Origin: Alphaproteobacteria bacterium
GTDB taxonomy: Bacteria; Pseudomonadota; Alphaproteobacteria; Bin95
Direction of reading: 5' to 3'
Length of the DNA stretch: 64,000 nt
Assembly: GCA_963665325.3 (NCBI GenBank)
Contig: OZ224045.1
Span: 2,240,001-2,304,000, forward strand
In this document: one piece after another, positions 1 through 64,000 of the stretch
Position numbering within the stretch: the first letter of the stretch is position 1
How the letters are laid out: each line of letters starts with the position of its first letter
Program-made: the position numbers and the translations under genes
Notes under the pieces: model-generated
Told to the model about the DNA's origin: nothing
Seen by the model: the letters and a program-made list of their open reading frames with translations, nothing else
The model's database searches: none

Positions 1-354
1 ATCCGCCGGCGCGGCGAGAACATCTCCGCCTTCGAGGTCGAGCAGGTGCTGAACGCGCATCCCGAAATCGCCGAAAGCGCCGTGGTCGGCGTCCGGGTCG
101 AGGGCGCCGGCGGCGAGGAGGAGGTGCTGGCGCTGCTGCTGCCAGAGAACGGCGCCCGGCTGGATCCCGTCGAGCTGCTCGACTGGTGCGTGCCCCGGAT
201 GCCGCGCTATGCCGTGCCGCGCTTCGTCGATTTCGCCGACGGATTCGAGAAGACCGCATCGGGCAAGCTGCGCAAGGGCGATCTCCGCGATGCCGGCCTG
301 CCGCCCGGCGCCTGGGACCGGGAAGAGGCCGGCTACACCATCGCCCGGCAGTAG
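1..354 (+). CDS. AMP-binding acyl-CoA ligase (CaiC-like), C-terminal part, 5'-truncated by window edge
   Basis: Frame 1 reads IRRRGENISAFEVE...HPEIAESAVVGV...PRFV..FEKTASGKLRK, typical adenylate-forming enzyme C-terminal motifs. Confidence 0.85.
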   Translation: MRRRGENISAFEVEQVLNAHPEIAESAVVGVRVEGAGGEEEVLALLLPENGARLDPVELLDWCVPRMPRYAVPRFVDFADGFEKTASGKLRKGDLRDAGLPPGAWDREEAGYTIARQ

Positions 355-377
355 GGTGAAACGGAGGGTTGAGGATC

Positions 378-1970
378 ATGGAAGCCGATTATGTGATCGT
401 GGGGGCGGGGTCCGCCGGTTGCGTGCTGGCCGAGCGGCTGAGCGCGGGCGGCGCGGAAGTGGTGCTGCTGGAGGCGGGCGGCAAGGACACGAACCCGCTC
501 ATCCATGTCCCGGCCGGCGTGCTGAAGCTCATCACCCACCCGGTCGTGAACTGGAACTACTACACCGAGCCGGACGAGAAGACCGGCAACCGCGCGCTCC
601 ATTGCCCGCGCGGCAGGGTGCTGGGCGGGTCGTCCTCGATCAACGGCATGCTGTTCATCCGCGGCAATGCCGCCGACTATGACGGCTGGGCGCAGACGGG
701 CGCGCGCGGCTGGTCCTATGACGACGTGAAACAGCACTTCAAGAGCATCGAACGCTACGGGCCGGGCGATCCGGGGGAGCGCGGCAAGTCGGGGCCGATC
801 CTCGTCGAAGACTACCGGACGGTCCTGCCGCTCACCCACCGCTTCGTGGAGGCGGCGCAGCAGGCGGGCCATCCGTTCGCGAAGGACCTGAGCGGCCGGC
901 CGCCGGCGGAGGGCGTCGGCTATTCGCAGATGTCGCGCAACGGGCGTTTCCGGGGCTCGACGGCGCGCACCTTCCTGCGCGATGCACGCGGGCGGGCGAA
1001 CCTGCGCGTCGAGACCGACGCTTATGCGACCGGGCTCACCTTCGACGGCCTGCGCTGCACGGGCGTGGCCTTCCGGCAGCGCGGCAGGGACCGGCAGGTG
1101 ACGGCCGCGCGCGAGGTGATCGTCTCCGGCGGCACCGTCAACTCGCCGCACCTGCTGCATATCTCGGGCGTCGGCCCGGCGGACCGGCTGCGCGACATCG
1201 GTATCGAGGTCCGCCACGACCTGCCGGGCGTCGGCATGAACTATTCGGACCACTACACGGTGCGCATTTCCCACCGCACGCGCGGCCAGCAGTCGATCAA
1301 CCAGCTTGCGCGCGGCTGGCGGCTGGTGCGCGAGATGGCGCGCTTTGCGCTGCTCGGGAACGGCGCACTCACCTTCGGCGTCTCCAGCGCGCAATGCTAC
1401 ACCCGCTCGCGGGAGGGACTGGCCTCGCCGGATATCCAGCTCCTGTTCACGCCGGCGAGCTTCGACGACAACAATTTCGGCCGGCTGGAGCAGGAGTCCG
1501 GCATGTCGGTGGCGGTCTCCATCGCGCGCCCGTCCTCGCGCGGCGAGATCGTGGCGGTCTCCGCGGACCCGTTCCAGCGGCCGGCGATCCGCCCCAATTT
1601 CCTCGGCGACCCCGACGATATGCGCGTCGCGCTGGAGGGCATCCGCCAGGCGCGCGAGATCCTGGCCCAGCCGGCCATCGCCGGCCTCAGCCAGGGCGAA
1701 GTGTCGCCGGGACCGGAAGTGGACGGCAAGGAGGCGCTGGAGGAGTTCGTGCGCCAGACCGGGCGGACGATCTACCACATGGTCGGCACCTGCCGTATGG
1801 GCGAGGACCCGATGGCGGTGGTCGATTCGCGCCTGCGCGTGCGCGGGCTGGAAGGGCTCCGCGTGATCGACGCCTCGGTCATGCCGGCCGTAACCACCGC
1901 CAACACCAACGCCCCCACGATCATGATCGCCGAAAAGGGGGCGGGGATGATCTTGGAGGATCATGCGTAG
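378..1970 (+). CDS. GMC family oxidoreductase (choline dehydrogenase-like)
   Basis: [14 protein letters not shown] motif, [36 protein letters not shown]; ATG at 378 after GAGG. Confidence 0.9.
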
Positions 1971-1976
1971 GGCGGA

Positions 1977-3335
1977 CTAAGCTCCGCTACCTTGCCCGGA
2001 AGCCCGGTCGGTCGCGAAGACCAGCGCCAGGGCTGCTACGACGGGGACGGTGGCGGAGCCGAGGAACACTGTTGCGAACGCGTACAGGAACGTGCCGCCG
2101 ACGGTGTTGAAGGCGAGCATCAGGCCGGTGGCGCCGAGCACGACGCCTAGCGTGCGCGTCATCATTACGAGGCTGCCGGCGACGCCCCGGTCTCCGAGCG
2201 GCAGGCTGGCGCTCGCGACTTCGAGATAAGCGACCTGGAAGATGCCGAGCCCGGCGCCGTGCAGCAGCAGCGCGCCGGCCACGAAGGCCATGCCGGGTTC
2301 CGCGCCCCAGAGGCCGATGCCGGCAAGGCCGCCCGCGACGGCGAGCGCGCCCACTGCCGCCAGCCGCCGCCCGTCCGCCCGCTGCGCCAAGCGCCCGGCG
2401 AAGGGCGAGGCCAACGCCATGCCGAGCGGCGAGAGCGCGAGCAACACGCCGGCCGTCAGCACGTCCAGCCCGGCCACCCGGTCCAACCAGAAGGGCACGA
2501 GCAGCATCACCGCGAAGCCGACGAGATTGACCGCGATATTACTGCCGGCCGGCACCGAGAAGCTGCGCCGGCGGAAGGGCGCCAGGCGGATGATCGGCGA
2601 GGGGTGGGTGCGGAGCGCGAACCATGCGCCGGCGATGACCGCCGCCAGCAGCAGCGCGAAGCCGAACCAACCGCCGCTCGCCGCCCGGTTGATGCCGAGC
2701 AGCAGGCAGCCGATGGAGAGGACCAGCAGAGCCGCGCCGACCGCATCGAAACGGGGCCCGCCGCCCCCTGCAGCGGCGGCGGGCGGCGCGCGGAAGAGCA
2801 GCAGTGCGGCAAGCGCGATCGGCGCGCGAAACCAGAACACGCCGGCCCAGCCCATAGTATCCACCAGCAGGCCGCCGAGCGAGGGGCCGACCGCGCCGCC
2901 GAGCGCAAACAGCAGCGTATAGGCGCCGAGCACCCGCGCGCGCGACGACTCCGGGAAGTAAGCCGTCGCCAGCGCCGGGCCGACGGCAAGGACCATTGCC
3001 GTGCCGATGCCCTGGGCGACGCGCGCCGCCAGCAGAATTTCGAAGGCCGGCGCGAGCGCGCAGGCGACGAAGGCGGCGACGCTCCAGGCCAGCCCGATGC
3101 GGAACAGCCGCGCATGGCCGAACAGGTCTCCCAGCCGCCCGCAGACCAGCATCAGGCTCGCATAGGTCAGCACGTAGCAGATCACGACCCACTGGATGTC
3201 GGCGAGCTCGATACCGAGGCTGCGGACGATATCGGGAAAGGCGATGTTGACGGCCGTGTCGAGCGAGCCGATGGCCGTGCCCAGCCCCACGACGACGACG
3301 CCCGCCGCCGCCCGCCTGCCCGGACCGCCCGTCAT
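1977..3335 (-). CDS. MFS transporter (DHA2-like)
   Basis: Many hydrophobic helices; GRLGDLFG motif A; WVVICYVLTYASL. Confidence 0.85.
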   Translation of the reverse strand: MTGGPGRRAAAGVVVVGLGTAIGSLDTAVNIAFPDIVRSLGIELADIQWVVICYVLTYASLMLVCGRLGDLFGHARLFRIGLAWSVAAFVACALAPAFEILLAARVAQGIGTAMVLAVGPALATAYFPESSRARVLGAYTLLFALGGAVGPSLGGLLVDTMGWAGVFWFRAPIALAALLLFRAPPAAAAGGGGPRFDAVGAALLVLSIGCLLLGINRAASGGWFGFALLLAAVIAGAWFALRTHPSPIIRLAPFRRRSFSVPAGSNIAVNLVGFAVMLLVPFWLDRVAGLDVLTAGVLLALSPLGMALASPFAGRLAQRADGRRLAAVGALAVAGGLAGIGLWGAEPGMAFVAGALLLHGAGLGIFQVAYLEVASASLPLGDRGVAGSLVMMTRTLGVVLGATGLMLAFNTVGGTFLYAFATVFLGSATVPVVAALALVFATDRASGQGSGA

Positions 3336-3362
3336 TGCGCGGTGTTTCCCTCGCGCCCCCGC

Positions 3363-4448
3363 CTAACGGAACTTCGGCATGATCTCTTCGGCGAACTGGC
3401 GGAAATTGCGCCGGTCCACGGCTTTGGGCGGCAGCAGCACGATCTCCCGGCAGCCTGCGTTCTCCATCGCCCGGATGCGCTCCACGATCAGGTCCGGCTC
3501 GCCGACCAGGCCGCCCGTCGCCTGCACCATGGCAGGCGTCACGAAACGGTGTTCCGCCTCGGGCAGATAGGAGCAGTGGCCGAGATGGACGCGGAGATGC
3601 ATCCGGTCGTCCGGGATGCCGAGGTCCGCGAGGAAGCGGTTGTAGAGGTCCCAGTCGTCGCGCGCATAGTCGGGGATGAAACCATCATGGCCGACGATAC
3701 GCGCATGCTCCCACCAGTAATGCAAGGTCGCGCCGACTTGCGCGCCGATCTCCTCGACGATATGCGGGTCGCTCACCTTGTCGCCCGGCTTCATCGCGCA
3801 GAAGAAGGTGAGGGTGGAGGCGTGGAAATCCTCCGGCAGCTTGCGGCCCGCCTTCTCGGCCCCGGCCCTCGCGCGGTCGAGATTGCGCGCCATGACGCCG
3901 AGCGGCTCCGCGCCCGCGCAGATGCGCCCGTCGCCGAGCTCGCCCGCGATCTCCAGTGCCATCGGGCCGTTGGCGGCGACATGGATCGGTACGGGCGGCT
4001 CGAACCCGATGAAGCCCATATCCCGGTTCTGGAATTGGATCGGGCGTGTCACGCCGTCATGGGTGAACTCCACCTCCTCGCCATGCAGTAGGCCGCGCAC
4101 CACGCGCAGATAATCCCGGAAGGCGCGGGGCTTCATCGGCTTGAGCCCCATGATGCGCATGGCGGTGTGGCCGGTGCCGATGCCGAGAAAGGCGCGCCCG
4201 GGCGCGAGCCGGTTGACCGAAGCGATGGAATGCGCGGTGACGGGGGCCAGCCGCGTGCCGGGAATGGCGACCCCGGTGCCGAGCCGGATGCGCGAGGTAT
4301 TGGCGGCCGCCAGCGCCAGCACGGCGTAGCAGTCCGACCAGATCATCTGGCTGTCCGGCGCCCAGCCGGAATCGTAGCCGAGCTCCTCGGCGAGCTTCAG
4401 CGTCTGCCACTCGTCGATCTTGGTGTTGACCATCGCGCCGAACTGCAT
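3363..4448 (-). CDS. LLM class flavin-dependent oxidoreductase
   Basis: MQFG...AEELGYDSGWAPDSQMIWSD, TSRIRLGTGV, GRAFLGIGTG; start trimmed from the 496-aa ORF. Confidence 0.85.
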   Translation of the reverse strand: MQFGAMVNTKIDEWQTLKLAEELGYDSGWAPDSQMIWSDCYAVLALAAANTSRIRLGTGVAIPGTRLAPVTAHSIASVNRLAPGRAFLGIGTGHTAMRIMGLKPMKPRAFRDYLRVVRGLLHGEEVEFTHDGVTRPIQFQNRDMGFIGFEPPVPIHVAANGPMALEIAGELGDGRICAGAEPLGVMARNLDRARAGAEKAGRKLPEDFHASTLTFFCAMKPGDKVSDPHIVEEIGAQVGATLHYWWEHARIVGHDGFIPDYARDDWDLYNRFLADLGIPDDRMHLRVHLGHCSYLPEAEHRFVTPAMVQATGGLVGEPDLIVERIRAMENAGCREIVLLPPKAVDRRNFRQFAEEIMPKFR

Positions 4449-4599
4449 GGGGGCGTTTCCTTCCGTCGCAAGCTCCGGACTATAGCCCCGCCGGCGGCGG
4501 GGCCGCGAGGAGCGACTTGCGCTCTGGACGGCCGCTATGGTCGCGTGCTTTACCGGCCGCCTGCACGACGACTGGCTCAACCGGCGGATGGACGGACCC

Positions 4600-5736
4600 A
4601 TGACGATTTCCGAACCCGCGTTCACACTGGGCGTCGAAGAGGAATATCTCCTGGTCGATGCGGAGACGGGCGACCTGGCGTCGGACCCGCCCGAAAGCCT
4701 GATCGACGAATGCGCCAGCGAACTCGGCGAGCAGGTCACCAACGAATTCCTTCGGGCCCAGATGGAGATCGGCACGCGGGTCTGCGCCGACATCGGCGAG
4801 GTCCGGCAGGAATTGCGCCGCTTGCGCGGCGGCGTCGCCCGGGCGTGCGGCAATCACGGGCTCGCTCCCGTCGCGGCCTCGACGCACCCCTTCGGCGACT
4901 GGCGCCAGCAGGACTATGTCCACAAGGAGCGCTATGAGGGCCTCGCCCATGACATGCAGGCCGTGGCCTACCGCCTGCTCATCTGCGGCATGCATGTCCA
5001 TGTCGGCATTGAGGACGAGGAGCTGCGGATCGATCTGATGAACCAGGTGCGCTACTTCCTGCCGCACCTGCTCTGCCTCACGACATCCTCGCCCTTCTGG
5101 CAGGGCCGCGACACGGGGCTCTCGTCATATCGGCTCACCGTCTTCGACAGCCTGCCGCGCACCGGCCTGCCAGAGCCGCTGGCCAGCTGGAGCGAATATG
5201 AGCGCCTGGTTGAGCACATGACCAGCTCCGGCCTGCTGGAGGACGGATCCAAGATCTGGTGGGACCTCCGGCCCAGTTCGCGTTTTCCGACGCTCGAAAT
5301 GCGGATCTGCGACGTTTGCCCCGACATGGAAGACGCGCTGACCGTGGCGGCGATGTTCCAGTGCATCCTGCGCATGCTCTACCGCCTGCGGGTCGGCAAC
5401 CAGCGCTGGCGCGAATATCCCAACATGCTGATCCAGGAAAACCGCTGGCTGGCGCAGCGCTATGGCAGCCAAAGCCACCTGGTGGACTTCGGCAAGCGCG
5501 CGCTCGTTCCGCTGGCCGACCTGACCGAAGAGCTGCTGGAGCTCGTGCAAGAAGATGCCGAGGCGCTGGGCTGCACGGCCGAGGTGGAACGCGCCCGGAA
5601 AATCGTCAGGCAGGGCACATCGGCCGAACGCCAGAGGGCGGTTTATGAAGCCTCGAGCGGCGATGCCAACAGCGACGAGGCCCTGCGCGCGGTCGTCCGC
5701 AGCCTGGCGGCCGAAACCGTCAGCGGCCTGGCCTGA
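4600..5736 (+). CDS. Carboxylate-amine ligase (YbdK / glutamate-cysteine ligase 2 family)
   Basis: FTLGVEEEYLLVD, GMHVHVG, SSPFW, WWDLRP..FPTLEMRICD. Confidence 0.9.
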   Translation: MTISEPAFTLGVEEEYLLVDAETGDLASDPPESLIDECASELGEQVTNEFLRAQMEIGTRVCADIGEVRQELRRLRGGVARACGNHGLAPVAASTHPFGDWRQQDYVHKERYEGLAHDMQAVAYRLLICGMHVHVGIEDEELRIDLMNQVRYFLPHLLCLTTSSPFWQGRDTGLSSYRLTVFDSLPRTGLPEPLASWSEYERLVEHMTSSGLLEDGSKIWWDLRPSSRFPTLEMRICDVCPDMEDALTVAAMFQCILRMLYRLRVGNQRWREYPNMLIQENRWLAQRYGSQSHLVDFGKRALVPLADLTEELLELVQEDAEALGCTAEVERARKIVRQGTSAERQRAVYEASSGDANSDEALRAVVRSLAAETVSGLA

Positions 5737-5743
5737 CCCCGCT

Positions 5744-6685
5744 TCAGGCGATGTGCAGGACTGCCTTGCCAGGGAAGCGGCGCTCGATCAGGTCGTCGGC
5801 GGCGCGCGCGACTTCATCCCAGGAGGCCTCCCGCTCGATGGCGGTATCCAGCCGGCCTTGTTCGACCAGGCGCAGCAGGCGCGCGAGATGGTCCCGCGGC
5901 GGCGCGATCTCGCTCTTGTAGTAGAGATGAAATCCCAGGATGCGGGCGAGGCCGCGGGTCATGAAATCTCCGATGGCGACGGAGATGGCGGGCGCGGCGG
6001 TGACGCCGTAGCAGACCGCTAACCCCTCCGGTCCGAGCGCGCGCACGCCTGCTTCGAGGATCGGCCCCGCAACGCCGTCAACCACCAGCCGATAGGGCCC
6101 GGCGGCCTCAATGCCGCTGCCGTCCGGACTGACGAGGACCGTGCCGAGGCCGATCCGGTCGGCAAAGGCGCGCTGGTCCTCGCGCCTTACCTGGGAGACC
6201 ACCTCCGCGCCGCCAAGGCGCGCAAGCTGGGCGGCGAACACGCCCACACCGCCGGTCGCCCCGGTCACCAGCACGCGCGCGCCGATGAGGCAGTCGCCCG
6301 CGTCGATGGAGTGCAGCGCCGTAAGCCCGGCCACGGGCAGCGTCGCCGCAGCGGCGTCGCTCACGCCGTCCGGTATCGAGCAGAGATAGGAGCCGGGGAT
6401 CGCCGTGCGCTCGGCCCAGCCCTCCATGCGCGGCGAAAAGCCGACGACGCGCGCGCCCTCCGGCGGGCTGGAGCCGTCCGCCGCCGCCCGCTCGACGGTG
6501 CCCGCAATGTCCCAGCCGATACGGATCGGCCGGTCCGCGCGCTCCGACCGGCGCACCTCGCCGCGATTGAGCGAAAAGGCGGTGACGCGCACCAGCGCTT
6601 CGTTGGAGAAAGGCGGGCGCTCCTCGACCTCGGCAATTTCCAGGCGATGCGGGCTGCCGGGCTTGGCGCGAACGGCGCGGATCAT
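5744..6685 (-). CDS. Zinc-binding / MDR family oxidoreductase
   Basis: MIRAV...AFSLNRGE, GWDIAG, VLVTGATGGVG, GKAVL; only the 3' part of the 891-aa ORF is real. Confidence 0.85.
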   Translation of the reverse strand: MIRAVRAKPGSPHRLEIAEVEERPPFSNEALVRVTAFSLNRGEVRRSERADRPIRIGWDIAGTVERAAADGSSPPEGARVVGFSPRMEGWAERTAIPGSYLCSIPDGVSDAAAATLPVAGLTALHSIDAGDCLIGARVLVTGATGGVGVFAAQLARLGGAEVVSQVRREDQRAFADRIGLGTVLVSPDGSGIEAAGPYRLVVDGVAGPILEAGVRALGPEGLAVCYGVTAAPAISVAIGDFMTRGLARILGFHLYYKSEIAPPRDHLARLLRLVEQGRLDTAIEREASWDEVARAADDLIERRFPGKAVLHIA

Positions 6686-7668
6686 GGCGATACCTCCAGC
6701 AGGACCTTGCCCCAGGTGCGGCGCGAGGCCAGCGCGCGAAGGGCAGCGGGCAAGTCGTCCAGCGGGTAGCGGGCGGAGACGACGGGCTCGATCTCGCCGC
6801 GCGCGAGCATGGCGTAGCAGTCCGCGACCACCTCGTGAGTGTATTCGGGGTGGCTTCGGAAATAACCGCCCCAGATGGCGCCGACGGCCGAGGCGTTCTT
6901 CAGAAGCAGACGGTTGGCGGCGATCTGCTGGATGGCCCCGCCGGCGAAGCCGATGATGAGCGCGCGGCCCTCGACGGCAATGACCTTGAGCGCAAGATTG
7001 AACACCTCGCCCCCCACAGGGTCGAAGATGACGTCCGCGCCGCGCCCGCCGGTCGCCTCGCGCACGGCCTCGACCCAGCCGTCGTCGGTGTAGTCGAGCG
7101 CAAGTTCGGCCCCGTGCTCGCGGCAGACGGCGAGCTTCTCCCCGCTGCCGGCAAGCGCGATCACATGTGCGCCCCAGGCCCTGCCGATCTGGATCGCCGC
7201 AAGGCCGGACCCGCCGGCCCCGGCCGTCACCAGCAGCCACTCCCCGGCCTTGAGCCCGCCCCGCCGGCCGAGCGCGATATGGCCGGTCGGATAGACCACC
7301 GGCACGCAGGCGGCGAGGTCCATTGCCACGCCGTCCGGTATGAGATTGATCTGCAGGTCGTCGACGAGCGCATATTCGGCGAATGCGCCCCAGTAGGGCT
7401 GCGCGGCGACGCGCTGGCCGACCTTGCAACTCGAGCCGGGGCCGACGGCCGCGATCTCGCCCGACAGCTCGCAGCCGGGCGTGAACGGGAAGTCCGGCTT
7501 CATCTGGTATTTGCCCTGAACCATCAGGATATCGAGGAAGTTGAGCGCGGCCGTATGCACCTTGACCACCGCCTGGCCCGGCCCCGGCTCCGGGCGCGCT
7601 ACGGTCTCGAACGCCATGTCTTCGGGCTCGCAGAATTCGTTTACCCGCCATGCCCGCATCTCGCTCAT
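6682..7668 (-). CDS. NADPH:quinone oxidoreductase family protein
   Basis: LNFLDILMVQGKYQ..PFTPGCELSG, VTAGAGGSG, DVIFDPVGG, GKVLL. Confidence 0.9.
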   Translation of the reverse strand: MSEMRAWRVNEFCEPEDMAFETVARPEPGPGQAVVKVHTAALNFLDILMVQGKYQMKPDFPFTPGCELSGEIAAVGPGSSCKVGQRVAAQPYWGAFAEYALVDDLQINLIPDGVAMDLAACVPVVYPTGHIALGRRGGLKAGEWLLVTAGAGGSGLAAIQIGRAWGAHVIALAGSGEKLAVCREHGAELALDYTDDGWVEAVREATGGRGADVIFDPVGGEVFNLALKVIAVEGRALIIGFAGGAIQQIAANRLLLKNASAVGAIWGGYFRSHPEYTHEVVADCYAMLARGEIEPVVSARYPLDDLPAALRALASRRTWGKVLLEVSP

Positions 7669-7737
7669 CCGCCTGGCTCCTGTCGTCTTCGGGTCCTGTC
7701 CGGCAATCGATAACGCCTTTGCCGGAAGCGCGCCAGT

Positions 7738-8721
7738 TCAGCCGAGCCAGGCCCGGCAGCCGGTTGCCCCCAGCACGGGATCGACGGCGGCGCGGTCGGA
7801 GAGCACGGCATATTTCTCGCGGAGCGCGCGGAGCGAGCGGGCATGGTAGCGCTGCGGCGCCTGGGTCCACCGGCCGCCGGCGATCTCGACAGTGAAGGTC
7901 TCCGCGCCGTCGGCAATGGCGCGGGCATTGGCGTCCGACCAGGGCAGGAACCGCGCGCCGACTTCCTCGGCGAGCAGCGGCGTCAGCGTCGGCGCGAGCG
8001 CGTCCCATGCCTCGAACGGCCCCTCGGCCCCGGGGTCCTGCATTCGTTGGCACCAGTCGCGCGTGTGGGGCGGCACGAGGCGGCTGCCGGTCGGGTCGGT
8101 CCAGGCCTCCCAGACCTGGGCCGCAATGCCGAAATCCGCGAAGGCGGGCCGGGCGCCGAACAGGTAGCGGCGGCCCTCCAGATGCGCCTCCAGCAGTTCC
8201 AGCTGGCGGGCGAAAGACGCCTCGATGATCGGCGCCGTCACAAGCGAGGAGCCGACGAAGCTGACGCGCGGCACCATGCGCTCGCGCACCCCGCGGGCGC
8301 GCTCGGCCACCGTCGCCTCGTTCGCATCGGGCAGCATGGAGCGGGCGATGCGCTCCGCCGCCGAGATCTGGTCCGCATCGTCGCGCCAGCGGTAGTGGAA
8401 CATGTGCTTGTTGCCCCACTCGTCGCCATATTCCTCGAGAAGCGCGGAGAGAAAGGCGAGCATCGGGTCTTCGGGCTGGGTCGCCGGCTCCGGGTAGGCC
8501 GCCTCGAACCGCTCCATGATGGGCGTGGAGTCCTGGACACCCTCGCCCTCGGGCGTGATGACCAGCGGCACGAGCGGCAGCCGCGCATGGGCGTCGTATT
8601 CGGCCCGGTTCTCCGGCGTGCGCGTCAGCCAGTCATGCGCGATGCCCTTGAAGCGGAACCAGCCGCGTACCTTCACCGAATAGGGCGAAAGCTCCGACCC
8701 GAAAATGCGATAGCGCGCCAC
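7738..8721 (-). CDS. Glutathione S-transferase family protein
   Basis: GTG start; GSELSPYSVKVR, LPLVP, QDSTPI, YLFGARPAFADF. Confidence 0.85.
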   Translation of the reverse strand: MARYRIFGSELSPYSVKVRGWFRFKGIAHDWLTRTPENRAEYDAHARLPLVPLVITPEGEGVQDSTPIMERFEAAYPEPATQPEDPMLAFLSALLEEYGDEWGNKHMFHYRWRDDADQISAAERIARSMLPDANEATVAERARGVRERMVPRVSFVGSSLVTAPIIEASFARQLELLEAHLEGRRYLFGARPAFADFGIAAQVWEAWTDPTGSRLVPPHTRDWCQRMQDPGAEGPFEAWDALAPTLTPLLAEEVGARFLPWSDANARAIADGAETFTVEIAGGRWTQAPQRYHARSLRALREKYAVLSDRAAVDPVLGATGCRAWLG

Positions 8722-8782
8722 GGCAAGCGCCTCTCTGATGCGAGGCTTCGACCATGCCAGCGAGTCCCGCTGCGGGGCAAGG

Positions 8783-10156
8783 CTACCGCTGGCCATCCTC
8801 GGCATAGGGGTTGGTGCCAGCGCGCAGCAGGATGCGGATGGGCACGCCCGGCAGGTCGAAGTCGCGCCGGAGGCCGTTGGCCAAATAGCGGACATAGGAC
8901 TCCGGCACGGCAGAGGGGCGCGAGCCGAAGATCGCCACTGTCGGCGGGCGGCGCTTGACCTGGGAGGCGTAGCGCAGCTTGAGGCGCCTGCCCTTGACGA
9001 TGGGAGGGGGATGCGCCTCCAGCGCTTCGCGGAGCCAGCGGTTGAGCGCGCCCGTCGGGATGCGTCGGCTCCAGATATCGCGGCTCTCGAACGCCGTCCG
9101 GACCAACCGGTCGACACCGCGCCCGGAGACAGCGGAGACCGTCAGCAGCGGCACGTCTCGCACCTGCGGCAGGGATGTCTCGATCCGGTCCCGCAGCCCG
9201 CCCAGCACTTCCGGGGCGTCGCGGACAAGGTCCCACTTGTTCGCTGCGAGCACGAGCGCGCGGCCTTCCTCTATCGTCCGGGCCGCAATAGTGAGGTCCT
9301 GACGCTCCAGTCCATCCGCTGAGTCCAGGAGCAGCACGACCACTTCGGCAAAGCGGATCGCACGGTCGGTATCCGCCGCCGAGAGCCGTTCGATCCGGTC
9401 CTGCACGCGGGCGCGGCGGCGCAGGCCGGCCGTGTCCACCAGGCGGACGGGCCGGCCCTTCCAGGACATATCGACGGCGATTGCGTCGCGGGTCACGCCG
9501 GGTTCCGGCCCGGTCAGCAGGCGGTCCTCGCCCAGAAGCCGATTGATAAGCGTCGATTTGCCCACATTGGGCCGGCCGACAATGGCGAGCTTGAGCGGGC
9601 CCGCCGCCTCACCGTCCTCGTCGTCCTCGTCCAGGTCTTCGTCCTCTTCCGGAGCGGGCGCTTCGATGAAGGGTGCCAGAGCTTCGTAGAGGTCGGCCAG
9701 CCCCTCGCCATGCTCTGCCGATATCGCGACAGGCGCACCGAAGCCGAGCTCATAGGCTTCGAAGGCTCCTTCCATGCCGCGCCCCGACTCGGCCTTGTTC
9801 GCCGCCAACACCACCGGCGCGGGCCCCCGGCGCAGCCAGGCGCCGAAATGCCGGTCGAGCGCCGTCACCCCGGCGCGGGCGTCGATCAGGAAGAGCGCCG
9901 CATCGGCCCCGGCGAGCGCCGCTTCGGTCTGGCGGCGCATGGCGGCTTCGAGCGCGCCGGCGGGTGCGTCCTCCAGCCCGGCGGTATCCACCACCGTGAA
10001 CTCCGCGCCGCCCAGCGAGGCTGCCCCCTCGCGGCGGTCGCGGGTCACGCCCGGTCGGTCGTCCACAATCGCCTCGCGCCGTCCGACGAGGCGGTTGAAC
10101 AGAGTCGATTTGCCGACATTAGGCCGTCCGACGATAGCGATAACGGCGTCCGCCAT
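8783..10156 (-). CDS. der: Ribosome biogenesis GTPase Der (EngA)
   Basis: Two [11 protein letters not shown]-domains, PGVTRD, DTAGL, acidic linker, KH-like C-terminus. Confidence 0.97.
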
Positions 10157-10161
10157 GGCGG

Positions 10162-11481
10162 TCAGCGATAGGCGGTCAACACGCCGTCGTCATCGAGCAG
10201 CAGCAGCGTCCCGGCCGCGACGACGGGCGCGAGACGGTGTGGCCGTCCGACATCGATGGCCCCGGCTTTGGCCCCCGTCTCCGGGTCGAGGAAGACGATC
10301 TCGCCATGCGAACCCGCGACCACTAGCCGGCCGCCGGCCAGCACCGGGCCAGCCCAGTCGATCCGACCGGTCCGGTCCTCCTCGTCCTCGTAGCGGGCGA
10401 GAGGCATGACCCAACGGATGGCGCCCGTCGCGGCTTCTGCCGCCACGACCTCTCCGCGCTCCGTCACGGCGAACAGATGGGTGCCGGCCACCCAGGGCAT
10501 GTGCAGGCCGCCGAACTCCTTGGTCCAGACCCGCCTGCCGCTGCGCATGTCGACGGCGCCGGCGCGGCCGGAATTGCTGAGCGCGTAGAGCCGGCCATCA
10601 TGCACCACTGGCGCTGCTTGGACATCGGCCAGTGCCGCAATGAAATCCGCCCGGCGGGCCGCGGTCAGGTTGTCGGACCACAGTTCGCGCCCGTTCTCGA
10701 CCTTGAGGGCCACGATCTCTCCCGAAGAATAGGCTGAGATGGCAGTGCCCTGAGCCACGGCCGGACTGGCCCCGCCGAGCAACGCCGTCTGCTCCTCGAT
10801 CGAATCGTGGGTCCAAAGAGTGCTGCCGTCTGCGATGTCGAGCGCATGGGTCTTGTTGTCGAGAGTCGCGACATAGAGCCGGCCGCCGTCCACCGCCGGC
10901 GCGCCGCGGCCCGGGGCGGACAGCGGCTGGCGCCACCTAATCGCCCCCGAGGAGGCGTCGATGGCAAGCGCTTCTGCATAGCCCGTCGTCGCGAACAGGC
11001 GGCCATTCGCGAACGCGATGCCGCCGCCGGAATTATCTTCCTCACCCTCCGGCCGGGTCGCGGCCGACCATATCGCATTGCCGTCCTGCAAGGCGGCGGC
11101 GCTGACCGAGCCGACGGCATCCATCGTGTACACCCGACCCTGGGCAACGACGGGCGGCGCCAGAATACGCCTGCCGTCGCCGGATCCAGCACCGATGGAG
11201 CGTGACCACGCTGCCGTGGAAGCGGAGCCGAGTGCCGGATGACCGATCGCATGGAAAGGCGTGCCGCCGGCTTGCGGCCAGTCCGGGTTGGAGGCCGGTT
11301 CGGGCAGCCGCATGGGGCGCTGTGCTGCTTCAGGATCGCCTTCAAGCGCACCCGTCAGCGCGAGCACGGCAATGCGTTCGCCCGGCAGGGGTGGGTCTTC
11401 GGCTTCGCCAAACCAGCCGTCCGACCCGCAGCCGGTAAGCAGAAGCGCTCCTCCGGCCACCAGAAGCAGCGACTGTCTCAT
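10162..11481 (-). CDS. bamB: PQQ beta-propeller lipoprotein, BamB-like
   Basis: Lipobox LLLTGC, PLPGERI motif, PQQ-type Trp repeats, conserved position upstream of der. Confidence 0.85.
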
Positions 11482-12116
11482 GAGGCTTCTCCCAGCGCAG
11501 CCAGCATTTCCGCCGAACGTCGACGGACGCCGACAGGAGCGGCCGCGTCGTCGGCCAGCGCCTTGAATCCCGCGACTGCCGCCGTCCTGTCGCCGAGCGC
11601 GGCGTGCGCTGCCGCTATCGTCTCGGCCGCAGAATAGCGCAGCGCGCCCGAAAGTCCCTCCAGTGCGGCGATCGCGGCTTCCGGCCGTCCTGCGTCCAAC
11701 TCGGTCATCCCCTGGAACAGCCGCGCCAGGTCGCGATAGACCGGGTCCGTGTCTTCGTCGCCTGCAAGCGCCCCATAGCGCGCGAGCGCCGCTTCAGTAC
11801 CGCCCTGGCGGGCCAGCTCCGCGGCTTCGCCGAACCGCGCCAGCAAGCCGGCTCCACCGCCCTCCGCCGCCAGTGCGGCAAATGCCGCCGCGGCGTCGGC
11901 CGGCTTCTCCCCGTCGGCCTGCACCGCAGCTTCTTCCAGCCGCAGGCTCGCCTCGGCCGCGGCTTCCGCCTGCAAATGGTTCCAGAGCTGGAATCCACCG
12001 ACTGCCAGAACGGCCAGCACGGCCGCTCCGATGACGAACGCGCCGTATTTCCGCCAGAGCTCTTTTGCACGCTCGGATCGGACTTCCTCGTCCACCTCGC
12101 GAAATATGTCGGCCAA
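11478..12116 (-). CDS. TPR membrane protein (YfgM-like)
   Basis: TTG start, ADIFREVDEEVR...LWRKYG plus TM helix; yfgM-bamB-der synteny. Confidence 0.85.
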   Translation of the reverse strand: MADIFREVDEEVRSERAKELWRKYGAFVIGAAVLAVLAVGGFQLWNHLQAEAAAEASLRLEEAAVQADGEKPADAAAAFAALAAEGGGAGLLARFGEAAELARQGGTEAALARYGALAGDEDTDPVYRDLARLFQGMTELDAGRPEAAIAALEGLSGALRYSAAETIAAAHAALGDRTAAVAGFKALADDAAAPVGVRRRSAEMLAALGEAS

Positions 12117-12272
12117 ACTGCCTCTCCCGCACTGCCGCCGCGTTATAGCTTTCACCGGCCCCTGTGCGCAAACATCGTCGACGGTCTCGGATTCGGCGTA
12201 TTCCGGCTGGACGGCGCGCAGGCTTTCGGGGCACCATGGGACCATGGGCCAGCCGAGAGGGACAGGGAGGCC

Positions 12273-12608
12273 ATGGGAGAGGTCGTAGCGCTCGAAAACC
12301 AATACCGTCCGGCGAAGCCGGTCTATTTCGACAAGAGAGAGCTTCGCCATTTGATGAATGTCTATAGTCGGCGCGTGTCGGCAGGGGAGTGGCGGGACTA
12401 CGCGATAGACTCCCAGCGCGACCAGGCCGTGTTCTCGATTTTCCGGCACACGTCCGAGGCACCCCTCTACAGGGTGGCCAAGACAGGACGCAAGGGCAGG
12501 TCGCCGGCGGAATATTCGGTGAGCGAGGGCCCGCGCCTCCTGAAGCGGGGACCGAATATCAGCGATGTGCTGACCGTGATCGAACGCCGGCTCGAACTGG
12601 TCACCTGA
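12273..12608 (+). CDS. DUF2794 family protein
   Basis: VYFDKREL..LMNVYSRRVSAGEWRDYAID...AVFSIFR...PLYRV, an alphaproteobacterial signature. Confidence 0.85.
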   Translation: MGEVVALENQYRPAKPVYFDKRELRHLMNVYSRRVSAGEWRDYAIDSQRDQAVFSIFRHTSEAPLYRVAKTGRKGRSPAEYSVSEGPRLLKRGPNISDVLTVIERRLELVT

Positions 12609-12665
12609 CGGGACTCTTGCCCGCCTAACCGGTGGGGGCCGTATTTCCGAGCTGCCGGCTGTCCG

Positions 12666-14285
12666 TTACGCCCCCGCATCCTCCAGCATCATGTGGGCCG
12701 CCTTCTCGGCGATCATCATGGTGGGGGCGTGGGTATTGCCGTTGGTGAGGGTCGGCATGACGGAGGCGTCCGCCACCCGGAGGCCGGCCACGCCGTGCAC
12801 GCACAGGCGCGGATCGACCACCGCCATCGGGTCTGTGCCCATTTTGCAGGTGCCGACCGGATGGTAAATCGCCCATCCAATCTCGCGGGCGAAGTCCAGC
12901 CATTCTTCATCGGTCTGTACGTCGGGCCCGGGAAGCTCCTCGAAGGCGACATGGTCGCGCATCGCCTCCGTCTCCATCAGCGCACGAGCGATCTTCATGC
13001 CTCCGACGAGCGCCCGGCGATCAAATTCCGACGACAGATAGTTCCCCTTGATCGAAGGTTGCTCGTCTGCCCGGGGCGAGCGGACGTGAATGGCACCGGC
13101 GCTTTCCGGTCGCGTCTGGTAGGTGCCGATGGTCATGCCGGGCGTTCGCGCCAGCGCCTTGGTTCGGGGGTCGTCATAGCTCGCCGGGACGACGTGGTAC
13201 TGCACGTCCGGCGCAGCCAGGTCGTCCCGCGTGCGCACGAATCCGGCGACGACTCCGGGCGTGGTCGTCAGCAGGCCGTGCCGCGTTAGCGCATAGCGCA
13301 GCACCTCGCCGGCGAACGCCAGCCCGCGCGACTTCTCGTTCAGCGTGACCGGGCGCGTAATACGCCAGGATTTTCGCACCATGTAGTGGTCCCGGTAGTT
13401 CTCGCCGACACCCGGCAGCGACGCCTGCACCGGGATTCCCTGCGCCTGAAGCACTTCCGGATTGCCGATGCCGGAAAGCTCCAGAAGCTGCGGCGACTGC
13501 ACCGCACCCGCCGACAGCGCGATGCCGCGCCCGGCAGCCGCTCGTTCCAGCCGCCCGCCCCGCCGGTATTCGACGGCGACGGCCCGCCTGTCCTCGACAA
13601 TCACGCGCTCGGCCAAAGCATGGGTGCGCAGTTCGATATTGGGGCGCTTCAGCGCGGGCTTCAGGAAGGCGCGGAAGGCACTGTGGCGGAGCCCGGCCTT
13701 CTGGCAGACCTGGTAGTAGGCGAAGCCGTCCTGCGAGGCGCCGTTATAGTCCGGGTTGTGCGGATAGCCGAGTTCCTCGCCGCCGCGAATGATATCGTCG
13801 GTGAGGTCGAAACGGTCCCGCATATCGGAGACGCTGAGTGCGCCGGACGTGCCGCGAAACGCCGGGTCACCCCCGTCGCGCCGCTCCGATTTCTTAAAGA
13901 AGGGCAGCACCTCCTCCCAGGACCATCCGCGATTGCCCATCTGCGCCCAGTCGTCGTAGTCGCGTGCATTGCCGCGCACATACAGCATCCCGTTGATCGA
14001 CGAGGAGCCGCCCACCACCTTGCCGCGCGGCAGCGGCATGACACGGTTGCGGGTGTATTCCTCGGGATCGATCTCGAAGCGCCAGTTCACGACATCGCTG
14101 TTGAGGGTTTTCGTGTAACCCGCGGGGATATGGATAAACGGGTTGCGGTCGAGCCCGCCGGCCTCCAGCACCAGCACACGGTCGCCAGCCCGCTCGGAGA
14201 GCCGCGCCGCCAGCACGGACCCTGCCGAACCGGTGCCGACGACGATCCAGTCGAAGCTGCCGGCGTCCCGAGGGTCGTCGCTCAT
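12666..14285 (-). CDS. GMC family oxidoreductase
   Basis: [48 protein letters not shown]. Confidence 0.9.
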   Translation of the reverse strand: MSDDPRDAGSFDWIVVGTGSAGSVLAARLSERAGDRVLVLEAGGLDRNPFIHIPAGYTKTLNSDVVNWRFEIDPEEYTRNRVMPLPRGKVVGGSSSINGMLYVRGNARDYDDWAQMGNRGWSWEEVLPFFKKSERRDGGDPAFRGTSGALSVSDMRDRFDLTDDIIRGGEELGYPHNPDYNGASQDGFAYYQVCQKAGLRHSAFRAFLKPALKRPNIELRTHALAERVIVEDRRAVAVEYRRGGRLERAAAGRGIALSAGAVQSPQLLELSGIGNPEVLQAQGIPVQASLPGVGENYRDHYMVRKSWRITRPVTLNEKSRGLAFAGEVLRYALTRHGLLTTTPGVVAGFVRTRDDLAAPDVQYHVVPASYDDPRTKALARTPGMTIGTYQTRPESAGAIHVRSPRADEQPSIKGNYLSSEFDRRALVGGMKIARALMETEAMRDHVAFEELPGPDVQTDEEWLDFAREIGWAIYHPVGTCKMGTDPMAVVDPRLCVHGVAGLRVADASVMPTLTNGNTHAPTMMIAEKAAHMMLEDAGA

Positions 14286-15157
14286 AAGTCCACGGATTCC
14301 TTCACGTGGCGCATGGCCTCGATATGGGCGTCCGCCCCCCGGAGCCCCGCGTCCATCGTGTTCACTGTCAGGTGCGAAGCATCGACGCTCCGCCAGAAGT
14401 CGATATCCGCCTGCCACGACTCCGGTCCGGCAACCTCGCCTCCCTTGGCGTAGCGCAGCCAGGATTCGATGCCGATCTCGGCCGGGTCGCGCCCGGCGGC
14501 GCGGGCATAGCCGCGCAACCGCTCGACGCGCGCCGCCGTCTTGTCCGACGGCGTGACGAGCGGGAACCAGCCGTCGCCGATCCGGCCGATGCGCTCGATC
14601 GTCGCCTCGACATGGCCGCCGATCCAGATCGGGATCGGGCGCTGCACGGGCAGGGGATTGATGCCGGCGTCCCGAAACTGGTGCCAGCGGCCCTCGAAGG
14701 TCACGAGGTCCTCGGTCCAGAGCCGCCGGAGCAGGGCGATCTGCTCTTCCGAACGCCGGCCGCGATTGGTGAAATCCTCGTTCAGCGCCTGGTACTCGAC
14801 CTGGTTCCAGCCGACTCCGATCCCGAGCCGGAGCCGACCGCCGGAGAGGATATCGACTTCCGCGGCCTGCTTGGCGACCAGCGCGGTCTGCCTTTGCGGC
14901 AGGATCAGTATGCCGGTGACGAACTCGATCCGCTCCGTCAGCGCGGCAAGCCAGCCGAACAGCACCATCGGCTCGTGGAACATCGAGTTGTGCGTATAGG
15001 GGCCGGTCAGCTCGTGAGCCGCCGGGTCTGCGCCCAGCACATGGTCGAAGGCGAGCAGATGGGCAAAGCCCAGCTCCTCCGCCGCCTGAGCGAAATCGCG
15101 GCAGGCGCCCGGGTCGGCCCCGATCTCCGTCTGCGGAAATACGACCCCCAATTTCAT
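14282..15157 (-). CDS. LLM class oxidoreductase (resembles the F420-dependent-annotated subfamily)
   Basis: MKLGVVFPQTEIG, AEELGF..FDHVLG, LPQRQTALVAKQAA, GRLRLGIGVGW. Confidence 0.85.
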   Translation of the reverse strand: MKLGVVFPQTEIGADPGACRDFAQAAEELGFAHLLAFDHVLGADPAAHELTGPYTHNSMFHEPMVLFGWLAALTERIEFVTGILILPQRQTALVAKQAAEVDILSGGRLRLGIGVGWNQVEYQALNEDFTNRGRRSEEQIALLRRLWTEDLVTFEGRWHQFRDAGINPLPVQRPIPIWIGGHVEATIERIGRIGDGWFPLVTPSDKTAARVERLRGYARAAGRDPAEIGIESWLRYAKGGEVAGPESWQADIDFWRSVDASHLTVNTMDAGLRGADAHIEAMRHVKESVDL

Positions 15158-15180
15158 GTCCGGTTCTCCTTCTTTCCCGC

Positions 15181-16632
15181 TTAGTAACCGGGCGGGGGCT
15201 GGAAGCCGCCGAAATGGCGTTCGATGAGGCGGGCGGTGTGGATGCAGGCCCTGTCGCCGAGATAGGGGCCGACGATCTGGACGCCGCCGGGCAGGCCGTC
15301 GCGTGCAATGCCCGCGGGGGCCACGGCGCCCGGCAGGTAGCAGACGCCGTTGAAGCCCGCCCAGAACAGCTGGTCCGTCGTCGGCACCTCGCGATTGTTC
15401 ACCCGGACCGTGCGCTGGTAGCGCTCACCTTCATGGTCGTGCGGGAAGGCGGTCGAGGCCGCGACGGGGCAGAGCAGCACGTCCCAGTCCCGGAAGAAGC
15501 GGTGCCAGGCCCAGCGGAAATGCTCGCGCTTCTCACGCAGGGCGAGCCATTCGCGGTGCCTCATGGTGTTGCCGCGCGCCATTCGGGCGTAATAGCTCGG
15601 GTCGTCCGTGCCGAGCCGCTCCACGGCGTCCTCATGCTCGCGCAGCACGGCTTCCGGCTGGCGCCCGCTGGTCGCGGCGCGCAGCAGCAGGGTGTAGTTC
15701 TCGTGCAGCTCGTTCATGTCGATCTCGGGCCGGGCCGTGTCGCTCACAACGGCGCCGGTCGCGCCGATGCGGTCCACCAGTTCCTGCAACAGGTCGCCGT
15801 AAACGGTATCGACCTCGGAGGGTTCGGCCTCCAGCATCACCGCGACGCGCAGCCCCTCGAAGCCCGGCACGCGCGGGCCGGGCAAGTCCAGCCGGTAGCC
15901 CGCCGCCGCCATGTCGTCGGGTCCCGCCATCGCATCCAGCGCCGCTTCCAGGTCGTCCGCCGAGCGCGCCAGCGGCCCGACCACCGAGATGTCGGACTGC
16001 GCCAGCACGCCCGGCAGGGCCTGCCCGCGGGGCGGGCAGATGCCCCAGCTCGGCTTGTGGCCGAACACGCCGCAATAATGCGCCGGATTGCGGATCGAAG
16101 CGCCGATATCGCTGCCCGCCTCGATACCGGTCATGCCGGCCGCCAGCGCCGCGCCCGAACCGCCGGAGGAGCCGCCTGGCGTGCGCCCGAGGTCCCAGGG
16201 ATTGTTGGTGATGCCGTAAATGTCGTTATAGCTCTGCCAGTCGGCCAGCATGAGCGGCACATTGGTCTTGCCGAAGAGATTGACGCCGGCAGCCTTCATT
16301 CGCGCGACCGAAACGCTGTCCGTATCCGCGATATTGTCCCGGAACTCGGGGTCGCCCCAGGTGGTTGGCGAACCCGCCAAGTCGTAGCTTTCCTTGATCG
16401 TCATCGGCACGCCGTGAAGCGGCGGCAGGTCGCCGCCCTGCGCCGTCCGGCTGTCGGCGGCCCGCGCCGTTTCCCGCGCGCCCTCGCGGTCCTCCCAGAT
16501 AATTGCGTTCAGGGCCGGGTTGTGTTCGTCGATGCGAGCGAAGTAGAGGTCGAGCAATTCCTCCGCCCCGATCTCCCGCTTGCGGATCATGGCGGCGAGT
16601 TCGGTTGCGGACTTAAACGCAGTTTCGGTCAT
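15181..16632 (-). CDS. Amidase (amidase signature family)
   Basis: PLHGVPMTIKE, GKTNVP, TPGGSSGGSG, GSDIGASIRNPA. Confidence 0.92.
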   Translation of the reverse strand: MTETAFKSATELAAMIRKREIGAEELLDLYFARIDEHNPALNAIIWEDREGARETARAADSRTAQGGDLPPLHGVPMTIKESYDLAGSPTTWGDPEFRDNIADTDSVSVARMKAAGVNLFGKTNVPLMLADWQSYNDIYGITNNPWDLGRTPGGSSGGSGAALAAGMTGIEAGSDIGASIRNPAHYCGVFGHKPSWGICPPRGQALPGVLAQSDISVVGPLARSADDLEAALDAMAGPDDMAAAGYRLDLPGPRVPGFEGLRVAVMLEAEPSEVDTVYGDLLQELVDRIGATGAVVSDTARPEIDMNELHENYTLLLRAATSGRQPEAVLREHEDAVERLGTDDPSYYARMARGNTMRHREWLALREKREHFRWAWHRFFRDWDVLLCPVAASTAFPHDHEGERYQRTVRVNNREVPTTDQLFWAGFNGVCYLPGAVAPAGIARDGLPGGVQIVGPYLGDRACIHTARLIERHFGGFQPPPGY

Positions 16633-17024
16633 GGTGGCTCTCCCCTTTTCTCCCGGCTCGCTATATTGCACGAAACCCAATGGCCCGGGCAGGTCGCACT
16701 CTTTCGCCTCCTGTTGCTCATCGGATGCCGCAAGCCGGCGCGCATCGGCCTCGATGGACTTGAATGGAAAGGCCGCCGGGTGTTCCCGGCGACGCAAGGC
16801 GCCGGCCCGCGGAGCGCCAACCGGCTGAAGCGCTGAACCGGAGAGCCTCAGGCGAGTGAGTGGACGCCTCGACTCGGGGTGTGCCCGTTCCCGCCGCGAT
16901 TTGACAATACGCAACGCCTTGGGCCTAACTGACGCGGCGATGCGGGGGAATTGACACCCGCCGCTTTGGTGCAGTCGGCGCGCGACTCACGCGCTACGGT
17001 CACCGACACAGTGGGGAAACCAGA

Positions 17025-18056
17025 ATGAAAACCAAATCGACAATCACGGGGGCCGTAGCGTTGGTCGTCGGACTCGGCGTGTCCAGCGTTCCTGCGAGTG
17101 CAGAGCAGTGGAGCATGGCCACGCCGTGGGGCGGCGGACCGCTGCTCGAATACACCGCCAAGGGCATCGCCAAGGAGATCGGGTTCCTTACCAACGGTGA
17201 GATCAAGGTCGAGGTGTTCCCGGGCGGCACGCTCGGGAAGGCGCTCAAAGTGACCGAAACCGTGCGCAAGGGCGTTGCGGAGATCAGCCATAACTGGGCC
17301 GGCTATGACTGGGGCGTCGACCGGACCGGCGTGCTGTTCGGCGGCTTCGCCGGCACCATGGAACACGAGAAGATGGTCCACTGGATGTTCCGTGGCGGCG
17401 GCGCCGACCTGCTGATGGAGTGGCGCCTGGACAAGTTCAACGTCGCCTCAATTCCTTGCGGTTCCGCGCCTCCCGAGGTGTTCATGCACGGCCACAAGCG
17501 TGTGGCGTCGCTGGCCGACTACGAGGGCATGAAGGTGCGCACTTCCGGCGCCTGGGCCGAGATCGCGCAAACGCTCGGCGCGTCCACGGTCATCCTGCCC
17601 GGCGCCGAGGTTTACCCGGCGCTCGAGCGCAAGGTGGTGGACGGCATCGAGTGGGGCACGCCGTGGATGAACGAGTCGGCCGGCTACGAGAAAATCGCCA
17701 AGTACATCATGGTGCCCGGCATCCATCAGCCGACCGCGTTCCACGAGTGCCAGATCAACAAGGACGCCTGGGACAAGCTCTCGGACCGCAACAAGACGTT
17801 GCTCCAGCGAGCGGGTGAGCGCATGACGTTCAACTTCTGGATGGAAATCGGTCACCAGGATGCACCGTCCTTCCTGAACTTCCTGAAGGGCGGCAACGAG
17901 GTCGTCGATCTCGATGCGGACTTCATCGCCAAGGCCAAGATCGCCACGGACGAGTGGGCCGCCAAGCAGGCCAGCGAGAACGAATGGTTCGCGCGCGTCT
18001 GGAAGAGCCAGCAGGACTACGCTGCGACGTGGTCCGAGGCGCACCGCTACCGCTAG
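17025..18056 (+). CDS. dctP: TRAP transporter solute-binding protein
   Basis: Signal peptide; GEIKVEVFPGG, GMKVR, EVYPALERKVVDGIEW. Confidence 0.9.
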   Translation: MKTKSTITGAVALVVGLGVSSVPASAEQWSMATPWGGGPLLEYTAKGIAKEIGFLTNGEIKVEVFPGGTLGKALKVTETVRKGVAEISHNWAGYDWGVDRTGVLFGGFAGTMEHEKMVHWMFRGGGADLLMEWRLDKFNVASIPCGSAPPEVFMHGHKRVASLADYEGMKVRTSGAWAEIAQTLGASTVILPGAEVYPALERKVVDGIEWGTPWMNESAGYEKIAKYIMVPGIHQPTAFHECQINKDAWDKLSDRNKTLLQRAGERMTFNFWMEIGHQDAPSFLNFLKGGNEVVDLDADFIAKAKIATDEWAAKQASENEWFARVWKSQQDYAATWSEAHRYR

Positions 18057-18067
18057 CGGCGGCTGAT

Positions 18068-18091
18068 CGGGCGGGCCGGCAGGCCCGCCCG
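18068..18091 (+). terminator. GC-rich stem-loop between dctP and dctQ (partial terminator or mRNA stabiliser)
   Basis: CGGGCGGGCC-GGCA-GGCCCGCCCG perfect 10-bp stem, no U-tract. Confidence 0.5.
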
Positions 18092-18169
18092 GTTCCCGTC
18101 ACGGCGTTCCCGGCCGCCGCGGTCGGGGACCTGCGCTCGGCTCGCCTCAGCGATGAGGAATGACACGGT

Positions 18170-18706
18170 ATGGTTGCCCTCATCAGGGGAATAGAGCGCC
18201 TCTCCCAGTTCCTGGGCGTCATCGGCGCCTGGGTCATGGCGCCGCTCATCCTGTCCATGGTTTACGAGGTGCTGGCGCGCCACCTGTTCGACGCGCCGAC
18301 CTTCTGGGCCTACGAGGTGGGCTATATGCTCGCAGGCACCTGCTACCTGTGCGGCATGGCGTACTGCATGAAGGAGCGCGGCCACATCCGCGTCGACTTC
18401 ATCTACGACAATATCGGGCCGAAGGGCCGGGCGGTGGTGAACGTCTGCGGCTTCGTGTTCCTGATGTTGCCGGGCGCGATCTGGGTCACCTTCGGACTCT
18501 TCGAGTATGCCTACGAGGCAGTCGAGAGCGGCGAGGTTTCCGGTGAATCCGCCTGGAATCCGGTGATCTGGCCGTTCAGAACGGTCTGGGCCATCGCCTT
18601 CACGGTGCTGTGCCTGCAGGCGTTCGCCGAGCTCGTCAGGTCGGCGCGCGTGCTGCTGGGCCTGGCCGAGGAGGAAGGCTTCGAACCGCATGGAGTCGAG
18701 CTATGA
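18170..18706 (+). CDS. dctQ: TRAP transporter small permease
   Basis: 4 TM helices, YEVLAR..FDAPTFWAYE, HIRVDFIY. Confidence 0.9.
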   Translation: MVALIRGIERLSQFLGVIGAWVMAPLILSMVYEVLARHLFDAPTFWAYEVGYMLAGTCYLCGMAYCMKERGHIRVDFIYDNIGPKGRAVVNVCGFVFLMLPGAIWVTFGLFEYAYEAVESGEVSGESAWNPVIWPFRTVWAIAFTVLCLQAFAELVRSARVLLGLAEEEGFEPHGVEL

Positions 18707-20025
18707 CCCTCGGCATCGGCCTCATGATGTTCCCCGCCTTGATGGCGGCCATCTTCATGGGCTTCCCGGTGGCGTGGTCGCTGATGGGAATCGCCGTCAT
18801 CTTCGGTTACTACCGCTTCGGCGACGCGCTCGTCTATCAGCTCGTGGCGAAGGTCGACGACGTCGCCTCTTACTATGTGCTGGCCGCCGTGCCGCTGTTC
18901 GTCTTCATGGGCGTGATGCTGGAGCGCTCCGGCATCGCCGAGCGCCTGTTCGAGGCCATTCACCTGTGGACCCGCCGGCTGCCGGGCGGCCTGGCGGTCG
19001 GCACCGTATTGCTGTGCGTGGTGTTCGCCGCGGCGAGCGGAGTAGTGGGGGCGACCGAGTCGGTGGTCGGCCTGCTCGCTATCCCGATCATGCTCCGCTA
19101 CGCGTACGACAAGGGCCTCATCTCCGGCACCATCTGCGCGGGCGGCTCGCTCGGCACCATCATTCCGCCTTCGGTGGTGGTGGTCATCCTCGCTCCGGTG
19201 GCCGACGTGTCGGTGGGCGACCTGTTCGTCGGCATGCTGTTCCCGGGACTGCTGCTCGCGCTGTCCTACGTGATCTACATTCTGGTGCGGTGCATGCTGA
19301 AGCCCGAGGACGGGCCGCGCCTGCCGCCGAGCGACGACGATCCGCCCATGGCCCAGCGCATCTACATCACCGCGACGGCCATGATGCCGCCGCTGGTGCT
19401 CATCTTCTCCGTGCTCGGCACGATCATGCTCGGCTGGGCAACGCCGACCGAGGCGGCGGCGATGGGCGCCATCGGCACCGTCATCCTGACCGTCGTGTAC
19501 GGCCGGTTCGATGTCGCCACCTTGCACGCAGCGTTCATGAAGACGCTCCAGATCACGGCCATGATCCTGACCATTCTGCTCGGTGGGACCATGTTCGCCG
19601 GCGTGTTCGTCGCGCTCGGCGGGATCAGCGCCGTGGAAGGGTTGCTGGCAGCGGCAGACCTCTCCGCGACCGCGACCATATTCATCCTGCTGTTCATCGC
19701 TTTCATCGCCGGCTTCGTGCTCGATTTGATCTCCATCGTGCTGATTATCATCCCGGTGGCAGTCGCGGTGCTGCGCAAGATGGGCGTCGACGACGTCTGG
19801 TTCTGCATCATGTTCCTGATCGTCATCCAGACCAGCTACCTGACGCCGCCGATGGCGCCTGCCATCTTCTACCTGCGCGGCATCAGCCCGCCGGAGATCA
19901 AGCTGGCGGACATGTACCGCGGCGTGATCCCGTTCATCCTCCTGGAACTGGTGGTGCTGGCGCTGGTGTACTGGTTCCCGGGACTGGCGCTGTGGCTGCC
20001 GAGCGTGGTGTTCAAGTCGTTTTAG
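18703..20025 (+). CDS. dctM: TRAP transporter large permease
   Basis: ATGA overlap; LAAVPLFVFMG, GGSLGTIIPPS, SYLTPP. Confidence 0.92.
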   Translation: MTLGIGLMMFPALMAAIFMGFPVAWSLMGIAVIFGYYRFGDALVYQLVAKVDDVASYYVLAAVPLFVFMGVMLERSGIAERLFEAIHLWTRRLPGGLAVGTVLLCVVFAAASGVVGATESVVGLLAIPIMLRYAYDKGLISGTICAGGSLGTIIPPSVVVVILAPVADVSVGDLFVGMLFPGLLLALSYVIYILVRCMLKPEDGPRLPPSDDDPPMAQRIYITATAMMPPLVLIFSVLGTIMLGWATPTEAAAMGAIGTVILTVVYGRFDVATLHAAFMKTLQITAMILTILLGGTMFAGVFVALGGISAVEGLLAAADLSATATIFILLFIAFIAGFVLDLISIVLIIIPVAVAVLRKMGVDDVWFCIMFLIVIQTSYLTPPMAPAIFYLRGISPPEIKLADMYRGVIPFILLELVVLALVYWFPGLALWLPSVVFKSF

Positions 20026-20197
20026 GGCCGTTGAAACTCGTCTTGCATTTGTGACGGTGGAGCAGGCGTGGAGTAAGGCTCGGTAGCTCTCGCGGGCTTT
20101 GTCGTATCGCGTTGCGATAGGTCCGACCTCTTCGATTTTCCGGATGGCGCCATCGATAGATATAGCGGTCGATTTACCGGCGGGGCGGCGACGGGCT

Positions 20198-20331
20198 CGA
20201 AATAGAGGTTCAGCAGCTCCTCCGGCCGGACTCGCGCTTGCGGATCATGGCAGCGAGGCCGGTTGCGGATTTGAAGGCGGTCCCGGTCATTTCGGCTCTC
20301 CCCGTTTTCTTCCGGCGCGCTATATTGCACG
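20198..20331 (-). pseudogene. Relic of amidase 5' end plus upstream region (diverged copy of 16539-16672)
   Basis: Aligns by eye with 16539-16672; reads MTGTAFKSATGLAAMIRKRE then frameshifts into PEELLNLYF. Confidence 0.8.
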
Positions 20332-20352
20332 CAGAGCGATGGAGGCACGGTA

Positions 20353-21225
20353 ATGGATTTCACCCCGATTTCGGGCGCATGCGGCGCGGAGGTCTTTGGC
20401 ATCGATCTGGAGCGGGAGCTGACCCCGGAGCGCGTGGAGACGCTGCAGGCCGGGCTCGGCGAATACGGCGTGCTGGTGTTTCGCGGTCAGTCCCTGTCGC
20501 CGGAGGGCCACCTTGCCATGGGCGAGGCGTTCGGCGGCGTCAACATCAACCGCTTCTTCAAGGCGGCGGACGGCTATCCGGGCATCGCCGAGGTGCGCAA
20601 GGAGCCTGATCAGAAGGAGAATATCGGCGGCGCCTGGCATACCGACCACACCTACGACATCGAGCCGGCGCTGGGCTCGATCCTTGTTGCACGCGAATTG
20701 CCGCCCTTCGGCGGCGACACGCAGTTCTCCAGCATGTATGCCGCTTACGACGCCTTGTCGGACGGGCTGAAGGCGATGCTCTCCGGCATGAAGGCCGTGC
20801 ATTCGAGCCGCCATGTCTTCGGGACGCGCGCCGACTATGTGAAGGACGGCAGCGACCTCGCCGGCCGGCTCGGCAACAACGAGGCCGCATTGCAGGATGC
20901 CGTGCATCCGGTCGTCATCCGCCATCCGGTCAGTGGTCGGCCCTCGCTCTATGTCAACCGCGGCTTCACCGTGTGCTTCGACGGCTGGACGGTCGAGGAA
21001 AGCCGCCCGCTGCTGCAGATGCTCTACGGGCACGGGAGCCGGCCGGAATTCACCTGCCGGGTGCGCTTCGAGCCGGGCACGGTGGTCTTCTGGGACAACC
21101 GCGCGACCTGGCATTATGCGCTCAACGACTATGCCGGCCACCGCCGCCTCATGCACCGCGTCACCGTGGAAGGCGCGCCCCTGCCGGCCTGGCGGCCCGA
21201 CGCACAGGAGCGCGCCGCGGCCTGA
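20353..21225 (+). CDS. TauD/TfdA family Fe(II)/2-oxoglutarate dioxygenase
   Basis: WHTDHTY (HxD), GGDTQF, HPVVIRHP, FWDNRATWH, RRLMHR. Confidence 0.92.
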   Translation: MDFTPISGACGAEVFGIDLERELTPERVETLQAGLGEYGVLVFRGQSLSPEGHLAMGEAFGGVNINRFFKAADGYPGIAEVRKEPDQKENIGGAWHTDHTYDIEPALGSILVARELPPFGGDTQFSSMYAAYDALSDGLKAMLSGMKAVHSSRHVFGTRADYVKDGSDLAGRLGNNEAALQDAVHPVVIRHPVSGRPSLYVNRGFTVCFDGWTVEESRPLLQMLYGHGSRPEFTCRVRFEPGTVVFWDNRATWHYALNDYAGHRRLMHRVTVEGAPLPAWRPDAQERAAA

Positions 21226-21241
21226 CCCGCCCGGACCCCGC

Positions 21242-22558
21242 TCAGCCGTAGAACAGCCGTGGCAGGGCGAGCGAAAGCGCGGGAAATGCGACCAGGAGCG
21301 CAAGGCGCCCGATATCGGCGCACCAGAATGGCGTCACGCCCTTGAATACCGTGCTGGTCTTGACGTCCTTGAGCACGCCCGAGAGCACGAAGACGTTGAG
21401 GCCGACCGGTGGCGTTATCAGGCTGATTTCGGTAACCACGACCGCAATGATGCCGAACCAGACGAGAATTGCCTCCGGTCCCAGCCCCGCATAGCCGAGC
21501 CCCTGCACAACCGGAAAAAAGATCGGGATCGTCAGCAGCAGCATCGACAGGCTCTCGAAAACGCAGCCGAGCACGAGATAGATCGCGAGGATGATTGCGA
21601 TCACCGCCAATGGCGGCAGGTCGTACCCCGTAACCAGCGAGAGCAGCCCGGCCGGCAGCCCGCCCCGGTTGACGAAGTTCGAGAAGATCAGCGCGCCGAT
21701 CAGCACGGTGAACAGCATCGCCGTCGTGCGCGCGCTGTCGGTCAGCACTTCGAGCAGCGACCGCCAGCTGAGCGTGCCCCGGGCGAGCGCGATCAGGAAT
21801 GCGCCGCCGGCCCCGATGCCGGCGGCCTCCGTCGGGGTGAACAGTCCGCCGTAAATGCCGCCCATCACCAGTACGAACAGCAGCAGTGTGCCCCAGACGC
21901 CGCCGAGCGCCGCCAGGCGCCCCCGCCACGGGGTGCGCTCCGCTCTTGGCCCCTCGTCGGGGCGCCGCCAGACGACCCATTGCACGGCGCCGAGGTAGAA
22001 CAGCATCCCCACGAGGCCGGGAATAAATCCGGCGGCGAACAGTTCGCGGATGCTGGTCTCCGTCATCAACCCGTAGATCACCAGAATGATGCTGGGCGGG
22101 ATCAGGATGCCGAGCGTGCCCCCGGCAGCGATCGAGGCTGAGGCCAGGCTGTCCGAATATCCGTAGCGGCGCATCGGCGGCATGGCCACCTTGGACATCG
22201 TCGCTGCCGTCGCAAGGCTCGAGCCGCAGATCGCCGAGAAGCCGCCGCAGGCGACGATTGTCGCCATCGACAGCCCGCCCCGCCGGTCACCGAGAAAGGC
22301 GTGGGAGGCGGCGTAGAGCTCGCCGGAGAGCCCTGCCCGCGAGACGAGATTGCCCATCAGGATGAACAGCGGCACCACCGACAGGCCGTAGGAAAGCGCC
22401 GTTTCGGAAACCAGCGTGCCAACCATCGAGAGCGACGGTTTCCATCCCGTCAGGAAACCGAAGCCGGCAAAGCCCACGAGGCCCATCGCGAATGCGATCG
22501 GCATTCTGAGGAACACCAGAACGAGAAGCGCTGCAAAACCGATGAAGACGACGTCCAT
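21242..22558 (-). CDS. dctM: TRAP transporter large permease
   Basis: VVPLFILMG, GSSLATAA, GGTLGILIPPS, ITPPVGLNVF. Confidence 0.92.
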   Translation of the reverse strand: MDVVFIGFAALLVLVFLRMPIAFAMGLVGFAGFGFLTGWKPSLSMVGTLVSETALSYGLSVVPLFILMGNLVSRAGLSGELYAASHAFLGDRRGGLSMATIVACGGFSAICGSSLATAATMSKVAMPPMRRYGYSDSLASASIAAGGTLGILIPPSIILVIYGLMTETSIRELFAAGFIPGLVGMLFYLGAVQWVVWRRPDEGPRAERTPWRGRLAALGGVWGTLLLFVLVMGGIYGGLFTPTEAAGIGAGGAFLIALARGTLSWRSLLEVLTDSARTTAMLFTVLIGALIFSNFVNRGGLPAGLLSLVTGYDLPPLAVIAIILAIYLVLGCVFESLSMLLLTIPIFFPVVQGLGYAGLGPEAILVWFGIIAVVVTEISLITPPVGLNVFVLSGVLKDVKTSTVFKGVTPFWCADIGRLALLVAFPALSLALPRLFYG

Positions 22559-22579
22559 GATCCCCGAACCGTTATCCGG

Positions 22580-23140
22580 TCACGCGGTTCCGCGGTCGTC
22601 CGGCGCATCCTTCGCGGCGCCGGCCGTCGAAAGCGCCGTCCGCGCGTGGCGGACGGTGTTGACGACAAGCGCCGCCGCGCCGCAGCCGCTGAGCACGGCG
22701 ATGAAATAGTTGATCGGCGCCAGCCTGATTTCGAGGAACTCGGTCGCGTCGCCGTAGTCGGCAGTCAGGTCGGCGATGATCCAGACCCGCCAGGCCACGA
22801 AGCCGAGCGCGACCGCCATGACCGCGTTCAGCACCGCCTGGCGCAGCGGGACCAGCCGTTCGGGGAACCAGAGATCGAGCAGGTCGACGGAGACATGCTC
22901 CTCGCGAAGGCACACCGAGGGAAGGATTGCGAACACGATGACACCGAGCATGAGCTGCGTCAGCTCGGTCGCGCCGTCGAGAGGGGTCCCGAAGAGTTCG
23001 CGCCCGATGACGTCGATGCAGGTCATCGCCATCAACGCGAACAGCACGAGCGCGGACACCCCTTCCGGAAAGGCGATCAGCCGATTACGGCTGCGCCGTT
23101 CCGAAGGGGGCGTTTCGTCAGGTCGATCCGTTTCGCTCAC
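22580..23140 (-). CDS. dctQ: TRAP transporter small permease
   Basis: DVIGRELFGTPL.GATE, EHVSVDLL, 4 TM helices. Confidence 0.88.
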   Translation of the reverse strand: MSETDRPDETPPSERRSRNRLIAFPEGVSALVLFALMAMTCIDVIGRELFGTPLDGATELTQLMLGVIVFAILPSVCLREEHVSVDLLDLWFPERLVPLRQAVLNAVMAVALGFVAWRVWIIADLTADYGDATEFLEIRLAPINYFIAVLSGCGAAALVVNTVRHARTALSTAGAAKDAPDDRGTA

Positions 23141-24156
23141 CGCGCCTTGTCATATTCGCGGGCGATCCGGCGGAGGTCCGCGAGCGCTGCCCCTGCGTCG
23201 TAGCCGCCCTCGCTTGCCCGCTCGATCCAGGCGTCTTCCACCGGCTTCATGAGGGCGAGATATTCCTCCTTCATGGCCGCGCTCGCTTCCTGGATCGTGG
23301 TTCCCGCCTCCCTCGCCGCCGCCAGGCCCGCCTCGTCGGCGGCATCCCACTGGGTGCCGGCGAACTGCGACAGCTTGAGGCCCGAAACGCTCATCACCGC
23401 CTTCCGATCGGCCTCCGACATCCCTTCCAGCGCGGCAGGGCTCATGATGAGCGCGAAGCTGCCGTAATAGAGCCCGCCCGGCATTATGGTCACATGCGGG
23501 ACGACCTCTTTCAGGCGGAAGGATTTCTGGGTCTCTATCGGCATGAAGATGCCGTCTGCGACGCCGGATGACAGAGCCTCGTAAACTTTGGGCGCGGGCA
23601 GCTTGACCGCCGTAACGCCGAGAGCCTTGCCGGCCAGGCTGCCGACGCCGCCGGGGACCCGGATCTTCAAGCCGTCGAGGTCCGAAAGCGCCGTCAGCGG
23701 CTTCTTCGTCTGGATGACCGCCGGACCGTGCGACATCAGCCCGATCAGCACGGTGCCGCGGTGTTCGTTCGCCTTGTGGAGGTACTTCTCATGCACCTTC
23801 CAGTAGGCGACGCTGGCGGCTTCGGCGCTGGTGCCGAGGTCCGGCATCTCGACGACCTTCGAGGCCACGTAGCGCGTATTGTAGCCGTGGAAGATCCAGG
23901 CGGCGTCCGCAATGCCGTCGCGCACCAGCGCGAACTGGTTGAGCGGCGACGCCAGCTTGTATTCGATCTTGGTTGTCACCCGGCCTTCCGTCGCCTCGCT
24001 GACCCATTTCCCCCATGTCGGCCACACGACCGAGTTCATGGGGTGGGTCGGCGGGGCCCAGCTGGAAATCTTGAGGACCGTCTCGGCCCCCGACGGCGCC
24101 GCTGCCAGCGCCCCCGCGAGGCAGGCGGTGAGCAAGGTCGCGATACGTTTCAGCAT
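23137..24156 (-). CDS. dctP: TRAP transporter solute-binding protein
   Basis: Signal peptide; [33 protein letters not shown]. Confidence 0.9.
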
Positions 24157-24282
24157 GGTGGCCTCCCTTTTCGTCGACCGCGAGCGTGTTGGACGAGGGC
24201 GCGCGCGGAATTCGACCGGCCAAATCTTATCCCGGATTTCCCGCCAAGGTCACTGCTTGCGTCGCATCCGGGCTGGCCGTTC

Positions 24283-25113
24283 TCAGTCCCAGGCGGCGAG
24301 CGGCGGCAGGGACATCAGGATGGCGTCGATATTGCCGCCGGTCATCAGGCCGAAGCGGGTGCCCCGGTCGTGGAGAAGGTTGAACTCCACATAGCGCCCG
24401 CGCCGGCGGAGCTGGTGCTGTCGGTCCTCCTCAGTCCAGGGGTCGCCCATCCGCATACGCACGATCTCCGGATAGACCTCCAGCACCGCGCGCCCGACAT
24501 CCTGCACGAAGGCGAAGTCCGCCTCCCGGTCGCCGCTGTCCAGATTGTCGAAGAAAATGCCGCCGAGCCCGCGCGGCTCGTTCCGGTGGGGCAGGTGGAA
24601 ATACTCGTCGCACCATGCCTTGAAGCGCGGGTAGTAGGAGGCGTCGTGGCGGTTGCAGGCGTCTTCGAGGGCCCTGTGGAAGGCCTGCCCCTCGGCCGCG
24701 GCGCGTTCGGGGAACATGGGCGTGAGGTCCGCCCCGCCGCCGAACCAGGCTACGGTCGTCTCGATATGGCGGGTGTTCATGTGCATCGCCGGCACGAAGG
24801 GCGATGCCATGTGCGCAACCAGCGAGATGCCGGAGGCCCAGAAGCGCGGGTCCTCCGCGGCGCCGGGCACCCGGTCCCGGAACTCTTCGGAGAAGGCGCC
24901 GTGCACGGTCGAGACATTGACGCCGACCTTCTCGAACACGTCGCCCTTCATGACGGACATGACGCCGCCGCCGCCGCCCGGCCGCTCCCAGGCCCGGCGC
25001 TCGAAACGCGCGCCGGCAGGCTCCAGCGCCTCGAAGGCGGCGCAGAGCGAATCGCGCAACTCCTCGAACCAGACGCGCGAGCGCGACCGGCGTGCCCCGG
25101 CTGCATCCGTCAC
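24283..25113 (-). CDS. hemF: Oxygen-dependent coproporphyrinogen III oxidase
   Basis: [41 protein letters not shown]. Confidence 0.97.
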
Positions 25114-25302
25114 CGCAGGCCTCCCGCCTCGAACAACCTGTCTCCAATCTGCGGCATAACCATCCGGAAAAGAACGATTAAGGTCCGTGGCCGCAATTTA
25201 CGCGGCATCGGGTCGCATAGCGACACGGGGGCCGCAAGACATACTCGAATGGGCTATGCGGCAGGCGCCCGGTGTCCGGAGGCGCGGAGGAGTTTTCCGT
25301 AC

Positions 25303-25848
25303 ATGGCGGCAACGGCGGACGGGGCGGGCGGCGACGGCGTCACGCGCCGCGATTTTCTCGAATATGCAGCGGGTGGCATGGGCGCAGTCGGGGCGGCTGC
25401 AGCCACATGGGCGCTCATCGACAACATGAACCCGGCGGCTGACACGCTCGCGCTCTCGACCACTGAGGTCGATCTGGAGCCGATCGAGCCCGGCCAGTCG
25501 ATCACCGTCGTCTGGCAGAAGAAGCCCGTCTTCGTGCGCCGGCGCACGGAGGCCGAAATCAGGGAAGCCGAAGAAACCCCGTTGGACAGCCTGCCCGATC
25601 CGATGGCCGATACCGAGAGGGTGCAGAAGGCCGAATGGCTGATCCTGGTGGGCATATGCACCCATCTCGGCTGCATCCCGCTGGGCCAGAAGGGCACGGA
25701 CGAGAAGGGCGAATACGGCGGCTGGTTCTGCCCCTGCCACGGTTCGCACTACGACACCTCCGGGCGCATCCGCAAGGGACCGGCGCCCGAGAACCTCGCG
25801 GTTCCGCCATACCGCTTCCTCGACGACACCCGTATCCTGATCGGCTGA
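25303..25848 (+). CDS. petA: Cytochrome bc1 Rieske iron-sulfur subunit
   Basis: Tat TRRDFL; CTHLGC and CPCHGS boxes. Confidence 0.97.
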
Positions 25849-25854
25849 GTAGCG

Positions 25855-27114
25855 ATGGCTGCGCCCAAATTCGACAATCCGATCGTCCGCTGGATCGACT
25901 ACCGGCTGCCGGTCTTCACCTTCATGCATCACGAGATGCATGAGTATCCGACTCCGAAAAACCTCAACTACTGGTGGAATTTCGGCTCGCTCGCCGGCTT
26001 CATGCTGATCGTGCTGATCGTCACCGGCATCGTGCTGGCGATGAACTACACGCCGCATGTGGACCATGCGTTCGACAGCGTGGAGCGGATCCGCCGCGAT
26101 GTGCCCTTCGGGTGGCTGGTGCAGTTCATCCACATGAACGGCGCATCCTTCTTCTTCATCGTCGTCTATATCCATATCTTCCGCGGGATCTATTACGGCT
26201 CCTACAAGTCGCCGCGGGAGATTCTCTGGATCCTCGGCGTCGTCATCATGCTGCTGATGATGGCGACGGCCTTCATGGGCTACGTGCTGCCCTGGGGTCA
26301 GATGAGTTTCTGGGGCGCCACGGTCATCACCAACCTGTTCTCGGCGATCCCGCTGGTCGGCGAGCATATCGTGAGCTGGCTCTGGGGCGGCTTCGCGGTC
26401 GATAACCCGACGCTCAACCGGTTCTACTCGCTGCACTACCTGTTGCCCTTCGTGATCGTCGGCGTCGTGGTGCTGCATGTGGTGGCGCTGCACACCCACG
26501 GCTCCAACAACCCGCTCGGCATCGAGCTTCGCGGCAAGCAGGACAGCATCCCGTTCCATCCCTACTACACGGTCAAGGACTTCTTCGGCCTCGGGCTGTT
26601 CCTGACGATCTTCTGCCTGTTCGTGTTCTTCGCGCCCGACTATCTGGGCCATCCCGACAACTATGTGCCGGCGAACCCCCTGGTCACGCCGCCGCATATC
26701 GTGCCGGAATGGTATTTCCTGCCCTTCTACGCGATCTTGCGCGCCATTCCCGACAAGCTGCTCGGCGTCGTCGCCATGTTCGCCGCGATCGCGGTGCTGT
26801 TCATCCTGCCCTGGCTCGACCGCTCGCCAGTGCGCAGCGCCCGCTTCCGCCCGATCTACAAGCAGGTGTTCTGGCTGCTGGTGATTGACTGCCTGGTGCT
26901 TGGATATATCGGCGCCAAGCCGGCGGAAGGCTGGTACATCCATATCGGGCGCCTCGCCACGGTCTACTATTTCGCGCACTTCCTGGTCATCCTGCCCCTG
27001 CTCTCGGTGTTCGAGCGGCCGCGGCCGCTGCCGCTCAGTATCGGCGAGCCGGTGCTCGGCGGAGGTTCATCGCCGCCGGGCGGCGGCAGCGCCGACACGA
27101 TGGAGAGAGCGTGA
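25855..27114 (+). CDS. petB: Cytochrome b
   Basis: [30 protein letters not shown]. Confidence 0.98.
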
Positions 27115-27884
27115 TGCGAAACAGGCTGATCGGCGCCGCGCTCGCCGCCGTTCTGGGACTCGCCGTCTTGCCCGGCGCCGCCTCGGCAGCCGGGGATGGC
27201 CCGCAGCCGCCGGAGCGGGAGTGGAGCTTCAACGGCATATTCGGCACGTTCGACCGCGCCGCCCTCCAGCGCGGCTACCAGGTCTATCGCGAGGTCTGCG
27301 CCGCCTGCCATTCCATGCGGCTCTTGTATTACCGCAACCTCATGCAGATCGGCCTTTCCGAGGCTGCGGCGAAGGTCGAGGCGGCGAACGCGTTCATCGT
27401 GGACGGGCCGGACTCGGAAGGCGAGATGTTCGAGCGCCCCGGCAAGCTCTCGGACCGGTTCGTCTCGCCCTTCCCGAACGACAATGCCGCCAAGGCCGCG
27501 AACGGCGGCGCATTGCCGCCGGACCTCAGCCTGATGGCCAAGAACCAGGCGGGTGGGCCGGACTATATCGCCGCCGTGCTGACGGGCTATGCGGACCCGC
27601 CGGAAGGCATGGAGATGAGCGATACCCAGAGCTACAACATGTATTACTCCGGCCACCGGATTGCCATGCCGCCGCCGCTCAGCGACGATCTGGTCGAATA
27701 TGCCGACGGCACGCCGGCCACGGTCGACCAGATGGCCGTGGACGTCTCGCATTTCCTCATGTTCGCGGCCGAACCGCAGCTTGAGGACCGGCATCGGCTG
27801 GGCGTCAAGGTCATCATCTTCCTGCTGGTGTTGACCGGCATACTCTACGCCCTGAAGCGGAAGGTCTGGAGCGCCGTGCATTGA
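27114..27884 (+). CDS. petC: Cytochrome c1
   Basis: RGYQVY..VCAACH heme motif, PPDLS, IAMPPP, C-terminal TM. Confidence 0.97.
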   Translation: MRNRLIGAALAAVLGLAVLPGAASAAGDGPQPPEREWSFNGIFGTFDRAALQRGYQVYREVCAACHSMRLLYYRNLMQIGLSEAAAKVEAANAFIVDGPDSEGEMFERPGKLSDRFVSPFPNDNAAKAANGGALPPDLSLMAKNQAGGPDYIAAVLTGYADPPEGMEMSDTQSYNMYYSGHRIAMPPPLSDDLVEYADGTPATVDQMAVDVSHFLMFAAEPQLEDRHRLGVKVIIFLLVLTGILYALKRKVWSAVH

Positions 27885-28765
27885 CGGCGCGCCCGGTCAT
27901 CGGGATCGTCGGAGGCAGCGGCCTCTACGATATCGACGGGCTGGACGACAGGCGCTGGATCGCGGTCGAGACCCCCTGGGGCCGTCCCTCCGATGAAATC
28001 CTCCACGCCCGGCTGGGAGACGCCGAACTGCGCTTCCTACCGCGCCACGGGCGGGGGCACCCGATCAGCCCCACCGACCTGGACAACCGCGCCAATATCG
28101 ATGCGCTCAAACGCTCCGGCGTAACGGAGATCGTGTCGCTCTCGGCGGTCGGCTCGCTCATGGAGGAGCATGCGCCGGGCGACTTCGTGCTGGTGGACCA
28201 GTTCATCGACCGCACCTTTGCGCGCGCCAAGAGCTTCTTCGGCGCGGGCTGCACGGCGCACGTGTCGATGGCGGACCCGGTATGCGCGCGCCTGGGTGAC
28301 GCCCTGGAGGAGGCCGCGGCCACGGCCGGAGTGTCGCTGCATCGCGGCGGCACATATCTCGCGATGGAAGGCCCGCAATTCTCGACCCGCGCCGAAAGCG
28401 CCCTCTACCGGAGCTGGGGCTGCGCCGTCATCGGCATGACCGCCATGCCCGAAGCCAAGCTCGCGCGCGAGGCCGAGCTCTGCTACGCGACCGTCGCCAT
28501 GGTCACCGACTACGATTGCTGGCACGAGGAGCATGAGGACGTGTCCGTGGAGGCGGTGATCCGCGTGCTGCTGGACAATGCGGAGCGGGGCAGGGGGCTG
28601 GTTCGCCATGTCGCGCCGGCGCTGGCGGAGCGCCGCGAGACCTGTTCCGCCGGCTGCCACACGGCGCTGGACTACGCGCTGATAACTGCGCCGGAAAAGC
28701 GCGATCCGGCGCTGCTGGCCAAGCTGGACGCCGTTGCGGGGAGGGTGCTAAACGGCGGCCCATGA
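27881..28765 (+). CDS. mtaP: S-methyl-5'-thioadenosine phosphorylase
   Basis: IGIVGGSGLY, TPWG, RHGRGH, MEGPQFSTRAES, VTDYDCW. Confidence 0.95.
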   Translation: MTARPVIGIVGGSGLYDIDGLDDRRWIAVETPWGRPSDEILHARLGDAELRFLPRHGRGHPISPTDLDNRANIDALKRSGVTEIVSLSAVGSLMEEHAPGDFVLVDQFIDRTFARAKSFFGAGCTAHVSMADPVCARLGDALEEAAATAGVSLHRGGTYLAMEGPQFSTRAESALYRSWGCAVIGMTAMPEAKLAREAELCYATVAMVTDYDCWHEEHEDVSVEAVIRVLLDNAERGRGLVRHVAPALAERRETCSAGCHTALDYALITAPEKRDPALLAKLDAVAGRVLNGGP

Positions 28766-29856
28766 AGGTCGACGGCACCGCCTATCGCAGCATCTGGCCG
28801 GAAGCGGACGGCCGCGCCGTGCGCATCATCGACCAGACGCGGCTGCCGCACCGCTTCGAGACCGTGAGGCTGGAGTCGCTGGAGGACGCCGCCCATGCGA
28901 TCCGCGCGATGCTGGTGCGCGGCGCCCCGCTGATCGGCGCAACCGGCGCCTACGGCCTTGCCCTGGCGCTCGCGCGCGACGCCTCCGATACCGCGCTGGA
29001 AGACGCCCGGCGCACCCTGCTCGCCACCCGCCCGACCGGGGCGAACCTCGCCTGGGCGCTGGAGGATGTGGCCGCGAGGGTCCGCCCGCTGCCGCCGGGG
29101 GAGCGCGCCGCTGCGGCTTTCGGGCGCGCCGGCGAAATCTGCGACGAGGACGTGGCGATCAACTACGCCATCGGCGAACACGGGCTCGGCCTCATCCGGG
29201 CGGTCGCCGGGGAAAAGGGTGGCCGGATCGATGTCCTGACCCATTGCAATGCCGGCTGGCTGGCGACGGTGGACTGGGGCACGGCGCTTGCGCCGATCTA
29301 CATGGCCCACGATGCCGGCATCGACGTGCATGTCTGGGTGGACGAGACCCGTCCCCGCAACCAGGGCGCGCATCTGACGGCCTGGGAGCTCGGCAGGCAC
29401 GGCGTGCCGCACACGGTGATCGTGGACAATGCCGCCGGCCATGCCATGCAGCGCGGGCTGGTCGATCTCTGCATTGTCGGCACCGACCGCACGACCGCGA
29501 CCGGCGACGTGTGCAACAAGATCGGCACCTACACCAAGGCGCTCGCCGCCTTCGACAATGGCGTTCCCTTCCATGTTGCCCTGCCGAGCCCGACCATCGA
29601 CTGGACGGTCTCGGACGGCCTCGCCTCGATCCCGATAGAAGAGCGCGACGCCTCCGAGGTGCGGCAGGTCTGGGGGCAGACGGCAGGGGGCGATGTTGCG
29701 TCTGTCGCCGTGACGCCGCCCGGCTCGCCCGCCGCCAACTACGCCTTCGACGTCACCCCGGCGCGGCTCGTGACCGGCTTCATCACCGAACGCGGCCTCG
29801 CCGCCCCTGACGGCCTGGGGCGCCTCTTCCCGGAATATCCCGCCGCCGCCGAATAG
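28762..29856 (+). CDS. mtnA: Methylthioribose-1-phosphate isomerase
   Basis: IDQT.LP, VRGAPLIG, THCNAGWLA, DETRP, NKIGT, FDVTP. Confidence 0.95.
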   Translation: MKVDGTAYRSIWPEADGRAVRIIDQTRLPHRFETVRLESLEDAAHAIRAMLVRGAPLIGATGAYGLALALARDASDTALEDARRTLLATRPTGANLAWALEDVAARVRPLPPGERAAAAFGRAGEICDEDVAINYAIGEHGLGLIRAVAGEKGGRIDVLTHCNAGWLATVDWGTALAPIYMAHDAGIDVHVWVDETRPRNQGAHLTAWELGRHGVPHTVIVDNAAGHAMQRGLVDLCIVGTDRTTATGDVCNKIGTYTKALAAFDNGVPFHVALPSPTIDWTVSDGLASIPIEERDASEVRQVWGQTAGGDVASVAVTPPGSPAANYAFDVTPARLVTGFITERGLAAPDGLGRLFPEYPAAAE

Positions 29857-29872
29857 AAACGGATCGACCTCC

Positions 29873-30952
29873 ATGCCCACCGTTCGCCATGAGAACCTGC
29901 GCGCCGTCGTGCGCGCCGTCTGCGCCGCCGCCGGAAGCATCGGGGACGAGCCGGCCGATGTCGCCGACAACCTCGTCTATGCAAACCTCACCGGCCATGA
30001 CAGCCATGGCGTCGGCATGTTGCCGCGTTACATCAAGGCGCTGCAGGAGGGCGAGCTCCGGGCGAATGCGAAGATTGACCTGCTGGTGGACATGGGCGCC
30101 ATGCTGGTGGTGGACGGCAAGGCGGGCTACGGCCAGTCGGTCGGCAGGCAGGCGATGGAGGTCGCCATCGAGCGCGCGAAGGAGCATGGCGTGTGCGTCA
30201 TGGCCGTGCGCCGGTCCTTCCATCTCTGCCGCATCGGCGCCTGGGGCGAGCAGTGCGCGCAGGCCGGCCTCGTCTCGATCCACTATGTCAATGTCGTCGG
30301 CCATCCCGGCCTCGTGGCGCCCTGGCGGGGCTCCGACGCGCGCTACGCCACCAACCCCTATTGCATCACCATGCCGGCGACCGACACGAACCCGGTGACG
30401 CAGCTCGACATGGCGACCAGCATCGTCGCGCACGGCAAGGTCCGGGTCGCGAAGAACAAGGGCGAACGGATGGCGCCGGGCGTGCTGATCGACAGCGAGG
30501 GCCGCCCGACCACCGATCCGGACGTCATGTTCCGGCATCCGATGGGCGCGATCATGCCGTTCGCCGAGCACAAGGGCTACGGCATGGCGCTGCTGAGCGA
30601 GATGATGGCGGGCGTGCTCTCCGGCGGCCACACCCGCCGGCCGGAGACGGACCATGAGCAGGACACGATCCTGAACAACATGCTCTCCATCGTGTTCGAC
30701 CCGGCGCGGCTGGTGGACCCGGGCTTCTACAATGCCGAGATGGACGCCACCATCGCGCACGTAAAAGCCTCGCCCCCCGCCGACCCCGCACTTCCCGTAC
30801 TCGTCCCCGGCGACCCCGAACGCGCCACCCACGCCGAGCGCAGCAGGGACGGCATTCCCGTGGACGAGGAGACCTGGCGGGAGCTTGAGGCGGCGGCGGT
30901 CTCGGTGGGGATCGACGCCGCCGACTTCCGGCGCATGGCGGGGGTGAATTGA
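29873..30952 (+). CDS. Malate/lactate/ureidoglycolate dehydrogenase (Ldh_2 family)
   Basis: GHDSHGV, H..RIG, ATNP, LDMATS, HKGYG, VLVPGDPE. Confidence 0.9.
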   Translation: MPTVRHENLRAVVRAVCAAAGSIGDEPADVADNLVYANLTGHDSHGVGMLPRYIKALQEGELRANAKIDLLVDMGAMLVVDGKAGYGQSVGRQAMEVAIERAKEHGVCVMAVRRSFHLCRIGAWGEQCAQAGLVSIHYVNVVGHPGLVAPWRGSDARYATNPYCITMPATDTNPVTQLDMATSIVAHGKVRVAKNKGERMAPGVLIDSEGRPTTDPDVMFRHPMGAIMPFAEHKGYGMALLSEMMAGVLSGGHTRRPETDHEQDTILNNMLSIVFDPARLVDPGFYNAEMDATIAHVKASPPADPALPVLVPGDPERATHAERSRDGIPVDEETWRELEAAAVSVGIDAADFRRMAGVN

Positions 30953-31083
30953 GGGGTGGGAGCCGGCGATCGCGTTACGCTGACTGCGCGAGCATTCCAG
31001 ATGCCATTCGAAGGCCTTCCGGTCACATACGCTGCGAGTTTCCTGCCATTGAGTTCGATCCGTGAAAGCTCTTGGCCGGCCGT

Positions 31084-31839
31084 TTAGGGTATGTCGTCTC
31101 CTGCATCGGCAAGAATTGCATCGACCCGGAATCCCTGGTTGCGGTACCAACGACGGGGATCGTCGGGATCGGGCACTCGTTGATTATGCAGTGCCACAAC
31201 GTTAAACCAGTCGTCAAATACCGGGGAGCCTGAGGTCCCGTAGTCGGTATCTGTGAGGTACTGAATAAATGGCTGATGGTCAGGCGCAGCCATTACTTTA
31301 TTGTCGCGAAATGCGATTTCTTTGAAACGTCCCTGAGGATGCTGAATAATATTCACGCGCTGTCCTACGACCACCGACGCGCCGTGACGCAGATTCAGGA
31401 AACCCCATGATTCCCCCGCATTCTTGCCTTCTTTTTGTCGAACGCGTACAATGCTGTAATCTAGGCTCGGATTGGTCTTGAACAAATTGTCAGGATCGCA
31501 CTGCCAATTGTCGACCGTCGCAAGAGTCCCGCCCGCCTCCAGCTGATAATTGAATTGAAGCGTGGCTCTTCTGGCGTCTTCTGTATTCTCGAATACATGA
31601 TGATTGGTCATGAAGACGCTTTCGCCTATCAGGAAACCTGTCGCCGAGCCATTGTCAAACTTTACGCGAGCTACGCTTGCTGAGGCTTCGATTGCCTTGC
31701 GCAACCACCATATCGCCTTGAAATTCGGGTCATCAATAATGGCTTCCAGCCGATGGCCGGCGCTCCGGTCGGAAGTTGGTTTGGCCTCCCACCGAAAACC
31801 ACCGGGCGGCCCGTTATTGATTAGCCAATGGGTCTTCAT
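31084..31839 (-). CDS. Trypsin-like serine protease
   Basis: Catalytic triad TNHHV / LDYSIV / GTSGSPV; IIQHPQG; visibly lower GC than flanks. Confidence 0.85.
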   Translation of the reverse strand: MKTHWLINNGPPGGFRWEAKPTSDRSAGHRLEAIIDDPNFKAIWWLRKAIEASASVARVKFDNGSATGFLIGESVFMTNHHVFENTEDARRATLQFNYQLEAGGTLATVDNWQCDPDNLFKTNPSLDYSIVRVRQKEGKNAGESWGFLNLRHGASVVVGQRVNIIQHPQGRFKEIAFRDNKVMAAPDHQPFIQYLTDTDYGTSGSPVFDDWFNVVALHNQRVPDPDDPRRWYRNQGFRVDAILADAGDDIP

Positions 31840-32256
31840 GGAAATTTCTCCTGTTGGGTAGCATTAGCTAAAACTAGAACATTAATTCTATATGATAGTC
31901 AATAAGAATTTCACATTCGATACAAGAGATAACAATACCCTCTTCCACCATCGCCTCGGCCGCAGTGTGCTCGTTCTTGACCGCGGCGTGCCCGGGGTCG
32001 TCGACTACACTGAAGCGATTGCGACTTCCGGGCGAATGAGGGCCGCCCGCTGCCGACGCAAGGAGGGGCCGAACTGAGTAGCGAAACCGGGTGCGCCCGG
32101 CACGCTCAAGAGGAGAACGGATTGACGATGACCACGCCGCCGATCTGCTGGCCTGCCTGGAGGTCTTCCGTCAACAGAGTTCCGCACCAGGCCTGCAGAG
32201 CCGAGGCGACAATCAGCGGATCGTTCGGGAATAAAGAAAAAATTCTTCATTGAGGC

Positions 32257-32283
32257 TTGACCACAGGGAAATTGTGCTAGAAT
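32257..32283 (+). promoter_or_regulatory. Candidate sigma70 promoter with extended -10
   Basis: TTGACC...TGC-TAGAAT (15-bp spacer, TGn extension), A-rich tract upstream. Confidence 0.4.
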
Positions 32284-32580
32284 GGAGCATAAGGAAGCGG
32301 CGTTCGCGGAGCCGGTTCCTCCTCTTTCGCGCCGGCGCGAAAAAAACCCGAAGAAACGCACGGGAAAGGTGCGCCCTGCGTCTGCCTCGCGCGCGGGCAA
32401 TCAGGCGCGCGAACCGCGCCGGCGCTAACGGGCGCCCAGGCGCACGCGATACGCGCGAAACAGGGTCCGCGCCCCGCAGCGGCGAAGCGGCGGCGCGGAG
32501 GAAACCGACGAACGGAAGGAGGCGCGATGGCCCGCGAGCGATGCCGAACGCAGATGGACGAAGCGAGGGGAAAGCCGCCT

Positions 32581-32606
32581 CATGACGAAACATGACATTT
32601 CATGAC
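32581..32606. repeat. Three CATGAC direct repeats at 10-bp period
   Basis: CATGAC at 32581, 32591 and 32601. Confidence 0.75.
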
Positions 32607-32730
32607 ACGGCGCGCGGGCGCGCCGGATGCAGGCAGAAACGGGATGGGGCATACGGAACGGCGCTGGCGGGCAAGGCTCCCGGATATCGCATCTGGAGAT
32701 CGAAGCCGGCGCATGTCAGGCTCTACAGCC

Positions 32731-33543
32731 ATGACCTTCGTATCCAACGCCCGCATGTATGCCGTCAGCGCCGCGGCCGAGGCGGAGTGGAAGGACCTGA
32801 TCGCCCATGTGGCGGAGGACGCCGGGGCGTCTTTCGATTACCTGGCCTACAAGGCGCCGCAGCCTCTCGAAGACCTGTGGCGCCGTCCCGATCTCGGCTG
32901 CGTGCAGATGTGCGGCTACCCCATCGCGCTCGGCGTCGCCGAGGTCGTGCCGCTGGCGTCGCCCGTGCCCGCCGCGCCCTGGGCCGCGGGAAGGGCGGTT
33001 TACCGGAGCGACCTGATCGTTCGGAAGGATGCGCCTTACGAGGCTCTCGCCGACACGTTCGGCGGCGCGGTCGGCTGGACCGTCGAGCACTCGCATTCGG
33101 GCTTCAATGCGCTGCGCCATCATCTCCTGCCCTGGCGGGGCGAGGGCCGGACGCAGCTTTACCGGAACTCCGTCGGCCATCTCGTCACGGCGCGGCGCAT
33201 TCTCGACAGCGTGCTGGACGGCAGCATCGATATCGGGCCGCTGGACGCCTACTGGCACATGCTGATGCGGAAACACGAACCTGCACTCGCGGAGGGCGTC
33301 CGCATTCTGGTCTCGACCGCGACCGCGCCGATGCCGGCCTTCGTCGCCGCGCCGGCCTTGCCGGAGGAAACCGTCCGCCGCCTGCGCGAAGCCTTTGCGG
33401 CGGCGCATACGCGGTCCTGGTTCGAGCGGTTCCGCGACACGCTGCTCATCGAGGGATTCGAGATGGTCTCGCGGGAGACGTTCGCTCCGACCCTGGAATG
33501 GGACCGGGCAGCCCGCGCCGCGGGCTATGCCGTGCCGGCGTGA
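32731..33543 (+). CDS. PhnD/SsuA-type solute-binding-fold protein
   Basis: MCGYP, YRSDLIVR, HSHSGFNAL, DIGPLDAY, PMPAFVA; no evident signal peptide. Confidence 0.75.
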   Translation: MTFVSNARMYAVSAAAEAEWKDLIAHVAEDAGASFDYLAYKAPQPLEDLWRRPDLGCVQMCGYPIALGVAEVVPLASPVPAAPWAAGRAVYRSDLIVRKDAPYEALADTFGGAVGWTVEHSHSGFNALRHHLLPWRGEGRTQLYRNSVGHLVTARRILDSVLDGSIDIGPLDAYWHMLMRKHEPALAEGVRILVSTATAPMPAFVAAPALPEETVRRLREAFAAAHTRSWFERFRDTLLIEGFEMVSRETFAPTLEWDRAARAAGYAVPA

Positions 33544-35216
33544 TGGCTGAAACCGGCGTGAGCTACGATTTCGATCTCGGGCCCTGGAAGCGCAGGGTTT
33601 CGACGAAGTCGGACGCGGCCCAACGCTGGTTCGACCGCGGGCTGAACTGGAACTTCGCCTTCAACCACGATGAGGCGGTCGCCTGCTACAGGCGGGCGGC
33701 GGAGGCGGACCCTTCCTGCGCCATGGCCCGGTGGGGGATCGCCAATGCGTCGGGCCCCTTCTACAACCGGGCGTGGATCCGCTACTCGGACGCTGAAATC
33801 GCCGAGGTGCTGCCGGCCTGCCATGAGGCGGTCGAAGTCGCGCTGGCGCTTGCCGGGGGCGCGGCGCCGGCCGAACGGACGCTCATCCAGGCCCTGGCGA
33901 GGCGCTACCGGAACGGCCACGAGAGGGACCGTGAGGTCCTGGACGCCTGGCACCGGGACTATGCCGATGCGATGCGCGAAGCCTGCCGGGCGCATCCGGA
34001 CGACCCGGACATCGCCGCCCTCTATGTCGAGGCCGCGATCACCTGCACGCCGCGCAGGCTCTGGAACCTGAAGACCGGGGACCCCGACCCCGACGCGCGC
34101 ACGATGGAGGCGATGCCGGTGCTGGAACGCTGGATGGACCGGATCGGGCAGGGCGGCCCGGTGCATCCGGGCATTCCGCACATGTATATCCACACCTTGG
34201 AAATGTCGCCGTTTCCGCAGCGCGCCTTGAAGGCCGCCGACATGTTGCGCGGTTACGCCCCTGATGCGGGCCACATGGAGCACATGCCGGCGCATATCTA
34301 TGTGCTCTGCGGTGACTATGCGCAGTCCGTCTCGCAAAGCGAACGCGCGGTCTCTGCCGACGACAAATATCTGGAATATGCCGGTGACGGGAACTTCTAC
34401 ACCACCGCCCGTTGCCACGACCTTCACCTGTTCATGTATGCGGCCATGTTCCTCGGCCAATACGGCAGGGCCTGCCACGCGGCGGAGCGGATTCGCAGGG
34501 TGGCGAGGCCCGCGCTGATTGCCCGGAGCGCGCCCTTCATGGCGTCCATCCTGGACGGCTATGCCGGCATGTGCATGCATGTCGCGGTGCGCTTCGGCCG
34601 CTGGCGCGAGCTTGCCGATGCGAGCGGCCCGGACGACGCGTCGCTGCGTCCCATCGGCACTGCCATGCATGCCTACGGGCAGGGCGTGGCGCACGCCGCG
34701 CTCGGCAATATCGACGAGGCGGAGGCGGCCAGATTGGCGTTCGCCAAGGCGGCGGCGGCCATTCCCGAGGATGCGATCTTCCTCAGCAACACGGTCCGCG
34801 ACATGCTCCGCGTGGGCGAGGCCATGCTGGAGGGCGAGCTGGAATACCGGAAGGGGAACCATGACCGCGCCTTCGCCGGCCTGCGGCTGGCGGTCGCGCG
34901 CGACGACGCGCTCAACTACACCGAGCCCTGGGCCTGGATGCATCCGCCGCGCCATGCGCTCGGCGCGCTGCTGGCCGAGCAGGGCCTGTTCCGGGAAGCC
35001 GAGGAGGTGTTCCGCGAAGACCTCGGCTACGGCGGGGACCTGCCGCGCTGCTGCCAGCATCCCGACAATGTCTGGGCGCTGCAGGGACTTGCCGAATGCG
35101 TGGAGCAGGCCGGCGATGCCAACGAACTCCGGCTGCTGCGCCAGAGGCTGGATTTCGCGAAGGCGCGCGCCGACATCCCGATAGAAAGCGCCTGCTTCTG
35201 CCGCGCTGCTGCGTAG
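33543..35216 (+). CDS. TPR-containing protein of unknown function
   Basis: TGATG coupling; AQRWFDRGL...FNHDEA, HMYIH, HMEHMPAHIY, EPWAWMHPPRHALG, HPDNVWAL. Confidence 0.85.
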   Translation: MAETGVSYDFDLGPWKRRVSTKSDAAQRWFDRGLNWNFAFNHDEAVACYRRAAEADPSCAMARWGIANASGPFYNRAWIRYSDAEIAEVLPACHEAVEVALALAGGAAPAERTLIQALARRYRNGHERDREVLDAWHRDYADAMREACRAHPDDPDIAALYVEAAITCTPRRLWNLKTGDPDPDARTMEAMPVLERWMDRIGQGGPVHPGIPHMYIHTLEMSPFPQRALKAADMLRGYAPDAGHMEHMPAHIYVLCGDYAQSVSQSERAVSADDKYLEYAGDGNFYTTARCHDLHLFMYAAMFLGQYGRACHAAERIRRVARPALIARSAPFMASILDGYAGMCMHVAVRFGRWRELADASGPDDASLRPIGTAMHAYGQGVAHAALGNIDEAEAARLAFAKAAAAIPEDAIFLSNTVRDMLRVGEAMLEGELEYRKGNHDRAFAGLRLAVARDDALNYTEPWAWMHPPRHALGALLAEQGLFREAEEVFREDLGYGGDLPRCCQHPDNVWALQGLAECVEQAGDANELRLLRQRLDFAKARADIPIESACFCRAAA

Positions 35217-35222
35217 CGCGAA

Positions 35223-35933
35223 TCAGACTTCCAGGCCGAAGAGCTCCGTCACCTCCGCCGCCATCGCCTCCACCATCGCCGCAAGCGCGGCCTCGCCCTT
35301 CCGGGCCGTCGCACGGGTGGGGCGGCCGACGGTGCCGGAGCGGCTGTAGGCGGCGAGGCCTCTGACGGCGAGCAGGGGGCGTTCGGCGAGTTCGTCGGCG
35401 GCCTCTTCCATGCGGACAAGCTGCGGGCAGCAGTGGAGCAGGACGGAGGTCTCGTATTCGCCGGCATGCATGTCGTCATGCACGCTCGTCTTGATGCCGG
35501 CGGCGGCGAAGGCGGCCTCCTGGATATGCCGGCCGGGGCCGAGCCAGACGCGCGGCGCTTCCAGATTGGCTTCGCGCGCCAGATGCGCCAGCACCAGGTT
35601 GCCGCCATGCGCGTTGACGATGGCGAGCCGCTCGATGCCGGCATGCGCGAGGCTCGCGCGGATGTCCGCGATAACGGCCGCCAGCGTGTCCGCCGCCAGC
35701 CAGACCGTGCCGGGAAAGCCCGCATGCTCCTGCGAGCAGGAAACGGGCAGCACCGGCAGCAGCAGCCCGCCGACCCTCTCGGCCAGCCCGGCGGCGAGCG
35801 CGCCCGCGATCAGGCTGTCGGTCGCGAGCGGTAGGTGGGGCCCATGCTGCTCGAACGCTCCCACCGGCAGCACGGCGAGCGCCGGCTCGCCGACATCGGC
35901 GGCGGTGCGGGCGAGGAAGGCTTCCGGTAGCAT
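35223..35933 (-). CDS. Creatininase family amidohydrolase
   Basis: LPVGAFEQHGPHLPLATD, EH.GFPGT, VNAHGGN, HAGEYETS. Confidence 0.9.
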   Translation of the reverse strand: MLPEAFLARTAADVGEPALAVLPVGAFEQHGPHLPLATDSLIAGALAAGLAERVGGLLLPVLPVSCSQEHAGFPGTVWLAADTLAAVIADIRASLAHAGIERLAIVNAHGGNLVLAHLAREANLEAPRVWLGPGRHIQEAAFAAAGIKTSVHDDMHAGEYETSVLLHCCPQLVRMEEAADELAERPLLAVRGLAAYSRSGTVGRPTRATARKGEAALAAMVEAMAAEVTELFGLEV

Positions 35934-35963
35934 GGCCGCCATCCTATCAGGAGGCGGCAAGCG

Positions 35964-36911
35964 ATGCTTCTGCCGACATCCACGCTCTTCGAAAGCGGCC
36001 CGCTCGATCTCGAGCGCGGCGGGCGGCTGGAGCGGCTCGCCGTCGCCTATGAGAGTTGGGGGCGCCTCGACGCGGACGGCGGCAACGCCATCCTGGTCGC
36101 CCACGGCTACACCTCGAACCCGCATGCCGCCGGCCCCGGCGGCTGGTGGGAGCCGCTGATCGGGCCGGGCCGGGCGATCGATACTGATCGCTGGTTCGTC
36201 GTCTGCTCGAACATGATCGGCTCCGCTTACGGCAGCAGCGGCCCGGTGCGCGGCCAGCCGTTCCCGGATATCGAGACGGGCGACATGGTGGCGGCCCAGC
36301 ACCGCCTGCTGGAGCATCTGGGCGTGGGACAGTTGGCGGCGGTGGTCGGCTTTTCCTATGGCGGCCACCTCACCTTCGAATGGGGCAGCCGGCACCCGGA
36401 GCGGATGCGCGCGCTTGTGCCGGTCGCGACGGGCATTGCGAGCCGCATGGGAGAGGAGCGCGCGCTGGCGCTGGAGGCGCGCTTCGCCGGCCTCGACGAT
36501 CCGACGGAGGAGCTGGAACGGCTACGGTTCGAGACGCTGGAACGATACGGGGATCTCGACTGGTTCTCCGACCGGCTCGGCTCCCGCGAGGCGGGCCGGC
36601 GGGAGGTGGAGGCGCTGGCGCGGAAATGGGCGCGGGAGTTCACGCCGGAATCGCTGATCGTGCTGGCGCGCGCGGCCGCCCGCTTCGATGCGCGCCCGCG
36701 CGCCGGCGCCATTCGTGCGCCGCTGCTCTATGTGCTTTCGCGCAGCGACGTGCTGTTCACACCGGCGCTGGCCGAGCCCACGCTGGCCCTGCTGGGGCCG
36801 TCGGCCTCATATTTCGAGATCGACAGCCCCTACGGCCATCGCGCCCCGAGCCATGACTGGGCGAGGTGGGCGACGCCGCTGGCGGAATTCCTGGCGGCTC
36901 ATGCGGGCTGA
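35964..36911 (+). CDS. Homoserine O-acyltransferase-like alpha/beta hydrolase
   Basis: AYESWGRL...NAILVAHG, GWW..LIGPG.AIDTDR.FVVCSN, GFSYGG, IDSPYGH. Confidence 0.8.
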   Translation: MLLPTSTLFESGPLDLERGGRLERLAVAYESWGRLDADGGNAILVAHGYTSNPHAAGPGGWWEPLIGPGRAIDTDRWFVVCSNMIGSAYGSSGPVRGQPFPDIETGDMVAAQHRLLEHLGVGQLAAVVGFSYGGHLTFEWGSRHPERMRALVPVATGIASRMGEERALALEARFAGLDDPTEELERLRFETLERYGDLDWFSDRLGSREAGRREVEALARKWAREFTPESLIVLARAAARFDARPRAGAIRAPLLYVLSRSDVLFTPALAEPTLALLGPSASYFEIDSPYGHRAPSHDWARWATPLAEFLAAHAG

Positions 36912-36917
36912 GAGTGC

Positions 36918-37682
36918 GTGGCGGACATGAAACCCGACTACGAACGCATTGCCGGGGACTACCGCAAGGCCCGGCCGCAATATCCGGAGCGGCTGGTCGC
37001 CATGATCGCGGACTGGGCGCCCGCCGGGCCGATCGAGGCGCTGGATGTAGGCGCCGGCACCGGCATCGGCACGCGCGCACTGGCCGGCGTTCTGGGTCCC
37101 CGCGCCTCCATTCTGGCCATCGAGCCGAGCCCGGCCATGCGGCGGGAGGCGGAGGCTGCACAGGGAATAAGCTGGCGCGACGGCAATGCCGAGGCGCTGC
37201 CTTCGGCCGACGGGACGGTCGATCTCGTGTTCTCGGCGCAGGCGCTCCACTGGTTCGACCGGCCGGCCTTCTGGCGGGAATGCGGGCGGGTGCTGAAGCC
37301 CGGCGGCGCCACCGCCATCCTCTACAACAACCGAGACTACCGGCGGGACGCCTTCGCCGCCGGATACGAAGTGCTGCTCGAACGCTACAGTCAGGGCTAC
37401 CGGCGGGATTACCGCGAATTCGACATCCGGGGCGAACTCGGCGCGCTCGGCTGGACTGCCCGCACGCATGAGGAAAGCGAGGCCTGGCGGCGGCCCATGC
37501 GCCCGGAGGCCTTCATGGCGATGTCCCGCTCGTCGTCGCGGGCGCAGGCCGCGCGGGAGGCCGCCGGCGCCGAGACCTTCGACCGCGAGGTCGAGGCGCT
37601 GGTGGACCGGCACGCGGACGCAAACGGCTTTGTCGAGATCGTCTATCGCTGCGTGCTGACGCTTGCCGCAAAGCGGCCCTGA
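36918..37682 (+). CDS. Class I SAM-dependent methyltransferase
   Basis: LDVGAGTG, AIEPS, AQALHWFD, RVLKPGG. Confidence 0.9.
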   Translation: MADMKPDYERIAGDYRKARPQYPERLVAMIADWAPAGPIEALDVGAGTGIGTRALAGVLGPRASILAIEPSPAMRREAEAAQGISWRDGNAEALPSADGTVDLVFSAQALHWFDRPAFWRECGRVLKPGGATAILYNNRDYRRDAFAAGYEVLLERYSQGYRRDYREFDIRGELGALGWTARTHEESEAWRRPMRPEAFMAMSRSSSRAQAAREAAGAETFDREVEALVDRHADANGFVEIVYRCVLTLAAKRP

Positions 37683-38530
37683 TCGATGCCGCGCAGGAAC
37701 TCGTCCAGCGCGGCGACACATTCGGGCTCGGTCAGGGTGGGGGCGTGGCCCGTGCGCGGCACGGTCACAAAACGCGCTTCGGGATATTCCCGGCCCATCC
37801 GCAGGAAGCACGCCTCGGGAAACACATCCGAGGCCTCGCCCCGGAACGCGAGCAGAGGGATCGGGCGCAGTCCGCGGAAATAGGGCCAGAGGTCCGGGGG
37901 CTCGGCCCGGTCTTCGGTAATCGGCCTGACGATATTCACGTCCCAGTCGAAGTGGAGCCGTCCGTCCGCGCCCTCCCGATAGGTATTGCTGACCATGGCC
38001 TCGAACATCGCCTCGGTCTGGAATACGGCGCCGGGCGGGTGCGTGCGGACCGCCTCCGCCGCGCTCTCCCAGTTGGGCTGCGGGCGGTCGGCGCCGATAT
38101 AGTCGAGCACGGCGTCCAGCCTCTCCCGCTCGACCTCCGGGCCTGCGTCGTTGAGCACCAGGCCCGCAAGACCAAACGGCATGAACGGCCCGAGCGCCAT
38201 CGCCAGCAAGCCGCCGAAGGAGGTCCCGACGGCGACGAACCGATGGACGTTGGCGAAGGCCAGCAGACGGGACAGGTCGTCGAGATAGATAGCAGGCCGG
38301 TAGTTGCGCCACTCGGCATCGTAGTCCGACCGTCCCCGCCCGCGCAGGTCCGGGCACAAAACCCGCCGCTCTTCCGCGAGTCTCTGCGCGACCGGATCGA
38401 AGTCGCGGGCGTTTCGGAACAGCCCGGCAAGGCAGAGCACGGGCGTTGCGACCGAGTCCGGGTCGCCATAGTCGCGGAAATAGAGGCTGAGACCGTCCTT
38501 GCTGTCGAAGCGGCGCTCCCGATACGCCAT
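37643..38530 (-). CDS. Alpha/beta hydrolase
   Basis: DGLSLYFRDYG, DLRGRGRS, GTSFGG, LNDAGP, GHAP. Confidence 0.88.
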   Translation of the reverse strand: MAYRERRFDSKDGLSLYFRDYGDPDSVATPVLCLAGLFRNARDFDPVAQRLAEERRVLCPDLRGRGRSDYDAEWRNYRPAIYLDDLSRLLAFANVHRFVAVGTSFGGLLAMALGPFMPFGLAGLVLNDAGPEVERERLDAVLDYIGADRPQPNWESAAEAVRTHPPGAVFQTEAMFEAMVSNTYREGADGRLHFDWDVNIVRPITEDRAEPPDLWPYFRGLRPIPLLAFRGEASDVFPEACFLRMGREYPEARFVTVPRTGHAPTLTEPECVAALDEFLRGIDQGRFAASVSTQR

Positions 38531-38536
38531 CGGCGC

Positions 38537-39124
38537 CTACAGCACCGTCACCGTCCAGCCGGCGGCCGTGCGGTCGAAGCGGAGTGGCAGGGCGTTGGGC
38601 GCGAACTCGTCGCGGAATGCGACGCCGAGGGCGGCCATGATGACACGCAGATTGCCGCCATGCGCCACGATGCAGGGAATGCCTGCGCCTTGCAGGGCAG
38701 TGGCGGCGGCGGATTTGGTGCGCGCCACGAAATCCGGCAGGGTCTCGCCGCCGGCCGGCTGCGCGCGCCAGTCGAGCTGCAGCGCACTCTGGCCGACGAG
38801 CTCGCCGAACAGCCGTTCCCCGAGCCGGGGCGTGGCGTTCATCGGCACGGCCAGTCGGCGGGTAACGGCCTGCGCGGTCTCGTAGGCGCGCGGATAACTG
38901 CTGGCCTCGATGCGCGTAATGTCTCCGGCGTCTGCCAGCCTCTCCGCGGCCCGCTCAGCCTGCGCTCGACCGGCGTGGTTCAGCGGTATGACCGGGCTTT
39001 GCACGATGAATGTGGCGTTGCCGGCAGTCTCACCGTGGCGAAGGAAGTAGAACCGCCGCGCCCCGGGCCGAAGCGCCGGCGGCGCGGCGGAAAGAGCTAT
39101 CAGCTCTTCGCCGCCCCTTATCAT
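38537..39124 (-). CDS. Histidine phosphatase family protein (start uncertain)
   Basis: FLRHGET, SS..RAYETA, E..FGE, VAHGG. Confidence 0.85.
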   Translation of the reverse strand: MIRGGEELIALSAAPPALRPGARRFYFLRHGETAGNATFIVQSPVIPLNHAGRAQAERAAERLADAGDITRIEASSYPRAYETAQAVTRRLAVPMNATPRLGERLFGELVGQSALQLDWRAQPAGGETLPDFVARTKSAAATALQGAGIPCIVAHGGNLRVIMAALGVAFRDEFAPNALPLRFDRTAAGWTVTVL

Positions 39125-39134
39125 CGCAGCCGCA

Positions 39135-40343
39135 TCAAAGCGCGCCGGCCTGCTTGAGGTCCGCCACCTCCGAGGGCGGCATGTCGAGCAGCTCGCCCAG
39201 CACCGCCTCGTTGTGCTCGCCGAGCAGCGGCGCCCGCGCCACGTCCATTGCCTCGCCGCCGAAGCGTACCGGCCAGGCCGGCACCACCACCGCGCCCCGG
39301 TCCGGATGCTCGACGGTCTGCATGATGCCTCGCCGGTGCATGTCCTCGCTGGAGATCAGGTCCTTGATGTCGAACACCGCGCCTGCGGGCACGCCCGCGC
39401 CGCCAATGGCCTCCATCACCTCCTGCTTGGTGCGCAGGCGTGTCCAGGCGGCGAGATTTTCCTCGATCTCGGCCTTGTGCTCGATGCGCTTTTGCCCGTC
39501 GCAGAAGCGTGGGTCCGCCAGCATGTCTTCGCGCCCGATGGCCTTGCAGACGCGCTCCCAATGGGCGGTCAGGTCGCGGGCGACGAAGATGAAGCAATAG
39601 TCGTTCGGCCCGCCGCCCTTGCAAGGAAACAGCCCGCCCGGCGCGCCCGAAGCCACGGAATTGCCAAGGCGCGGCGCCGGTTCCTGCATCATCGGCTGGC
39701 GCGAGAAGGTAACGCGGCAATAGTTCGTCATCGCGTCCTGCATCGCGACCTGGAGATGCTGGCCGTGACCCGTGCGCTCGCGCTGGAAGAGCGCGGAGAG
39801 GATCGAGACGCACATGTGCAGGCCCGTGCCCGTGTCGCCGATGGTGGCGCCGGGGCGGATTGGTACGCCGTCCGGCATGCCCGTGATGCTCATCACGCCG
39901 CCGGTGGCCTGGGCGATCATGTCGAAGGAGAGGTATTTGGCGTAGGGGCCGTCGGTGGCGAAGCCCTTGACCTGCGCGAAGACGAGGCGCGGATTGAGTT
40001 TCTGTAGTTCGTCCCAGCCGAAGCCCAGCCGCTCGATGGCGCCGGGCGCGAAATTCTCGATCAGCACATCCGCCTTGGCGATCAGGCGGCGCAGCAGTTC
40101 CTTGCCGCTCTCCTCCTTGAGGTTGCAGGTGATCGAGCGCTTGTTACAGTTGAGCAGGATGAAATAGAGCGAATCCATGTCCGGCCGCTCGGAAATGGCG
40201 AGCCGACCCTGGTCGCCGCGCCGGGGCTCCTCGACCTTGATGACATTGGCGCCGTGCCAAGCCAGCGCCTCCGTGCAGGACGGCCCGGCTTCGAATTGGG
40301 TCAGGTCGAGAACGGTAATGCCCGACAGCGGCGCATCGCCCAT
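39135..40343 (-). CDS. Family III CoA transferase (formyl-CoA transferase-like)
   Basis: LDLTQFEAGPSCT, NCNKRS, DVLIENF.PG, GDTGTG, APLLGEHN. Confidence 0.9.
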   Translation of the reverse strand: MGDAPLSGITVLDLTQFEAGPSCTEALAWHGANVIKVEEPRRGDQGRLAISERPDMDSLYFILLNCNKRSITCNLKEESGKELLRRLIAKADVLIENFAPGAIERLGFGWDELQKLNPRLVFAQVKGFATDGPYAKYLSFDMIAQATGGVMSITGMPDGVPIRPGATIGDTGTGLHMCVSILSALFQRERTGHGQHLQVAMQDAMTNYCRVTFSRQPMMQEPAPRLGNSVASGAPGGLFPCKGGGPNDYCFIFVARDLTAHWERVCKAIGREDMLADPRFCDGQKRIEHKAEIEENLAAWTRLRTKQEVMEAIGGAGVPAGAVFDIKDLISSEDMHRRGIMQTVEHPDRGAVVVPAWPVRFGGEAMDVARAPLLGEHNEAVLGELLDMPPSEVADLKQAGAL

Positions 40344-40370
40344 CTGTTTCCTCCTTGCTATGCTTGCCGG

Positions 40371-41711
40371 ATGATACATCAAGCCATTCGGAATGTTCTA
40401 CTGACCGGGCTCGACCCGGTCTTCCCGACGCCCTACCGCATCGGCGAAGCAGGCGCTGTCGCCATTGCTGCCTCCGCGCAGGCCGCCGCCGATTTCTGGG
40501 AGCTGCGCACGGGTGAGCGCCAGTCGGTGACGGTGGACCGCCGCCATGCGGCCGCGGCCATGCGCTCCGCCACCTATCTGAAGATAGACGGCGTTGCGCC
40601 ATCCTCGCTGTGGGACCCATTCTCGGGCCTTTACCCGACCGGCGACGGGCGCCATGTCTTCCTGCATTGCAACTTCCCCCACCACCGCAACGGCATGCTG
40701 GCGCTGCTCGGCGCGAAGGCGGAAAAGGAGGCGTTCGCGGAAGCGGTCGCGGCGCGCGGCGGGCAGGAGTTCGAGGACGCCATCGCCGCCGCCGGCCTCT
40801 GCGGCGCGATGACGCGCACGCCCGAGGAATGGGCCGCTCACCCGCACGGCCGGGCGCTTGCGGCGCTGCCGCCGGTCACGATCGAACGGATCGGCGACGG
40901 TCCGAAGATCGTGCCGCGCGGCGGCGACCGGCCGCTCGCGGGCATTCGCGTGCTGGACCTGACGCGTGTGCTGGCCGGGCCGACCTGCGGGCGCACGCTC
41001 GCCGAGCACGGCGCCGATGTAATGCGCATTGCCGGGGCCCATCTGCCTTTCGCGCCCACGCTCGTGATGGACACGGGCCACGGCAAGCTCTCCGCCTTCG
41101 TCGATCTGCGCGACGAGCGCGGCCGGGCGCAGCTTCGCACACTTGCTGCCGAGGCCGACGTGTTCGTGCAGGGCTACCGGCCGGGCACGCTCGCCGCGCG
41201 CGGCTTCGGCCCCGGCGATATCGGCCCCGGCAAGGTCTACGTCTCGCTGTCGGCCTACGGCCATGAAGGGCCGTTCGCCTCGCGCCGGGGGTTCGACAGC
41301 ATCCTGCAGAACGTCTCCGGCATGTCCACGGTGCAGGGTAGCCCGGAGGCCCCGCGCAACCTTCCCGTGCAGCCGCTGGACTATTGCGCCGGCTACCTGG
41401 CCGCATGGGGCGTCGCGACGGCCCTGCTGCGCCGTGCGGAAGAGGGCGGAAGCTGGCATGTGCAGCTCTCGCTCGCCGGCATGGCGGAATGGATCAAGGG
41501 CATGGGGCTCGTCGTAGGCTGGCAGGATGCGCCGGCGGACCTGGCGCCGGAGGAACTCGCGGCGATCGCGATGGAGAGCGACACCCCGCACGGCCGCCTG
41601 ACGCATCTGGCGCCGGTCGCGCAGATGTCCCGCACGCGGCCTTACTGGGCGCGGCCTTCCGTGCCGCTCGGCTCCAACGATCCCGTTTGGCCGGAGACGC
41701 TCGCCGCATGA
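40371..41711 (+). CDS. Family III CoA transferase (CaiB/BaiF)
   Basis: PLAGIRVLDLTRVLAGP, DTGHGK, ADVFVQGYRPG, RRGFDS. Confidence 0.88.
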   Translation: MIHQAIRNVLLTGLDPVFPTPYRIGEAGAVAIAASAQAAADFWELRTGERQSVTVDRRHAAAAMRSATYLKIDGVAPSSLWDPFSGLYPTGDGRHVFLHCNFPHHRNGMLALLGAKAEKEAFAEAVAARGGQEFEDAIAAAGLCGAMTRTPEEWAAHPHGRALAALPPVTIERIGDGPKIVPRGGDRPLAGIRVLDLTRVLAGPTCGRTLAEHGADVMRIAGAHLPFAPTLVMDTGHGKLSAFVDLRDERGRAQLRTLAAEADVFVQGYRPGTLAARGFGPGDIGPGKVYVSLSAYGHEGPFASRRGFDSILQNVSGMSTVQGSPEAPRNLPVQPLDYCAGYLAAWGVATALLRRAEEGGSWHVQLSLAGMAEWIKGMGLVVGWQDAPADLAPEELAAIAMESDTPHGRLTHLAPVAQMSRTRPYWARPSVPLGSNDPVWPETLAA

Positions 41712-42463
41712 GCCGCCTTTGCCGCGGCCCCGGCGCCGCGATCCACTATGAGACGCACGGGCACGGGCCAGCCGTGCTGCTGACCCACGGCTTCGGGCTG
41801 ACCGCGCGCATGTGGACAGGCCAGGTCGAGGCGCTTGCGGCTTCCAACCGGCTCATCCTCTGGGACCTGCGCGGGCACGGCCGCAGCGACTCGCCTGAGG
41901 ACAACGGCCTGTACGACCCCGAAGCCTGTGTCGCCGACATGCTGGCGCTTTTCGATGCAGAGGGAGTTGAGCAGGCGGTCGTTGGCGGCCTCTCGCTCGG
42001 CGGCTATCTCTCGCTGGCCTTCCACCTCCGCCACCCCGAGCGGGTGCGCGCGCTGATGCTGTTCGACTGCGGCCCTGGCTTCCGCCGCGACGAGCCGCGC
42101 GACGCTTGGAACGAGCGGGCGAAGGAGCGAGGCGAGCGGATCGCCGCCCGGGAACCGCGCGCCTTGCAGAGCCTTGAGCCGGACGGTCACCGCGACCTCG
42201 CCGGCGTCGCCCGCGCGGCTCGATACATGATGCACCACCATGACGGCAGCGTGCTGGAATCGCTGCCGTCGATCCGGGTGCCGGCCCTGGTGCTGGCCGG
42301 TGAGCGCGATATCCCCTTCCTGGCCGGCATCGACTACATGGCGCGCAAGATCCCGGACGCCCGGAAGGTTGTGCTCCCCGACGCCGGCCACATTACCAAT
42401 CTCGACAATCCCGCGGCATTCAACGCCGCAGTTTCCGGATTCCTCGCCCGACTGCCTGCATGA
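41708..42463 (+). CDS. Alpha/beta hydrolase
   Basis: LTHGFG, WDLRGHGRS, GLSLGG, GERD, AGH. Confidence 0.88.
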   Translation: MSRLCRGPGAAIHYETHGHGPAVLLTHGFGLTARMWTGQVEALAASNRLILWDLRGHGRSDSPEDNGLYDPEACVADMLALFDAEGVEQAVVGGLSLGGYLSLAFHLRHPERVRALMLFDCGPGFRRDEPRDAWNERAKERGERIAAREPRALQSLEPDGHRDLAGVARAARYMMHHHDGSVLESLPSIRVPALVLAGERDIPFLAGIDYMARKIPDARKVVLPDAGHITNLDNPAAFNAAVSGFLARLPA

Positions 42464-43674
42464 CCACACCTGTCGACAGCTTCTCCCGCGATGCGCGGGT
42501 CATCGGCCTCGTGGCCGCCGGGCACACGATGAGCCACATGTTCGTGTTCATGCTCCTGCCGCTTTCGGTCCGTATGCACGACGAGCTCGGGTTCAGCTAT
42601 CTGGATATCGGCATTCTGGCAGGCGCCTTCTCGGTGGGCGCGGCAATCTGCCAGACCGGCATCGGGTTCGTCGTGGACCGCATCGGCGGCCGTGCGCCGC
42701 TCATCCTGGGGGTCGCCGTGCTGTCCGGGGCTGTCATGGGGTTCGGGCTGGTCTCTTCCTTCTGGGCCATGCTGCCGCTCGCGGTCTTGGGCGGCATCGC
42801 CAATTCCGTCTTCCACCCCGCCGACTACGCCATCCTCTCGGCCTCCGTCGCCGAGCACCGCATGGGACGTGCCTTCTCCATCCACGCAGTCGCCGGCAAT
42901 ACCGGCTGGATCCTGGCCTTGCTCGGTCCCGACCTCGCAGACATCGTTGGCCTGAAGAACGTCTTCCTCATCGCAGGCGGCATCGGCGTCGCCGTGTCCT
43001 TCGCTCTCCTGCTCCAGTCCCGCCATCTGGAAAGCGCCGACGGCGAGGTGCAGCGGCGCGAGCAGGGCGGCTCGACCTCGGACGGGATCGCGCTGCTGCT
43101 GACCGTGCCGGTCGTGCTGCTGTTCCTGTTCCAGATGTTCCATTCCATGTCGCTTGGCGGCATACGCACCTTCGGCATCCCGGCGCTGCACGACTTGCGC
43201 GGCTTCGAGGACACGGTCCTCGCGAAGGCGCTGATCGCCTATATGGTGGCGGCCTCGGTCGGCAATCTCGCGGGCGGCTGGCTGGTGGACCGCACCGGAC
43301 GACCGCAGCTCGTATTTTTCGGTGCCATCGGCACGGTCTTCCTCACGGTCAACGTCATCGGCGCTGTCCCGCTGCCGCTCTACGGCATTGTGGCTCTGCT
43401 TCTGGTCGCCGGGGTCATGCACGGCGCGATCATGCCGACTCGCGACCTGCTGGTGCGCCGTATCTCGCCGCCGGGGCAGATGGGCAAGGTGTTCGGCTTC
43501 ACCTCCACCGGGCTGTCCATAGGAGGCTTCATGACTCCGGTCTTGTTCGGGTGGGTGATGGATATGGGCGACCCGCGCTGGGTGTTCTTCGGCAGCGCGG
43601 CGGTCATGCTGCTCGCTGTCGCCACCTTCGTCGAAACCAGCCGCAATGCGGGCAGAGCAAGGGTAACGGCATGA
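42460..43674 (+). CDS. MFS transporter
   Basis: GHTMSH, GFVVDRIG, NSVFHPADY, about 12 TM helices. Confidence 0.88.
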   Translation: MTTPVDSFSRDARVIGLVAAGHTMSHMFVFMLLPLSVRMHDELGFSYLDIGILAGAFSVGAAICQTGIGFVVDRIGGRAPLILGVAVLSGAVMGFGLVSSFWAMLPLAVLGGIANSVFHPADYAILSASVAEHRMGRAFSIHAVAGNTGWILALLGPDLADIVGLKNVFLIAGGIGVAVSFALLLQSRHLESADGEVQRREQGGSTSDGIALLLTVPVVLLFLFQMFHSMSLGGIRTFGIPALHDLRGFEDTVLAKALIAYMVAASVGNLAGGWLVDRTGRPQLVFFGAIGTVFLTVNVIGAVPLPLYGIVALLLVAGVMHGAIMPTRDLLVRRISPPGQMGKVFGFTSTGLSIGGFMTPVLFGWVMDMGDPRWVFFGSAAVMLLAVATFVETSRNAGRARVTA

Positions 43675-44546
43675 AACAGCTTCCGTCAGGCGACGATCTT
43701 TTCCTGGATCATGTCGGCTATTTCCTCACCGACCTCGAAGGGGCGGCGACGCGATTCGAGCGGCTGGGCTTCACCGTGTCGCCGATCAACATCCACTACA
43801 ACAGCGCCGACGGCGAGCTGGTGCGCTCGGGTACCGCCAACCGGCTCATCACCTTCGAGGCGGGCTATATCGAGGCGCTCGGCCAGGTCACCGATACGCC
43901 GCTCGGCGCGGAACTTGCCTCGGGCGTGGCGCGCTATGAAGGACTGCACCTGATCGCGCTCGCGCATGGACGGGTCGCGGAGCACAATGTCGGCGGCACG
44001 GCGATGCGCCCGACGGTCTTTCTGCGCCGCCCGCTGGAGGACGGACGCATCGTGCGGGCCACCGTGCGCCGGGCGACGGCCGGGGCGATGCCGGAAGGCC
44101 GCGTGCAGCTCCTGACGCACGAGACGCCAGAGTTGATCTGGCTGCCGGGAATGGACCGCCACGCCAATGCCGCGCGCGCGCTCACCGGCTACCTGCAAAT
44201 GGTCGCCGACCCGGAAGAGGCCGCTGAGCGCTACGCCCGCTTCGCGGGCCGCCCTGCCCGCAAGCTGGGGCCGGTGTTCGAGATCGCGCTCGACCGGGGA
44301 TGCTTCGCGCTCGCCGGCCCAGATGCGCTCGGCGCGCTATTGCCGGATACGACGCACCCGCCACCGCCCTTCGGCGCCGCAGTCGGCATAGAAAGCGCCG
44401 ATCTGGATCGCACGCGCTTCCTCCTCGCAAACGCGGGCATCACCATCCATGGGCGGCCGGACCGCCTGTTGGTCCCGCCGCAGGAGGGGCTGGGCGCCTG
44501 GATCGACTTCCACCGCCCCGGCGCCCCACCGCTGTGGGCTGCATGA
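43671..44546 (+). CDS. VOC / glyoxalase-like domain protein
   Basis: LDHVG, LGFTV, GTANRLI.F..GYIE, HAN.ARAL. Confidence 0.82.
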   Translation: MKQLPSGDDLFLDHVGYFLTDLEGAATRFERLGFTVSPINIHYNSADGELVRSGTANRLITFEAGYIEALGQVTDTPLGAELASGVARYEGLHLIALAHGRVAEHNVGGTAMRPTVFLRRPLEDGRIVRATVRRATAGAMPEGRVQLLTHETPELIWLPGMDRHANAARALTGYLQMVADPEEAAERYARFAGRPARKLGPVFEIALDRGCFALAGPDALGALLPDTTHPPPPFGAAVGIESADLDRTRFLLANAGITIHGRPDRLLVPPQEGLGAWIDFHRPGAPPLWAA

Positions 44547-45141
44547 CCGGTCCAATGGCCGCAGGAGCATTCGTTCGCTAGTTATGAAAATTTTCTGATT
44601 TTAGACTTGACCTCACTGGACCTGTAGTGCCAGTGTGTTCATCCCGCTCCGCATGTCCGTCACACGCGTCGCAAGCCAGACCCGCGCCCCGCTCGGCACC
44701 GGGATCGTCGCCGCTCCAGAGCCCCCCAGAACACGCGACTGCGTGGCCGCGTCCACATCCCGGTCGACTTTCACGCGCGAGCCGTCCGCCAGGGTAATTT
44801 AGATCCGCCCGGAGGCAGACGGTTCGATATCCGGCGGCGCCGGCAGCAGCTTCACCGGCGACGCCCTTTCCGTTGAAGAGACAACCACCGGGGCGAAGCC
44901 GCCCAACACGCGCACTCTCCCCGATCCCCGACAAAAGCCACAGGAGGCCTACCTCGGAGACTTACGGCGAAGACGCAGATCGTGTCCCGGGGAGAGGGTA
45001 ACCACCCGGTGAAGGCCGCAGGCTATACGGCCTCCATCGGATGCTCGCCCCGAATTTGCCATCGGCACCGCTTTGCCGGTATCTATCGGGCAAATCGGCG
45101 ATTGGGAAAAACCTGAGGTCAGTACAGGCGGGAAGGGCGCG

Positions 45142-47217
45142 ATGCCGCAGAACACTGTAGCCCCCGATGCTTTGGCCTCCCCGACAGCGGATGTAGCAAG
45201 GACGACAGAGCCTTCCTTCCGGAACGCCCTGCCCCATTTCCTGCCGCTCGCGATCTTTCCGCTGATTTTTCTGGCCCTGCTCCACGGCGGCTGGTGGATC
45301 GTCGCCCCCTTCGTCTTCTTCATGCTCGCGGGGCCGCTGGACATTGCATTCGGCGACGACGAACGGAACATGGACCCCTTCAAGACGCCTGAGAAGCGCT
45401 TGTTCTGGCACAATCTGCCGGTCTGGTTCTGGGCCTTCCTCTGGCCGCCGATTCTCGTGTTCGGGCTCTGGCAGATCCTCGTCGCCGGCCAATTCTCGCT
45501 CTGGGAGTGCATTTTGCTGGCGGTCGTGCTGACGGGCGAGGCGCAGGCTGTCTTCATCGTCGGCCACGAATTGATCCACCGGCGCTCGACATGGGAGCGC
45601 CGCCTCGGCGAGTTCCTGCTCGCGTCCGCCTCCTATCCGCAATACGCCACGGAGCACATCTATATCCATCACGCCATGGTCGGAACGCCGATGGATGTTG
45701 GGTCCGCACCCAAGGGCATGAGTTTCTGGCGTTATTTCCCGAGGGAAGTAGCGAGCAACCTGACGGGCTCGTGGCGCGTTGCCCGCGAGCGGCTGGCGCG
45801 CCGCGGACTGCCGGCCTGGCACTATGACAACCAGTTCTGGCGCTACGGTCTGGAGACCTTGTTCTGGTATGGGCTGGTGTTCTGGATGGGCGGCCCGTGG
45901 GCGGTTCTGGCTTACGCCGTGCTCTGCCTCGGCACCGTTTTCTCAATGAAAATCAGCAACTACATGCAGCATTACGGGTTGCGCCGGGTCCGCCGGCCCA
46001 ACGGGCGGTTCGAGAAAGTCCAGCCCCGGCATTCGTGGAATGCCAACTACAAGTTCGGCAACTGGATGTTCTACAACATGCAGCGGCATCCCGATCACCA
46101 TGCAGCGGCCAGCCGGCAGTATCCGCTGCTGCAGCAGCGCGGCGCCGATGAGTCGCCACAGCTTCCCGGCAGCTATGCCCAGATGTTCAACCTAGCTGTG
46201 CGTCCGCGGCGCTGGTTCGAGAAGATGGACCCGCTCGTCGACGAATGGCGGGCGCAGTTCTATCCCGATATCGACGACTGGAGCGCCTATGACAGCCCGG
46301 TCTCGGCGGCGCGCCCGGAAGCGTTCGACGCGATTGTCGAGATTTTCGGCGCTGCGCCGCGCCTCGCCGCATGGATCGAACGCAACCCGGAGCTGCTGGA
46401 CAGTCTGAAGGATCGGGAGTTCACCGATCTCGACCTGCCGAAAGGCTTCGGACCCGACTCCCGATCCGAGGCGGTTGCGCGGCGCGGTCTGACGCGCCTC
46501 TACTGGACGCGCGAGTTCGGCGCCGCCGAAATGAAGGAGCGGCTTGCCGAAATCCCCGCCCAGGACGCCGCCGACACTGCGGAGACCGTGCGCAACTGGT
46601 CGAACGACAAGGCCTTCCAGGTCGGAATGCACATCTTGCGGGGCAACCTGTCTCCGGCCGAAGCGGGCGTTGCGCTGTCCAGCCTTGCCGAAGCCTCGAT
46701 CTCGACGGTGCTTGCCGCGGTCGCAGATGAGTTCGCCGACCGGCGCAGCCGGGACGGCGATAGCGGCGTCGCAGCGGTCCTGGTCGGCGATTTGGCGAGC
46801 GGGGAAGCGGCGCCCGGCGCGTGTATCGATATCCTGTTCGTTTACGATGGCGGCCGCCCGGCCGACCATGAGACGTTATGCGGACGTTTCAATGCGGCGC
46901 TGGCGGGGCTTTCGAACGACAGCCTGCTTTTTGCGGCGCCGCCGCACGACTGGCAAGGGGGCGTTGCGCTACCGCTTTGCGACCTGGAGGACTATTGCGG
47001 GCAGGCCATCTCTTCCAGCGAAGGGTCGGACCTAGACCGGGTTCGTTGCATATTCGAGACTGGTGAAATCGGGCTCGGCGTCCGCGTTCGGGACATCCAT
47101 AGCCGTGTTCTGGCCGAATGCGGCGCGGAGGCTGTGCAAAGCGTCGGTTTGCGAATTCCGGCTCAATCATTCGGCAGGCCCACGCCGCAAATTGGAAGGC
47201 GCGCTGGGCCGCGGTGA
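45142..47217 (+). CDS. AlkB-like membrane di-iron monooxygenase/desaturase fused to a degenerate GlnE-like nucleotidyltransferase domain
   Basis: His boxes HELIH, EHIYIHH, NYMQHYG, QRHPDHH; C-terminal IFGAAPRLA..., LSSLAEA, GDLASGE...IDILFVYD. Confidence 0.82.
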   Translation: MPQNTVAPDALASPTADVARTTEPSFRNALPHFLPLAIFPLIFLALLHGGWWIVAPFVFFMLAGPLDIAFGDDERNMDPFKTPEKRLFWHNLPVWFWAFLWPPILVFGLWQILVAGQFSLWECILLAVVLTGEAQAVFIVGHELIHRRSTWERRLGEFLLASASYPQYATEHIYIHHAMVGTPMDVGSAPKGMSFWRYFPREVASNLTGSWRVARERLARRGLPAWHYDNQFWRYGLETLFWYGLVFWMGGPWAVLAYAVLCLGTVFSMKISNYMQHYGLRRVRRPNGRFEKVQPRHSWNANYKFGNWMFYNMQRHPDHHAAASRQYPLLQQRGADESPQLPGSYAQMFNLAVRPRRWFEKMDPLVDEWRAQFYPDIDDWSAYDSPVSAARPEAFDAIVEIFGAAPRLAAWIERNPELLDSLKDREFTDLDLPKGFGPDSRSEAVARRGLTRLYWTREFGAAEMKERLAEIPAQDAADTAETVRNWSNDKAFQVGMHILRGNLSPAEAGVALSSLAEASISTVLAAVADEFADRRSRDGDSGVAAVLVGDLASGEAAPGACIDILFVYDGGRPADHETLCGRFNAALAGLSNDSLLFAAPPHDWQGGVALPLCDLEDYCGQAISSSEGSDLDRVRCIFETGEIGLGVRVRDIHSRVLAECGAEAVQSVGLRIPAQSFGRPTPQIGRRAGPR

Positions 47218-47312
47218 TGCGGGCAGCACCCGATCTGTCCGTTCACCAGCGCTTCGTCGCCAGGTTCCCCCGCGCTGTTATGGACCCCGGTTCTGAAATG
47301 AGCCATGACGGC

Positions 47313-47603
47313 GGCGGTTGCGTTCGAGACCCGTCTTGAGGCCTCACGCCACGATGCCGCCAACGACAATGCCGAACACCGCATCGGCCTCACCCTGACC
47401 GCGCGATGGTGACCTGCCGGCGGCCATAGCGGTTGTCGCGGGCGGCGCGGATCGCTGGCCGGGTCGCCGGAACGAAGCGTCCATTCGCCCGAGCAATCTC
47501 GCCCGCACGAGCAAAATCCCTTTACCAGCCCGAATTCGACAAATTTTCCCCCCCATTTCCTCCCGTTTGGGAGGCTCACTGATATTCAAAAATTACATAA
47601 ATT
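47313..47603 (+). repeat. Junction unit copy 1: orphan adhesin barrel tail (...EHRIGLTLTARW*) + conserved spacer + promoter
   Basis: 47313-47412 matches 58348-58447 with one mismatch seen; downstream spacer similar to copies 2 and 3. Confidence 0.88.
47559..47603 (+). promoter_or_regulatory. Palindrome plus -35/-10 promoter, copy 1
   Basis: CCTCCC-GTTT-GGGAGG, CTCACT, 17 bp, TAAATT. Confidence 0.6.
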
Positions 47604-47649
47604 GCGCCCCGACAACAAGAGTTGTCGCGAGGCAAATGGGGGCTTCGAG

Positions 47650-50598
47650 ATGGGGATTTCCTGGTTCGGCCTGCGTTCTCTCGCAGCCGTGCTGCTGCTC
47701 GTTTACGCCGCGCTGGTCGCGGCGCCGACGCCTGTCCGAGCGCAGAACACCTGCCCCGAGCCCGACGACATCTGGTGCGCCACCCTGACGGTGGCGGAAC
47801 TGGAAGTTGGTTCACTTACGTTTGGGTTTGGATACAACATAAATATAGGAGGGGCATTGTCGCACGACGAGTTCAGGTATGAAGGCACGGACTATACGGT
47901 TGCCCTCGTAAATATCACGCGTTTTGTAAATCCCTCTCTGCAAATTCAGTTTGCCCCAACCGGCGAGACGGTTTTCGGCACGGATGGCCTCCTTCTCTAC
48001 GTCGACGGGACGCCGTTCGCGTTTGACGACGCGGAATTTACAAGCAATCAGTTCATATGGGGCAATTCCGGCCTGAGCTGGGCCGTCGGCGCCACCGTCG
48101 AGGTCAGGCTGACCAAGGCGCCCGAGCCCGGCGGATCCCTCCAGGGTCAGCCGCAGATCGTGTTCGCCGCGAACTCGGGCTCGTCGGAGCCGGCGGCGCG
48201 TTGTCTCGGCGCTCCCTATGAGTTCAGGCGTTGGGCAAACCGGCCGGGAGGGATACCCGGGACGACGTGGACCCTGGACGTCGTGGAGCCGTCGGGCGGG
48301 TTTCGCAACGGAGCCAGCTTCACCGCGGACGACTTCGAAATCTCCGACGGCCAGGTCAAGACCATAGCGGAGGTGAACTATCCGAATCAGGAAAACACCT
48401 CGAACGTTCAGCCATTCGAGATGGTCATCACCGCTGTGGGCGAAGGTGTAACCAGGAGCCGTACGGTACGGGTGTACATCCTCAAGTCGGATCGCACGGA
48501 TCATTCCTCGCTCAACGTCTGCGGCCAGGCCGCGGGGGAGGGGGCCAAACGACCGCGATTGTCGGTGGCGGACGCTGAGGCGTATGAGGGTATCGACTCA
48601 CATTTGAAATTCCGGCTGCGCCTCAACAGGCCGGCACCCGTGCCGATAAGCGTGGCCTACTGGACGTACCAAGGCACGGCGACCCGTGGGACTGACTACA
48701 ACGAGGTCCCCAAGAAGACAGTGACCTTCGAGGTGGACGAGCAGTTCAAGGAGGTCCTCGTGGCGATCCTCGCTGACGACGAGGCAGACGACGGCGAGAC
48801 GGTGATTCTCGAACTGGCCGAACTGAGTGAGAATGCGAACTATGGCCGGTCCCGTGCCACAGGCACCATTCGCGATGCGCCGACCGGTCCGTCGACACTC
48901 TACGTGAGAAATACCAGAGCGGAAGAATTCGACGAGAAAATGGAATTCGTTGTCAGCTTGTACCCGCCATCGAATGGGGTAGTCACGGTGAATTATACTA
49001 CCGCCGACGGCACCGCCGAAGCAGGCTTCGACTACACGACCAGATCGGGCACGTTGACTTTCGGAGTGGGCGAGACGCACAAGACAATTACTGTGCCGAT
49101 CACAGACGATACACTCGAAGAATCCGACCCCTTCGAGTTTTTCTTTTTGAACCTGACCGATCCGAGTGGCGCCACATTTGAGCGCGGCGTTACTTCCTGG
49201 ACAGCCAATGGCATCATTGAAAATCATGAAACCGAAGAGAACTCCTCCGCTGTCTCGTCCGAAATCGCGGACGAACCGCTGACGGCGGAATTCACCGGCG
49301 TGCCGGACGAGCATGACGGCTCAAGCGCGTTCACCTTCCGGATCGCCTTCAGCGAGGACATCCGCAATAGCTACCGCAGGGTCCGCGACGACCTGCTTGC
49401 GGCCACCGGCGGAACGGTCACCGGCGCACGCCGCGTGGACGGGCGACGCGACCTGTGGGAGATCGAGGTAGATCCGTCCGGCAGCGACGGCGTGACGGTG
49501 ACGCTTGCCGCGGGGGACAGTTGCGCGACGGCGCCCTGCACAAGCGACGGCCGAACGCTTTCGCAGGCAATCACGGCCACCATCGAGGGCCCGCCCCTTC
49601 CCGGGCTCTCGGTGGCGGATGCGCAGGTCGAGGAAGGCCCGGGCGCGAAGCTCGGCTTTGCAATCACGCTCGATCGTGCGGTCGCGTGGACGGTGACGGT
49701 GCAGGCGGCGACGTCGGACGGGACAGCCGTCGCAGGCGAGGACTATCGGGCGAAGACCCTGACCAAGACCTTCGCCCCGGGCGAGACGAGGAAGGTTGCG
49801 GTGATACGGGTGCTCGAGGACGGCCATGACGACGACGGCGAGACGCTGACGCTGACGCTGTCGAACCCGTCGGGGGCCTTTATCTCCGACGGCACGGCGA
49901 CGGGGACCATCACGAACTCGGATCCGCTCCAGAAGATGTGGCTCGCGCGGTTCGGGCGCACGGTGGCCCTCCAGACCGTCAAGGCTCTGGAGGGGCGCTT
50001 CGCCATCGGGTCGGACGCCTCGCCGCGCATGACGATGACGGTGGCAGGCCAGAGCATGGACCTCTCGCGGATCGGCGACGACAAGGCGCTGGCGGAGACG
50101 ATAACGGGGCTTGCGCAGGCGTTCGGCGCGCCGGGTGCGCCGGCGGCGAACGACAACGATCCGTTTGCGCGGCACGGCTTCGGCGAGGCCGGCAACGGGG
50201 CCGTCGCCTCGGCGCCGGCGCAGCCGGTTACGGGGCGCGATCTTCTGCTCGGGAGTTCGTTCCACTTCACGACCGGCGAGGCGTCGGGCCTGGGGGGCGC
50301 GATGACCGGCTGGGGCAAGGTGCTGTCGGGCGGGTCGAGCAGTTCGTTTGGCGGCGGGCTGTCGTTTACGAGCGAGACGGCGACCGGCGTGCTCGGCATG
50401 GACTGGGAGCGGGACAGGCTCCTGGTCGGAGTGGCGCTGTCGCGGAGTGTCGAGAAGGGCAGCGCGGCGTTCGATCGGACGGGTCTGCAATATGACATCG
50501 AGGGCTCGCTCTCGATGGTGACGCCCTATATGCGCGTGCGCGCCGGCGAGCGGCTGTCGTTCTGGAGCGCGGTCGGTTCGGGCAGCGGCTCCATGTGA
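47650..50598 (+). pseudogene. Large autotransporter-like adhesin with Calx-beta repeats, 5' part, truncated by transposon insertion
   Basis: Signal peptide (…TPVRA/Q), Calx-beta motifs (TADGTAEAGFDY..TLTF), WLARFGRTVA, start of beta-barrel; stop TGA is the first 3 nt of the inserted element. Confidence 0.85.
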
Positions 50599-50841
50599 GT
50601 GTGCTCTCGGTATCTGATGGCGGGATGGTCACGTTGTTCGATGGTTTTCAGGCGTCGGGCCGGGCGTGACGGCGGGGGTGTCGGACGGCCGTCGGCGCGT
50701 CAAGCCGCTTCGCGGCTCCTGCGCTGCGCTCCGGCCCTTCGGGTGACCCGCCGCCGTCCCTCCGACGGAGTGCATCCATGGCCGTAAGCAAGCTTCCGGC
50801 CACGGGCCGGCCGCTTTACGCAGTGTGACAATGGGAGCGGT

Positions 50842-50860
50842 GTTACCCGTTACCGTTACC
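50842..50860. repeat. GTTACC x3 iteron-like repeats, with inverted GGTAAC copies at 52958 and 52971
   Basis: GTTACC at 50842, 50849 and 50855. Confidence 0.7.
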
Positions 50861-50872
50861 CTCTCTCCCTAG

Positions 50873-52942
50873 CCCAAGTTTAACAGAGCATTTTGAAGAT
50901 CATTGATTATCAATGCCTTACGGAGCAATAATTTCGCGTCTGGCACTACATTTCGGTTATTTCGCCCGGTTCGGGATCAGACGATCATTTTCCTGATGCC
51001 TCCAGGGGCGGGGTCGATGCCGAGCGCGCGATAGATTTCTTGCTGTTCGGGCTCGGCCCGTGTGGCCTTGCGGACATGCAAGGTGCGTCCGTCCTTGCGC
51101 CTGAAGGTCGCGGTGACCCGCTGCTGGCCTTCGAGGATGGCTCGCAGGCTGGCCCAGCTGGCGTGTTCGCCGTGCTCGGCGAGGCGCCGGCGGATGGTCT
51201 GCACCATCTGGTAGGCGATCACGGTGATGAACAGGTGGCCGTCGGAGCGCCTCTGGGTCTGGTGGAAGATGGGGCGCAGGCCGAGTTCCGACTTGAGCGA
51301 TCGGAACACCGCCTCCACATCGGTGAGCGAGGTATAGGTCCGCCACAGCGCCTCCTCGTCCCAGTCCTCGACGTTGGTGCGCAGGCAGTAAACGCCGGGA
51401 TGGGTGGCCATGGTGCCGGCGAGCGGGCGGCGCTCCCATGTGACGGCCCGGGCCTTCTCGCCGCTTTCGTCGGCGATGACGTCGATGTCGTAGTGGGCCG
51501 CGGCGCCGCGGCTCTTCTCCCTGATCCGGCCGATCCGCTGCCAGACATGGTCGAGCCGCTTGCGGGTGCGCGGCCGCTTGAGGCCGTCGTGGAGCTTCTG
51601 CATCTCGCCCTCGAAGCGCGCGGCGAAGCGGTTTGCGATGCCCTGTTCCTTCTTCGCCCGCGCCTCGGAGTAGCAGTAGAGCCGCGCCTCTCCAGCTTCG
51701 GCGTCGACCGCCTTGTGGACATGGACCGTCTGGCGCGACCGGGTCTCGATGGCCAGCGCCAGCTCGGGATCGAAGCGGCGGGTGCGTTCCCGGCTGACCG
51801 CGAGATAGCGGTAGCCGTTCGCGCGCAGCCAGGCGATGTTGGCCTCGGTGGCGATCCCCGCATCCATCACCACCAGCGCGTCCGCCGGCGCGCCCAGGGC
51901 GCCGAGCATCGACGCCAGGGTCCTGTCTTCGTTGACCGCGCCCGAGAACACCTCGGAGCGGCGCACGAAGCCCGAGCCGTCGAGCACCAGCCCCAGGGTC
52001 AAGAGCGGGCAATCCGAGCGCTTCTCCTTGGAATGGCCGCGTTCGGCCTTGGCCTGGGCCGCCGCCGCGCCCTCGAAGAAGGTGTTGGTCAGGTCGTACA
52101 GCGTCACCGTGTGGCGCAGGCCGAACAGATCCGTCGCCCGATCGAACAGATGCGCCTCGATCGCCGCGCGCTGCGCCATCAGGGCGTCGGAGGCGCGGTA
52201 CAGGCGCATCATGCTCATGCGCTCGAAGTCCACCCCCAGCAACTCGCCGAGCGCCGAACGCTCGCACAGCCAGCGCCAGGAGGCGCGCTCCGAGCCCGGC
52301 GCCGCCATGCGCGCGATCACGGTGGCCATGGCGAGCGCGCGCTGCGTGCCGTTGAAGCCCAGGCGCTCCAGCAAAGCCTCCAGGCCGAGCCGCTCCATGG
52401 CCCACAGCCCGACATGCTCGACGCCGACCGAACGCGGGCGGATCAGCTCCAGGGAGCCGACATCCACCGTCTGCAGGTCAGGGCGCCCGGTCCCGCCGGA
52501 CGGCGCGCTGTTGAGCAATTGCGCGGCGATGCGCTGGGCGTGCCGCTCGACCTCCTCCGGACAGGACAGCGAAACCAGCTCGGCCTGGCGGTCGAGCTGC
52601 TGCTGGATCCGGCTGCACAGCACCGCCCAGTGCCGCCGCTCGACAGGGAAGTCGCTCCCCAGGTTGAGCAGGGTGCGCTGGCGGATCTTCCCGCCGTCGC
52701 GCTCCGAGCGAACAAGGCGATGGGAATAATAGACCTCGCCGCGCTCGCCGGTTCCGGTCCTGGTGCGGCGAATGAACATGGCGCACAGCATAGGAGCGGG
52801 CGCAAGGTCTCGAAATCCCCAAGTGAAAATATTATGGCACTACATTGCGCCCCCGGAAACCTCAATCCAGCAATATCAATGGCTTGATGACACCGCGCCG
52901 GCCAACCTCGACAAAATCGGCCACCAAAACGTTAAACTTGGG
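50873..52942 (-). mobile_element. IS1634-family insertion sequence (2070 bp)
   Basis: Terminal IRs CCCAAGTTTAAC / GTTAAACTTGGG; CTAG duplicated at 50869-50872 and 52943-52946. Confidence 0.88.
50977..52779 (-). CDS. IS1634-family transposase
   Basis: MFIRRT...RQRTLLNLG, LYDLTNTFFEG, GHSKEKRSD, VMDAG, VEAVFRSLKSELGLRPIFH. Confidence 0.9.
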   Translation of the reverse strand: MFIRRTRTGTGERGEVYYSHRLVRSERDGGKIRQRTLLNLGSDFPVERRHWAVLCSRIQQQLDRQAELVSLSCPEEVERHAQRIAAQLLNSAPSGGTGRPDLQTVDVGSLELIRPRSVGVEHVGLWAMERLGLEALLERLGFNGTQRALAMATVIARMAAPGSERASWRWLCERSALGELLGVDFERMSMMRLYRASDALMAQRAAIEAHLFDRATDLFGLRHTVTLYDLTNTFFEGAAAAQAKAERGHSKEKRSDCPLLTLGLVLDGSGFVRRSEVFSGAVNEDRTLASMLGALGAPADALVVMDAGIATEANIAWLRANGYRYLAVSRERTRRFDPELALAIETRSRQTVHVHKAVDAEAGEARLYCYSEARAKKEQGIANRFAARFEGEMQKLHDGLKRPRTRKRLDHVWQRIGRIREKSRGAAAHYDIDVIADESGEKARAVTWERRPLAGTMATHPGVYCLRTNVEDWDEEALWRTYTSLTDVEAVFRSLKSELGLRPIFHQTQRRSDGHLFITVIAYQMVQTIRRRLAEHGEHASWASLRAILEGQQRVTATFRRKDGRTLHVRKATRAEPEQQEIYRALGIDPAPGGIRKMIV

Positions 52943-53941
52943 CTAGGGGTTCGAGGCGGTAACGGTTTTCGGTAACGTGTCCCTGCGGTCGTTGCCGTTG
53001 AGGGCGGCGAGGCGGTATCCGCCTTCGGATGCGCGCTCGACGCGTCCTTCGCGGACGAGCCTGTGCAGCGCCTCGGCGACGGTTGCGGGCCGGGTTGCCG
53101 CGCGCTCGCGGATCCGGCGCTGGGAGAGCGGCGCGTCGGCGTCGGCGAGGGCCTGCAGGATGCGCCGTTCGGGGGTATCCGGCTCCGGCGCCTGGTCTTC
53201 CGGCGTCTCGCGCAACCGCAGGGCGGGGCGCTCGTCGTCGTCGGCGAGTTCGATCTCGAGGTCTTCGAGGCCAGGGGCGTCGCGATGCTCGACGGTCATG
53301 AGGATCTGGCGGTCTCGCCGGCGCAGGTACAGATTCGAATCGCCCCAGGCGTGAAGTTCGCTGCTGCCGCGCAGCGCCTGCCCGGGCCGGGAGCCGCCGC
53401 TCTTTCGTGCGTGATGGACGAGGAGGACGGCGGTTTCGAAGCGGCGCTGTATGTCGCGCAGGAAGCCCAGCATGGGGGCGACCTCGGCGACGGTATTTTC
53501 GTCGACGCCGTGCAGGCGCACGAGGGGGTCGAGGACGACGAGGCGGGGTGAGACGCGCTCCACCGTCTCGACCAGGCGCTGGCGATCGGCGCGATGGTCG
53601 AGACGCAGCGTGGGCACGTCGATGACGGCGATGTCGAGGGTCTCGAACGCGGTGCCTGCCGCCTTTGCGATGCCCTGGAGGCGTGCGCGCACGATATGGC
53701 CGGCGTCCTCGGCGGCGAACAGCAGCACGGGGCCGCTTGCGGCGGGACGGAAGTGGCGCAGGCAGGGGACGCCGGCGGCGACCGCGACGGCGATGTCGAG
53801 TGCGAGGAAGGATTTGCCGCACTTGGGCTCGCCGCCGACGATGCCGACGCCCTGCTCGGACCACAACGCCTCGACCATCCAGCGGCGCGCCTGGGGGCGC
53901 TCTTCGAGCTCCGCCGGCGCCCGTGTCGGGAAGCCCTTCAC
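52943..53941 (-). CDS. AAA_25 / RepA(RSF1010)-like RecA-fold ATPase with C-terminal HTH
   Basis: GTGA coupling; GGEPKCGKS, FAAED, VVLDPL, LVHHARK, LRGSSELHAWGD; C-terminal winged-HTH-like segment. Confidence 0.85.
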   Translation of the reverse strand: MKGFPTRAPAELEERPQARRWMVEALWSEQGVGIVGGEPKCGKSFLALDIAVAVAAGVPCLRHFRPAASGPVLLFAAEDAGHIVRARLQGIAKAAGTAFETLDIAVIDVPTLRLDHRADRQRLVETVERVSPRLVVLDPLVRLHGVDENTVAEVAPMLGFLRDIQRRFETAVLLVHHARKSGGSRPGQALRGSSELHAWGDSNLYLRRRDRQILMTVEHRDAPGLEDLEIELADDDERPALRLRETPEDQAPEPDTPERRILQALADADAPLSQRRIRERAATRPATVAEALHRLVREGRVERASEGGYRLAALNGNDRRDTLPKTVTASNP

Positions 53942-54771
53942 CGCCGCGCCCTCCTCGGCTTGGCGGGTTCGCCCAGGGTCTCGATGAAGAGCTTCTCGTC
54001 GAGGACCTCGCGCTCCTTCTCGGCGGCGGCGGCGAGCAGGGCGTCGGCCATGACGGTGAGCGCCCGCGGGTTGCCGTCGGCATGGGCGACCAGGGTGTCC
54101 TTGAGGCCCGCGGTCATGAGGCCGGGATTGCCGGCCTGCTCGATCAGATGGTCGAGCAGGGCCGCGAGGTCGCCGGCCTCGGCCTTGGTCATGACCAGGC
54201 GCTGGCGGATGCGCGAGGCGATGGGCTGCAGATCGGGCTGGCGGAGCTTGTCGAGCAGGCGCGTGTCGCCGGCGAGGACGACCGAGAGGATGGCGCGCGA
54301 GTCGAAGTCGGTCGAAGCCAGCAGGCGGATCTCGGAGAACACCGAGGGCAGCAGCTCCTGGGCCTCGTCGACGAGCACGACGGGGCGCATGCGGGTATCG
54401 TCGACATGGGCGAGCCAGCGCTCGCGCAGGCTTTTGAAGCTGGCCCAGCGGTTGTTGTACATCAGGTCGACGCCGAACATCTCGCCGATCTCGCGGTAGA
54501 AGTCGGACAGCCGGGAGGAGGGATGGGTGATGGCGGCGATGCTGAGCCCCTCGCAGCGGCCGAGACGGTCGGCGAGCAGGCGCAACGCCACACTCTTTCC
54601 GGCGCCGGGCTCGCCGGCGATCAAGGCGAAGCCGCCCTGGCGCACCAGGTGGCGCTCGATCCTGAGGCAGAAGCTGTCGACGGCAGGCGTCGCCATGAGA
54701 CTGTCGACCGGCAGGTCGGTGGCGAAGGGGTTCCACTTGAGCCCGTAGAAGGTGAGCAGTTCCCGGTTCAT
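53938..54771 (-). CDS. ExeA-like AAA ATPase (transposition helper)
   Basis: FYGLKWNPF, GEPGAGKS, VVLVDEAQ, VVLAG, GNPR. Confidence 0.88.
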   Translation of the reverse strand: MNRELLTFYGLKWNPFATDLPVDSLMATPAVDSFCLRIERHLVRQGGFALIAGEPGAGKSVALRLLADRLGRCEGLSIAAITHPSSRLSDFYREIGEMFGVDLMYNNRWASFKSLRERWLAHVDDTRMRPVVLVDEAQELLPSVFSEIRLLASTDFDSRAILSVVLAGDTRLLDKLRQPDLQPIASRIRQRLVMTKAEAGDLAALLDHLIEQAGNPGLMTAGLKDTLVAHADGNPRALTVMADALLAAAAEKEREVLDEKLFIETLGEPAKPRRARR

Positions 54772-56243
54772 GGCGCATCTCCCCGATCTTCGTCCTCGCC
54801 CGGACCGGGCGTCTTGTCATGGGGCAGCCAGGCCGGCGGCAGGCCGGTTGCGGCCTGGGCGTCGAGCATGCCCTTGAGCAGCGGCGGAAGTTCCCCCGTC
54901 CCCGCGCCGCCATTGCCATCGTTGCCGCCGGGGCCGGCGGGACGGCGCACGCCATCGGCGTTGCCGCGCTTGTCGAGGGGGTACAGCGTGCACAGGCGCT
55001 CGCCGCCTCGACCGTCGATCAGATCGACGCTGGCGAGGTTCCAGCGCGCGTAACGGATCCAGGCCTCGCGCAGGTGGCGCCACGGCTGTGGCACCTGGTA
55101 GCGGATGCCCTCGACCGAGACGGTGCCGTCCGAGCGCCTGAGCGTGCGCTTCCTGGTGATGCGGAAGGCCGCCTTGAGCTCGGCCGAGCCGGGGCAGGAT
55201 CTCGACGCGTCGACGCTCCCGGCCAGGCGTTGATGCGGCGTCATGCCGAGCTCGCGGTGCTTGCGGCGGTGATAGTCCTGCTCCAGCCAGGCGATGGTGG
55301 CGTCGTTGAGCATCTTCAAGGTAAGCGCGTCGACGCCTTCGAGCTGAGCCATCAGGCGCGATTCGACCGTGCCCCAGAACGACTCGATCTTGCCGTTCTG
55401 ATGGGGGCTGTAAGCGAGCGTCGTGACCCCCGCGATGCCGAGCCGGTGCAACCCCTCCTCGACCTCGCCCGCGGTCATCGCCGCGCCGTTGTCGGTCAGC
55501 AGGGACCTCGGCAGACCGCGCTTCATGAAGGCCTGGCAAAGGCCGTGGACGAACACCTCGGCGGTCTCGGCGAGGTACCACTGAAGGTGGCAGCCGAGGC
55601 GCGAGTGGTCGTCGAGGAAGCCGAGCAGGATCGGCGTCTTCCACTCGCCCGAGGCGGTCAGCACGCGACGCTTGGCGCTGTGCATGTCGGCGTGCCACAG
55701 GGCGTGAGAGCGCGAGACCTCGTAGCTCAATACCTCGCGGGCTTCGACCGCCGGCCTGGCCTCGCTCTCATGCCACTTGCGCCGGCGCTTGCGTACCAGC
55801 CCGCGAGCCCGCATCGCCCGGGTCAGCGTCGCGTAGGACGGTATCGGGCCGAGCTCGGGATCGGCCTCGACCCGCGCGGCCAGATTCTCGTGATGAAGCT
55901 GCGCCGACCACGACGGATGCGCCCGGTACTGCTCGTGCAGCGCCTCGATCAGCGTCGGCGACATCGCGCGCGGGCGCCCGGCATCGGCGCGCGGGCGCCG
56001 CTTGAGCGCCCCCACCGGATCGTTGTCCGCCGCCCGCGCCTGGTAGTACCAGCGCTCGATCGTGGACACCGCGAAGCGCACCCGGCCCTTGCCGGACGGG
56101 TGATCCCACTCGCGTTCGGCAAGCCGCTCAAGCTCGGCGTGCAGCCGCCCCGCCGGCGGCGGCGAGGCCAGAAGCGGCCCGACCACCGCGAAGCGCAACC
56201 GCGCCCACCGGTCGCGACGCTCGCTCCCGTCGTTGCTGTTCAT
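54768..56243 (-). CDS. DDE transposase/integrase (rve core, Mu-type C-terminus)
   Basis: WHADMH / LLTDNG / GKIESFW catalytic D-D-E; HTH STIERWYY; RSDGTVSVEGIRY. Confidence 0.9.
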   Translation of the reverse strand: MNSNDGSERRDRWARLRFAVVGPLLASPPPAGRLHAELERLAEREWDHPSGKGRVRFAVSTIERWYYQARAADNDPVGALKRRPRADAGRPRAMSPTLIEALHEQYRAHPSWSAQLHHENLAARVEADPELGPIPSYATLTRAMRARGLVRKRRRKWHESEARPAVEAREVLSYEVSRSHALWHADMHSAKRRVLTASGEWKTPILLGFLDDHSRLGCHLQWYLAETAEVFVHGLCQAFMKRGLPRSLLTDNGAAMTAGEVEEGLHRLGIAGVTTLAYSPHQNGKIESFWGTVESRLMAQLEGVDALTLKMLNDATIAWLEQDYHRRKHRELGMTPHQRLAGSVDASRSCPGSAELKAAFRITRKRTLRRSDGTVSVEGIRYQVPQPWRHLREAWIRYARWNLASVDLIDGRGGERLCTLYPLDKRGNADGVRRPAGPGGNDGNGGAGTGELPPLLKGMLDAQAATGLPPAWLPHDKTPGPGEDEDRGDAP

Positions 56244-56291
56244 TCCGGCATCCCCCTCGCTGCTTCGTGGAGGTGCCGATGATGCGGTGCC

Positions 56292-56906
56292 CTATCCGTG
56301 CATCATAGAAACGCTTTCTGCGGGCGAAGCCGGACCTGCGCCGAGCGCGCAAAAGCCGGTCCACGGCATCAGCCAGACCAGGCTCCGCAGCAGCCGCGAG
56401 CGGAAGCCACGGCCCCGCATGATGCGCAGCAGCCGGCGCAGCGGCGCCTCTTCGGGCGGCGCCGCCAGCTCGCCCCGTCTCGCCTGCCACTCCCGGGTCA
56501 GCGGGAAGGCTTCCAGCCACCAGCGCCGCCAGCGCTTCAGCGTCGAGGCCGGAACCCCGCACCGCCGCGCGATCGTCTGCAACCGCGCGCCGCCGGCCAC
56601 AGCCAGCGCACTCACCACAAGGAACAGCGCCCCGACGTAAAAGCGCCTGCCGAAGAAACGCACCGACGGCGGCTTCACGCGGCGTCGGCACACCGAACAG
56701 CACAGGCTGAAGCGCCGAACGTCGTTCCGAAGATTCGCCGCCAGACCGTGCGGCTTGCGCGGGTAGCTCGCGCTGTGAAGCGCGCCGCCGCAGCGCGGGC
56801 AACCCGCCGCCCGGCACGCCTCCGCCTCGGCCGCGTCGACCTGCTTCAGAAAATCCCAAACCCGGGCGTTGGAGAGATTGGAGTGCCGGAACAGCTTGTG
56901 CGACAT
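56292..56906 (-). CDS. Zn-ribbon + HTH accessory transposon protein
   Basis: CPRC...YPRKP...CCSVCRRR..PPSVRF; GVPASTLKRWRRWW. Confidence 0.75.
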   Translation of the reverse strand: MSHKLFRHSNLSNARVWDFLKQVDAAEAEACRAAGCPRCGGALHSASYPRKPHGLAANLRNDVRRFSLCCSVCRRRVKPPSVRFFGRRFYVGALFLVVSALAVAGGARLQTIARRCGVPASTLKRWRRWWLEAFPLTREWQARRGELAAPPEEAPLRRLLRIMRGRGFRSRLLRSLVWLMPWTGFCALGAGPASPAESVSMMHG

Positions 56907-57055
56907 TGGGGCCGTCTCAGGTTGATGTCACTGTCACCGAGACAAGCCCTCCGGCGGCCTTCTTGCAAGATCGCCGGGGGGCACCCAATCCAAAACCTCG
57001 ATTAATCCGAGCCGATCAGCCCCTGATCGCCGCTGAAAGCCTGCGCCCGCTCACC

Positions 57056-57904
57056 ATGTCGCTTTCGCAGGGCGGCGGATGGCAGACGGCGGACATCGCC
57101 ATGCAGCTTGCGGCTGCGGGCGGGCGCGCCGAGTTGCTGCGTCCCGGGGCCGATGGCGGGCTTGCGCTGGCGCTGAAGACGGATGCGTTCTTCGTGCGGA
57201 GCGAGTCGGCGCGGGTATCGACGCCCGGCGTCGGCAATCTCGGGGCTGCGACGGGCGATGCAAGCCGCGTGCGGGCCGTATTGGAAGGATCGCGGGCGTT
57301 CGCGCTGGCTGGCGGCGGGGCGCTGGCGCCGTCGCTGTCGCTCGGGCTGCGCCATGACGGCGGCGATGCGGAGACGGGTTCGGGCGTGGAGGTCGGCGCC
57401 GGGCTCACATGGTCCGCGCCGGCAGCCGGGCTGACCTCGGAGCTGCGCCTCTACGGCCTGGCGGCGCATGAGGCGGGCGGCTACGACGAATGGGGGGCGA
57501 GCGGTTCGCTGCGGATGGTTCCGGGTCCGTCAGGCCGCGGGCTGTCGCTGTCGATGACGCCGTCATGGGGCGCCCGGGACCAGGCCGGGCGGCTGTGGGA
57601 TGCGGCGCCCGGCGGGTTGGCCGGGGACGGCGACAGGGAGCAGCCGGGCGTGCGCCTCGACACGGAACTCGGCTATGGCCTCTCCCTGTCGGACGGCCTG
57701 ACCGGCACGCCCTATGCGGGCTTCGGGTTCGGCGAGGCCGGCGCCCGGGACTACCGCCTCGGCTGGCGGCTCTCATCGGACCGGTTGCAATCGTTCTCTC
57801 TGGGCATCGAGGCGACCCGCCGCGAGGCCGCAAACGCTAACGGATCGGGGGAGGGCGGCAAGCCGGAGCACAGCGTGACGCTGCGCGGCGCGGTGCGCTG
57901 GTAG
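57056..57904 (+). pseudogene. 3' part (beta-barrel) of the adhesin split by the transposon
   Basis: In frame with 47650-50595; LALKTDAFFVR, GLRHDGGDAETG, ELGYG, terminal LRGAVRW. Confidence 0.85.
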
Positions 57905-57924
57905 GGCCATCCGGGGCGTGAACG

Positions 57925-58447
57925 CGCGCGGGGTCTTCTGATGCATGAGGACGGGGAGTTCGACGACCGCGGGTTTGCGGGCCAGCTCGCCTGGGACCCG
58001 GAGCCTTCGTCCGACCGGGGTCCGTCGCTGACGCTGAGCCAGACGGTGGGCTCGTCTGCGACGGGCGGTGCGGACGCGCTGCTGCGCCCCGATACCGCGC
58101 GCCTGTTCGAGGCGGCGAACCCCGGATCGGGGTCCGGGGCAGGCTCCGGGGACGAGCTTGACCGGCGGCGTTTCGAGGCGCGGCTCGGCTATGGCTGGGC
58201 ATCCTTCGGCGGTCGCTACACGACGGTGCCGGCGATCGGGGTCGGGCTGACGGAGGCGGTGCGGGAGTATATCCACTCCTGGCGTCTGGCGGAGACCGGG
58301 AGCGCGGGTCTGGTGCTCGGGCTCGGCTGGCGGCTCGAGGGCGCGCAGGCGGTTGCGTTCGAGACCCGTCTCGAGGCCTCACGCCACGATGCCGCCAACG
58401 ACAATGCCGAACACCGCATCGGCCTCACCCTGACCGCGCGATGGTGA
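57925..58447 (+). pseudogene. Orphan adhesin beta-barrel C-terminal fragment
   Basis: ARGLLMHEDG..RGFAGQLAWDP..SDRGPSLTLSQ...EHRIGLTLTARW; no N-terminal part. Confidence 0.8.
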
Positions 58448-58855
58448 CCGGCCGGCGGCGGCCATAGCGGTTGTCGCGGGCGGCGCGGACCGCTGGGGGG
58501 AACGCCGGAACGAAGCGCCCGTCCGCCCGTGCAAACGCGCTCCGGGCGTCAAAAAGTCTCGCTGTTTGCCCGGTTTCCGACAAATTAATTTTCATTTCCC
58601 TCCCGTCTGGGAGGCGCGGCGACATTCGGAAACGGCATAGATTCCGCCCCTGTCGAGTGAGCGGCATCCGCCACTACCGGGGGGCCGGGGGGCGTATGAG
58701 GGGTTCAGGACGCTTTGCGTTTTTCGAATCCAGGCCAGAACGGAAACCGGGAGCCTGCCGCTCCGTAACCCGGCGTCCCGCGTGCGCTGCCGGTGGAGGG
58801 TCCGGGCGTTGGCGGCGCTGGTCCTGGCGGCCGGGCCGTCGATGTCGTTGTCGCC
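58348..58855 (+). repeat. Junction unit copy 2, including a decayed adhesin start (ATG 58696)
   Basis: Palindrome 58599-58614, TAGATT 58638; MRGSGRFAFFESRPERKPG parallels MRDPGRFVFFDSTPERKPG at 62279, then frameshifts. Confidence 0.85.
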
Positions 58856-58947
58856 CGCATCGGGCATTCAGCTCGCACTGTCCACGAGCACCGGAAAGCT
58901 TCCGGGTGCACGGAAAAGACCCGGAAGTTCGATGGGCGTTAACACCG

Positions 58948-59650
58948 GTTATCGCCCGTCGCCTCAAGAAGTCGGCGATGGGCATTCCTCGGCTCGGACG
59001 ATGGGCCGCCGTGGTGCTGATCGGTCCGCGACAGGTCGGCAAGACCACACTCGTGGCGGAGCTCGCGCGATCGCGTGACGCATCCTGTCTCGACCTCGAA
59101 GATCGCACCCGGCTGGCCGAACCCGCCCTCTTCCTCGACAGCGTGGAAGATCGGCTCGTCATCCTCGAGGAGATTCACCGCATTCCGGAACTCTTCCAGG
59201 CCTTGCGCGGAGTCGTCGACAGAGGCCGTCGCCGTGGGAAAGGCAAGGGCCGGTTTCTCATCCTGGGGTCGGCATCGGTCGACTTGTTGCGGCAATCCGG
59301 CGAAACCCTTGCCGGGCGCATCGCATATATCGACATGGCGCCTCCTTCCGCTCTCGAAGTAGACGATACTCGCGCAACGCGCGAGCGGCTGTGGCTACGC
59401 GGCGGCTTTCCGGACAGCTATCTCGTCGAGAGCGATCGCGACAGCCTGATGCTGCGCCAGGATTTCATTCGCACCTATCTGGAACGTAACGTCGCGGTTC
59501 CCGGTCCGCGCATTCCCGTCACGACCGCGGAACGATTGTGGAACGATTGCGGACGATGCTCGCGCATCGCCAGGGAACCACGCTCAACGCATCCGAGCTC
59601 GCCAGAGGCCTGAAAGTGAGCACACGGTCGGTGATGCGGCGCTTACTTTT
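58948..59650 (+). pseudogene. AAA_14 / DUF4143-type ATPase remnant
   Basis: IGPRQVGKTTL, FLILGSAS, LAGRI, LRGGFP, RTYLER; 11-bp tandem duplication at 59529-59550 frameshifts it; C-terminus missing. Confidence 0.8.
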
Positions 59651-59700
59651 CGACTGCACATACAACCTCTCCGATCCACCCTGGAACCGAAAGGACCGCC

Positions 59701-61092
59701 ATGGGCCACACCAGACGGCAGTTTCTTGCTGCCGCCGCTGCTGCGGCGTCCACCCTAACCATGGCCGGCTGCGCCGGCCCGCACGTAGCTTCCCAGGGAC
59801 ATCGCTCGTCCTATGCAAGTCAAATCATAGAGCCACAGAACCGGAACACCGTGTTCCTCTGGGTCGATGCGGTCCTTCAGCAGGTGCGGGACCAGAGGGT
59901 TACGCCGCCGCGGGCCGCCTACAATTTCGGCCTCCCGATGGCGGCCGGTTTCCTTGCTGCGAATGGGGTCGTCCGAGCCTATGACGAGCCTTTCGGGATC
60001 GGCTCCGGCCCGCGCGGCGCAGACCCGGAGGTTGCCTATGGCATCGCCTTTGCAGTAGGCGCGGCGGAAGCATTCCAGCAACCCTTCCTGTTCGAGCGCA
60101 TGGCCTTCCTGAACCGCTTCCCCGACAGCGAGGCAAAGTCGCTCGGCGTCGAATGGGGCCGCAAGGTCGGCCACCGGGTGCTCGACCTGCGCACGGACGA
60201 CGGTTCGGAACCCAGCGAGGCCTTGTACTATCTCGGACGCTACAAGAGGCGAAGCGATGCGCTGCGGTGGCGCCCGACCGGCCCGTTTTACGGCGCAGCG
60301 CCTGGCCCGGCATTTGCCAGTTTCGACCGCGGCCTCTATCCGGGGCACGGCCGGATAAAGCCGTGGACGATGACGAGCGGCTCGCAGTTCAGGACGGCCG
60401 GGTTTTACGATCCGGCGAGCCCCGAGTTCGCCGAAGAGTTCGACACCATCCGCCGACTCGGAGGGATGGACAGCGAAATCAGGAGCGAAGAGCAGGCGGA
60501 GATCGCGCTCTTCTGGGAAGACGGACCCTGGGGCGTCACCCCGCCGGGCCACATGGTTTATATCGCGATGCAGATCCTGCAGGGCCGGGGGTTCTCCTTC
60601 ATCGAGCTTGCGCGTGCCTTCGCGCTGATCGGCATGACGCAGTGCGACGCCTCCATTTCCGCCTGGGACAGCAAATACCATTACGACATCGTCCGTCCGG
60701 AAAGCGCGATTCGCGTGCGCGCGCCGGCATTCGGCAATCCGGACCCGCGCGTGGTCCGGCAGGCAGGCTGGCAAAGCTATATCCCCACACCGGAATTTCC
60801 GGCCTATCCGGCGGGACATTCCACCTTCGGCGCCGTCGCCGCGGAGCTGCTGGCGCTGTTCGTCGGAAGCGACCATGTCGCATTTTCAGGGCGGGCTCCG
60901 GACGAGGTGCTCTGGCCACAACTGCGTGGCGTTACACGGAGCTGGACGAGTCTCAGCCACATGGCCGAAGAAAACGGCATGAGCCGGCTCTATGGCGGCG
61001 TGCACTGGGAACTCGACCATAGGGCCGGGATGAAGGCCGGCCAGGCGATCGCGCGGCAGGCCTTCTATTCCACCTTTCCAGCAAAGGCGTAA
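59701..61092 (+). CDS. Vanadium-dependent haloperoxidase / PAP2 superfamily protein, Tat-exported lipoprotein
   Basis: TRRQFL...MAGC signal; KYHYDIVRP, PAYPAGHS, SRLYGGVH active-site motifs. Confidence 0.85.
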   Translation: MGHTRRQFLAAAAAAASTLTMAGCAGPHVASQGHRSSYASQIIEPQNRNTVFLWVDAVLQQVRDQRVTPPRAAYNFGLPMAAGFLAANGVVRAYDEPFGIGSGPRGADPEVAYGIAFAVGAAEAFQQPFLFERMAFLNRFPDSEAKSLGVEWGRKVGHRVLDLRTDDGSEPSEALYYLGRYKRRSDALRWRPTGPFYGAAPGPAFASFDRGLYPGHGRIKPWTMTSGSQFRTAGFYDPASPEFAEEFDTIRRLGGMDSEIRSEEQAEIALFWEDGPWGVTPPGHMVYIAMQILQGRGFSFIELARAFALIGMTQCDASISAWDSKYHYDIVRPESAIRVRAPAFGNPDPRVVRQAGWQSYIPTPEFPAYPAGHSTFGAVAAELLALFVGSDHVAFSGRAPDEVLWPQLRGVTRSWTSLSHMAEENGMSRLYGGVHWELDHRAGMKAGQAIARQAFYSTFPAKA

Positions 61093-61136
61093 AGCCGTGG
61101 CAGCAAAGCGGATTCGGCGGGCGCTGCTTCCCGCCG

Positions 61137-62039
61137 CGATCGTCGCTGCTGGCGGCGGCGCCTGCGGAGGGCGGGCTGGAGCTTTCGACGGTGTCGGACA
61201 TGCTGCTGGTGCGCACGACGTCGGAGGAGATCCGCGACAACGAGAACAAGCAGAGCCTTGCATCCTCGGATGCGGAGGTGACGCGGGTGAGGGTCGGTCT
61301 CGAGGGCGCGTGGCGGGGTCTCGGGTCGCTCGAGCCCTCCTTCGGGATCGGGATGCGCCATGACGGGGGCGATGCGGAGACGGGTCTGGGCGCGGACATC
61401 GGGGCTGGCCTTGCGTGGACGGACCCGGGCCTGGGGATCGAGGCGGAGTTCAGGGCGCGGGGTCTTCTGACGCATGAGGCGAGCGGGTTCCGTGAGCGGG
61501 GGTTTGCGGGCTCGCTGGCCTGGGACCCGGAGCCATCGTCCGACCGGGGCCCGCGGTTCACGTTGAGCCAGACGGTGGGCGGGCCCGCTGCGGGCGGGGT
61601 GGAGGCGCTGCTGCGGCCGGAGACGGCGCGGGTGCTGGAGGCGGCGAACGACCCCGGATCGGGGTCCGGGGCAGGCAACAGCGGGCAGAGCCGGCTCGAG
61701 GCGAGGTTCGGTTACGGCTGGCGTTCGTTCGGCGGGCGCTATGTGACGGTGCCGGAGGTGGGGCTCGGCGTCTCGGAGACGGCGCGCGAATATATCCATG
61801 GCTGGCGCCTGGTGGAGGCGAAGCGCGGGGGGCTTGCGTTCGGGCTGGATGTGGAGGCGGCGCGGCGCGAACAGATGGCGGGCAATGCGGCGCCGGAGCA
61901 CCGGCTCGGGTTCGGGCTCGGCTGGCGGCGCGAGGACGCCACATTCGAGTTCCGTCTGGAAGGCTCGCGTCTGCAGCCGGTCAACGGCAACCGCGCGCCC
62001 GAACACCGCATCGGCCTCACCCTGACCGCGCGATGGTGA
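61137..62039 (+). pseudogene. Orphan adhesin beta-barrel C-terminal fragment
   Basis: GGLELSTVSDMLLVRTTSE, VTRVRVGLEG, GMRHDGGDAETG, EHRIGLTLTARW; no signal peptide or passenger. Confidence 0.8.
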
Positions 62040-62410
62040 CCGGGCGGCACGGGCCATAGCGGTTGTCGCGGACGGCGCGGACCGCCGGCCGGATCGCCGG
62101 AACGAAGCGCCCGTCCGCCCGTGCAAGCGCGCTCCGGGCGTACAAAAAGCCCGCTGCCGAGCGGTTTTCGACAAATTAATTCTCATTTCCCTCCCGTCTG
62201 GGAGGCTCACCGATATTCCGAAACGGCATAGAATCTGTCCCTGTCGAGTGAACGGTATTCGCCGGTACGGGGGGCCGTATGAGGGATCCGGGACGCTTTG
62301 TATTTTTCGATTCCACGCCAGAACGGAAACCGGGAGCCGGGCGCTCCGTAACCCGGCGGCGGGTCCGGCCGCTCGTGGCCCCGGTCCTGGCGGCCGGGCT
62401 GTCGATGGCG
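61999..62410 (+). repeat. Junction unit copy 3
   Basis: Same tail end and spacer GGCCATAGCGGTTGTCGCG…; palindrome 62190-62205, TAGAAT 62229. Confidence 0.85.
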
Positions 62411-64000
62411 TTGGCAGCGTTCTTCGCCACCGTTGCCCAGGCGCAGACGGATGTAACATTGGTCAGTAACTTCGACGCAGATACGCCGCCCGTCCATGGC
62501 CGAACGCAGGCGATGTTGCAGCGTGTCACCACGGGGTCGGAGACCTATGGATACGTGCTCAAGTCGGTGGTGGTCGCCTACGGTGACAGTGAGCGCGACA
62601 GCGTTTCCGCGAAGGTGTGCGCGGTCAACGACACCGACCAGCCGACCTCCACATGCACGGACTTCACCGCGCCGTCGGTGCTTGATGGCGGGGACAGAAC
62701 CTTCACGGCGCCGGGCAATGGCATGTATCTGGCGCCAGAGACGAAATACGCGGTGGTGCTGACGCAAGACAATCCCGGCACGCAAATCACCTACAGAACG
62801 GCCGGTACCGGCCAGGAGGATTCCGATAGCCTTCGCGGGTGGAACATTGCGAACACATACCGTATCTACGACGGGACCTCGTGGGTAACTATCCAATTCA
62901 ACCACAGGTCAATCGTGCTTCGTCTCACGGGCCGCATTATCAGACCCGCCAGCCCCGACGACGCCAACGCCACGGGGGCGCCTGGAATCACGGGCCCGGC
63001 GCAGGTCGGCAGGACGCTGACAGCCCAAATAGGCGACATCACCGACCCGGACGGGCTGCCGTCGGGCAGGTTCCCGGACGGCTACTTCTTCCAGTGGATC
63101 GGCGTTGTGAAAGGCACCTACACCGACATGGTGTTCAACATACCGGGCGCCACGTCGGCGACTTACACGCCGGTCGACAACGACGAAATGCTCGGGGTCA
63201 AGTTCAAGGTGCGGGTGCGGTTCGTCGACCGCTCCCTCACGCTGGAAACGCGGACCAGCGCTGAGACCAATCTGGTGGTGCCCGACGCCGCGCCCTGCCC
63301 GGAGGTGTCGGTGTGGTGCACGCAGCTGACGTCGGGCCGCAAGTCCGGTGGACGATTCGTCGGGTTCGACCTGGGCGAAATCGGCAGCCTCGGCAACGAT
63401 ACCTTCACCTTTGACGGGACCACCTACACGGTCACCTACCTCGTTTCCGCCGCCACCTCCAACATCTACCTGGCGACCACGCCGGACCTTCCCGCCGACG
63501 GCGGCGGACTGACGCTGCACGTCCAGCGGGTCACCGGCACCCCCCGGGACCTGCCGCTGAGCGGCGCGACCCTGGAGCACCAGACCGGCGTCGGCGGCAA
63601 TGCCTGGGAGTTCTTCGGCGTCACCACGGGCGGGCAGACAAACCCACTGCTGCTGCGCAGACTCGACAGATCCAACGATCGCTACCAAAACGGGACCGAC
63701 GCCGGCACGCGCGTCACGGTGAGGCTGAGCCGGCAGCCGGGTGTGAGCTTCGATGCGCCGGCCTACTCGGCGTACGAAGCCGGCGAGGGCGCGCCGGTGA
63801 CGGTGACGCTGACCCCGGCGCCGAGCATGTCGGTGACGATCCCGATCACGGCGACCGGCCAGGACGGGGCGACGTCCGCGGACTGGACCGGCGTCATCCC
63901 GTCGAGCCTGACCTTCGCCGCGGGCGAGTCGAGCAAGACGTTCACGGTGACGGCGGTGGAGGATGCCTTCGCCGATGAGGGCGAGAGCGTGCTGCTCGAG
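62279..64000 (+). CDS. Large secreted adhesin-like protein (runs off window; absent from ORF track)
   Basis: MRDPGRF...LAAFFATVAQA/QTDVTLVSN signal; ATGAPGITGPAQVGRTLTA Ig-like repeat; CPEVSVWCTQLT domain; Calx-beta-like SLTFAAGESSKTFTVT. Confidence 0.85.
   Translation, partial: MRDPGRFVFFDSTPERKPGAGRSVTRRRVRPLVAPVLAAGLSMALAAFFATVAQAQTDVTLVSNFDADTPPVHGRTQAMLQRVTTGSETYGYVLKSVVVAYGDSERDSVSAKVCAVNDTDQPTSTCTDFTAPSVLDGGDRTFTAPGNGMYLAPETKYAVVLTQDNPGTQITYRTAGTGQEDSDSLRGWNIANTYRIYDGTSWVTIQFNHRSIVLRLTGRIIRPASPDDANATGAPGITGPAQVGRTLTAQIGDITDPDGLPSGRFPDGYFFQWIGVVKGTYTDMVFNIPGATSATYTPVDNDEMLGVKFKVRVRFVDRSLTLETRTSAETNLVVPDAAPCPEVSVWCTQLTSGRKSGGRFVGFDLGEIGSLGNDTFTFDGTTYTVTYLVSAATSNIYLATTPDLPADGGGLTLHVQRVTGTPRDLPLSGATLEHQTGVGGNAWEFFGVTTGGQTNPLLLRRLDRSNDRYQNGTDAGTRVTVRLSRQPGVSFDAPAYSAYEAGEGAPVTVTLTPAPSMSVTIPITATGQDGATSADWTGVIPSSLTFAAGESSKTFTVTAVEDAFADEGESVLLE

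Follow-up and report, generated by a model that had tools for sequence, protein, structure and literature searches.

A truncated AlkB/pseudo-adenylyltransferase fusion gene, probably an orphaned remnant of an srp-linked family

Results

The gene at positions 45142–47217 of the window, the whole 64,000-nt stretch of alphaproteobacterial DNA that was analyzed, appears on balance to be what remains of an srp-linked AlkB/pseudo-adenylyltransferase gene: a copy truncated at its 3′ end, orphaned and probably acquired by horizontal transfer. Passages of the published work describe srp as sponge-derived RiPP proteusin clusters, comprising the SrpE precursor, the SrpC YcaO cyclodehydratase and the SrpI brominase (PMC10858898; PMC10286304; bioRxiv 10.1101/2023.06.09.544420).

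Domain architecture of the window gene

The following features, all on the + strand, were assigned in the window.

45038..45141, +, upstream leader shared with relatives (start of blastn similarity to the full-length L009 gene)
45142..47217, +, open frame of the truncated AlkB/pseudo-GlnE fusion (691 aa, no internal stop in translation)
45142..46296, +, AlkB-type membrane diiron hydroxylase domain, residues 1–385 (Pfam; PDB 8f6t_A match of P0002)
46297..47151, +, region like the adenylyltransferase half of GlnE, residues 386–670 (Pfam GlnE; alignment to the genome's own GlnE proteins)
46786..46848, +, degenerate NTase motif GDLASGEAAPGACIDILFVYD (alignment to the genome's own GlnE proteins and family alignment)
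47152..47217, +, tail of 21 residues with no relation to the family, and stop codon (protein comparison and blastn; breakpoint 47153/47154)
47313..47610, +, upstream leader, repeated in the genome, of a multi-copy family of Calx-beta genes (blastn search of the window genome)

The first-pass annotation had described one continuous 691-aa frame with four AlkB-type His boxes in its N-terminal part and a GlnE-like C-terminal region, and all three elements were borne out. The frame translates without a stop, and the His motifs were located at 45565–45582 (HELIHR), 45652–45672 (EHIYIHH), 45958–45981 (NYMQHYGL) and 46078–46104 (MQRHPDHHA). Both expected Pfam families were found in the window protein: FA_desaturase (PF00487) at residues 121–349 (E = 1.4e-25; 91 bits, cut-off 29.7) and GlnE (PF03710) at residues 461–573 (E = 5.8e-8; 32.9 bits, cut-off 24). 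GlnE models alone matched in NCBIfam, all far under their cut-off (56.7 vs 724).

The nine His ligands of the AlkB domain are present in the window protein and are invariant in 60 family members. PDB matches were made with P0002, an 810-aa relative that is 96% identical to the window protein over residues 1–682; it matched 8f6t_A (E = 1.9e-50, residues 42–367) and 8sbb_A (E = 1.9e-41). The AF2 model of this relative, not of the window protein, has six long helices, taken as transmembrane (26–47, 51–70, 84–113, 120–145, 231–250 and 252–277), and its fold matches 8f6t and 8sbb. From these motifs and this model, the N-terminal 385 aa are predicted to form an intact AlkB-type six-helix diiron oxygenase; alkane hydroxylation by the window protein is putative. 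AlkB enzymes are alkane hydroxylases fed by rubredoxin. No gene for rubredoxin or another electron donor was found among the conserved neighbors of the fusion gene at 33 related loci, and the single rubredoxin gene of the window genome lies far from the fusion gene.

The similarity of the upstream leader to relatives other than L009 starts at 45053–45070 (blastn). No Rfam family was found within 44000–48000 and no inverted repeats within 44540–45060, and promoter and terminator scans of the window flanks gave chance-level results.

The window copy is truncated and has no srp partners

The window protein diverges from P0002 after residue 670, and its DNA is 93.3% identical to the full-length L009 gene over 45038–47153 (blastn). 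The final ~140 aa of the family are replaced by 21 unrelated residues (47152–47214, excluding the stop codon), and the missing subdomain contains the invariant family residues G690, G691, A699, L728, L738, G740, L744, L775 and A783 (P0002 numbering). When genomes of the same genus were compared with P0002, nine (G005–G011, G013 and G015) matched from residue 1–2 to residue 794–810 of 810, and G002 covered it in two adjacent frames; the window match ended at residue 689. Contigs of 815, 680 and 583 nt from runs X1, X3 and X5 (two studies; one may be the assembly's own source) span the junction at 47153/47154 with 0 differences, and the contigs of run X6 end before 47154.

Beyond the junction, the leader at 47313–47610 has 10 other matches in its own genome (75–97%, several overlapping within the same copies), and this repeat appears to mark unrelated DNA that is now joined to the truncated gene. 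The 998-aa downstream ORF was considered as a real glnE and rejected; this ORF (47602–50598) encodes a Calx-beta protein (1.7e-43). The region around the window gene is also rich in repeats and IS copies.

Most of the relatives lie among srp genes and the window gene does not. Searches of the window genome (marker-gene completeness 100%) found no YcaO, no 375-aa partner (unk375), no halogenase, no c41 and no c23; compared with srp clusters, it holds the truncated fusion gene only, with no srp partners. The fusion gene is 93% identical to L009, 82% to L034 and 78% to L028 (blastn). The adjacent core block (39000–44550) is found at 91% identity in the L034 genome and 88% in the L028 genome and is unmatched in the L009 genome; glnE is 82% identical in the L028 genome, and nothing in the L009 genome matched it at E ≤ 1e-50. 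Because the fusion gene is nearest to L009 while the core block is nearer to the L034 and L028 genomes and glnE to the L028 genome, we infer a horizontal origin for the fusion gene.

Selection was compared by dN/dS (NG86, seven pairs), which gave 0.11–0.19 for the AlkB domain, 0.21–0.33 for the GlnE-like domain and 0.36–0.50 for the tail. Values for the window copy against L009 (0.11 for AlkB, 0.25 for GlnE-like) were no higher than those of intact pairs and the frame is still open; thus, decay is not demonstrated. These values, the retention of all nine His residues in an open frame, the occurrence of the same allele in contigs of runs from two studies and the existence of a rubredoxin gene in the genome would all be consistent with a functional shortened variant, a 691-aa AlkB hydroxylase with a trimmed accessory domain that acts, for example, in alkane or lipid hydroxylation. 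We consider such a variant unlikely because a 140-aa subdomain with invariant family residues is missing, all operon partners are absent from the genome, and pairwise dN/dS mostly records the history before the break.

Full-length relatives are mostly found in srp-type RiPP loci

The same fusion is found widely in other genomes, so it is not unique to the window; dozens of independent genomes encode it in a single frame. Among the best 120 matches to the C-terminal region, 104 carried both PF00487 and PF03710, 13 carried PF00487 only, and three short ones carried PF03710 only; the modal length of these matches was 798 aa, and the family is ~800 aa long. The GlnE-like domain was matched by 504 representatives (50% identity) at E ≤ 1e-3, real GlnE proteins included, and by 42 at E ≤ 1e-30.

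In the relatives, the full-length fusion opens an operon that also encodes a fused, SrpC-like YcaO cyclodehydratase, and YcaO lies directly 3′ of the fusion gene in 12 genomes of the same genus. At least one srp-type component was present within 10 kb of the full-length gene in 28 of 33 related loci: YcaO in 17, a homolog of Trp-halogenase in 13, short SrpE-like precursors in 12 and a C39-ABC exporter in 10. The remaining five had no srp component within the DNA examined, and two of these are cut by contig ends. The SrpE-like precursors have the cores LCCCG[ILV], LCCCW and LSCC[LV]. Another genome of the same genus (G003) has an srp-like cluster without the fusion gene. Pfam and PDB sequence searches with the conserved 375-aa and 195-aa proteins gave nothing significant, and no SagB-type oxidase was seen in the srp cluster of the relatives. 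A complex prediction of residues 380–808 of the L028 fusion with its own SrpE-like precursor scored 0.00, a result that counts neither way.

The SrpC-like YcaO proteins, NHLP precursors (e.g., with an LCCCW core), halogenases and C39-ABC exporters of the relatives fit the published description of srp clusters as given in the passages of those sources, and the same passages mention no AlkB, desaturase or GlnE-like gene (PMC10858898; PMC10286304; bioRxiv 10.1101/2023.06.09.544420). Our literature search found no paper that names an AlkB-GlnE fusion; the original srp paper, which lay outside the search, may name the gene. Searches for AlkB with GlnE and alkane returned no literature, those for "alkane monooxygenase" with YcaO returned nothing related, and titles and abstracts on AlkB in sponge symbionts contained no such fusion. 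NHLP with "fatty acid desaturase" and RiPP gave nothing relevant, the one paper being on cyanobacterial genome mining, as judged from its listing.

The first-pass annotation had also suggested that the C-terminal region is a repurposed regulatory or ligand-binding domain that possibly ties hydroxylation to nitrogen or nucleotide status. Support was found for a real AlkB-type hydroxylase joined to a GlnE-derived domain with a degenerate NTase site, but not for the proposed link to nitrogen or nucleotide status. The adenylylating half of GlnE is regulated by nitrogen signals, and a conserved domain of that descent could act as a sensor, e.g., via PII, glutamine or ATP. We regard this as very unlikely: neither glnA, glnB nor any other nitrogen gene was among the conserved neighbors at the 33 loci, the conserved context is RiPP biosynthesis and export, and the motif for ATP handling has degenerated.

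The GlnE-like domain is a conserved pseudo-enzyme

Alignments trace the region after residue 385 to a GlnE paralog, of which it represents the second (adenylylating) half. Two real GlnE proteins are encoded in the window genome (C3:553338–556832 and C1:630097–632979). The GlnE-like domain is 40% identical to the second half of the C3 paralog, and the two have in common an insert of ~50 aa that is absent from the canonical C1 GlnE. The likeness to GlnE comprises a Pfam match above cut-off and a fold match (E = 4e-8 to 1e-7), the latter from a Foldseek search with a full-length relative that identified E. coli GlnE domains (1v4a at 4.4e-8 and 3k7d at 1.3e-7). GlnE has two tandem NTase halves in a ~950-aa layout, with an intact set of catalytic Asp residues and a G-S motif, whereas the family has the second half alone, has lost both features, and carries the half joined to a membrane enzyme. 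Window residues 386–670 correspond to the N-terminal helical part and the NTase sheet; the window copy has also lost the helical subdomain at the C-terminus.

In both real GlnE proteins, the first catalytic Asp occupies the position of Cys561 (46822–46824). This substitution had led to the earlier proposal that the domain is probably inactive, and the family alignment bears it out. In 108 sequences (the window copy and 107 members, each 760 aa or longer), the catalytic set of G-S motif, DxD and third Asp is degenerate without exception: the Gly of G-S is Ala in 108/108, and the third Asp and flanking xIDx (hDhRLRP strand) are deleted in 108/108. The first Asp column reads A78/E10/D4/S4/T4/P3 with five others, and the second D78/E21/R6/A2/H1. 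Because the catalytic set is lost family-wide and yet the domain is under purifying selection (dN/dS 0.21–0.33), we interpret it as a pseudo-enzyme domain. An active nucleotidyltransferase that uses a non-canonical site to AMPylate the precursor peptide or a partner is highly improbable; the second acidic residue is D or E in 99/108 and the nearby A552, S553 and P558 are invariant, but no sequence keeps the third Asp or the strand segment around it, G-S has become A-S, and the first Asp is Ala in 78/108 and otherwise variable.

An assembly or gene-calling artefact, which might be suspected in a repeat- and IS-rich region, can be dismissed as the explanation of the fusion or the truncation with near certainty, given single-frame fusions in dozens of independent genomes and a junction bridged with 0 differences in three runs from two studies.

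Discussion

We favor the interpretation of the window gene as a remnant of an srp-linked gene. The full-length protein would natively be a membrane-anchored oxygenase of the srp pathway, and its substrate for hydroxylation or desaturation might be the small hydrophobic L-C-C-C core or a group that the core carries. The dead GlnE-like domain could act in docking or regulation rather than catalysis, sited at the cytoplasmic face, where rubredoxin is found in AlkB-rubredoxin fusions. The srp role is drawn from gene adjacency, which alone is no proof of a shared pathway. The window copy may be the relic of a horizontally acquired srp fragment that was cut by rearrangement where IS copies and repeats abound; it would be incapable of its job in the pathway and at most an orphan AlkB.

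A bolder version, which we put forward as speculative and rather doubtful, is that the full-length family are the first AlkB-type membrane diiron RiPP tailoring enzymes and oxidize the srp core directly, by hydroxylation of Leu1 or an attached group or by desaturation of thiazoline to thiazole. The dead GlnE half would then be a new recognition module for the long NHLP leader or the YcaO partner, replacing an RRE.

The srp peptide clusters of sponge symbionts are widely distributed and highly transcribed, and a conserved AlkB joined to a dead GlnE half within them points to an unassigned step of the srp pathway and to a pseudo-adenylyltransferase domain being used in a new way. For the window genome the result is more modest: an srp cluster appears to have been lost, with a truncated gene left behind, where IS elements and repeated Calx-beta genes have shaped the DNA. 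The window copy also illustrates cleanly, in a natural case, at which point a cut in the fusion is possible.

The AlkB-rubredoxin fusion of Fontimonas thermophila (8f6t and 8sbb) and the family described here have the catalytic core, His motifs and fold in common, and 8f6t likewise has an extra C-terminal domain on the cytoplasmic side. The F. thermophila fusion carries a redox domain, whereas the fused domain of the family is a GlnE-derived pseudo-NTase. AlkB systems belong to alkane catabolism; in contrast, the AlkB/GlnE-like family is found in a RiPP cluster context with no rubredoxin or reductase nearby. A weak fold match to the AMPylation domain of DrrA/SidM (6yx5 and 3nku; E = 5e-3) offers a further case of a GlnE-like fold reused outside nitrogen control, although DrrA has kept its active site and the AlkB/GlnE-like family has lost it.

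The window frame joins an AlkB-type hydroxylase to a GlnE-like domain

45142-47217, + strand: fusion frame of 691 aa without an internal stop (translation)

The first-pass annotation had described a single 691-aa frame with AlkB-type His motifs and a GlnE-like C terminus, and translation, Pfam and motif positions agree with that description. Pfam matched both expected domains, FA_desaturase at residues 121–349 (E 1.4e-25) and GlnE (PF03710) at residues 461–573 (E 5.8e-8, exceeding the curated cut-off), and all four AlkB-type His motifs and the quoted motif GDLASGEAAPGACIDILFVYD were located in the frame. NCBIfam matches were to GlnE equivalogs only, all far under their cut-offs. P0002 (810 aa), the closest relative of full length, is 96% identical to the window protein in an alignment of residues 1–682, and its N-terminal part matches the solved AlkB structure 8f6t_A (E 1.9e-50, residues 42–367) and also 8sbb_A. 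An AlphaFold2 model of P0002 was built from a 60-sequence family alignment (pLDDT 72.3, pTM 0.68) and searched against the PDB; the N-terminal part again found the AlkB structures 8f6t and 8sbb, and the C-terminal part found the E. coli GlnE domains 1v4a (4.4e-8) and 3k7d (1.3e-7).

The fusion is not unique. With the C-terminal region as query, 651 proteins matched at E<=1e-3; among the best 120, 104 carried both Pfam domains, 13 had FA_desaturase only according to a precomputed Pfam list, and three short ones had GlnE only. The modal length of the family is 798 aa. Window residues 386–670 matched 504 representatives clustered at 50% identity at E<=1e-3 (42 at E<=1e-30), and real GlnE proteins of ~950–1000 aa ranked lower in that list. 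The names attached to family members by their sources or record titles include Rhodospirillaceae, Thalassobaculaceae, Paracoccaceae, Defluviicoccus, Nitrospira, Acidobacteriia, Chromatiales and 'Porisulfidus' MAGs; the fusion family therefore crosses phyla.

Two variants were seen within the genus. In G002 (C187:11268-13651), the fusion lies in two overlapping frames, residues 1–374 and 371–794, split at the domain boundary; the cause may be a frameshift, or the two domains may naturally be made as separate proteins. Divergent paralogs with both domains and 35–37% identity occur at G005:C3:1868270-1870678, G005:C1:1037288-1039696 and G013:C5:539871-541643; they sit within open frames of ~1120–1190 aa, which suggests a second subfamily with extra sequence.

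The GlnE-like half is maintained but has lost the nucleotidyltransferase catalytic set

The genome of the window has two real glnE-type genes, C1:630097-632979 and C3:553338-556832. Compared with the second halves of these genes, the fused domain shows 40% identity for the C3 paralog and 30% for the C1 gene, and it shares with the C3 paralog an insert of ~50 aa (…DFTDLDLP…) that C1 GlnE does not have. Together with the fold matches, this places the origin of the fused module in the adenylylating half of the C3-type GlnE paralog lineage. The C1 gene is the canonical GlnE; the C3 gene is a second, longer paralog (stop-to-stop frame of 1165 aa) whose second half keeps DxD, but has RIDMRPRETG where canonical GlnE has EIDLRLRPSG. 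A C3-type paralog was present, as 38–40% matches, in all same-genus genomes searched.

Nucleotidyltransferase (NTase) columns in 107 family members of at least 760 aa plus the window protein (108 sequences), aligned with the two GlnE halves of the same genome

Gly of the G-S motif: Ala in 108/108
First catalytic Asp: A78, E10, D4, S4, T4, P3, 5 others; Cys in the window
Second catalytic Asp: D78, E21, R6, A2, H1
Third Asp (four residues xIDx, GlnE hDhRLRP strand): deleted in 108/108

The earlier reading of this domain as probably inactive, made from the window sequence, thus extends to the family, and from its sequence the domain is predicted not to be an active GlnE-type enzyme. Unlike these columns, the nine AlkB His show no variation across the 60-sequence alignment, and the AlkB-type catalytic core is intact in the family. 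Pairwise NG86 dN/dS over seven gene pairs was 0.11–0.19 for the AlkB part, 0.21–0.33 for the GlnE-like part (residues 386–670) and 0.36–0.50 for the last 140 aa, so the C-terminal domain is maintained. A half that has lost the NTase set yet keeps a low dN/dS carries the signature of a pseudo-enzyme domain, which would have some other role.

In relatives, the full-length fusion is linked to srp genes

The surroundings of the fusion were surveyed at 33 loci from species-representative genomes.

Components beside the full-length fusion

~790-aa protein, TOMM leader-binding plus SagD-type YcaO, mostly directly downstream of the fusion: 17/33 loci
375-aa protein of no known family: 14/33
Trp-halogenase homolog: 13/33
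MMPL/RND transporter: 12/33
C39-peptidase ABC exporter: 10/33
SAM methyltransferases: 9/33
LolA-like protein: 8/33
FAD_binding_4 oxidase: 6/33

At least one component was found at 28 of the 33 loci and none at the other five (L029–L032 and L038), two of which end at contig ends. The ~790-aa protein scored 1.1e-43 with TIGR03882, 261 bits with TIGR03604 (cut-off 219) and 2.2e-94 with Pfam YcaO. Precursors of 77–84 aa with a nitrile-hydratase-like leader occur at 12/33 loci and run from …EEQLEAISAG into LCCCGI/V/L, LCCCW or LSCCL/V. In published srp proteusin clusters of sponge microbiomes, the precursor SrpE has the core LCCCW, the YcaO protein SrpC forms thiazolines and SrpI brominates the C-terminal Trp (PMC10858898, PMC10286304, bioRxiv 10.1101/2023.06.09.544420, PMC9426513). 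The YcaO proteins, LCCC-core precursors and halogenases of the relatives match these clusters as far as the consulted portions of those papers describe them, and the full-length fusion is linked to srp genes in operons. No mention of a desaturase, AlkB or GlnE-like gene was found in the same portions or by term searches of the literature consulted. The family is an AlkB fusion with a partner domain not described in that literature, in a known cluster type.

Within the genus, an SrpC-like YcaO was found in 13 of 16 other species (not in G012, G014 or G016), immediately beside the fusion in 12 of those 13 genomes. G003 has the YcaO without the fusion, and its three adjacent precursors (cores FTSVGGPIW, FTTGNNPLW and YSFNEPW) have no Leu-Cys-Cys start; as a single contrast, this is suggestive only.

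We propose that family members would act in the srp pathway as membrane oxygenases, with the small hydrophobic core or an attached group as substrate. On the cytoplasmic side, the dead GlnE half may serve for docking or regulation, in the place that rubredoxin occupies in AlkB–rubredoxin fusions. GlnE halves natively recognize a protein substrate, which makes a recognition role for the dead half plausible. The first-pass interpretation stands for AlkB joined to an inactive domain derived from GlnE, but not for a link to nitrogen status, since the conserved neighborhood of the relatives gives nitrogen sensing no support.

Several neighbors have features of their own. Proteins with the same leader type (NHLP) fused to a large domain occur near the fusion gene at 7/33 loci (L015:7913-9328 (-), L010, L016, L017, L021, L027 and L035; 434 aa long in six cases and 458 aa in one); the large domain has a weak squalene-cyclase-like repeat match and a conserved GAWHCIRFNTAD motif. 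The 375-aa protein, exemplified by L009:14818-15942 (+), had no Pfam, NCBIfam or PDB sequence match, and a protein atlas pointed only weakly to ABBA-type aromatic prenyltransferases (score 0.88–0.90). LCCCW precursors (L010, L017, L026 and L027) have a halogenase homolog nearby at three of four loci, not L027; none was found within the locus DNA examined for LCCCG[ILV] precursors (L012, L014, L023, L028 and L041). This pattern fits SrpI brominating a C-terminal Trp.

The window copy is truncated and orphaned

Identity between the window protein and P0002 ends at residue 670; the last 21 window residues are unrelated, and P0002 has 140 more. DNA similarity to the 93%-identical gene of L009 is limited to 45038-47153, and matches to other relatives have the same or narrower limits. 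The lost part is a C-terminal helical subdomain (helices 682 to 798 in the P0002 model) with nine positions invariant in the 60-sequence alignment, and it was not found elsewhere in the same genome. Nine same-genus genomes (G005–G011, G013 and G015) match from residue 1–2 to 794–810 of 810 and G002 spans the protein in two adjacent frames, whereas the window match in this comparison stops at 689. Contigs from three public runs of two studies, one of which runs could be the source of the assembly itself, cross the junction 47153/47154 with zero differences (46591-47405, 46591-47270 and 46670-47252).

The window genome, 100% complete by marker genes, is alone in the genus in having the fusion without the YcaO, and homologs of the 375-aa partner, the halogenase and two further conserved neighbors, c41 and c23, were not found in it. 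The window copy would therefore be a relic unable to serve the srp pathway, although it might still act as a lone hydroxylase. Experimental work would be better spent on the family than on this remnant.

The fusion gene is 93% identical to that of L009, but only 82% to that of L034 and 78% to that of L028. The core block just upstream, 39000-44550, encodes CoA-transferases, a hydrolase, an MFS transporter and a glyoxalase-like protein. It shows 91% identity to its counterpart in the L034 genome and 88% to that in the L028 genome, both far from the fusion gene, and has no counterpart in the L009 genome; for housekeeping glnE, identity to the L028 genome is 82%, and that of L009 gave no match at E<=1e-50. 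These opposed affinities suggest that the gene, or a cluster that has since disappeared, was acquired horizontally.

47313-47610: repeated leader of a multi-copy Calx-beta gene family (own-genome comparison)
47602-50598: Calx-beta repeat protein ORF with three Calx-beta domains
50596-50872: 277-bp high-copy repeat abutting the IS, at least 12 genome copies at 100% or near-100% identity
50867-52945: 2.08-kb IS, at least five other copies in C1 at 99.95% identity
50977-52791, - strand: DDE_Tnp_1 transposase ORF of the 2.08-kb IS

The break probably arose by rearrangement among these repeats. A short dispersed repeat (44611-44859) lies in the 600-bp gap upstream of the fusion gene; no Rfam family or inverted repeat was found for it, and it has three other copies (78–89%) in the same genome and one in that of L009. 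The Calx-beta leader and the 3' part of the Calx-beta gene (49278-50596) are found again at several sites in a span of ~50 kb, which suggests that the family was amplified locally. The 277-bp repeat could be a MITE or else a separate IS end.

Follow-up and report, generated by a model that had tools for sequence, protein, structure and literature searches.

A Tn6049-family transposon variant with a conserved RepA/DnaB-like gene that may serve the replication step of transposition

Transposons of the Tn5053/Tn402 and Tn7-like groups encode an rve-type transposase and an AAA_22-type ATPase in one operon between TG...CA ends, with a target duplication that in Tn7 and Tn5053 is fixed at 5 bp; the Tn5053/Tn402 family is built as TniA-TniB-TniQ-TniR. 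IS21 and IS481 elements carry one or two genes and make duplications of variable length, and the IS3 and IS481 groups use circular intermediates. Mu relies on host PriA/DnaB restart and needs the ATP-dependent remodeller ClpX after strand transfer; to our knowledge, it is for Mu alone that the recruitment of replication by a 3'-end-nicking transposon, via borrowed host restart proteins, is understood in detail. Tn6049 was named in 2009-2010; PMC2864759 reports 12 copies of it in Cupriavidus metallidurans CH34, PMC4739549 gives its duplication as 4 bp, and a 2018 paper called its transposition module uncategorised. On the Pseudomonas aeruginosa plasmid pHS87a it measures 3517 bp (it is also carried by a C. 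metallidurans plasmid), and its genes are annotated as a small HTH 'transposase', an 'IS481 family transposase' and a 277-aa 'AAA family ATPase' (gspA in papers), followed only by a hypothetical ORF of 71-90 aa.

The element described here occupies positions 50596-57053 of the window (the whole 64,000-nt stretch of DNA analysed), spans 6458 bp including a nested insertion sequence (IS), and carries a four-gene operon, A-B-C-D, on the minus strand. It is bounded by TGAG (50596-50599) and CTCA (57050-57053), its terminal inverted repeats are weak (TGAGYGKGC, 7/9), and CCATG stands on both flanks (50591..50595 and 57054..57058). The D-distal end (50596..50872, minus strand; 277 non-coding bp, terminus TGAGTGTGC) was delimited by copy comparison and by a contig of public run X2 that starts exactly at 50596, and an X2 contig ends exactly at 57053, the limit of the 147-bp A-proximal end (56907..57053, minus strand; terminus ...GCCCGCTCA). 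The insertion interrupts an autotransporter-like gene on the plus strand, whose 5' part (47602..50595) encodes 998 aa with three Calx-beta repeats and whose 3' part (57059..57904) encodes 281 aa and the stop. At present the host ORF (47602..50598) ends in ...GSGSM* and the frame of ORF 56906..57904 reads ...TMSLSQ; when the element and one CCATG are taken out, ATG (50593-95) meets TCG (57059) in frame and a 1281-aa open frame results. The empty site was present in public runs, where contigs (two in X1, one in X2) join 50590 to 57054 and skip 6463 bases. These contigs are independent proof of the boundaries, and bear out the ends, the CCATG duplication and the restored host frame that a sequence-only reading had proposed.

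The nested IS is a secondary insertion into this copy, and among the transposon copies described it is contained in this one only. It belongs to the IS1634 family, measures 2070 bp (50873..52942, minus strand), has 12-bp inverted repeats (CCCAAGTTTAAC) and a CTAG duplication (50869-50872 and 52943-52946), and encodes a 604-aa transposase (52791..50977); contigs lacking exactly this IS were found in three runs (50868 joined to 52943). The genome holds 24 copies of the transposon: 21 are 4384 bp long, the length foreseen for the element without its IS, and show zero substitutions among them, two are 4383 bp long owing to 1-bp deletions in G runs, and the last is the window copy. The element was found in 20 public runs from 10 studies, and contigs bounded by its ends were also seen in other organisms. 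The window copy is thus almost certainly a recently active, genuine Tn6049-family transposon, and the recent burst of 24 copies has broken genes and reshuffled replicons here.

Comparison of the copies confirmed the ends, and corrected the Mu/Tn7-style 5-bp duplication that had been claimed: the duplication is exactly 5 bp in 10 of the 24 copies, 4 bp in eight, 6 bp in two and 5 bp with one mismatch in two, the remaining two (C2:25283 and C4:930514) carrying each other's flanks. Its length is therefore variable (4-6 bp), as in IS21 and IS481 and in contrast to the fixed 5 bp of Tn7 and Tn5053; relatives of the element have ends of the form TGAGCG...GCGCTCA and duplications of 4-5 bp. At 67% GC, no information comes from the longest open frame over a restored site, the window copy excepted.

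Gene A (56292..56906, minus strand; 204 aa) combines a zinc ribbon of four cysteines (C36, C39, C70, C73) with HTH_23; our guess is a DNA-binding protein that probably binds the ends or acts as a regulator. Its structural model (pLDDT 59.7) was too poor for a fold search. The ESM Atlas relates it to clusters in which 32-44% of members carry DUF6431, yet Pfam found DUF6431 in 0/30 A homologues at E up to 1; we treat this relation as a lead only. The small upstream ORFs of two further D-bearing loci (L111 and L037) were aligned with the A profile by hhalign as candidate relatives and showed no relation. Gene B (54768..56243, minus strand; 491 aa) encodes an rve-type DDE transposase in which Pfam finds HTH_32, rve and rve_3 and no Mu-transpos_C, with an intact DD(35)E triad (D186, D251 and E287, all invariant). 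Its best NCBIfam match is the IS481 model NF033577 (123.9 bits over the whole model, below the cut-off of 224), followed by the IS21 model NF033546 (45.1 bits, below the cut-off of 160), and in PHROGs it matches the transposable-phage transposases of phrog_310 (E 2.4e-40, residues 41-432). Gene C (53938..54771, minus strand; 277 aa) encodes an AAA_22 ATPase that is ExeA/GspA-like and MuB/TniB-like, with Walker A (G53-S60) and Walker B (D135 E136) invariant and intact; it matches phrog_296 ('DNA transposition protein', E 1.4e-23) and weakly MuB (8xvb, E 0.056), and Pfam gives it no IstB_IS21 match. The proposed likeness of B and C to the Mu A/B pair thus holds, in an element devoid of phage genes. 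B and C overlap by ATGA and C and D by GTGA, with GAGGAGG located 7 nt ahead of the D start codon, in keeping with the translational coupling suggested for the last three of the four co-oriented genes. As also foreseen, Pfam and NCBIfam found no TniQ, TnsA, resolvase or Cas in the four proteins, which sets the element apart from Tn5053/Tn402 and from Tn7-like elements.

Searched with tblastn, the Tn6049 of pHS87a is co-linear with the first three genes (A, 39% over 149 aa; B, 50% over 464 aa; C, 52% over 278 aa), and in a quick transposase tree the two elements fall in sister clades. They share gene order, TG...CA-type ends, short imperfect inverted repeats and a short duplication. They differ in length (4384 bp for the present element without its IS) and in what follows the ATPase, which here is a 332-aa RepA-like gene, D. 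By these comparisons the element is a variant of the Tn6049 family with an extra gene, neither a new class nor Tn6049 itself. The undescribed class first suspected is accordingly given up, the A-B-C order being already present in Tn6049 (PMC2864759 and PMC4739549); a described family thus accounts for A, B and C, and leaves D unaccounted for. In the literature searched, we did not find an AAA_25 gene described together with a transposase and AAA_22, 'RepA-like helicase' did not occur with transposon terms among the matches listed, and searches for DUF6431, and for DUF3991 with transposon, gave unrelated matches only. An earlier study's table reportedly lists Tn6049-related transposons by protein cluster, and may already include D-bearing relatives.

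Gene D (52943..53941, minus strand) encodes an AAA_25 RecA-fold ATPase of the RepA/DnaB type with a C-terminal winged helix. Its GTG start overlaps the stop of C, and the ORF is intact although the nested IS sits at its stop codon. The AAA_25 match is strong (Pfam, E 5e-36), and the RepA likeness read from the sequence recurs both in a match to RSF1010 RepA (1g8y, E 2.4e-8) and in the AlphaFold model (pLDDT 73.6), for which Foldseek returned RepA as the best target-normalised hit (TM 0.69, 21-22% identity), followed by DnaB, RadA, Rad51 and KaiC. Invariant motifs (GGEPKxGKS, AAEDA, LDPxVRLH, DEN, VHHAxK and LRGSSE..AW.D, in 30 and 34 sequences) retain Walker A, H1a, Walker B, H3 and H4-type elements, and the winged helix is conserved as well. 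In PHROGs, D matches the helicase half of phage primase-helicases, one relative (42% identity) bears a DnaB N-terminal domain, and a distant plasmid relative adjoins a replication initiator gene. Since all RepA/DnaB-type motifs are preserved and the predicted fold resembles RepA, D is predicted to be a helicase-type protein; it differs from RSF1010 RepA in its winged helix and in residing in a transposon rather than a plasmid replication module. RecA-fold ATPases as a group have many functions, a counterpoint to a helicase role. Eight long D relatives were scanned as possible C-D fusions, and an AAA_22 N-terminus was found in 0/8. A structure prediction of the C+D complex gave no answer (score 0.00) and counts neither way.

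The distribution of D was assessed from both sides. Among 46 distinct family transposases collected with B as the anchor, D is carried by each of the 21 rows in the window's clade (among them L047, where a D-bearing element has been truncated), by L071 and by three sister-clade rows, and in close relatives it follows C in every one. Anchoring on D instead gave 80 metagenome loci, 74 of them testable (at least 300 bp upstream); directly upstream of D lay C in 70 and the IstB of an IS21-type pair in four, with B further found in 53/54 and A in 33/35. Thus D also stands behind true IstA/IstB pairs (L111, L109, L121 and L122), as well as behind a third, TniA/TniB-like pair (L037, 12.4-16.3 kb; rve with Mu-transpos_C, then AAA_22). 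Across 64 distinct elements, the identity of D tracks that of B (Spearman 0.78) and C (0.75), related rows not being independent. D mostly joins the ATPase gene before it by a start-stop overlap or a short gap. For a relative, the contigs of RNA run X17, mostly 90-95% alike, include stretches of all four genes, and an 844-nt contig crosses the C/D boundary; as such libraries may contain DNA, this is a weak hint of co-transcription.

That D is instead a passenger without a transposition role, such as a selfish or addiction-type gene, or one for anti-defence or repair, would agree with its cargo-like movement between unrelated transposase-ATPase pairs and with Tn6049 itself lacking it. Because Tn6049 proper transposes without D (PMC2864759), the core chemistry does not require this gene. 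We nevertheless find the passenger idea very doubtful: a transposition ATPase immediately precedes all 74 testable homologues, position and strand never vary, co-divergence with B and C extends down to about 50% identity, PADLOC returned no significant match, and matches to D are very scarce in the plasmid collection searched (4 records, all at or below 30.5% identity). The neighbourhood counts thus favour the core role first proposed over mere cargo. On this comparative evidence D is a conserved core gene inherited with B and C, and very probably a dedicated transposition accessory.

As the best explanation we propose, at a rough probability of 0.45, that transposition draws on D as the helicase of its replication step. 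B would nick the 3' ends and join them to a target held by an ATP-bound filament or ring of C, a step modelled on Mu (MuA/MuB), Tn5053 (TniA/TniB) and IS21 (IstA/IstB). Since the element encodes no enzyme that cuts the 5' strand, the branched strand-transfer product (or a figure-eight of the IS3/IS481 type) would have to be replicated, and transposition is probably replication-dependent, by analogy with Mu. Whereas Mu turns to host restart proteins, D could act as the element's own ring helicase, loaded on the branched intermediate by the winged helix, the ATPase complex or both, and opening it for replication, which would leave transposition less dependent on the host's restart proteins. Some members of the family encode a primase-like Toprim/DUF3991 protein, E, which may complete a helicase-primase pair. 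The presence of this gene after D, together with phage and plasmid relatives of D that are replication helicases, points to the replication role.

The same position of D lends itself to another reading, that of a target selector or fork sensor in the TniQ/TnsD/TnsE slot, which would bring the C ATPase to DNA structures recognised by D, be they ssDNA-dsDNA junctions, replication forks or a binding site of the winged helix. D directly follows the AAA+ ATPase in three transposase-ATPase lineages, as tniQ does in Tn5053-type operons (tniABQ order on pHS87a), a position that fits a selector just as well as a replication protein; its winged helix is conserved, and the element encodes no other candidate, A excepted. 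Yet it is not obvious what the Toprim neighbour seen in part of the family would do in target choice, the catalytic helicase motifs are all invariant, and the target-site logo of the 24 insertion sites shows GC-richness and no other sequence preference. Nor was there a clear link between insertion orientation and local GC skew (copies in positive skew: 14/17 on the plus strand, 3/7 on the minus strand), in a genome whose skew is weak and whose cumulative curve lacks a clear origin/terminus shape. Finally, neighbouring copies are separated by as little as 5291, 6634 and 6935 bp, so that no target immunity is evident, as far as this indirect evidence goes. We therefore regard a selector as unlikely; of the initial suggestion that a helicase-like gene replaces the target selector, the helicase likeness stands, and the substitution is a possible reading that is less well supported than replication. 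This spacing also speaks against strong immunity mediated by D, and hence against one form of a further proposal, that D mediates immunity or remodels or disassembles the post-transfer transpososome rather than unwinding DNA. An oligomer-type ATPase linked to Mu-like B and C proteins would suit such a task, as ClpX does for Mu; the fold of D, however, is that of RecA/DnaB and not of an AAA+ unfoldase, which makes this highly improbable.

Returning to D as a replication helicase, a DUF3991 + Toprim_2 gene (E) follows it in 9 element types (mutual identity 46-100%), and is absent from the window element, from the whole genome and from all 34 D-anchored loci with room after D; a helicase-primase pairing would hence hold for a subclade only. 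More tentatively, a widespread group of DDE transposons may have recruited its own replicative helicase, with a Toprim partner in a subclade, and swapped the module across three or more transposase/AAA+ lineages (Tn6049-type, TniA/TniB-type and IS21-type). On that view they would bring along part of a replisome to finish replicative (or copy-out) transposition, making them the DDE-transposon equivalent of casposons and other 'self-synthesising' elements, and an own replication module could explain their spread over very different hosts. The analysis also gives the uncategorised Tn6049 a place, as an A-B-C core with an optional replication-type module of D and E. The transposon family is not rare (489 cluster representatives at E below 1e-30 for D and hundreds of metagenome stretches); with a RepA/DnaB-like helicase of its own, sometimes joined by a primase-like protein, it may offer a simple system for studying replication hand-over and reveal a host-independent route.

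Downstream of D, an alignment-based fold test detected a conserved structured non-coding motif of about 136 nt (50676..50810, minus strand), which accompanied D on its transfer to a different transposon. This motif, or the Toprim gene, could together with D form a mini-replicon, the excised circle replicating for a while in a plasmid-like manner before re-insertion. The idea draws on the nearest solved relative of D being a plasmid helicase (RSF1010), on the distant relative beside a replication initiator, and on the affinity of B to IS481-type transposases, whose group uses circles. Against it, the element holds no initiator protein and no iterons that we could find, none of the 15 joints listed (of 25) is a circle or tandem (end-to-end) joint (contigs of four runs, which rare junctions could escape), and the motif is limited to one subclade; we judge a mini-replicon quite improbable. 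A covariance model of the motif (R1) gave no match in distant D-bearing elements, and Rfam over 50400-57300 returned a chance IRES_Bip match alone (E 0.12) and none for the motif. Folded as a single sequence, the 277-bp D-distal end is not significant (z = -1.39), the alignment-based test being the informative one. In elements that have D and no primase gene, the motif could be an entry site for a helicase or primase.

The sequence-only reading had placed the ends of the element at positions 50596 and 57053, and these bounds proved exact: TGAG begins at 50596, CTCA ends at 57053, and the element, which lies within an autotransporter-like host gene, is flanked by the target-site duplication CCATG (50591-50595 and 57054-57058). 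Its claim that removing the element restores the host frame also held. The host ORF at 47602..50598 (998 aa, three Calx-beta repeats) stops after its C-terminal ...GSGSM owing to a stop codon made by the element's first bases, and the frame of the ORF at 56906..57904 runs through ACC ATG TCG at 57053-57061, so that excision of the element and one CCATG fuses the host halves into a 1281-aa open frame. Moreover, the empty site, with 50590 joined to 57054 and 6463 bases skipped, was found in contigs of two public sequencing runs, X1 (n=2) and X2 (n=1). As these same runs contain the element, either the insertion is polymorphic or it is missing from a close strain. In X2, a run coded for a different organism, contigs begin at precisely 50596 and finish at precisely 57053, and their loose flanks are of several kinds, indicating that the same ends are used elsewhere.

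The element has four co-oriented genes, as had been read from the sequence; all lie on the minus strand, and the last three overlap. Gene A (56906..56292, 204 aa, HTH_23) is a Zn-ribbon/HTH protein in which C36, C39, C70 and C73 are invariant across 30 homologues, alongside a YPRKP motif and a TLxRWRxWW helix. Gene B (56243..54768, 491 aa; HTH_32, rve and rve_3) is a DDE transposase with invariant D186, D251 and E287; its best NCBIfam model, IS481, reaches 123.9 bits (cut-off 224), and in PHROGs it matches the Mu-type transposase family phrog_310 (E 2.4e-40). Gene C (54771..53938, 277 aa, AAA_22), which overlaps B by ATGA, resembles the ExeA-like PEP-CTERM ATPase model, matches a phage 'DNA transposition protein' family (phrog_296, E 1.4e-23) and has a weak PDB match to MuB. 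Gene D (332 aa) combines AAA_25 (E 5e-36) with a winged helix of the IclR/MarR/GntR type; its GTG start at 53941 overlaps the stop of C (GTGA), lies seven bases downstream of GAGGAGG, and aligns with an initial M in the relatives. B, C and D all have intact catalytic motifs.

The element has been active recently. The window's own genome (G000; 5 contigs, 5.58 Mb) holds 24 copies, of which 21 are 4384 bp long with zero substitutions among them, and two are 4383 bp long, both having lost one base from a G run. The window copy measures 6458 bp because a 2070-bp IS1634-family IS (NF033559 match, E 5e-88) is inserted at 50873-52942. This nested IS, with the inverted repeat CCCAAGTTTAAC and the duplication CTAG, hit the TAG stop codon of D precisely, yet the gene stays intact; about a dozen further copies exist in the genome, and the IS-free junction (50868 to 52943) was found in contigs of three runs. 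The other IS copies occupy CTAA/CTAG/TTAG-like sites.

What did not hold was a constant 5-bp duplication, since the flanks of the 24 copies show 4, 5 or 6 bp: exactly 5 bp in 10 copies, 4 bp in 8, 6 bp in 2, 5 bp with one mismatch in 2, and flanks exchanged between two copies in the remaining 2 (C2:25283 and C4:930514). Multicopy relatives in other genomes conserve the termini TGAGCG...GCGCTCA and have duplications of 4-5 bp. The two exchanged copies, G000:C2:25283-29666 and G000:C4:930514-934897, bear each other's duplications (CCGT/GGTCG and GGTCG/CCGT). Such an exchange may stem from a cointegrate of two replicons that was never resolved, or just as well from homologous recombination between copies, or else from an assembly join across the repeat, and it decides nothing.

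The closest annotated relatives of B, at 50.4% identity, are carried by pHS87a, a plasmid of P. aeruginosa, and by plasmids of Cupriavidus, in an operon annotated as a 'transposase' (181 aa), an 'IS481 family transposase', an 'AAA family ATPase' (277 aa) and a hypothetical protein of 71-90 aa. In published reports, the pHS87a element is named Tn6049 and given 12-bp imperfect inverted repeats and a 4-bp direct repeat (PMC4739549), strain CH34 is described as having 12 copies of the 3.5-kb Tn6049, all carrying an ATPase gene 'gspA' (PMC2864759), and the transposition module is said, in 2018, to be one that 'could not be categorized' (PMC6210171). By tblastn, Tn6049 matches the window element co-linearly in A (39% identity), B (50%) and C (52%), but lacks D. 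These co-linear matches make A-B-C the Tn6049 core. Thus, while the element is real and was precisely described, the proposal that it represents an undescribed class has to be given up: the family, with its A-B-C order, is already named.

What sets the window element apart from Tn6049 is D, and the suggestion that D is a core part was borne out by two independent samplings, which argue that it is not cargo. We searched species-representative genomes with B (80 loci, B at 51-92% identity) and deduplicated the set to 46 distinct family transposases, the window and Tn6049 included. D lies immediately 3' of C in 24 of these 46; one more is a truncated copy of a D-bearing element (L047), six have 1.1 kb or more of sequence downstream of C but no D, 12 show no D match in the only 350-1100 bp available there, and in three the state of D could not be judged. 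In a quick maximum-likelihood tree, the window's clade (21 rows, SH-aLRT 96) and locus L071 are all D-bearing; the sister clade (24 rows, SH-aLRT 99), which holds Tn6049, is mostly D-less with three D-bearing rows.

Searching metagenomes with D (80 loci, 52-81% identity) revealed an obligate linkage to transposition ATPases: a C homologue lies directly upstream in 70 of the 74 loci with at least 300 bp there, and the other four have the IstB of an IS21-type IstA/IstB pair in that place. Of the loci long enough to tell, 53 of 54 have B upstream and 33 of 35 have A. In a set of 64 distinct elements carrying A-B-C-D, the identity of D tracks that of B (Spearman 0.78) and C (0.75), with P values overstated because the rows are related. 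Plain cargo is accordingly among the least probable accounts of D.

D also accompanies other transposition pairs. At L037:12382-16241 (minus strand), a TniA/TniB-like pair, consisting of an rve + Mu-transpos_C transposase (453 aa, 34% identical to B) and an AAA_22 ATPase (27% identical to C), is followed by a D 78% identical to the window's. This element and a co-resident Tn6049-type element share D and ~240 bp downstream (79.6% over 1262 bp) but not their termini, and judging from this pattern the D module looks to have been swapped between them. In the four IS21-type loci (L111:996-4389, and L109, L121 and L122), an IstA with Mu-transpos_C_2 precedes IstB_IS21, and a D homologue (56%) directly follows; between IstB and D sits a short ORF with weak similarity to the fourth ORF of Tn6049 (90 aa; E 7e-4). 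Taken together, D, the RepA-like gene, is a real accessory of transposase/ATPase pairs, both conserved and mobile. The literature our searches covered contains no description of such an accessory.

As to what D is, its sole solved relative by sequence is the RSF1010 RepA helicase (1g8y, E 2.4e-8). An AlphaFold model from a 30-row alignment (pLDDT 73.6) matches RecA-fold helicases and recombinases, the top target-normalised score being RepA (TM 0.69), followed by DnaB, RadA, Rad51/Dmc1 and KaiC. Walker A (GGEPKxGKS), AAEDA, Walker B (LDPxVRLH), DEN, VHHAxK and LRGSSE..AW.D show little or no variation across sets of 30 and 34 homologues. In PHROGs, D matches the helicase half of phage primase/helicase proteins, one relative at 42% identity carries a DnaB N-terminal domain, and PADLOC returned nothing significant for D. 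A plasmid relative (30% identity) adjoins a replication initiator gene; that the element itself is a mini-replicon nonetheless seems improbable to us.

In nine element types (the L014 and L020 groups, L023, L024, L025, L056/63, L057, L058 and L069/71), D is followed by a fifth gene, E, encoding a 289-aa DUF3991 + Toprim_2 protein (e.g., L014:11404-12270). A Toprim protein adjoining a helicase of the DnaB/RepA type makes up the classic pairing of primase and helicase. The gene is absent from the window element, from its whole genome and from all 34 of the metagenome loci found with D that have room for it. Downstream of D in the window lies a structured non-coding motif of ~136 nt (50676-50810, minus strand), with no match in Rfam, which folds into a hairpin and a branched long stem. 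Its mean column identity across 10 elements (91%) exceeds that of neighbouring genes, and compensatory changes are seen in 7 of the 48 pairs, versus 2.4 +/- 0.8 in shuffled alignments and at most 3 with partners slid. By covariance model, the motif occurs only in one subclade of Toprim-less elements and, along with D, in the TniA/TniB-type element L037, and never in Toprim-bearing elements.

We infer that B and C work like MuA/MuB, TniA/TniB or IstA/IstB; with no 5'-strand nuclease or resolvase encoded, the strand-transfer product would then have to be replicated. D is the best candidate for a helicase opening the strand-transfer intermediate for this replication, with E as a putative primase where present, a reading to which we assign a probability of roughly 45%. 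Against it, Tn6049 works without D, and only a subclade has the Toprim gene. D could alternatively be a target selector in the TniQ slot, which we consider unlikely, or a remodeller, which is less likely still.

D is rare in cultured collections: only four records of a plasmid collection match it, all at no more than 30.5% identity, it is present in only 2 of 401 sampled genomes of the class (the window's own included), and the same-genus genome is without it. At E up to 1e-30, the D-type family comprises 489 cluster representatives. The element itself is present in 20 public runs of 10 studies, 14 of which contain at least half of its sampled words. In an RNA-library run, contigs cover all four genes, mostly 90-95% alike, and one crosses the C/D boundary, with DNA carry-over being possible. 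Short MAG contigs from Chloroflexota, Gemmatimonadota, Actinomycetota and Acidobacteriota bins (L011, L012, L023 and L044) encode a B 71-92% identical to the window's, reflecting either very wide recent transfer or mis-binned repeat contigs.

Within 120 kb at G000:C1:1982775-2101890, a region of unusually strong positive GC skew (0.08-0.16), lies a cluster of seven of the 24 copies; six share one orientation, and adjacent copies lie as little as 5.3 kb apart. Finally, a 177-bp patch at G000:C1:446362-446538, composed of the A-proximal terminal 43 bp (86% identity) and an inverted 3' fragment of D (84% identity), is what remains of an older relative that has diverged.
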